From a virus (lineage: Duplodnaviria; Caudoviricetes), in the IMG/VR virus record IMGVR_UViG_3300050195_000111, positions 1-27,231 of that record: a stretch of DNA of 27,231 bases; one strand, given 5' to 3'. This document shows, in pieces, positions 1 through 27,231 of the stretch; the stretch's first letter is position 1, and each line of letters begins with the position of its first letter. A model generated the notes under the pieces. That model saw only the letters and a program-made list of their open reading frames with translations, searched no databases and had not been told where the DNA came from. A program made the position numbers and the translations under genes.

Positions 1-1413
1 AACCGTTGGGCCGCCTCCGGTGAAAAAGTCCCAGATGCCAGAGCCTGCGCCCTTGATGGCATTAAGCAGCGCATCGCCAATCGTTCCAGCAGCAGCTATC
101 CCACCATCTATCAGCGCCTGCAGAGCCGCCACAAACGCCGTGATAAGAGCGCGCATGATAGCGCTGGCCATGTTTTTAAGGCCATCCCAAAGCGCGGATA
201 GAGCGGCAAGCAAGATCGGCGCGAGGTTATCACCCAAGGCCCGCATGGCCGTAAAGAACTGCGCCACGCCATCAATTAGCGCCGCAGGGTCGCCCTTCCA
301 TAGGCCTTCCAGAACTCGCCACAAGCTCTTGCCGACATTGATGATGGCATTGAACGTGCCTAGGACATTATCCTTCCAGCGCGCCCATGGGCCAATCATA
401 GCGCCAATCAGGCTTTCCCCGCCTTGGAGCCACGTAAATACGTCTTCCAGCGCCAGAGCAATCAGCGCCGCCACGGCTGCGAATTGAACACCGGCTGCGA
501 TCATAGGAGCCAATGCTACCCCAGCCATAAGCCCCAGCGCGGCAAGCGTGGCAATCATCAGGCGAACAGCATTATCTGCCCCGCCTACTACATCGATCAC
601 CTTGTTGATGCCGTTTTCGACCGCGACCATGGCGTCAATGATGATTTTTGCCATCTTGGGGATGAACATAGTTTGCCGATTAAGCCTATGCACAAGCCGA
701 TCCCAATGGTTCCCCACAATCTGTGTAGCCTGCCCGAAAGCCAAAGGCATTTTAAGCATATCACGTTCGATCTCTGGAGCCATGGCCTTAAATGCTTCTG
801 CCAGCTTACGCGCCGTCAATGCGCCAGAAGATGATAGCTCGAAAAGCTTGTCAGTCGTAGTGTCCAACTGTGCCGCCAACTTGTCCTTAAAGTCGGTAGA
901 CATTGTCTCCATGAATGCCTTGAACTCGTCGCCGTCTAACTTCCCCTTTTGGAAGCCTTGAGAAAGCTGGATCATAGCGCTAGCGGCCTCTTCAGCAGTA
1001 GCACCGCCGATGACAAGGGCATTTGAAATTGCATCAGTGATTAGCAGCACATCCTCTTGGGTGCGCATGTAGTCCTTTGTAGCGCCTGCCAAGCGAATAT
1101 AGAGCGTGGTGTATTCGGTGATGCCTTGCCGCGCTTTGTCAGCATGTTCCGCCACCCTATCGAAAGCTTCCGCAGCATCCCCGATGGTTTGCGGCAACAT
1201 TCCGATACGCGCCTGCAAAGACTGCATCATGTCCGCAACAGCGACAATCCCACGCGCCGCAGCAAAGCCAGCAATGGCAGCGCCAATAGCAGCAAACGCA
1301 TTGGCAGCGCTTTCAGCCTCGCCTTTGATCCGGTGCAAGCGCCCGTCCACGCGGTCAAGGGCGCTATTGTCAACGCTGAAGCCGAGACGTGTGATTAATT
1401 CCCGAACAATCAT
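1..1413 (-). CDS. Tail tape measure protein (5' part; runs off left edge)
   Basis: Not in ORF track (no stop in window). ATG at 1413, GGAGG upstream. MIVRELITRLGF...GGATAEEAASAMIQLSQGFQKGKLDGDEF is a typical TMP motif. Ala/Gly-rich and follows the tail chaperone. Confidence 0.92.
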   Translation of the reverse strand, partial: MIVRELITRLGFSVDNSALDRVDGRLHRIKGEAESAANAFAAIGAAIAGFAAARGIVAVADMMQSLQARIGMLPQTIGDAAEAFDRVAEHADKARQGITEYTTLYIRLAGATKDYMRTQEDVLLITDAISNALVIGGATAEEAASAMIQLSQGFQKGKLDGDEFKAFMETMSTDFKDKLAAQLDTTTDKLFELSSSGALTARKLAEAFKAMAPEIERDMLKMPLAFGQATQIVGNHWDRLVHRLNRQTMFIPKMAKIIIDAMVAVENGINKVIDVVGGADNAVRLMIATLAALGLMAGVALAPMIAAGVQFAAVAALIALALEDVFTWLQGGESLIGAMIGPWARWKDNVLGTFNAIINVGKSLWRVLEGLWKGDPAALIDGVAQFFTAMRALGDNLAPILLAALSALWDGLKNMASAIMRALITAFVAALQALIDGGIAAAGTIGDALLNAIKGAGSGIWDFFTGGGPTV

Positions 1414-1670
1414 TGACTAGCCTCCTTGGCCTGCGCCGCTTGTATATCCGCCTGCATATCCATCAGGGCGTTAATGGCCAGAATGTCCGACACAGTAGCA
1501 ACGCCGGTCTTAACTTCAGTCAGCGTAAACTTGCCGGCCAGAATAGGACGCCACACCCACAAATCCCGCTCTAGGTCGGGATGCAGCGCCCCATACTTCT
1601 CTAGCCCTTCTTGCCCGCCAGATCGGCCAGATTGACGCCAAAGCGCGCCGCCAGCTTCTGAAAAAAAGGG
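1410..1670 (-). CDS. Tail assembly chaperone C-terminal extension (-1 frame, gpT-like)
   Basis: The -1 frame is open from the slippery CCCTTTTTTT to TGA at 1412-1410 (ATGA overlap with TMP). Encodes ...DLWVWRPILAGKFTLTEVKTGVATVSDILAINALMD... Confidence 0.72.
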   Translation of the reverse strand, partial: PFFSEAGGALWRQSGRSGGQEGLEKYGALHPDLERDLWVWRPILAGKFTLTEVKTGVATVSDILAINALMDMQADIQAAQAKEASQ

Positions 1671-2014
1671 CCGAACTGATAGCGCCCCACCTCGAAAGCC
1701 AGCTCGAAAAAGTCGAACAGGTCTTCATGCGAAAAGACTATATTGACCGATGCCTCATCCTTGATGAACTTCTTGGCCTCGTTCGCGTAAACTCGGCTTT
1801 CAGCCATCATCGGCATGACAATTTCGTCCAGCACTTCAGGCGGGAACACCTCGCCAATCTGTGCCACATCCAGATCGGCCAGCCCCTTGCCACCCAGAGC
1901 GGCAAGCAAGGGGGTCGCCCGCTTGGTGATTTGCAGGAACATCTTGGACGCGGCAAAGGCGTTCATAGGCTGCGCGGTAAACTCACGATTGCCCATGATG
2001 AACGTCTGGGTCAT
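1601..2014 (-). CDS. Tail assembly chaperone (gpG-like)
   Basis: 137 aa between tube and TMP, with a slippery sequence near the 3' end. Confidence 0.8.
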   Translation of the reverse strand: MTQTFIMGNREFTAQPMNAFAASKMFLQITKRATPLLAALGGKGLADLDVAQIGEVFPPEVLDEIVMPMMAESRVYANEAKKFIKDEASVNIVFSHEDLFDFFELAFEVGRYQFGPFFQKLAARFGVNLADLAGKKG

Positions 2015-2448
2015 CAGTTGCCCCCGTGAACGATGGTCAGATCAGCAGCGTCAAACACCCAAGTGCGCTCGCCCACTTCCTTGCCGAACGTGGCTTCGGG
2101 CATGGTCTTAACCCAGCATTGCGAGGCATAGGCCAGCGAAGCGCCAGATCCATCAATGATCGAAATGGGGAACGTGCCCAGACCATCGGCCAGCAGGTTG
2201 TCAGCCGCAATCAGTGCCGACAATTCAGCGTTCGCGCCACTGGTTTGCAGGAGCTTGAATTCAAACGTTCCGCTCTTGTTAGCGTTGCGCGCTCGTCCAA
2301 CCTTGCCATCAATGCCCACCTTTTTACTGGACATATCCTCATCGCGCTTAGCTGCGATAGCATCGCCATCAGAAAAGCCCCGCAGCGATACGCCAGAAAC
2401 GCTAACGATAACCTGCGAGGGGTCATAAGTTCCGGTCAAAGAAGCCAT
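2014..2448 (-). CDS. Tail tube protein (DUF3277-like)
   Basis: TYDPSQVIVSVSG...GF.DG...F.LLQTS..N...RTWVF pattern; immediately after the sheath. Confidence 0.85.
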   Translation of the reverse strand: MASLTGTYDPSQVIVSVSGVSLRGFSDGDAIAAKRDEDMSSKKVGIDGKVGRARNANKSGTFEFKLLQTSGANAELSALIAADNLLADGLGTFPISIIDGSGASLAYASQCWVKTMPEATFGKEVGERTWVFDAADLTIVHGGN

Positions 2449-2461
2449 TGTCTAATCTCCC

Positions 2462-3787
2462 TTACAGCGAATAGGCCAGAGTGCCGGTGATGGTCGTGGC
2501 ATGGATAGCGCCAGCCAAGCGGGCCTTGAACGAAAGCGCCAAAGTGCGGGTTGCCTTCACAGCGCTGGATACATCGGCGGCCTTGGGATAGGTGATCGTA
2601 AAGCCGGGGACGTTTGCGCCGGTAGCGTCCAGTTCATCGGGAGCGATGCCGCCCACGCGATGACCTTCCGCAAGCGTTGCCCGCAAGTTGTTCACGCAAA
2701 GCTGGATGCCTGCATCGGTATAAGGCACCTTGTCGCGACCAATCATCATGGTGACCATGTTGACCTGGATTTGATCCTTCAGCCAATCGCGGAAGCGGAT
2801 AACGTCGATCCACTCGCCCGACATAACCTTGCCCGGTGCGGTCAGCGTCAAGCCGGTCTGATAGAAGTCGAACGTGTTGCCGCCCTTCGCGTGAACCGTA
2901 GCGCGCTGGGTGCTGGTCAGATTGTCCGAGGTAATGCCAGAAAGCGACTTCAAAGCCCATGTTTCCGAACCGCTTTGGATGGTCAAGCAACGCCCAGCCA
3001 AGGCAGCATCAGGGAATTCAGTGCCAGCGTTTGCGCTGTAAATCGCGGCGGTGCGATTGTAACCCAATGCCCGCAACTGCGAAAACAGATCATCGGTCGT
3101 TCCGGAAACCAGGATGCCCGCTTCGCTGCTTGCCGTGTTAAACAGCTTTTCGGTCGTTTCCGCCCAAGCCGCAGCCGAAAGCTGGATTGCCTTGGTGCGC
3201 TCGGCCAAAACCAAGCCATACCAATCAGCGTCTACGTCAAGAATGGCGGTCAGGTCGGCGGAAACCGTGGCACTATCGCCAGTGATTGCGCCCCATGCCA
3301 GACGACTGCCAAGCACAACAGCGCCAACCGTGGCCGAGTTCCACTCAAGCGAGAGGGTGGAGCCCACCACCGTGCCGGTGATGATTTCATTCGTATCAGC
3401 CGCAATTGCAGCGGCAAGGCCGGTCACAATCTCGGTCGCCGTCGCGCTGCTATCAGCCGTATAGCTGTAGGCTTCACCCGCAACCGTGATGGTGTAGGTT
3501 GCAGCATTCACCACGCTGGAAACCGTCACAATGGCGCTATCCACAGTGCGGCGGCCAACCTTGACCTGCGCTGGCTTGGGATCTTGCGCGAAGCAATCGG
3601 AAACAGCCCGCAGCATAACCGGCGGGAGATTGTCACCCTCGGCTTCGGGGTAATTTTCATAGATCTTGACCAAATCAGCCCAAGCCATATGCGGGCCAAC
3701 AATCAAGGGAATGCCGAATTCACCGGCAGAAACGCCCGTCGATTGCAGGGCGATGGAAACATTTGCGATATTATCAAGCGATGCCAT
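2462..3787 (-). CDS. Tail sheath protein (DUF3383-like)
   Basis: 441 aa with GSETWALKSLSGI, GEWIDVIRFRDWL, KVPYTDAGI and ARLAGAIH motifs. Confidence 0.9.
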   Translation of the reverse strand: MASLDNIANVSIALQSTGVSAGEFGIPLIVGPHMAWADLVKIYENYPEAEGDNLPPVMLRAVSDCFAQDPKPAQVKVGRRTVDSAIVTVSSVVNAATYTITVAGEAYSYTADSSATATEIVTGLAAAIAADTNEIITGTVVGSTLSLEWNSATVGAVVLGSRLAWGAITGDSATVSADLTAILDVDADWYGLVLAERTKAIQLSAAAWAETTEKLFNTASSEAGILVSGTTDDLFSQLRALGYNRTAAIYSANAGTEFPDAALAGRCLTIQSGSETWALKSLSGITSDNLTSTQRATVHAKGGNTFDFYQTGLTLTAPGKVMSGEWIDVIRFRDWLKDQIQVNMVTMMIGRDKVPYTDAGIQLCVNNLRATLAEGHRVGGIAPDELDATGANVPGFTITYPKAADVSSAVKATRTLALSFKARLAGAIHATTITGTLAYSL

Positions 3788-3798
3788 CGTGGCTCCCC

Positions 3799-4335
3799 TT
3801 AGCTTAGATCAACGTCAATGGTCCCTGCCAAATCAGGGTCGTAATTCGGTAATGTACTATCTGTAGCAAGTTCCGTGCCAATTTGCACGCCTTGAATTGT
3901 GCCAACCTCATCAAGAGTGCGGACGCCATAGCGAATGAACAGATCAACCGCCGCCCGTGGCTCGATATGGTCGTTATCCATGCGAAACGGGATGAACCCC
4001 ACCGCGCCCAGATCATAGACAACCATGTCAGCCGCCCGCCATTGGTCTAGGACCGTTACGCGGCTCATGTCGTCTCGGAAGTCGCACACGTAATCCTGCG
4101 CCGATGGGCCAATGCGCTGGACGGTGAGAGTTTCCTCTCTCACTCCGTTGATGGTCAATTCGCCATCATCGTTCACGCCTTGGCTATATTCATCGGTGCC
4201 CAGCGACCGGCGAGCATTAAGCCGTAGCGTCCAATAAGCCCCAGATGGCCGAGGCGCGTTCTGGTCTGCCCAGATAACCGGCTCAGGGGCCACCAGAGGC
4301 GCGATTATGCCGTAGATGGTATCCCTACGGCTCAT
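3799..4335 (-). CDS. Tail completion/neck terminator protein
   Basis: VIWADQNAPRP motif; position directly upstream of the sheath. Confidence 0.7.
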   Translation of the reverse strand: MSRRDTIYGIIAPLVAPEPVIWADQNAPRPSGAYWTLRLNARRSLGTDEYSQGVNDDGELTINGVREETLTVQRIGPSAQDYVCDFRDDMSRVTVLDQWRAADMVVYDLGAVGFIPFRMDNDHIEPRAAVDLFIRYGVRTLDEVGTIQGVQIGTELATDSTLPNYDPDLAGTIDVDLS

Positions 4336-4934
4336 GCGCCATTGCCTAGCCGTGCGCGGATATACCAGCCATTCACGCGCACAGTCGCGCTTGCATCCGT
4401 CCAGATTTTCAGCTCAGCCGGATTTTCCGCAATAGGCGCGCTGCCGATGTAAAACGGGATATTGGTTACATAGTGATATGTGCCGGTCGTCTTGAATTGC
4501 GCCTGCGTAGGCTCAATGTCGAATGCCGATGCATGGCCGATAGCCATATCCAGCCGCAGCCGCACAACCTGATTTGCCGCAGTCGTGGTAATGGATAGAT
4601 CGGCGCGAATATCCACCATGGAATAAACAGGCAGGTCGGCGAAGTCGAATTGCCCCGTGCTGGCGTTCCACAGTCGATCTACGCCATCAGGAAGCGCGGA
4701 TGTCAGCGTGTAAGGCCCAAGCCCGTCATTGGTCAACTTAGTCCACGTGCTAGACGTGATAGACGCAGCCGCAATGCCGGTCGCATAGTCGTTATAGTCA
4801 GCAAAGCCTACTGGCCTCGCCAGCTCCTGCAAAGCCTCGATCTCGCTCTTGGCTGTGGCAAAATTCGCCCGAACGCTGGCGGTAGTGGGGTTGCTGAAAA
4901 CAGGCTTGGTTACATCAATGCCGCTTGCCATCAT
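4332..4934 (-). CDS. Putative virion accessory (collar/fibre-like) protein
   Basis: Start re-called at the ATGA overlap with the upstream gene. N-terminal IDVTKP...SVRANFATAKSEIEALQ helix, then a beta-rich domain; sits in the neck module. Confidence 0.5.
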   Translation of the reverse strand: MMASGIDVTKPVFSNPTTASVRANFATAKSEIEALQELARPVGFADYNDYATGIAAASITSSTWTKLTNDGLGPYTLTSALPDGVDRLWNASTGQFDFADLPVYSMVDIRADLSITTTAANQVVRLRLDMAIGHASAFDIEPTQAQFKTTGTYHYVTNIPFYIGSAPIAENPAELKIWTDASATVRVNGWYIRARLGNGA

Positions 4935-5314
4935 GGCCTCACTAGGTTGCCAGCCAGCCAATCGGCCTCACTGGTGAATTTGAAAATCTTGGCCGCCGTG
5001 TATCGGTAGTGATTGATCACGCCCGATTGATTGGCGTCTACGTCGGTCAATTCGTAACCCCACCCCTCACTGACAATAATGTCAGGCTGGATAGCGTCAT
5101 CGGTAGACGTTACCTGCAATTCAAGCGCACAGTAGACCTTGCGGAAGTCGGAAAGCCGCCTACCCTCCGGCAATGGCTGCATCCCTGAATTGGCTGGCAT
5201 GGGCTGGACGCTGGCCTGCACAGTCATCGCCAACCGCGCCCCAGCTTGCCAAACGCCGTCCACATACTCGCCCGCAGTCTCCCGCAAGATCAGATATGGC
5301 TTGCGAAAGCTCAT
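4931..5314 (-). CDS. Head closure / head-tail joining protein
   Basis: GEYVDGVW...ASVQP...LPEGRR...PDII pattern; synteny. Confidence 0.7.
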   Translation of the reverse strand: MSFRKPYLILRETAGEYVDGVWQAGARLAMTVQASVQPMPANSGMQPLPEGRRLSDFRKVYCALELQVTSTDDAIQPDIIVSEGWGYELTDVDANQSGVINHYRYTAAKIFKFTSEADWLAGNLVRP

Positions 5315-5769
5315 GCCGTCTTGGCCCTCACGCTGATTTGCACCGCGTTCACCATCGCGCCGGTATCGACAAGGGTCTTTTCAGATCCCTTCTTGCGCGC
5401 AACAGTGACAGGCGAAAGCCGAGGCAGGAAGTCGCGGTCGGTAATGGTGTTTTTGATCCTGTCAGCCTGCTTTTGGCCGATGATGGTCAGAGTTTGATGC
5501 GCCGTCCGCTTGCCCTGCAGCAGGCCCATGGATTGCTTGGTAAAGTCCGCCTGAATATCGGCGCGGTTTTCATCGAATGCCGTCCGCATAAACGGGCGCG
5601 AGTGAATGCGGTCAGTGCCGTATTCGTTATCAGCGGCATATTCCGCGATGGGGTGGCCCTCGTTTTCCGAACCGGCAAGAATTCCGACTGCCACTTCCAT
5701 GCCGCCTGCCATACGCAACTGTGCGCGGATAGCGTTGTAGCCAAGGTCGCGCTCGGTCACACGGGCCAT
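5311..5769 (-). CDS. Neck protein (HK97 gp10-like)
   Basis: Start re-called at ATG 5769 (TGATG overlap). NEYGTDRIHSRPFMR and KKGSEKTLVDTGAM motifs. Confidence 0.78.
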   Translation of the reverse strand: MARVTERDLGYNAIRAQLRMAGGMEVAVGILAGSENEGHPIAEYAADNEYGTDRIHSRPFMRTAFDENRADIQADFTKQSMGLLQGKRTAHQTLTIIGQKQADRIKNTITDRDFLPRLSPVTVARKKGSEKTLVDTGAMVNAVQISVRAKTA

Positions 5770-6131
5770 CAGATAACCCCTCGAACCATGATCCCAACGC
5801 CGCCAGCCTGCGTCAGCGCAAGATACTGCTGGCCATAGGCCGACTGCCCCAGCCATGTATCAGAGGCCACCATAGCGCCGTATGTGCGCTGTAAGTCGCC
5901 TTCTTTTTCGCTCGTCACGTTGCCGCTTGCGAATGCCCCTCCCGATGTCGTCAATTGCGACATGGCCAGCATATGCGCGGCATACAAAGCCAAGGCCATG
6001 TTGGCGCGTTCGGTATCAAGGTAATCGGTGCGGATGATATTTCCGGCCACAGTTAGCCAAGTGCCGACAGTGGTATCATTCACCGTGGCATATTCGCTGG
6101 CCAGCAGCCGGAAATATTCAAGCGCGGTCAT
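5769..6131 (-). CDS. Head-tail adaptor (DUF4054-like)
   Basis: ALYAAHML...VTSEKEGDL...WLGQSAYGQQY motif. Confidence 0.8.
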   Translation of the reverse strand: MTALEYFRLLASEYATVNDTTVGTWLTVAGNIIRTDYLDTERANMALALYAAHMLAMSQLTTSGGAFASGNVTSEKEGDLQRTYGAMVASDTWLGQSAYGQQYLALTQAGGVGIMVRGVI

Positions 6132-6337
6132 TATTCGCCCGATGCTTCCGTTTCGGTAGGCTCGGCCACGGCTTCCACCTTGGCAGGGCGGCCACGCTTG
6201 GCAGGCTCTGCAACCGGCACAAGTTCCGCCGTGTCGATAGCGGTTTCAAACTCGGCGGGGATCTCTTTCGTCTCGCCGGGGGCAATGCGGACGCCACCAA
6301 CGCTATGCAGGCGGGCCGATACGTTCGTTACTTGCAT
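6131..6337 (-). CDS. Small head-associated protein
   Basis: GAGG RBS, 68 aa with KRGRPAK; occupies the usual slot after the major capsid gene. Confidence 0.65.
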   Translation of the reverse strand: MQVTNVSARLHSVGGVRIAPGETKEIPAEFETAIDTAELVPVAEPAKRGRPAKVEAVAEPTETEASGE

Positions 6338-6363
6338 GTGTCACCTCATGGAATGCTCATGCA

Positions 6364-6392
6364 AGGATAATGCCAAACCACTTTTTTTGCAA
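6364..6392 (-). promoter_or_regulatory. sigma70-like promoter for neck/tail genes
   Basis: TTGCAA-N17-TATCCT on the minus strand upstream of ATG 6337. Confidence 0.5.
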
Positions 6393-6397
6393 GCCGA

Positions 6398-6426
6398 TTG
6401 AAGTCACAGCTATCTTGGTGTAGTCT
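6398..6426 (+). promoter_or_regulatory. sigma70-like promoter of the GIY-YIG endonuclease gene
   Basis: TTGAAG-N17-TAGTCT; predicted start ~6433 coincides with the first base of the structured leader. Confidence 0.55.
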
Positions 6427-6432
6427 TGCGGC

Positions 6433-6507
6433 GCGGATAGGTTGATCCCCGAAAAGATCGTCGCTAGCGATCCTGCCGCTCAACACCTAGCGGGCTATCT
6501 AGCGAGG
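6433..6507 (+). ncRNA. Candidate structured cis-regulatory leader RNA
   Basis: Outer stem GCGG-A-TAG/CTGCCGC, inner stem GATCG/CGATC, and loop TCGCTAG complementary to CTAGCGA (6499-6505) overlapping the RBS. Confidence 0.5.
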
Positions 6508-6513
6508 CCAATC

Positions 6514-7380
6514 ATGAACGATTTTTACGTGTATCTGCATCGGAGAAAGTCCGATGGTGCGATTTTCTATGTCGGCAAGGGGCGCGGCAATCGGGCTTGG
6601 GTAGAGACTGGGCGCAACCAGCATTGGCAGAATGTGGCCAATAAGCATGGATGTGATGTTTCGATCTATCGTGATAAATTAGCCGAGGCTTGCGCATTTT
6701 CTATTGAGCGTATTTTGATTGCATCAATTGGGCGCGACAACCTTTGCAACCTTACCGATGGTGGGGAAGGCGCTAGCGGGTTTGTCAGGCCGCGAGAAGT
6801 TGTTGAGCGTATGGCAGCGATGCATCGCGGCATGAAGCGATCAGAACAATCTCGCCGGAGGATGAGCGAGGCTCAGTTAAATTCCACCAACCGGCCAGAC
6901 AACAGCGGAGACAAAAACCCTTCAAAGCGCCAAGATGTGCGTGATAAAATGTCTGCCGCTAGAAAAGGGAGGTTCACAGGAGACGATAATGTATCAAGAC
7001 GTCCTGATGTTCGCGCTAAACTATCATCGAACAATGCGATGAATGATCCAGCCAATAGAGCTAAAGTCTCTGCGGCCTTGAAGGGGCGTAAAGCCCCATG
7101 GATAATGGGAGACAATCACCCAAACAAAAAACCTGCCGCGCGCGAACATTTATCAAAATTAATGAAAGGAAGGAATGCCCCTTGGGCGACAGGATCTAAT
7201 GCCCATAATTCTCGTTCAGTTGTGTGCGATAATGGCTTAGAGTTTGATACAATTACAGATGCGTCTAAATGGGTTTGTAAAACATACTCAAAATGTGCAA
7301 AGAATATAGTTTCTAAAATCTCAGAGGCATGCAAGGGTAGAAGGAAAACGGCCTACGGCCATAAATGGAAATTTAAATAA
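6514..7380 (+). CDS. Free-standing GIY-YIG homing endonuclease with NUMOD3-like repeats and NUMOD1-like C-terminal HTH
   Basis: FYVYLH...FYVGKG...R...E..LI...NLTDGGEG catalytic pattern; RSEQSRRRMS and three to four similar repeats; ISEACKGRRKTAYGHKWKF end. GAGG RBS before ATG 6514. Confidence 0.88.
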   Translation: MNDFYVYLHRRKSDGAIFYVGKGRGNRAWVETGRNQHWQNVANKHGCDVSIYRDKLAEACAFSIERILIASIGRDNLCNLTDGGEGASGFVRPREVVERMAAMHRGMKRSEQSRRRMSEAQLNSTNRPDNSGDKNPSKRQDVRDKMSAARKGRFTGDDNVSRRPDVRAKLSSNNAMNDPANRAKVSAALKGRKAPWIMGDNHPNKKPAAREHLSKLMKGRNAPWATGSNAHNSRSVVCDNGLEFDTITDASKWVCKTYSKCAKNIVSKISEACKGRRKTAYGHKWKFK

Positions 7381-7408
7381 AAAGGGAGGGTTTTACCCCT
7401 CCCTCTCT
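7376..7408. terminator. Intrinsic terminator between convergent capsid and endonuclease genes
   Basis: AGGGAGGG/CCCTCCCT stem, with a T-run on the minus strand. Confidence 0.75.
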
Positions 7409-7430
7409 ACTGAATTACAATTTGTGTTAC

Positions 7431-8387
7431 TTAAATACCATCGGTATATGCCAAAGCAAGGGGGTAATATACCACCACGCCGCCCACACGGCTCTCCATC
7501 GGTACAACAAATTCCAGCCCCTGCTGCTGCGGCGTATAAGTCTTCAGCATCATCGGAATTTCGAGCGTCAGGTTGTCTGCGGTGATCTCACCGGCATACA
7601 TGCGGTCAGCACCCGAAGCGCCTGCGCCGTCCAGTTCCAGCACAGCTTCGAACGAAACGCCGGGGTTATTGCGCTGCAAGAATTCCAGCACAGTGGTGTC
7701 GGTGCCGGTGTCATTCTTCAGGCCCGCGATGTAGCTCAACTGCTCCAGCGGCATCCATACGGCATTGGCCTTGTGAATGTCCTTGGACAGGGTGCGCACA
7801 AGGTTGATCAGCGCCTGAACGTCACGCACAATCTGCGCGGGCGTCTTGGTGGTGAATGCCTTGCTGGAACCCGTGCCATCAGCGGTCAGCGTCAAAGCGG
7901 GGATGTTGGCGTTGCTCAACAGACCGGGCAAGCCCGAAACAGTGTCGCCAGCCCATGCCAGACGATTGATCAGCTCTTCCTGCGCGCGGGCAGCCATGGT
8001 TGCCTTGCGGCTTTCCAGATTGGTGCCTGCCATCAGGGCCGAACGGATCTCCTGCGTCGAATAGCCGTAGGCATCGCCAATGCTGCGGATGGGCGAGGTG
8101 AATTCCTTGCCCTTCACATCTGCGCGGGGCAGATCGTTTGCATAGTTGGCAATGATCTTGGCCATGCCCACGCCGTCATACTGGCGATAGGTGATGGTGG
8201 TCGCACCTTCGCCAGCCTCAGTCGAGATGGGCAGGAGACGCATGGCGTTGAGCGCGGGGCGCTTGACGTCATAGGTGCGGCTCTTCACATGCTCCAACTG
8301 GCGGGCAAAGAAAATGCCTTCGTTGGCGTCAAAGCGGCCAGTGTTCTGGATGGCGATCAGGTCGCGTTCATCATAGCGGTCGGTCAT
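7431..8387 (-). CDS. Major capsid protein (DUF2184-like)
   Basis: Start re-called at ATG 8387 (MTDRYD). FFARQLEHV, DLPRADV, GLPGLLSNANI and GGVVVYYPLA motifs; 318 aa. Confidence 0.9.
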   Translation of the reverse strand: MTDRYDERDLIAIQNTGRFDANEGIFFARQLEHVKSRTYDVKRPALNAMRLLPISTEAGEGATTITYRQYDGVGMAKIIANYANDLPRADVKGKEFTSPIRSIGDAYGYSTQEIRSALMAGTNLESRKATMAARAQEELINRLAWAGDTVSGLPGLLSNANIPALTLTADGTGSSKAFTTKTPAQIVRDVQALINLVRTLSKDIHKANAVWMPLEQLSYIAGLKNDTGTDTTVLEFLQRNNPGVSFEAVLELDGAGASGADRMYAGEITADNLTLEIPMMLKTYTPQQQGLEFVVPMESRVGGVVVYYPLALAYTDGI

Positions 8388-8388
8388 C

Positions 8389-8844
8389 TTACTTGATCTC
8401 CACAAGAGCCAGACCAGCCGCCGAAGTGGCGGTTTGGAAGCGGGCCGAGAATTGCGTGAATGCCTCAATGCCGGTGGTGACTGCTTCGTCAGTCAAGGTG
8501 CCGGATGCGACATGCAAATTGGCCACAGCGCCAGCGGCAACAGCATCATTGGTCATGATCCAAAAACGGCCACGCTTCAGGACGTTGACGCTTTCGCCAA
8601 TGGCAAACTGCACCACGCCAGCGCTCGACTGCTCACGCGCATGGTCGTGGATTGCGAATGCGAAAGCGGCAGCGCCAGAGGTAGCTTTTTTGACCTGACG
8701 AGTAGCATTCGTGCCACGCATCAGGGGGTACGCCAGCGGAATGGCTTCTTCGGCAGAAAAGCTGTCGATCAACTGATGGCTAATGCCGTCCAGCATGCCA
8801 ACGAATGCGGCATCCTGATAAAGGGAAACAGTGGTCTGGCTCAT
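8389..8844 (-). CDS. Capsid decoration/cement protein
   Basis: 151 aa between protease and MCP, with the VNVLKRGRFWI motif. Confidence 0.7.
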   Translation of the reverse strand: MSQTTVSLYQDAAFVGMLDGISHQLIDSFSAEEAIPLAYPLMRGTNATRQVKKATSGAAAFAFAIHDHAREQSSAGVVQFAIGESVNVLKRGRFWIMTNDAVAAGAVANLHVASGTLTDEAVTTGIEAFTQFSARFQTATSAAGLALVEIK

Positions 8845-8847
8845 GGG

Positions 8848-9927
8848 TTAGTCCTTCTTGCCAAGGCGGGCCATGTAGGCCTGATAGGTGTTTTCAGCCG
8901 GTGCGGCATCAGCACGGGGCGCGGGAATGCTTGCGCGCTGGCCAGCCATGGCGGCATCGGCGCGGGTGGCAATCGCCATGTCGAAAGCGGCGGCAACGTA
9001 GTCATCGCTCTTGCCGGTCATGTCAGCATCGGCGCGAACCGACTTGATGACAGCCTCACGCACTTCGCGGTCGGTCTTGCCAGCGCAATCAACGCGGAAA
9101 GGCTCTGCCTGCTTTTCCAGATCGGCGCGGGCCTTCACTTCGGCGCGGGCAGCTTCCAGAGCATCGGAGCGGACCTTTTCAGCGCTGGCCACTTGTTCCG
9201 CCAAGGCGTCACGTTCAGCCGCCACGCGGTCGAGGTTGGATTGCAGGCCATCAGCGCGGGCATTGGCAGCCGAAAGGGCTTCTGCTTGCGCGTTGTAGGC
9301 GTGGATCACTTCAGGGGCGGCCGGATACGATAGGCCGCTATCGAGCCGCAACTGGCCCATGGTATCAGGCATATGATTGTCCTCTTCTGCCGTGGTTAAA
9401 AACGTAGCTGCATCCATCCGCCCAAGGTTCAGGCGGGCATTGCCAGCGCGGCCCTTTTTGACCAGCGCGAGGTGATTGATGCGGGGGTTGCGCTGGATGG
9501 CGTCATACTTCTCGCCGTTCCACTCGCCGGGGGTTTCCTCAAGATCCACCTTGTAGCCAAGGGACAGCTCCGAAACGCCGCCTTTTTCGGCAAGGTCGAT
9601 TGCGTCTGCGTCATGGATGATGATGGGGGCGCGGACGTTATCGCCATCCTGCACACCATCACCCTTGACCACGCCAACAGTCAGCTTCTTAGCGTTAGCC
9701 GCCGTCACCATGCCTTGATGGCCGATAGTGATAGGCTTTCCTGCCATGCTGGCGAGGCTGTCAGCGCTAAATACATCTTCTGGCAAGCGCAGTTCGCGGC
9801 GCTGCGATCCATCAGCGTTGTAATAGGTCTGGATGCCCACGCGGCCCACAATGGGGGTATCGACAAGGTAACCCTCATCTGTCCGTGTGGCGCGCATGGG
9901 CGCTATATCGTAACGGATTGCTTCCAT
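8848..9927 (-). CDS. Prohead protease/scaffold (DUF2213-like)
   Basis: TDEGYL...GRVGIQTY...KPITIGH...ELSLGY...[12 protein letters not shown] motifs plus a coiled-coil C-terminus; start at ATG 9927. Confidence 0.88.
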
Positions 9928-9935
9928 GAGGCGGC

Positions 9936-9964
9936 ACAATACAGAATTGGCACGATGTTTGCAA
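9936..9964 (-). promoter_or_regulatory. sigma70-like promoter, near-leaderless, for protease/capsid genes
   Basis: TTGCAA-N17-TATTGT ending 8 nt before the ATG; no SD. Confidence 0.55.
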
Positions 9965-9992
9965 GGCGCAAGGTTCGTACCAAGTGGCGCGC

Positions 9993-10033
9993 TAAAAAAT
10001 GGCCTCCAGCACTATTTGAGATGGAGGCCATTT
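9993..10033 (-). terminator. Intrinsic terminator after head morphogenesis gene
   Basis: 12-bp inverted repeat AAATGGCCTCCA/TGGAGGCCATTT with a T-run on the minus strand. Confidence 0.75.
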
Positions 10034-10035
10034 AA

Positions 10036-11829
10036 TCAATCTTTCGGCCAAACAGCTTCGGAGCGGCATCGACAATTGTGAATGATTATGGTATCACTCG
10101 AATACCAATGATACGCAGTTTCGAGGTTGTAGACATGATCCGCAGAAAATTCACTGATGCCCTTTTGGACGACGCGCGACGAATGCTGGATGATGGCCGA
10201 GGATGTATCACATTGAAGTCCGTTGCTGAGAAGCTTGGAGTTGATAGCAGTAATCTCTCCCAAATTCTCCGATCTCAAGGATATGTCATCCCTAAGCCTA
10301 CTAAGCTGGAGCATTGCCGCAAACAGTTGCCTATTAACAGTGTTATTTCTGATTACCGAAGCGGGATCAGTGAGCTTGCCCTCTCCAAAAAGTATGGATG
10401 CAGCCGACCTACAATCCGGAGATGTCTTGTTGAGAGTGGAGAAGAAGTCAGAAATGGTAGTGAGGCGAACCTCATCAGAATGAGCCGAATGACCAGCGAA
10501 GAGCGTAAGCAGCTTACAAGCGCCGCTAACAAGGCTTCCCGTGGAATACCAGAGCCTCGAAGCCGCAAGATAAAGCGAGCTATCAACACCGAACTGGGAA
10601 ATGCCATGATTGCTATCGGCCAAGGTGAATATGAGTTTTCCAGCTTGTTGGATAGCAAGGGGATCTCCCATATTCGGCAAAAAGCCGCCGATATCTATAG
10701 TCTCGACTTCGCAATTGGAAGCGTCGCCATTGAACTCAAGGCTGGCCGAGGGGGTAACGGACATGTGGCTAGGGACGTATCGCGAAACCGCGTCAAAAAT
10801 CTGGCCAATCTTGGTTGGCAATGCCTTTATGTCTGTTTCGATAGTGTTGACGCCCTCTTGAGTAGCGCAGATGAGATAATCGCCAACATTGACGCGATCA
10901 ATCGCGACCCAACCACGATTAGTCAATATCGGGTGATTAGCTGTCGCTTCGACAATTTTACCAGTTTCCGTAACAATCTTGGTCAATTCGCCGCGATTAG
11001 TTCTGCGCCAAAGCTTCGAACAACCGTGCGCGTTTTCGATATTTGACCATGAGGGGACGCACCTAACAGGCGTCCCCGGATTGCCATCAGGCGGCGGCTT
11101 ATCCCACGAATAGACCTTGCCGTTATACTCAGCATGTTCCGGCCTTACGCGGTTATCCATCACGCTGCGCCACGTGTATTTCTTCACCCCCACGCTTTCG
11201 AGCCGGTGGCGCGTGAGGCTGGCATTTAACTTGAGCGTTTGATCTTGCGCGATAAGCTTAGCCCGATGCTCCGTCATGGGCCATCGGTCGCGGATTTGCT
11301 TTTGCAGATCCCGCACAGAAGCGCCGTTCATGGTGCCGCGCCGGATGATAGCCTCTAGGTCTTTGGCCAGCTTTTCGGGAACGTCCTTAATCAGCGCGGT
11401 GTTTTCAGCCACCCAGCCCTCCGCAATGGGCTGCAAATAGGCTTCGTCTTGAAAGACGTTCACGCCTAGCAGGCTGGGCCGTTTACCTTGCGGGTTTTTG
11501 GGCGGCAGATCGACGCCAGTGTTGGCCTTAACCACCATGCGGAATTGCGCATGATTGAAATTGGACACCACCTCAAAGCGGCTTGGCAGGGTCTGGATAG
11601 TCGCCGCGCCCATAACACCAGCCACGCGGAGGAATTCAGCAATAAGCCGCGCCAGATCATCGCCCCAGCTATCGAGCCTAGCCTCCCTGCGATAAGCCCC
11701 GACAATATCGCCCACCTTAGGCAGGATGATAGACCCCGAGGCGCGGTTGACCTCACGGGCATAGCGCAACATGGCGCGGGTGTATTCGCGCTCTGCACTG
11801 TCTGGATTGGCGAATAGGGCCTTGGGCAT
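10036..11829 (-). CDS. Head morphogenesis protein (SPP1 gp7/Mu gpF-like), intein-containing precursor
   Basis: RAKLIAQDQ..KLN...YTWRSVMDNRVRPEH motifs. Removing residues 257-585 restores the conserved PGTPVR-CRC end (268 aa). Confidence 0.92.
   Translation of the reverse strand: MPKALFANPDSAEREYTRAMLRYAREVNRASGSIILPKVGDIVGAYRREARLDSWGDDLARLIAEFLRVAGVMGAATIQTLPSRFEVVSNFNHAQFRMVVKANTGVDLPPKNPQGKRPSLLGVNVFQDEAYLQPIAEGWVAENTALIKDVPEKLAKDLEAIIRRGTMNGASVRDLQKQIRDRWPMTEHRAKLIAQDQTLKLNASLTRHRLESVGVKKYTWRSVMDNRVRPEHAEYNGKVYSWDKPPPDGNPGTPVRCVPSWSNIENAHGCSKLWRRTNRGELTKIVTETGKIVEATANHPILTNRGWVAIDRVNVGDYLICATQEGVNTIETDIKALPTKIGQIFDAVSRYVPSHMSVTPSASLEFNGDASNCEVETIDIGGFLPNMGDPLAIQQAGKLIFTLADSNHGISQFGVDSSLYLAASRLWYSTGSLVSGACKLLTLFAGHSAHSDEVRLTTISDFFSTLNKTSPDCRSAASILFGEGKLTDPASVIRNNTVNRQLFAAMLQLSRLRDDISLRSENLGEITAINSKLLSNGLQCDTSSAIIQHSSRVVQKGISEFSADHVYNLETAYHWYSSDTIIIHNCRCRSEAVWPKD
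10075..11061 (-). mobile_element. Intein (329 aa)
   Basis: C1 (CVPSWSNI), block B (ATANHPILTNRGWV...VGDYL), block F (VYNLET), terminal HN followed by extein Cys. Confidence 0.92.
10135..11046 (+). CDS. Antisense intein-internal HTH + DUF559/Vsr-like endonuclease
   Basis: GAGGT 7 nt before ATG 10135. HTH-like TLKSVAEKLGVDSSNLSQIL and SELALSKKYGCSRPTIRRCL, then E.EF..LL...GI...RQ....YSLDFAI..VAIEL...L...GW..L.V. Confidence 0.78.
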   Translation: MIRRKFTDALLDDARRMLDDGRGCITLKSVAEKLGVDSSNLSQILRSQGYVIPKPTKLEHCRKQLPINSVISDYRSGISELALSKKYGCSRPTIRRCLVESGEEVRNGSEANLIRMSRMTSEERKQLTSAANKASRGIPEPRSRKIKRAINTELGNAMIAIGQGEYEFSSLLDSKGISHIRQKAADIYSLDFAIGSVAIELKAGRGGNGHVARDVSRNRVKNLANLGWQCLYVCFDSVDALLSSADEIIANIDAINRDPTTISQYRVISCRFDNFTSFRNNLGQFAAISSAPKLRTTVRVFDI

Positions 11830-13235
11830 TAATCGCCCTCGCCTTCCATCACATCTCCACCTTCGCCGCCATCTTCCGGCAAGGGTCCGCCTTCAAGCGG
11901 CATGGGGTCAATCTCGTATTCCTCTGCGATCTTGGCCCGCACCTCGCTAGGGTCAAGCGCCTGCATGGTGACATAAACGCTAGCCGTGTCGGCCTTTAGC
12001 TTGTGGGCTTCCATGTCCAGTTTAAAAACCTCGGCCTTTTCCTTATCAGACGGCACCCAAAGCGGGCAGAACTTGATCAGGTAATCAGGCTGGAACTTGC
12101 CCATGCTGTAGAGCACAATCTCCACCAGCCTATCAAGCGGCTTCACGAGCTTTCGCGCCTGCATCTGCCCGATATTAGCATACCAGTTTTCCAGCGCGCC
12201 CGCCCCGTTGTTGGATAGGCCGGTCTGCTGTTTACCCAAGAGCAAGGTTTCGGGGATGCCGGTGACAGCGCTCAAAGCCTGCCCGAAGCGGTCAATCAGA
12301 TCAGGGACGCCCGTGCTAGTCAGGCTCTTGATGTCGTATGCCTCGCCGTCTGCGTCGATGGTGACGGTGTTATTGACGGAGCGGGACATGTCGACGAGGT
12401 TGATGCGCTCACGAACGGCATTCTCGCCGTCTTTGGTGCGCAAGAGCTGGCCTAGCCCCTTGATGCTATGCACCGCCTGCTGGCTGCGCTCTAGCAAGGC
12501 ATTGGCCCAGTAGTGCGACATACCCAGCCGCATGATTTGATCGTAGCAGGATTGCAGCACAGAACCTCCCCAGCCGTCATTTGTCTCGCGGCGGCGGATG
12601 GGCACAGGGTCTCCGTCAAAAATCAGGCACCGGCTTTCGTGGACCTCATAGGGGGTAGACGCCACGCCGGATAGGTTGGGGGTGATGCGGTAGGTCTTTA
12701 CGTCACCATAGCGCATATCCATGGGGTTGTCGTAATACGTGGCGCGGGTTGCGGCCCATCGATCATAGACCCGCAGGCGCTCAATCTTCTTGGCCTTCTC
12801 GATGTTGAGCGGCTCTCGCAGGTCTTGCGCGCCATCATCCACTAGCATCACGATAAGCGCCCCGCCATAAAGGCCAGCCCATCGGCAAGCGGTGGCTAAG
12901 GCTTCCATCGTGCCAATGCCTTCTAGGATGCTCTCCACATCCTCGGCAACCTGTTCATCCAGCCCATCGATCTCGTAACCGGCCCGCGTCATTTCGTCCG
13001 CCGGAAGATCCACAATGCGTCGCGCAAAGCCGTTACCCTCGTAAAGAGCCTCTAGCTGCTGCTGCATCATGGGCGCGGTGATGACTGGCGTGTTGTATGC
13101 TGTCCGGTCGCGGGCGTTACCGACGTTCAGGAACACATTGGCATAGCCGCCGTCTGTGCGGGTTACGTCAACCGCGTCTGTGCGGATAGCATCCTTGCGC
13201 GGGCGGCCTCGTGGGTTTCCGGTCGGCTTGGTCAT
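11829..13235 (-). CDS. Portal protein (DUF1073-like)
   Basis: LY..NGFARRIVDLPADEMTR, WAGLYGG, VHESR, GWGGSVL and GIPETLLLG motifs; follows TerL. Confidence 0.9.
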   Translation of the reverse strand: MTKPTGNPRGRPRKDAIRTDAVDVTRTDGGYANVFLNVGNARDRTAYNTPVITAPMMQQQLEALYEGNGFARRIVDLPADEMTRAGYEIDGLDEQVAEDVESILEGIGTMEALATACRWAGLYGGALIVMLVDDGAQDLREPLNIEKAKKIERLRVYDRWAATRATYYDNPMDMRYGDVKTYRITPNLSGVASTPYEVHESRCLIFDGDPVPIRRRETNDGWGGSVLQSCYDQIMRLGMSHYWANALLERSQQAVHSIKGLGQLLRTKDGENAVRERINLVDMSRSVNNTVTIDADGEAYDIKSLTSTGVPDLIDRFGQALSAVTGIPETLLLGKQQTGLSNNGAGALENWYANIGQMQARKLVKPLDRLVEIVLYSMGKFQPDYLIKFCPLWVPSDKEKAEVFKLDMEAHKLKADTASVYVTMQALDPSEVRAKIAEEYEIDPMPLEGGPLPEDGGEGGDVMEGEGD

Positions 13236-13297
13236 AAAATCCCCTTTTTCTGCATCCGTTTTATCAGAAAATGGGGTTTATGCAAATACCATGCCAG

Positions 13298-14689
13298 TTA
13301 TAGCAATCCAGCCAGCCAGCTTGTTTGCGGCTCGTCAAAGGCCATCACAAGGCCATCGGCGAGGTTGTGCGATGGAATGCCGCGCTTCTTCAAATCCGCC
13401 TTGCTCTCCACCTTTTCCTTGCCATTCACAGTCTCTTTGCGCGGAGCGGTCAATTCGCCCCGAAGCTTTTCCAGCATGGGCAAGCCAGACGGCAGGCTGA
13501 TTAGCTTGTCAGGATCGAATTGCAGGCCATTGCGCGCTTTCCACGTATTCTCGAACCTGTCGGCCAGTTTGCGCCAGCCTTGGGCTTTAAGGTTATAGAA
13601 CATGTCCCCGTTGGTCTTGCCGTCCCGATATTCCAAATCAGGGTTGCTTGGCCCCTCGCTGGCGGTCCATCCCGAGAACGTCATGGGCGGTGTTTTGTGA
13701 TTGTCCGACAATGCCGCACTATGCAGGCGGCGCATTTCACCGCACACAGACGCGCCTACGCCGATGTCATCCGCGTTTATGTGATCCAGCCCATTGCGTA
13801 GGGCAATCTCAAACACTCGGCCAGCGGCTGCATTGGGGTCGTCATCATGCCATTCCTCTAGGCCTTCAACAACGCAACCATGCCGCCACAGGAATGCGTT
13901 GGGGTCGTTAGCCTTGGTGGCTGTTACCTTACCATCCACACCGCCAGAGACGTCAAAGCCGCCTGTCCTCCCCCCGCCCATGGGAAAGTCGTCAATCTCT
14001 ATGTGCGCGTCTATCGCAGCATCCACCCACTTACCCTTGATGATCGAATTATCATCAGACGATAGCGGGATACCAAGATAGATGTGCCGATATGCCTCCG
14101 GATCGGCCAGTTTAAGCCGCTCCGCCTTTTCCCGCGCCGTGGTGGAGAGAAATGGGTTTTCGGTGTAATTGATATGCCGAATGATGCAGCTATCGCCTAG
14201 CAGGTCGGGCAACTTGGCTTGCACAAAGTCTGTCTTGAGCTGGGGGTTCCACAATACCCAGACCTCCGCATTTTCCTTGCGGATTGTGGGGTCGATAATG
14301 CCCCATTGATCCTCTGTCAAGGCTTCGCCTTCCTCAATCCAGCAAATGTCTACGCCTTCTGTGCCCTTAATATCCTCAATGTTGCGGGCGATGCCGTAAA
14401 ACAGAAAATCAGAGCCAGTCTCTTTATGCTGGATGGATGAAACGCCTATTTCGAACTCATCCTGCCAGCCTGCCTCGATGATCTTGTTTTTGATGACAGT
14501 ATAAACGCTATCGGTGATGCGGTTCTGGAACTGGCGAATGCACAAGAACCTAAGCGTATAGGTGCGCGCAAGGTATGCCGCCATGCCGCCAGCGTCCTGC
14601 GTCTTAGACGAAAACCGCCCGCCCTTTAGGAGCTTGTATGGCTTTTGGGTTGTCCAAAAATCGCGGAGGTTAGGGTTTAGCTGATACAT
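13298..14689 (-). CDS. terL: Terminase large subunit (PBSX-like)
   Basis: Walker A GGRFSSKT, Walker B ICWIEEGE, PTIRK, and nuclease GFDV...SHNLADG. Confidence 0.95.
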   Translation of the reverse strand: MYQLNPNLRDFWTTQKPYKLLKGGRFSSKTQDAGGMAAYLARTYTLRFLCIRQFQNRITDSVYTVIKNKIIEAGWQDEFEIGVSSIQHKETGSDFLFYGIARNIEDIKGTEGVDICWIEEGEALTEDQWGIIDPTIRKENAEVWVLWNPQLKTDFVQAKLPDLLGDSCIIRHINYTENPFLSTTAREKAERLKLADPEAYRHIYLGIPLSSDDNSIIKGKWVDAAIDAHIEIDDFPMGGGRTGGFDVSGGVDGKVTATKANDPNAFLWRHGCVVEGLEEWHDDDPNAAAGRVFEIALRNGLDHINADDIGVGASVCGEMRRLHSAALSDNHKTPPMTFSGWTASEGPSNPDLEYRDGKTNGDMFYNLKAQGWRKLADRFENTWKARNGLQFDPDKLISLPSGLPMLEKLRGELTAPRKETVNGKEKVESKADLKKRGIPSHNLADGLVMAFDEPQTSWLAGLL

Positions 14690-15068
14690 CGCGATAGAAG
14701 TCGCTAAGCCCCGATCCCTTAGGCGTCATACTGCCATCGCTGCTTGTGTGGTCAATCTCGCGTTTCTCGCGCCATTCTTCAGGAGCGGCATTCTTCAGCG
14801 CGAAAATGCGGGAGGTAACCAGCGGGCCGCTTTCAGCCAGCATAAGGTCTCCTTCCAGCTTCATGGTGCGCTTACCCTTGGCGACCTTTATAGCTAAGGA
14901 AAATTCAGGGTGGACATTCATCCATTCCAGAATGGTGTCACGCGCCACCCCGATATAACCGGCGAATGCGGCGATAGAATACCCCTGCCCCATGAAGTCA
15001 ATGACCTCATTGCAATAGGCTGGCTTGTATTTGCTGGGCCGTCCGATTGGGTTGGGGGTATCAGTCAT
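14670..15068 (-). CDS. terS: Terminase small subunit
   Basis: GRPSKY, HTH (IGVARDTILEW..HPEF), IFALKN...W; overlaps the TerL start. Confidence 0.88.
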   Translation of the reverse strand: MTDTPNPIGRPSKYKPAYCNEVIDFMGQGYSIAAFAGYIGVARDTILEWMNVHPEFSLAIKVAKGKRTMKLEGDLMLAESGPLVTSRIFALKNAAPEEWREKREIDHTSSDGSMTPKGSGLSDFYRDVSAKP

Positions 15069-15070
15069 GG

Positions 15071-15232
15071 TTATGTTTTAGGCGATTGTGTGGGATTAGA
15101 CAAGCCTTCGCTTTTCCCTGACCAGTTCATGATGATGTTGACCTTAGTGCTTTTGGGAAACACTTTCATGATCACCCATAGCACCGCCACCATCATCCTC
15201 CACCCTAGCGCCCATCGTAATTGCGCTATCAT
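15071..15232 (-). CDS. Small hypothetical protein (53 aa, hydrophobic N-terminus)
   Basis: Not in track. ATGA overlap with the upstream gene; MIAQLRWALGWRMMVAVLWVIMKVF... Confidence 0.4.
   Translation of the reverse strand: MIAQLRWALGWRMMVAVLWVIMKVFPKSTKVNIIMNWSGKSEGLSNPTQSPKT
15075..15103 (-). promoter_or_regulatory. sigma70-like leaderless promoter of terS
   Basis: TTGTCT-N17-TAAAAC ending 6 nt before the ATG; no SD. Confidence 0.5.
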
Positions 15233-15630
15233 GCCGCCTTATCCTTGAGATAGATGCGCCAGATGCCTAAACGCCCTTCCGATTTGGATGAAAAGTCAGC
15301 ATAGGCACGATAAGACCATACCCCTTGATGTGGCTTGCCGTCTTCAACAGCGTTTACATACAAATCAGGCTCCCTGCCCATGCGGGAAACCTTAGGACCA
15401 TATGCGTGATGATCGGCGGGGAGGCGGTAGGAGGTGATGTCGATTGATGGGTTTTCCTCAAAATGAGGCCAATCATCAGCCGAATATTCGTCTAACAAGC
15501 CAATCATACCATCGCAGTATGTCACCTCAATTCGACCATGGCCCCCATAAGGAAACACCGCCGGATAATGCGTTCCATCAGGCGCTGTGTAGCCGTGGGG
15601 GTTGTGGGGGATTGCTGGGCCAAATTCCAT
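15229..15630 (-). CDS. Hypothetical protein
   Basis: AAGGAG RBS, 133 aa, in operon orientation. Confidence 0.7.
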   Translation of the reverse strand: MEFGPAIPHNPHGYTAPDGTHYPAVFPYGGHGRIEVTYCDGMIGLLDEYSADDWPHFEENPSIDITSYRLPADHHAYGPKVSRMGREPDLYVNAVEDGKPHQGVWSYRAYADFSSKSEGRLGIWRIYLKDKAA

Positions 15631-15655
15631 CGGGGATCTCCTTGCAGGGGTCTAA

Positions 15656-15925
15656 TGCCTAGGATGTTATCGCTATCCGTGTTAGCGCACGGCCTAGGCA
15701 CAGCGGTCAGGCTCACGATGGGAAAAAGCACAACAAAACCCATCGCGCCGACTGCCGGTGTTTTAAGCCACCTCCGGCTGGGCTTCCCCTTGGTGCGACC
15801 CGAGGGCTAACTGTTTGGGTGGCAGCGATGGAGACGGATTAGCCGCTATGCGGGGTCCGCTAGTCCTTGAGCGCCGCCCCCTACCCACCTTCCGACCGGT
15901 TAAAGACCAATCCTACCAGTGGGTA
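15656..15925 (-). ncRNA. Candidate structured intergenic RNA (hairpin array)
   Basis: At least five inverted-repeat stems in an apparently non-coding gap; G-U pairing favours the minus strand. Confidence 0.4.
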
Positions 15926-15930
15926 ATTTA

Positions 15931-16243
<313 letters not shown>

Positions 16244-16251
<8 letters not shown>

Positions 16252-16621
16252 TATGCACCGCCTGAGCGCGAATGATACGCTCCGCTTCTGCGCTGCACTG
16301 GATGACTTCGCAGTTTTCGGTAAGCGTCAAACGCTCAACAGGTGCGGAAAGCTTGCTATCCTCATGCACACCGGCAAGAGCAATCGCGTTTAGGAAGTCG
16401 CCATTTCCAGCCACCTTCCAATACCAGAGGCGGCGGCTTTCGGTCAGGGTGCATTCGCGCCCATTGGTGCTTTCCAAAACACCCGCATGGACGCCAGCAT
16501 CACGGCAACGCACGATCACATACTTGCCGATCATGGGGTTTGCCTGCGATTTGGTTTCTTGCGCGCCAAACATGGCCGCAATTTGCTTCAACTGTTCATA
16601 GGTCAGATCATCAATGTTCAT
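16244..16621 (-). CDS. DUF6948-like phage protein
   Basis: IGKYVIVRCRDAGVHAGVL...SRRLWYW motif; start re-called at ATG 16621 after GAAGGA. Confidence 0.75.
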
Positions 16622-16737
16622 TGGCTTATCCTTCGGGGGCCGGGGGTCAAATGGCGCGAGACGGACCCCCGTCACATCCCGCGCCGCTCGTCGGTTAAGA
16701 CTAGCTGATTATGGTTTGCCTGATTAGGCTGGGGTGG

Positions 16738-17010
16738 TCAAGACGTTCTGATGCACCATACATCGCCGTAATCGTCTGTGCGGATGCAGTATTGCGGACC
16801 GCCTCGTTTGTTCCTGCGGCTGATGTTTGCAGCGATTGCGTTACGCTTGCGTGGCGGGACTAAAAATCTATCCCCCGCCAGCATGGAAGAAAATCCCCAC
16901 TCTGGCGGTCGCTTACTAGACCGTGGCTGATAGCGTGGGGGAATTGCAGGGTCCATGGGGATATCCATTGTGGGGCCGAATCCCCTTGGGTTATCGGGCT
17001 GCGCGTTCAC
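16738..17010 (-). CDS. Hypothetical small basic protein
   Basis: F..M..GD.F.VP...V.CIR pattern resembling small phage DNA-binding proteins; start uncertain. Confidence 0.55.
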   Translation of the reverse strand: MNAQPDNPRGFGPTMDIPMDPAIPPRYQPRSSKRPPEWGFSSMLAGDRFLVPPRKRNAIAANISRRNKRGGPQYCIRTDDYGDVWCIRTS

Positions 17011-17167
17011 GAAGGTAGCGCTTAATGGCTTTCATGCGGCGTTCGCGGGCATGTTCTGCCAAGCGCTGATCTGCCACTTCGTTGCTTACAGTGTGGATCG
17101 CGGTCCAATTAGCAGCGTTCTGGCTGATGGTTTGGGCAGTCTGTTGCGTTGCGAAGCAGTTGGTCAT
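16991..17167 (-). CDS. Hypothetical protein (58 aa)
   Basis: Not in track. MTNCFATQQ...RRMKAIKRYLRERAAR; GGAAGGA RBS and a promoter directly upstream. Confidence 0.6.
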   Translation of the reverse strand: MTNCFATQQTAQTISQNAANWTAIHTVSNEVADQRLAEHARERRMKAIKRYLRERAAR

Positions 17168-17195
17168 TTCCGTATCCTTCCGTTCTTATGCCCCC

Positions 17196-17223
17196 ATATT
17201 AACACCATCGCCTGACTGGTCAA
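17196..17223 (-). promoter_or_regulatory. sigma70-like promoter
   Basis: TTGACC-N16-TAATAT with extended -10 TG. Confidence 0.55.
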
Positions 17224-17250
17224 CAGTTAATTTGCGCCTCGGCTGATTTT

Positions 17251-17475
17251 TTATTCACCCTGCAAAACTTCGGTCAATTTCTGGCAATAATGCGCGGCCT
17301 TGGCAGCGTTTTGCAGAGGTGTGTCTTTGTCGTTCAGGCGCATGAGGTATTTGAGCGCATTACCGCGATAATAGGCTACCCGCTCTGCCATCGGCCGTGT
17401 GCCCACAATATCCCATGGCTGGATTGCCATTTGCTTGTAATGGTCCCCGCCCTCTTGGCGTTCCGATGCTTTCAC
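17251..17475 (-). CDS. DUF3310-like protein
   Basis: QEGGDHYK...IQPWD...GNALKYLMR...K motif; GTG start after GGAG. Confidence 0.8.
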   Translation of the reverse strand: MKASERQEGGDHYKQMAIQPWDIVGTRPMAERVAYYRGNALKYLMRLNDKDTPLQNAAKAAHYCQKLTEVLQGE

Positions 17476-17547
17476 CGTTATTCTCCGTTTTAAGCCGTTA
17501 TGCGCCACCAACCATCCTAGGGTAGCGCATAACTCGATTTACGCGCT

Positions 17548-17739
17548 CTAGAGTGCCTCTCCGGCCAAATTATCGGCAAACAACCCCTGCCGGATCATCT
17601 CAGCTTGCGTCTCCGCAATGCACTTGGCTTGATGCACCGCCTCGTATGGCACGTTTACCCCGTCGCAGTTGGCGATAGCTTCCGCCAGCTTGTTTGCGAC
17701 AAGGGCAAGAGCGGTGGCGTAGTGGTGGGCGTCTGTCAT
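17548..17739 (-). CDS. Hypothetical protein
   Basis: ATGA overlap with the upstream gene and GGAG RBS (MTDAHHY...). Confidence 0.55.
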   Translation of the reverse strand: MTDAHHYATALALVANKLAEAIANCDGVNVPYEAVHQAKCIAETQAEMIRQGLFADNLAGEAL

Positions 17740-18107
17740 TTGGTTTCTCCGATTTGTGCGAGGGTTTTCTTTGCAGCGCATCCGCCGCATTCAACGGGGC
17801 TTAGTTTGCCGCAACAGTCATGCGCCTCCCCCATCTCGCATAGGTCGTTTCCGTATTGCGCTAGAGCCTCCCGCGCTATGGCCAGCTTGTGCTGGTATTC
17901 AGCAATGATGCGGGCATATTGGACTTTGGCAGGTTCTCCCGCACTAAACCATTCACGAATGTCATCCTTCATAGCATCGCACACATTGGGATCATCCATC
18001 GCTCCGGACAGCCATTTGCCCAAGTGAACGGACGCCATAATTGATCGGCCAATCAGATTGTTCTCCTCTGCGATAAACTCATCCGGCGGCGTTTTCTGGT
18101 TTTCCAT
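17736..18107 (-). CDS. Hypothetical protein with Cys-rich C-terminus
   Basis: 123 aa, C-x7-CC-x7-CxxC-like cluster, operon context. Confidence 0.6.
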   Translation of the reverse strand: MENQKTPPDEFIAEENNLIGRSIMASVHLGKWLSGAMDDPNVCDAMKDDIREWFSAGEPAKVQYARIIAEYQHKLAIAREALAQYGNDLCEMGEAHDCCGKLSPVECGGCAAKKTLAQIGETK

Positions 18108-18110
18108 CTC

Positions 18111-18320
18111 TTATCCTTTCGGTCTAGCGAATAAAACATACCGGCCAATGGTTGCCATCTTGGCGGGGGCGTATCTCCCACCCTTGGCGCGGTTGCGGAT
18201 CTCATCGGTGGTTAGGTGGGTGATGTATAGATCGATCAGAAGCTGGGTTATGCCGCCGCCTTGGGGCTTGGGTGGCTCATCAGGGAATAGGCTGGCCATC
18301 AGGGTTTGGGCTTCTGTCAT
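18111..18320 (-). CDS. Hypothetical protein
   Basis: ATGA overlap with the replication gene; 69 aa. Confidence 0.55.
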   Translation of the reverse strand: MTEAQTLMASLFPDEPPKPQGGGITQLLIDLYITHLTTDEIRNRAKGGRYAPAKMATIGRYVLFARPKG

Positions 18321-19018
18321 TTGCGAAGCGCTGCCCTGCGTTCACTTGCTGCCACCATGGCCGAGAACCCAAAGTTCCCGCTCTGGCGCTGGGGCTGTTG
18401 TTTGGCCAACCAATCCGCCTTGAACGACTGCCAGCCGCGCTCTGCGCATGTCTCGATTGCCTGCGCTAACGTAACGCCAGCTTTCACCGCTTCGCGCTCA
18501 ATTGCCTTCATGGCAGTTTCCGTCAAAGGGGCGCGCTTGGATTTGCGAACGGCGAGGAAGTCAGACCAGACTTGCGCGTCAACACCATCTGGCTTGGCAG
18601 GGGATGGTGAGCCGCGCTTTACTATTGACGGTTCATTGATGGTTATTGATGGTTTGGGTGACACTGTGTCGGGGGTCCTGCGACTGTGTGTCACCCCCGT
18701 GGTGACTTTCTGTCGGGGGTGACTTTCTGTCGGGGGTGACACTGTGTCGTGGGTTTGATCGAACAAAGCATCAATGTTTACCTGATAGGTATGCGGCTTT
18801 CCAATCGCTTCTTTGATCCAAAGGAAATTGGCATCACACAAGGATTTGATAGCCCTTTGCACAGTCCTATCTGAGCAACTGCATTTTTTCGCCAAGGTAG
18901 ACACCGCTGGCCAGCACGATCCATGATCGTTCGCATGGTCGCAGATGCACAAGAGAACCATTTTTTCAGTGATGGGGATTGGCAAGGTCCATGCTGCCGA
19001 CATAAGCTTGATGCTCAT
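18317..19018 (-). CDS. Replication initiator (N-terminal winged HTH, lambda O-like organisation)
   Basis: K.VLL.ICDHAND.G.CWP.V.TLA.KC..S.RTVQRAI.L pattern; linker with iterons; W.DF..VRK.K...LT...GWQSF C-terminal domain. Confidence 0.85.
   Translation of the reverse strand: MSIKLMSAAWTLPIPITEKMVLLCICDHANDHGSCWPAVSTLAKKCSCSDRTVQRAIKSLCDANFLWIKEAIGKPHTYQVNIDALFDQTHDTVSPPTESHPRQKVTTGVTHSRRTPDTVSPKPSITINEPSIVKRGSPSPAKPDGVDAQVWSDFLAVRKSKRAPLTETAMKAIEREAVKAGVTLAQAIETCAERGWQSFKADWLAKQQPQRQSGNFGFSAMVAASERRAALRK
18617..18754. repeat. Putative replication origin: 17-bp iterons plus AT-rich repeats
   Basis: GGTGAC(TTTC/ACTG)TGTCG(G/T)G at 18657, 18701, 18718 and 18735, one inverted copy at ~18681-18697, and three ATTGA(C/T)GGTT copies adjacent. 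Confidence 0.75.
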
Positions 19019-19296
19019 TGCAGGGCATTCTCAAACACTATCGCATAAGCCTTAATTTGGCCCGTTCTGCCATTCCTTATCCCTGCATCCGCGATATACC
19101 CACCATCCCTCAAGCCCGAGATATTGCTAATCACGGTCTTGCGATTTTGTCCGGTAATCTCGCACAAATTAGCAATAGGCAAATGCACTATGCCTTTTTC
19201 GCTGTCAGCGTAGTGGCACATAGCAATAAGTGTGAATTTCATGCTACTTGGCAAATTTGCTTGGCCAAACGCCCAGTTTACCGCAGCAACGCTCAT
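19015..19296 (-). CDS. Small winged-HTH protein paralogous to the initiator N-terminus
   Basis: MSVAAVNWAF...KFTLIAMCHYAD...LCEITGQNRKTVISNISGL. Confidence 0.75.
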   Translation of the reverse strand: MSVAAVNWAFGQANLPSSMKFTLIAMCHYADSEKGIVHLPIANLCEITGQNRKTVISNISGLRDGGYIADAGIRNGRTGQIKAYAIVFENALQ

Positions 19297-19352
19297 TGAT
19301 CGCCACCCATGATAGCTTGAGATACAGGCGCAATGGTGCTATAAATTCGCAT
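19293..19352 (-). CDS. Candidate 19-aa leader peptide
   Basis: AGGAG RBS; MRIYSTIAPVSQAIMGGDQ, stop overlapping the ATG of the HTH gene (ATGA). Confidence 0.45.
   Translation of the reverse strand: MRIYSTIAPVSQAIMGGDQ
19317..19345 (+). promoter_or_regulatory. Antisense sigma70-like promoter
   Basis: TTGAGA-N17-TATAAA with extended -10 TG. Confidence 0.55.
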
Positions 19353-19419
19353 GTCGGAAAGCTCCTATTTCCGGTAAAAATTTAGGGCGGGGTTTTCAGC
19401 GACCCCGCCCTTTTCTTTT
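19352..19419 (+). ncRNA. Candidate ~65-70 nt antisense RNA
   Basis: Bounded by a plus-strand promoter and a plus-strand terminator; complementary to the leader peptide RBS. Confidence 0.5.
19384..19419 (+). terminator. Intrinsic terminator hairpin
   Basis: AGGGCGGGGT/ACCCCGCCCT followed by TTTCTTTT on the plus strand. Confidence 0.75.
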
Positions 19420-19446
19420 ACCCAATTTAGGAACTGTTTGCAAGCC

Positions 19447-20799
19447 CTATCCGCGCACCGCCTGAAACGCCCCATGGAAATCCCCGAAGGCTGATCCAGT
19501 CTCTCCGTTGCGCCGCTTGTCGCTGATAAACTCCACCTTTCCCTCGTATTTTTCCATAGCTTGCTGCCACTCGATCAACTCCGCGCCGGTCAAGTCTGCC
19601 TGTTGCTTGCGTAGGTAATACTCCATGCGAAGCAGAAATATGACGTTGTTTGCATCCTGTTCCATCTGGCCACTTTCGCGCAGATCGGAAAGGTTCGGTC
19701 GCTTGTCTGGCCTTGCCTCCACCGCTCTGGATAGCTGGGCGAGGGCTAGGATCGAAACACCTTCATCCATACAGATTTGCTTCAGGCCACGGCTGATGCT
19801 GTCAACGTCCGAGGTACGGCCTCCGGTGGATTTGTCAGGCGTCATAAGCTGTAGGTAGTCAATCACGATAAGGCGCAATTCAACGCCTCTGGAAGCCATC
19901 CGGCGCTTGTGCTGCCTAACTAGGCTCCTCATGCGCGATGGCGTCATTGTGCCGGTGCAAACCAGCCGCAAAGGCATCTTGCGCGCAACCTCCCGCGCCT
20001 GCCCGATACGCTTTCGGTCAAGCTGGTCTAACTCGCCGCTGCGGATCTTGCTGTAATAGGTGCCGCCAAGGTCAAAGCATAGATCGGAGCAAATACGCCC
20101 GCCTAACTGGTCAGCTCCAACCTCGAATGAGAAGAACAGAACCCCATAGCCCTGCTGCGCCACGCCGTTAGCGTAGGACACGGCAACTGCGGTTTTGCCC
20201 ATGCCGGGGCGGCCTGCCATGATCGTGAAGTCCGTAGGCCGCAAATCACCCATCACGCCATCAAGCGAGGGGATGCAGCCGCTAGTCACACCGCAAGCGC
20301 CGTTCTCAATCCCTGCTATCATCTCATCGATAGCTTCTAGCGCGTCCGGCTGGTGCAACTGCTGTTCGCTGCGTTCGGATATGATAAGATCCACGCCAGA
20401 AACAATTTCAGCCACATCGACACGCATATCAGCGCAGGCCTTGGATGCACTAGCAAGCCCATCCCTGATCGATCTACGCCGCGCCAGATCGGCAACAATG
20501 CGCGCCATATCCGCCACGGGATGCAGGCCAACGTCACTTGTTAGGCGGGCGAGATAACCAAGGCCACCAAGGCGCGCTAATCCTGCATGGTCTGTAAAAT
20601 GGCCCTTGATAGCCACAGGGCTAGGCGACCGGCCAGCACCAATCTCGCGCGTGACAATCTCGAAAATATCAGCATGGACCGGATCTGCAAAGTCATCGGC
20701 TTTCAAGATGTCCGCTATATCCTCTAGCGATAGAGGATTGGTCATCAGCGAGCCAAGGATGTAGGCTTCTGCATCCAGATTAAGCAGGGCTTCACTCAC
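19447..20799 (-). CDS. dnaB: Replicative DNA helicase
   Basis: AGRPGMGKT, IVIDYLQL, LAQLSRAVE..DKRP.LSDLRESGQMEQDA, KRRNG; GTG start 20799. Confidence 0.95.
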   Translation of the reverse strand: MSEALLNLDAEAYILGSLMTNPLSLEDIADILKADDFADPVHADIFEIVTREIGAGRSPSPVAIKGHFTDHAGLARLGGLGYLARLTSDVGLHPVADMARIVADLARRRSIRDGLASASKACADMRVDVAEIVSGVDLIISERSEQQLHQPDALEAIDEMIAGIENGACGVTSGCIPSLDGVMGDLRPTDFTIMAGRPGMGKTAVAVSYANGVAQQGYGVLFFSFEVGADQLGGRICSDLCFDLGGTYYSKIRSGELDQLDRKRIGQAREVARKMPLRLVCTGTMTPSRMRSLVRQHKRRMASRGVELRLIVIDYLQLMTPDKSTGGRTSDVDSISRGLKQICMDEGVSILALAQLSRAVEARPDKRPNLSDLRESGQMEQDANNVIFLLRMEYYLRKQQADLTGAELIEWQQAMEKYEGKVEFISDKRRNGETGSAFGDFHGAFQAVRG

Positions 20800-20983
20800 G
20801 ATTGCCACCCCTCGCCGCAATCTCTGCATTGGCATATTGCTCATATGCCGTCTGGCGGATCACAATCCACGCGGGGCTAACGCGCAGTTCTGGCCTAGCG
20901 CGCTCTGTCAGCATGATTGCTTGATGGGCTGCAAAGGCGTCCTTTTCTTGTGCATCCAGCACATCCTGCCTAGTCGGTTCCAT
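20792..20983 (-). CDS. Hypothetical protein
   Basis: GGAGG RBS; overlaps the dnaB start. Confidence 0.65.
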   Translation of the reverse strand: MEPTRQDVLDAQEKDAFAAHQAIMLTERARPELRVSPAWIVIRQTAYEQYANAEIAARGGNRE

Positions 20984-20992
20984 CGGTGCCTC

Positions 20993-21331
20993 CTATGTTA
21001 TGCGTAACTGAATTGTCGGAAAGCAGGCGCGGAATAAGGCAGCGCGCAAAGGGAAGTCTCTAACGATCATTCCCTTGCAATCCTCGACCACATCCACGCC
21101 GTTTTCGGTGTAGCTAAAGTCGGGGCGGTATCCTGCGACAGATCCATTGCCCAGCTTGACCGGCCTGCCATCTACGTAAAACTTGAAGCTTGGCTCGATC
21201 ACCAAATCCTCAATTTCACCAGCGCGCTGCAACAGGTGCAATTCATCGCAGCGCTTAGCCTCCTTGCGGCTGGGGTGAGAGTGCCCAGCCGCGCAGATGG
21301 TTTTCTTTGCCCCGTATTTGTGGCGCTTCAT
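20993..21331 (-). CDS. DUF1064-like PD-(D/E)XK nuclease
   Basis: HKYGAKKT...S.KEA.R...L.LL...GEI.DL...Y.PDF.Y...VEDCKG. Confidence 0.85.
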   Translation of the reverse strand: MKRHKYGAKKTICAAGHSHPSRKEAKRCDELHLLQRAGEIEDLVIEPSFKFYVDGRPVKLGNGSVAGYRPDFSYTENGVDVVEDCKGMIVRDFPLRAALFRACFPTIQLRIT

Positions 21332-21588
21332 GAATACACCGCGCCACTATGGCAAATTTGCAAAACTATTTCACCAAGCGGAGATGTCCTATACATTGGC
21401 ACGCCATTAGTAGCCCTCCCATATTCCACCTCTGCAAGGCCAAGTTTTACCAAGTGACTAGCAACACCTCCCTGCCTTCTATGGCATCCGCAATAAGGTG
21501 CTAAAGAGAACGTTTTTGAAAGATGCCGTAAAACATCCCACTGATTAGCGGTTAGTTTTTTTGCAATATCCTTTGGGCTTTCGGCCAT
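21328..21588 (-). CDS. Hypothetical winged-helix-like protein
   Basis: LT..Q..VL..L...LVKLGLAE...T.LG pattern; coupled to neighbouring genes. Confidence 0.55.
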   Translation of the reverse strand: MAESPKDIAKKLTANQWDVLRHLSKTFSLAPYCGCHRRQGGVASHLVKLGLAEVEYGRATNGVPMYRTSPLGEIVLQICHSGAVYS

Positions 21589-21821
21589 CAGTCAATCCCC
21601 AGCACATTGCGGTAAACGTCAACGATGCTTTCCAGCTCTCGGCGGTCGTCCGGCTTCATGGCGCGCAGACGCACAACCATGCGCATGGCCTTCGGATCAT
21701 AGCCCGCGCTCTTGGCTTCGGAATATACATCCTTGATGTCATCTTGGATGCCCTTACGCTCCTCGGACAGGCGTTCAATGCGCTCAATTAGCAGGCGCAG
21801 GCGTTCATCGGCTTCAATCAT
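21588..21821 (-). CDS. gapR: GapR-like nucleoid-associated protein (DUF2312)
   Basis: RLRLLIERIERLSEERKGIQDDIKDVYSEAKSAGYDPKAMR...Y..VLG. Confidence 0.9.
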   Translation of the reverse strand: MIEADERLRLLIERIERLSEERKGIQDDIKDVYSEAKSAGYDPKAMRMVVRLRAMKPDDRRELESIVDVYRNVLGID

Positions 21822-22006
21822 TTTCCGTTCTCCTCTTGGTCAACATCCGCAACAGTCCGATGGTCGCGGTATGGGAAATCGTTAGGCGCTGCTATGGGCT
21901 GGGGAACATCCCGCCCAAGGGAAGCGCATATGTCAGCGCAGGTCTTGCGAACCGCTTGCTTGGCGAGATAGCGGTCTATGTCGCGGGCTGTGCGGAACTT
22001 ATCCAT
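21818..22006 (-). CDS. Hypothetical protein
   Basis: 62 aa between Cro and GapR, overlapping the GapR start. Confidence 0.55.
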   Translation of the reverse strand: MDKFRTARDIDRYLAKQAVRKTCADICASLGRDVPQPIAAPNDFPYRDHRTVADVDQEENGK

Positions 22007-22007
22007 A

Positions 22008-22199
22008 TCATCCCCCTATGGCTGGGAAAAAATCAGGTGGAAGGTTTACCCCCATGCCAGCGGCAATGCGGGCGACTGCGGGCCGGTATCGGTGCGGAAC
22101 CCCTCGCTTAGGCCATTGGTGTATAGCGCTGGCCTTTACGCCTAGCGCCTTTGCGAGAGATTTAGCACCGCCGACTTGTTTGATTAGGTCTTTGTGCAT
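22008..22199 (-). CDS. Cro-like HTH regulator
   Basis: LIKQVGGAKSLAKALGVKASAIHQWPKRGVP; start re-called at ATG 22199. Confidence 0.82.
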   Translation of the reverse strand: MHKDLIKQVGGAKSLAKALGVKASAIHQWPKRGVPHRYRPAVARIAAGMGVNLPPDFFPAIGG

Positions 22200-22321
22200 G
22201 GCAGTAAACTGACAGATGGTTAGGCCCATGGCAAGCAAAAAATCTAACATTGCGTTATTGACGGGCATTTGATTTTCGGGCAGTAAGGGCTAACGGCAAA
22301 AACCGAACGGAAGGATTGAAC

Positions 22322-23047
22322 GTGATTGAGAAGTCAGACAGCATCAAAGAACTGGCAGCCGCTATGGCGAAGGCGCAGGGCGCGGTTAAGGGCGCTCTGA
22401 AAGACAGCAAGAACCCCCACTTCAAGAACAACTACGCCGACCTCGCCAGCGTGTGGGAAGCCTGCCGTGAAGCATTGGCCGACAATGGCCTCGCCGTGAT
22501 GCAGTTCCCCACCGACTGCGAAGGTGGCCGGATTAACGTTGTTCAGCTTGTCACCCATGCCAGCGGTGAATGGATCCAGTCGACCGTTTCCATCCCTCTC
22601 GCCAAGGTAGACGCGCAAAGCTACGGCAGCGCCACGACATACGCCCGCCGCTATGCTCTCGCCGCCGCTGTTGGCGTGGCTCCTGAAGATGATGACGGAA
22701 ACGCAGCCGTGAATGGCAATGGCGCTGACAATTCAGCCCGCCAGAAGCCTATCGCCGCGCAGACTATCCCCAATGCATCGCAGCCCGCCATGATCGATGA
22801 CGCGCAGGCAACCAAGATCCAGATGATCTGCAAAGCGCTGGGCGGGAACACGCTGGCCGATATGATCGCCGCCTATGCTTCAAAGCATCCACACATTCGC
22901 ACCATCAATGACTTTACCGCAAAGCAGGCAGACCAAGCTATCGACCGCCTCAATCAGCGCTTGGCCGAGCGGGCAGCGGAAGAAACCAACAAAAACCTTG
23001 GTGATGCTTTGGGCGATAGCCTGCCTGAATTGGGGGGCGCGGCATGA
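22322..23047 (+). CDS. erf: ERF-family single-strand annealing protein
   Basis: KNPHFKNNYADL and GSATTYARRYAL...EDDDG; GTG start after GGAAGG. Confidence 0.92.
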   Translation: MIEKSDSIKELAAAMAKAQGAVKGALKDSKNPHFKNNYADLASVWEACREALADNGLAVMQFPTDCEGGRINVVQLVTHASGEWIQSTVSIPLAKVDAQSYGSATTYARRYALAAAVGVAPEDDDGNAAVNGNGADNSARQKPIAAQTIPNASQPAMIDDAQATKIQMICKALGGNTLADMIAAYASKHPHIRTINDFTAKQADQAIDRLNQRLAERAAEETNKNLGDALGDSLPELGGAA

Positions 23048-23334
23048 GCAATCCAATGAAGCCCCTCCGCGACTTTTCGGACCTGCACAAAGCCATTGAA
23101 GCCCTTCGCCCTGATGACGCCGATTACATCATCCTTTCGGTTGGCGTCCGCGCTCCGAATTATGACTGCCCTGATGGCAATGGCGTTGTCACCATCCGTA
23201 TGGGCTATGATGAAGCCACTAGCGAGGCAGTGCATATTTCGGATGCAGTGGCTTTGGCGCGGGGCAAGATAATCAAGGCCCGCGAAGCCGAGAAGAAGGC
23301 CAAAGCGGAAGCTAAAGAAAAGGCCAGCCAATGA
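23044..23334 (+). CDS. Hypothetical protein
   Basis: ATGA overlaps at both ends. Confidence 0.65.
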   Translation: MSNPMKPLRDFSDLHKAIEALRPDDADYIILSVGVRAPNYDCPDGNGVVTIRMGYDEATSEAVHISDAVALARGKIIKAREAEKKAKAEAKEKASQ

Positions 23335-24014
23335 CCGACCGCCAAGCAATCGGGGGAAACAATCCCCCACCATCCGAAGCCTTCGCGCTTGAGATTGAAG
23401 ATCTGATCGGCCTGATTAGCGCAACGCTGGCGGGCGGGCCGGTGGAAACCGACTTGCAGGAAACCGCGCTCGATGGCCTGCTGGATGATGTGCGCCGTGT
23501 TCGTAAGGATGCAGACGCGCAACGGGCGGCGGAAAAGAAGCCGCATGATGACGCTGGCAAGGCGGTGCAAGCCACGTGGAAACCTTTGCTGGAAAAGTGC
23601 GATAAGGGCGCGGATGCTATCAAGGCTGCTCTCACGCCTTTCAGGGAGGCCAAGCAGCGCGCTATTGAGGAAGCCGCACGGAAAGCCCGCGAGGAAGCTG
23701 AGGAAGCCCGTAGGAAGGCGCAAGAGGCATTGCAGGCCAGTGATGACCTAGAGCAACGCCTTGCAGCAGAGGAAGCCCTTAAACAGGCTGGAAAGCAGGA
23801 AGCCGCCGCCAAGCGTATCGACAAGGCACCGACCGGCCTACGCACCCGATGGGTGGCGCGGATCGATGACCAGAGGGCGGCCCTGATCGACGTGTTGAAC
23901 AAGAACCCCCAGCCCATTCTTGATGCGTTGGTTGGGGTAATCAATGCCGAAGCGCGAGGGGCTAGGAAGCCTATCGCTGGTGTAACCTATATCGAAGTGA
24001 AGGAGGCGGTTTGA
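23331..24014 (+). CDS. Coiled-coil hypothetical protein of the recombination operon
   Basis: IGGNNPP N-terminal motif, EKKPH, long Ala/Glu/Lys coiled coil, IAGV..I end. Confidence 0.7.
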   Translation: MTDRQAIGGNNPPPSEAFALEIEDLIGLISATLAGGPVETDLQETALDGLLDDVRRVRKDADAQRAAEKKPHDDAGKAVQATWKPLLEKCDKGADAIKAALTPFREAKQRAIEEAARKAREEAEEARRKAQEALQASDDLEQRLAAEEALKQAGKQEAAAKRIDKAPTGLRTRWVARIDDQRAALIDVLNKNPQPILDALVGVINAEARGARKPIAGVTYIEVKEAV

Positions 24015-24151
24015 TGCCATGGCAAGAAATTTTAACTAAAGGCTCAGGCCTTGTTGCTTACGCCTTATCCATTGCATTCCTATGCCAAGGAAAGGCAGAT
24101 TTTGCGACATACAATCTTATTTTGGCAATTTGGATTTGGAGTAAAAAATAA
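24014..24151 (+). CDS. Small hydrophobic protein (45 aa)
   Basis: Not in track. TGATG and TAATG overlaps with both neighbours; MPWQEILTKGSGLVAYALSIAFL...LILAIWIWSKK. Confidence 0.55.
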   Translation: MPWQEILTKGSGLVAYALSIAFLCQGKADFATYNLILAIWIWSKK

Positions 24152-24576
24152 TGCAGACAATCGTAATTGCAGGCCGTCTGGGCCGAGACGCCGAACTCCG
24201 TGAAGCTGGCGGGACTTCCGTTTGCAGCTTCACCGTTGCAGTCGATTACCGCGATGGGCGGGACAAGAAAACTAACTGGTGGCGCGTTAGCCTCTGGGGC
24301 AAGCGTGGCGAGGCTCTGGCGCAATACCTGACCAAGGGGACAAGCGTCACTGTCTCCGGCGAGTTTTCGCTTTCAGAATATGACGGCAAACCCCAACTCA
24401 ACATTCGCGCCAATGATGTGACTATGCACGGCGGGCGGTCTGAAGGCGGGCAGGAGCGTCAGGAGCGTCAATCGTCCGGTGGATCTGACTGGGGCCAGAA
24501 ACCAGCCGGTAATGCTGGGTTTGCTGATGATTTGTCGGATGACATACCCTTTGTCACCAACAATTCCATTTACTGA
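24151..24576 (+). CDS. ssb: Single-stranded DNA-binding protein
   Basis: GRLGRDAELR...WGKRGE...KG..V.V.G and DDIPF tail. Confidence 0.93.
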   Translation: MQTIVIAGRLGRDAELREAGGTSVCSFTVAVDYRDGRDKKTNWWRVSLWGKRGEALAQYLTKGTSVTVSGEFSLSEYDGKPQLNIRANDVTMHGGRSEGGQERQERQSSGGSDWGQKPAGNAGFADDLSDDIPFVTNNSIY

Positions 24577-24869
24577 TGGCTAAAGCGCCAACATCAGAAG
24601 ACCGGCGCAGATTTGATCGTATCGCCGCCATGGGCTGTTTAGTCTGTGGCGGCGCTGCGTCTATCCATCATGTAACCGCTTCGATCCATGGTGGACGTTT
24701 GACGCGCAGGCATGACCGCGTAGTGCCGCTATGCCCTATGCATCACCAAGCCGTGTTTGATCCCTACGCCAGCGATCCTGTGAGTGTGGAGCGCCTTGGA
24801 CATGGCGGGTTTTTCCGTAAATTTGGGATAGACCTCTTAGCGGAGGCAGAAAGGCTTGCAGATGGCTAA
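24576..24869 (+). CDS. Ref-like HNH nuclease
   Basis: GCLVC...IHH...VVPLCPMHH. Confidence 0.7.
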   Translation: MAKAPTSEDRRRFDRIAAMGCLVCGGAASIHHVTASIHGGRLTRRHDRVVPLCPMHHQAVFDPYASDPVSVERLGHGGFFRKFGIDLLAEAERLADG

Positions 24870-25293
24870 AACAATCTGGCTAGTAGGCCACAGCCAGCGC
24901 GAATATGCCAAGAGCATGATCAATGTTGCGCCAAAAGGTTATGTGGTCAAAATCCACGAGCCGACGCGCACGGATGCGCAGAATAGAAAGCTCTGGCCAA
25001 TGATCGACGACTTGCGCAGGCAGGTGCCAGAGCTTGCCACATTTTCAGCCGAGGACATGAAGCTGCGGTTCCTTCACGCGCTGGGCGTGGAATTGCGCTT
25101 CCTACCCGCTCTGGAAGGCGCTGGAGCGTTTCCAGTGGGCGCAAGGTCTAGCACCCTTACCAAGACGCAGTTTGCCGCCCTGATAGAGCTTATTTACGCT
25201 CTGGGCGGCAAGTATGGCGTCCAATGGTCTGCTAGATCGCTTGACGGCTTTGACGATCTAAGGGCTTGCCAATCGGATCATCCTAGCCCATAA
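24862..25293 (+). CDS. ninB: NinB/Orf-family recombination protein
   Basis: RT.AQNRKLWPM...SS.L....F..LIE.IYA.G...GV.W. Confidence 0.85.
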   Translation: MAKTIWLVGHSQREYAKSMINVAPKGYVVKIHEPTRTDAQNRKLWPMIDDLRRQVPELATFSAEDMKLRFLHALGVELRFLPALEGAGAFPVGARSSTLTKTQFAALIELIYALGGKYGVQWSARSLDGFDDLRACQSDHPSP

Positions 25294-25336
25294 GGATTAG
25301 GCCTTTTGGCACCCTTCCTCCTATCCGTTCCAAACT

Positions 25337-25370
25337 GCCCCGCCAGAGTGATCTAGCGGGGCGTTTTTTT
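25337..25370 (+). terminator. Intrinsic terminator of the recombination operon
   Basis: GCCCCGC/GCGGGGC stem followed by T7. Confidence 0.8.
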
Positions 25371-25376
25371 ATGCGC

Positions 25377-25410
25377 AAAAGAAAAGGGCCGACCTTTCAG
25401 CCGACCCTTC
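25377..25410 (-). terminator. Intrinsic terminator of the convergent minus-strand operon
   Basis: AAGGGTCGGC-TGAAAG-GTCGGCCCTT followed by TTCTTTT on the minus strand. Confidence 0.65.
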
Positions 25411-25484
25411 CGTTTATTAACAGGCGCCACAAAGCGCGAGCTACGTCCTAGTCAAACGTAATTTCGCAGTTCGTGGCGCCTCCG

Positions 25485-26105
25485 TCAAGCCCCAATATGC
25501 CGAATGCAGGCGTCAACTAGCCGCTGGAATGGCTTGTAGGTTTTATACATATCCTCACCCCTCCGCCAGTAACCAATCCCAACGGTCCCAGAGATGAATT
25601 TCATGCGCTCCAAATCTGCCCATCGGACGCCGCATCGTTTGGACAGTAAACAAACTGCCGCGATAAACTCGGCTTCATCCTCTGTCTTTTTCTTGCTTGT
25701 GACCTTGAATGTTTTTGGGATGTCAAAAATTTCGCGACACACGCTTATTAGGCGTTCGGTCTTCTGTTCATACATCCCAAATTCGATGTTTTGTTTGCGA
25801 GGCCGAGAGTATGTCTCGACAGTTTTATTGCCACCCGCTTTTTCTGCCACTGCCTTAGCATGACAGGTGCGACATTTGGCCACGCTTCCATTATAAAAAT
25901 GGATGTTTTCGTGTGTGCGAGGGTGGCCGCATGAAAACTCACTTTTGAAACGAGACTTTCCGTATTTTTCTTTCAGCACACGATTTATGTCGGATAGATC
26001 CAGCTTTTCGCGGAAATTGTTAAACACCTCCACGCTGATTTTGTTGGGGTCGCGCAGGTATGCAATGCGCTTGGCATAGGTGATCATTTCAGTGCGGGTA
26101 GCCAT
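25485..26105 (-). CDS. Hypothetical DNA-binding protein (zinc-finger-like motif plus helical C-terminal domain)
   Basis: CGHPRTHEN...CRTC; basic; more AT-rich than neighbours. Confidence 0.65.
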   Translation of the reverse strand: MATRTEMITYAKRIAYLRDPNKISVEVFNNFREKLDLSDINRVLKEKYGKSRFKSEFSCGHPRTHENIHFYNGSVAKCRTCHAKAVAEKAGGNKTVETYSRPRKQNIEFGMYEQKTERLISVCREIFDIPKTFKVTSKKKTEDEAEFIAAVCLLSKRCGVRWADLERMKFISGTVGIGYWRRGEDMYKTYKPFQRLVDACIRHIGA

Positions 26106-26107
26106 GG

Positions 26108-26329
26108 TTAGTCTTTCAGGATGGCAGGGCGGTTAGGGGCGGCAATGCCGTATTGGCGAAGGGTGCGCTGGGCGCGTTGATACCACCATCCTTGCTCACC
26201 AACGGAGAGGCGGGGGTAACGGTCTTCACCGTGGCGGACATGGCAAAGCTCGCGGGCGCAGCGCTCCACGAGGTCCACGCCTTTGATGCTTCTGGCTAGT
26301 TCTAGCCAGTCTGTGCGGGGTTTGATCAT
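26108..26329 (-). CDS. Hypothetical protein
   Basis: GGAGG RBS, ATGA overlap. Confidence 0.6.
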   Translation of the reverse strand: MIKPRTDWLELARSIKGVDLVERCARELCHVRHGEDRYPRLSVGEQGWWYQRAQRTLRQYGIAAPNRPAILKD

Positions 26330-26508
26330 GGCTTAGCCTCCACCGCCCTGCGAAGCTTGGCGAGGGTAAGCGGGCGGGGCGTTACCTCACCTTTCTCCCA
26401 CCGCCAGAATGTGGTTGCGTTTACGTCAGCGCGTTGCAGAAACTCCGCAAGGCTGATCAATCGTTCGGATGCTGCCACACGGACAGCTAGGGGGGTTAGG
26501 TCGGTCAT
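26326..26508 (-). CDS. Small XRE-family HTH protein
   Basis: ISLAEFLQRADVNATTFWRWEKGEVTPRPLTLAKL. Confidence 0.75.
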   Translation of the reverse strand: MTDLTPLAVRVAASERLISLAEFLQRADVNATTFWRWEKGEVTPRPLTLAKLRRAVEAKP

Positions 26509-26888
26509 TGGCTGGCCTTATGCTTGGCGAGAAAATCTTTGATCATGTCTTTAGGCTCGATATCGAGAAGCCAATAGCGCTCAAGTTTGGTCATGATCCC
26601 CACCGCCTCCACCAGCCTCTCCTTGGTGGCGGTGAGTTCGGTGCGGAGGGCGGCGTTTTCTTCTGCCACCTCCTTAGTAGTCATCGCTGGCATACCATTA
26701 TTAAATGCTCGAATAGCGTTGTTCACCGCCGCCAGTTTGCGGGTCAGGATTTCAATGGCGGAGGCGGCGTCACTCATGGTGGTCGCGGATGCGTCCTTGG
26801 TGATTTTGCCGATACTAGTGCTGGTGTCGTGGTAATTCACCTGCTTGCGCAACCGCTCCACCAGCCCGCTATAATCATTCCCACTCAT
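26505..26888 (-). CDS. Hypothetical coiled-coil protein
   Basis: Start re-called at ATG 26888 after GGAG; LVERLR...AASAIE.L pattern. Confidence 0.6.
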   Translation of the reverse strand: MSGNDYSGLVERLRKQVNYHDTSTSIGKITKDASATTMSDAASAIEILTRKLAAVNNAIRAFNNGMPAMTTKEVAEENAALRTELTATKERLVEAVGIMTKLERYWLLDIEPKDMIKDFLAKHKASQ

Positions 26889-27052
26889 TCCAAATCTCCA
26901 AATTGCAAACCCCAGCACATTGCCAAGGCGTTTTCCATGCCGCTTTGTCGCATTGCTTTTTTTTGCTGTCAATTGCTTTTTATGCTTGCGTTAAGCAAAA
27001 AGATGGGCGACAAGAGGTCAACGGCAACAAGCTGGAACGGAAGGAATTGAGC

Positions 27053-27231
27053 ATGAAGGAAGTCAACGGACACTTCGACATGGAATTCGAGCGCGGCGAT
27101 GACTGCTTTGAAGCGGTCGTTTATTACACCGCCGAACGCCATTGGAAGGACGAAGGCACTGAGATCACCATTAACTGTGCCGAGCGTGATGGCGTGGAAT
27201 TTGAACTGACCGATGCCGAACATGCCGCCGC
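27053..27231 (+). CDS. Hypothetical acidic protein (runs off right edge)
   Basis: GGAAGGA RBS then MKEVNGHFDMEFERGDD..., open to the window end. Confidence 0.6.
   Translation, partial: MKEVNGHFDMEFERGDDCFEAVVYYTAERHWKDEGTEITINCAERDGVEFELTDAEHAA

Follow-up and report, generated by a model that had tools for sequence, protein, structure and literature searches.

The MuF-type head morphogenesis gene of this phage contains an intein, and the opposite strand of the same intein carries a conserved gene for a predicted Vsr-like nuclease, which is probably the homing endonuclease of the intein. In the proposed mechanism, the intein is contiguous and would excise itself from the MuF protein. The nuclease gene is separate, runs codon against codon on the opposite strand, and would be translated from a ribosome-binding site and an ATG that are both spelled by the antisense of splicing block F. 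The nuclease would cut intact MuF genes at or near the site just before the CRC codons, in intein-free alleles of co-infecting phages, and repair of the cut allele would then copy the insert in.

The window, i.e. the whole 27.2 kb stretch of DNA that was analysed, is a virus record that is ∼54% complete. Its minus strand carries a head and tail module of a tailed phage, with genes for terminase, portal, MuF, DUF2213, cement protein, major capsid and DUF3383. The 24 listed public sequencing runs with this stretch are all leaf-litter metagenomes; 14 of them have at least half of its words, and 6 may be its source. In the MuF precursor the Phage_Mu_F domain is found at residues 158–257 (E 2.5e-18). 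The features discussed below are collected in Table 1.

Table 1. Features of the MuF locus, with positions in the window.
Feature	Positions	Strand	Remarks
MuF / SPP1 gp7-like head morphogenesis gene	10036..11829	-	597-aa precursor, predicted 268 aa after splicing; portal gene and DUF2213 gene on either side
N-extein, residues 1–256	11062..11829	-	96% identity with the intein-less L022 allele
C-extein, 12 aa from C+1 of CRC, plus stop codon	10036..10074	-	
Class 1 intein, 329 aa, C1 ... HN/C+1	10075..11061	-	motifs, alignment, fold prediction
N-terminal Hint region, intein codons 1–65	10867..11061	-	pLDDT 88–97 for residues 1–60; block B TANH at 10933–10944
C-terminal Hint region	10075..10197	-	block F HVYNL at 10123–10137; block G ends HN
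In-frame intein centre, without endonuclease, antisense shadow of the nuclease gene	10198..10866	-	
Shine-Dalgarno-like GAGGT	10123..10127	+	7 nt before ATG; reverse complement of the block-F Asn-Leu codons
Antisense gene, 303 aa, predicted Vsr-like homing endonuclease	10135..11046	+	ATG is the reverse complement of the block-F His codon; stop opposite intein codon 6
Two tandem three-helix HTH units, residues ∼8–47 and 67–100, predicted DNA-binding	10156..10434	+	
Helical linker, residues ∼108–154	10456..10596	+	conserved R124, A131, R136-G137
Vsr/DUF559-like nuclease domain, residues 159–261	10609..10917	+	
C-terminal beta-hairpin, residues 264–302	10924..11040	+	encoded opposite Hint blocks A–B

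The plus-strand protein is predicted to consist of two three-helix HTH units, a helical linker, an alpha/beta nuclease domain and a long C-terminal hairpin (AlphaFold, mean pLDDT 95.2). The top VIA rows for this model are to Vsr (1CW0; Z 8.9, rmsd 3.1, 113 aligned), 3HRL (Z 8.8, rmsd 2.3, 88 aligned) and 3R3P (Z 8.4, rmsd 3.9, 95 aligned); Z values of 8–9 are modest. Foldseek with the same model gave no match at E≤0.001, the best relevant one being 3R3P at E 6.5e-3. A profile of the family matches 3HRL (E 2e-5) and I-Bth0305I (3R3P, E 6e-4) in the PDB, phmmer with the single protein found nothing meaningful there, and the Pfam matches of the single window sequence stay below the cut-off. The initial annotation had read two HTH-like segments and a DUF559/Vsr-like pattern in this ORF, and the profile, the model and the matches to 1CW0, 3HRL and 3R3P agree with that reading. 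As it had also expected, structure prediction places Hint only on the minus strand and HTH plus nuclease on the plus strand.

The active site is best seen in an alignment of 124 nucleases, which contains the query and near-full-length relatives of 271–325 aa, with short, long and repeat-type rows left out. E165, D191 and E200 are invariant (124/124), Q182 is present in 120, and Met1 is at least 90% conserved. Two residues after E200 (E+2) the commonest state is Lys, found in 46 of the sequences, and E-x-K is the classical (D/E)xK pattern. The IELKAG of the window, previously flagged as a departure from IExDG, is for this reason no defect. A His occurs at E+5 to E+10 in 30 of the 124, there is no conserved general-base His, and the H210 and D214 of the window lie in a poorly conserved segment. 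With the EDxHD family (prototype I-Bth0305I; Taylor et al., PMC3239194) the window family shares an N-terminal DNA-binding region in front of a C-terminal Vsr-like nuclease, the Vsr-like fold itself, and a conserved Glu and metal-binding Asp (E165, D191, E200). It differs in having HTH units instead of the NUMOD repeats of I-Bth0305I, an extra C-terminal hairpin, and a position antisense to an intein rather than within a group I intron. The EDxHD motif is absent, because E+2 is Asp in 0/124 and most often Lys, and the family likewise lacks a conserved His general base or a neighbouring Asp. By analogy, the window family may work like EDxHD nucleases without carrying their motif.

Counted among 50%-identity representatives, the nuclease family has 1,933 members at E≤1e-3, 1,002 at 1e-10 and 81 at 1e-30. 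Family-database matches of the 124 aligned members are to HTH_23 (60), MTES_1575 (32) and DUF559 (16). Homologs are found in the MuF genes of the Gordonia phages Vivi2, Fosterous, Affeca and Angelicage, with 31–32% identity (E 1e-21 to 1e-25), and the family is also present in phages of Salmonella, Klebsiella, Vibrio, Aggregatibacter, Edwardsiella and Helicobacter, so it extends to proteobacterial phages. A locus search with a profile made from a 4-sequence alignment gave one new viral locus, one in genomes and none in metagenomes. By tblastn, the nuclease was found in 104 phage records and one plasmid record, and the loci inspected were those of 24 of these phage records, the plasmid record, one IMG/VR locus and the window. 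An intein is present in 24 of these loci, i.e. the window, 21 phage records, a prophage filed as a plasmid and the IMG/VR contig, and the remaining three phage records have a free-standing nuclease. In all 24 the nuclease ORF lies in phase 0 antisense within a MuF-type intein and is open from the block-F His, or a His one codon before it, to its stop. The initial annotation had named frequent stops in the plus frame of homologues as a possible refutation, and this frame is open at all 24. The insertion site before C-[RK]-[CS] is common to 23 of the loci, with phage Sejanus using another site. Related inteins are found at one and the same MuF site in highly divergent exteins.

Within the window's own lineage the intein is patchy. 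An intein-free allele (L022) has an N-extein nearly identical to that of the window (Table 1) and a different, longer 3' end; a second intein-less sister, L023, also carries a different long 3' end. In the extein tree the window pairs with the empty L022, and the intein-bearing P0158 pairs with the empty L023. One metagenome run (X17) contains intein contigs together with a contig whose loose end follows the L022-type allele, and since both allele types are present in this run, targets coexist with the intein. No contig of runs X17–X20 links the two sides of the intein, and in low-share runs the cover is patchy. The window and P0158 are 83% identical in the extein and 83% in the intein. Because these two identities are equal, and the 3' ends of L022 and L023 differ, vertical descent combined with exchange of 3' ends or cassettes would explain this pattern equally well as homing.

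This leads to the alternative that survives best, namely that the antisense gene is expressed but does not, or no longer does, drive homing. It would then benefit the phage in some other way, e.g. as a nuclease that excludes competitors or as a DNA-binding regulator, and the intein would be inherited vertically. The equal identities just mentioned are in its favour, as are the free variation of the E+2 residue and the lack of a conserved general-base His, and several VSR-like inteins look vertically inherited according to the main text of a recent preprint (10.1101/2025.01.02.630785). However, the acidic catalytic residues vary in none of the 124 sequences, every inspected context links the gene to the MuF site, either inside the intein or beside a recoded MuF 3' end, and related inteins occupy one site in very divergent exteins. 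This alternative is considered unlikely, and a homing endonuclease is the preferred reading.

The recoded MuF ends come from Acinetobacter phages, where three of 80 matching records have a free-standing nuclease gene, convergent on an intein-less MuF gene. In these three records the 3' third of MuF, including the codons of the insertion site, differs from that of three nuclease-less relatives. The cassette made up of the recoded MuF 3' end and the nuclease has 0 mismatches among the three between ∼nt 480 and nt 1899 of the sequence compared, whereas the MuF 5' parts of the same phages have 45, and the first 480 nt of P1068 are identical to two nuclease-less phages. Intronless homing with co-conversion is a known concept, and an identical cassette in two MuF backgrounds resembles it, which makes these phages the best indirect evidence of homing; the cassette could also be the product of ordinary modular recombination. 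The free-standing homologs keep the nuclease frame, and the opposite phase-0 frame has 16 stops and matches the intein profile over positions 94–312 only. A block-F-like HVHSL remains opposite the start of the free-standing gene. Its product falls into a supported tree group of eight, the other seven of which are intein-embedded, with an unresolved placement on a long branch of an unrooted tree. The remnant and the grouping suggest that this nuclease escaped from an intein. A comparison of its C-terminal 50 aa with the embedded tails is suggestive of homology (just 3.6 bits, rank 2 of 1,001 with shuffles). One may go a step further and propose that the Hint domain built the ends of the nuclease gene, and that the finished nuclease can shed the intein and go on homing next to a MuF end that is recoded and immune, as in these three phages. 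This further step is a tentative one, and somewhat less probable than its opposite.

The MuF insert has all the splicing motifs that the initial annotation ascribed to it, at the position just before CRC. It runs from C257 (C1) to N585 of the precursor and is followed by the C+1 of CRC; TANH is found at intein codons 40–43, HVYNL at 309–313 and HN at the end. Intein-less MuF relatives are mostly 263–277 aa long, and in 118 of the 120 listed shorter homologs C[RK]C is uninterrupted. The insert is likely to splice itself out and leave a MuF protein of 597-329 = 268 aa. A Hint fold is predicted at both intein ends with a disordered loop between them. The AlphaFold model (55 sequences) has a pLDDT of ∼90 at residues 1–60 and 291–329 and of 36–51 at 141–230, and inteins rank top in Foldseek (best E 2.4e-4). 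The centre was described from the outset as Ser/Leu-rich and without a LAGLIDADG or HNH motif, and this holds: Ser and Leu make up 24% of the central 225 aa, compared with 13% of the extein, and searches of the in-frame centre (10198-10866, minus strand) against Pfam, NCBIfam and PDB sequences gave no match. In a canonical mobile intein the endonuclease lies in frame between blocks B and F, which is not the case in the MuF intein. The GC content of the intein is 48.5%, that of the N-extein 58.3% (flanks ∼58%).

A second alternative concerns the splicing itself. The insert might splice poorly in a MuF protein that is dispensable or tolerant of the insert, so that the element would be kept mostly as a nuclease cassette around which the Hint shell decays. 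The Hint domain is indeed compact and atypical, with block B at codon 40 and with Pfam and TIGR01445 scores under the curated cut-offs (Intein_splicing at precursor residues 265–585 has E 7e-8 and 32.9 bits, slightly below the cut-off of 35.8), and the nuclease is known in free-standing forms. Against this, an alignment of 55 inteins shows no variation at C1, T40, H43 or N329 and at least 90% conservation of the terminal His, the confidently modelled intein ends match intein structures, no stop interrupts the intein frame at any of the 24 loci, and constraint on the minus strand is retained in blocks A and F–G. A decaying shell is thus quite improbable, and an intein that excises itself is preferred.

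The length of an ORF in this frame says little. The plus-strand ORF has no internal stop from its ATG to its stop codon and lies wholly inside the intein, as was reported at first, and it is codon-aligned (phase 0) with the intein frame. Two of six other genes tested in the window have phase-0 antisense open runs of 321 and 442 codons, which makes the initial warning about shadow ORFs a fair one, and at the pooled rate 303 codons would stay open by chance with a probability of ∼0.012. Length as evidence of coding was rejected because the window's own shadow frames reach these sizes.

Codon positions are more informative. When two frames overlap in phase 0, the third (wobble) codon position on one strand faces the first on the other, and variable sites were taken together for six groups of related loci, which comprise 20 of the 24. 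In the N-extein the variable sites amount to 0.57 at position 3 of the minus strand and to 0.31 at position 3 of the plus strand, whereas in the intein centre the values are 0.32 for the minus-strand wobble and 0.48 for the plus-strand wobble (p 1e-9, 6/6 groups in the same direction). A comparison of dN/dS per strand among homologous inteins had been suggested initially, and these codon positions favour the plus strand in the intein centre. Over the Hint-N overlap both wobble positions are low and equal (0.33 minus, 0.30 plus), as would be expected if both proteins are constrained. Selection is thus shown to act on the plus strand in the intein centre. Over Hint blocks A–B, where intein codons 7–65 double as the nuclease C-terminus, it acts on both strands, and some 60 splicing-domain codons are constrained on both strands. 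The intein motif F[HNY][GS]D, which 71 of 74 homologous precursors have, is the VAIE(200) strand of the nuclease read in reverse complement and is therefore a shadow of its active site. The absence of antisense stops from 869 Hint-N codons (21.6 expected) was set aside as partly circular, since the region starts at the stop, and the fixed position of the stop was used instead: it lies opposite intein codons 2–16 in the 24 loci. Judged from homology, fold and codon positions and not from its length, the plus-strand ORF is a real gene under selection, which partly supports the initial proposal of a separate, independently expressed antisense gene for the mobility nuclease. A phase-0 shadow without a protein product, in spite of the long shadow frames in the window, the chance of an open run given above and the sub-threshold Pfam matches, is hardly credible beside the wobble flip, a well-modelled nuclease fold opposite a disordered minus-frame centre, the invariant catalytic residues and free-standing homologs that keep the nuclease frame and have 16 stops in the opposite one.

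The start of the nuclease gene coincides with block F. In 22 of 24 loci the start of the ORF is the block-F His codon (21 CAT, 1 CAC) read on the opposite strand, and in the other two the His is located one codon earlier and the ORF is open from there. With near-duplicates removed, all 15 representatives have CAT for this His, compared with 24 of 85 extein His codons, 1 of 15 for the block-B His and 2 of 8 for the block-G His. Anti-Shine-Dalgarno pairing of the block-F codons exceeds that of synonymous recodings overall (Fisher p ∼1e-5 for 15 representatives that share ancestry, so that their independence is overstated). Taken singly the pairing is significant in 5 of 15, and for the GAGGT of the window, which had been pointed out at first as a Shine-Dalgarno sequence, it is not significant (p 0.14). 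A scan of the window for sigma-70-like promoters gave none upstream of 10135, and the best -10 box there does not outdo synonymous recodings (p 0.48). TATAAT-like boxes in blocks F–G do so in 4 of 15 representatives, namely three Guernseyvirinae and Vivi2. Most likely the nuclease transcript comes from a weak promoter within blocks F–G or from read-through from the left.

The antisense-endonuclease layout as such is already described. The initial annotation knew of no example, but Gosselin, Arsenault and Gogarten (bioRxiv 10.1101/2025.01.02.630785) report in their main text that 63 inteins of actinophages have non-canonical endonucleases, among them LAGLIDADG and VSR-like ones on the anti-sense strand, and cite earlier anti-sense LAGLIDADG inteins in dnaX and SpoVR-like genes (Gorbalenya 1998, Gogarten 2002). 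According to the same text, minor-capsid inteins are exclusively non-canonical, IPR006528 minor capsid is listed as a host, and their VSR-like protein matches 1CW0 (Z 10.6, residues 144–267) and 3R3P (HHpred) behind a long helical region. The window has the same contiguous intein, antisense nuclease and in-frame centre without a recognisable fold, and its nuclease also matches 1CW0 and 3R3P behind a long helical region. Their survey covers actinophages only, whereas the window family reaches phages of other hosts. The main text of the preprint has no 'start codon' or 'block F' and does not name Vivi2 or Fosterous; what goes beyond it are the start signal encoded by the Hint domain, the constraint on both strands in the splicing region, a wider range of hosts and the cassette with a free-standing nuclease.

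Other known systems share parts of the arrangement. The anti-sense LAGLIDADG inteins have the same strand arrangement but a different nuclease family and different host genes. In the fractured genes of Dassa et al. (2009, PMC2677866) a separate Vsr-like nuclease gene is also tied to an intein and its 3' end overlaps intein coding sequence. There, however, the inteins are split, the free-standing nucleases are Vsr-like or GIY-YIG, and the overlap is 6–69 bp, whereas the window intein is in one piece and all 909 nt of the nuclease ORF are coding on both strands. An out-of-frame HNH insert is described in PMC11855218. A literature search, with subscription journals mostly outside it, found only 10.1101/2025.01.02.630785 for the antisense layout and no experimental study of the class.

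With the layout already in print, the surprise is limited, and the value of this locus lies elsewhere. About 900 bases that code on both strands are a clean natural case of double coding, with ∼60 codons in which each of two folded domains constrains the other. The antisense layout would uncouple expression of the endonuclease from that of the late host protein. Annotation misses such genes: in 0 of 21 intein-bearing phage records is the antisense gene annotated. Since there are culturable carriers with harmless hosts, such as Gordonia phages Vivi2 and Fosterous and E. coli phage Snoke, expression and homing in this class are directly testable. If the Hint domain did build the ends of the nuclease gene, then block F (H-x-x-N-L) read backwards would be a ready-made Shine-Dalgarno sequence and start codon, and a folded C-terminal hairpin would have arisen by overprinting of the strand opposite blocks A–B. 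The free-standing nucleases would then have taken a route from intein to free-standing gene, opposite to the published route from free-standing gene to intein.

Within the window, the antisense frames aligned codon by codon with the DUF3383 and major capsid genes are also completely or nearly open, and these are probably shadows of codon usage. The window holds a second ORF resembling a homing endonuclease, which is free-standing, lies directly downstream of the major capsid gene and is convergent with it.

Coordinates of the compared features
Feature	Locus	Position	Strand	Remarks
Intein-free MuF	L022	2501-4234		Closest to window, with L023
Intein-free MuF	L023			Closest to window, with L022
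Free-standing nuclease, antisense type	L029, Acinetobacter phage P1068	1435-2328
Free-standing nuclease, antisense type	L008, Acinetobacter phage IME285	455-1348
Free-standing nuclease, antisense type	L041, Acinetobacter phage BUCT629	1071-1964
Homing-endonuclease-like ORF	Window	6442-7380	+	PHROG 314, E 1e-19; NUMOD3 and GIY-YIG matches weak
DUF3383 gene	Window	2462-3787		Antisense open, 442 codons
Major capsid gene	Window	7431-8468		Antisense open, 321 codons

Inteins carrying the antisense nuclease vary in length and in position, and the nuclease family has matches in 62 Salmonella phage records. A shorter intein (272–275 amino acids) is found in the Guernseyvirinae loci L004, L011, L012, L018 and L031–L034 as well as in L015, L016 and L036, where the nuclease has 242–250 amino acids and lacks the first HTH unit. 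In one of these, Mycobacterium phage Sejanus (L015), the intein sits at another site of the MuF domain, between KVWV and CTIDG, a position that suggests a switch of target. In the three Acinetobacter phages this same nuclease occurs as a free-standing copy, and the MuF gene ahead of it has no intein and a recoded 3' third. This cassette of nuclease and recoded MuF end is identical across two MuF backgrounds, and was found in 3 of the 80 matching records.

At the insertion site, the intein-free L023 allele reads PVRDRCR in place of PVRCRCR; either resistance of this allele or an error in sequencing could account for the difference. Both L022 and L023 encode a C-terminal MuF extension of ∼310 amino acids (PHROG 33618, function unknown) for which a Pfam search gave no match, whereas the window has the short form plus the intein. 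Judged from this sequence comparison, the 3' end of MuF looks like an exchangeable cassette.
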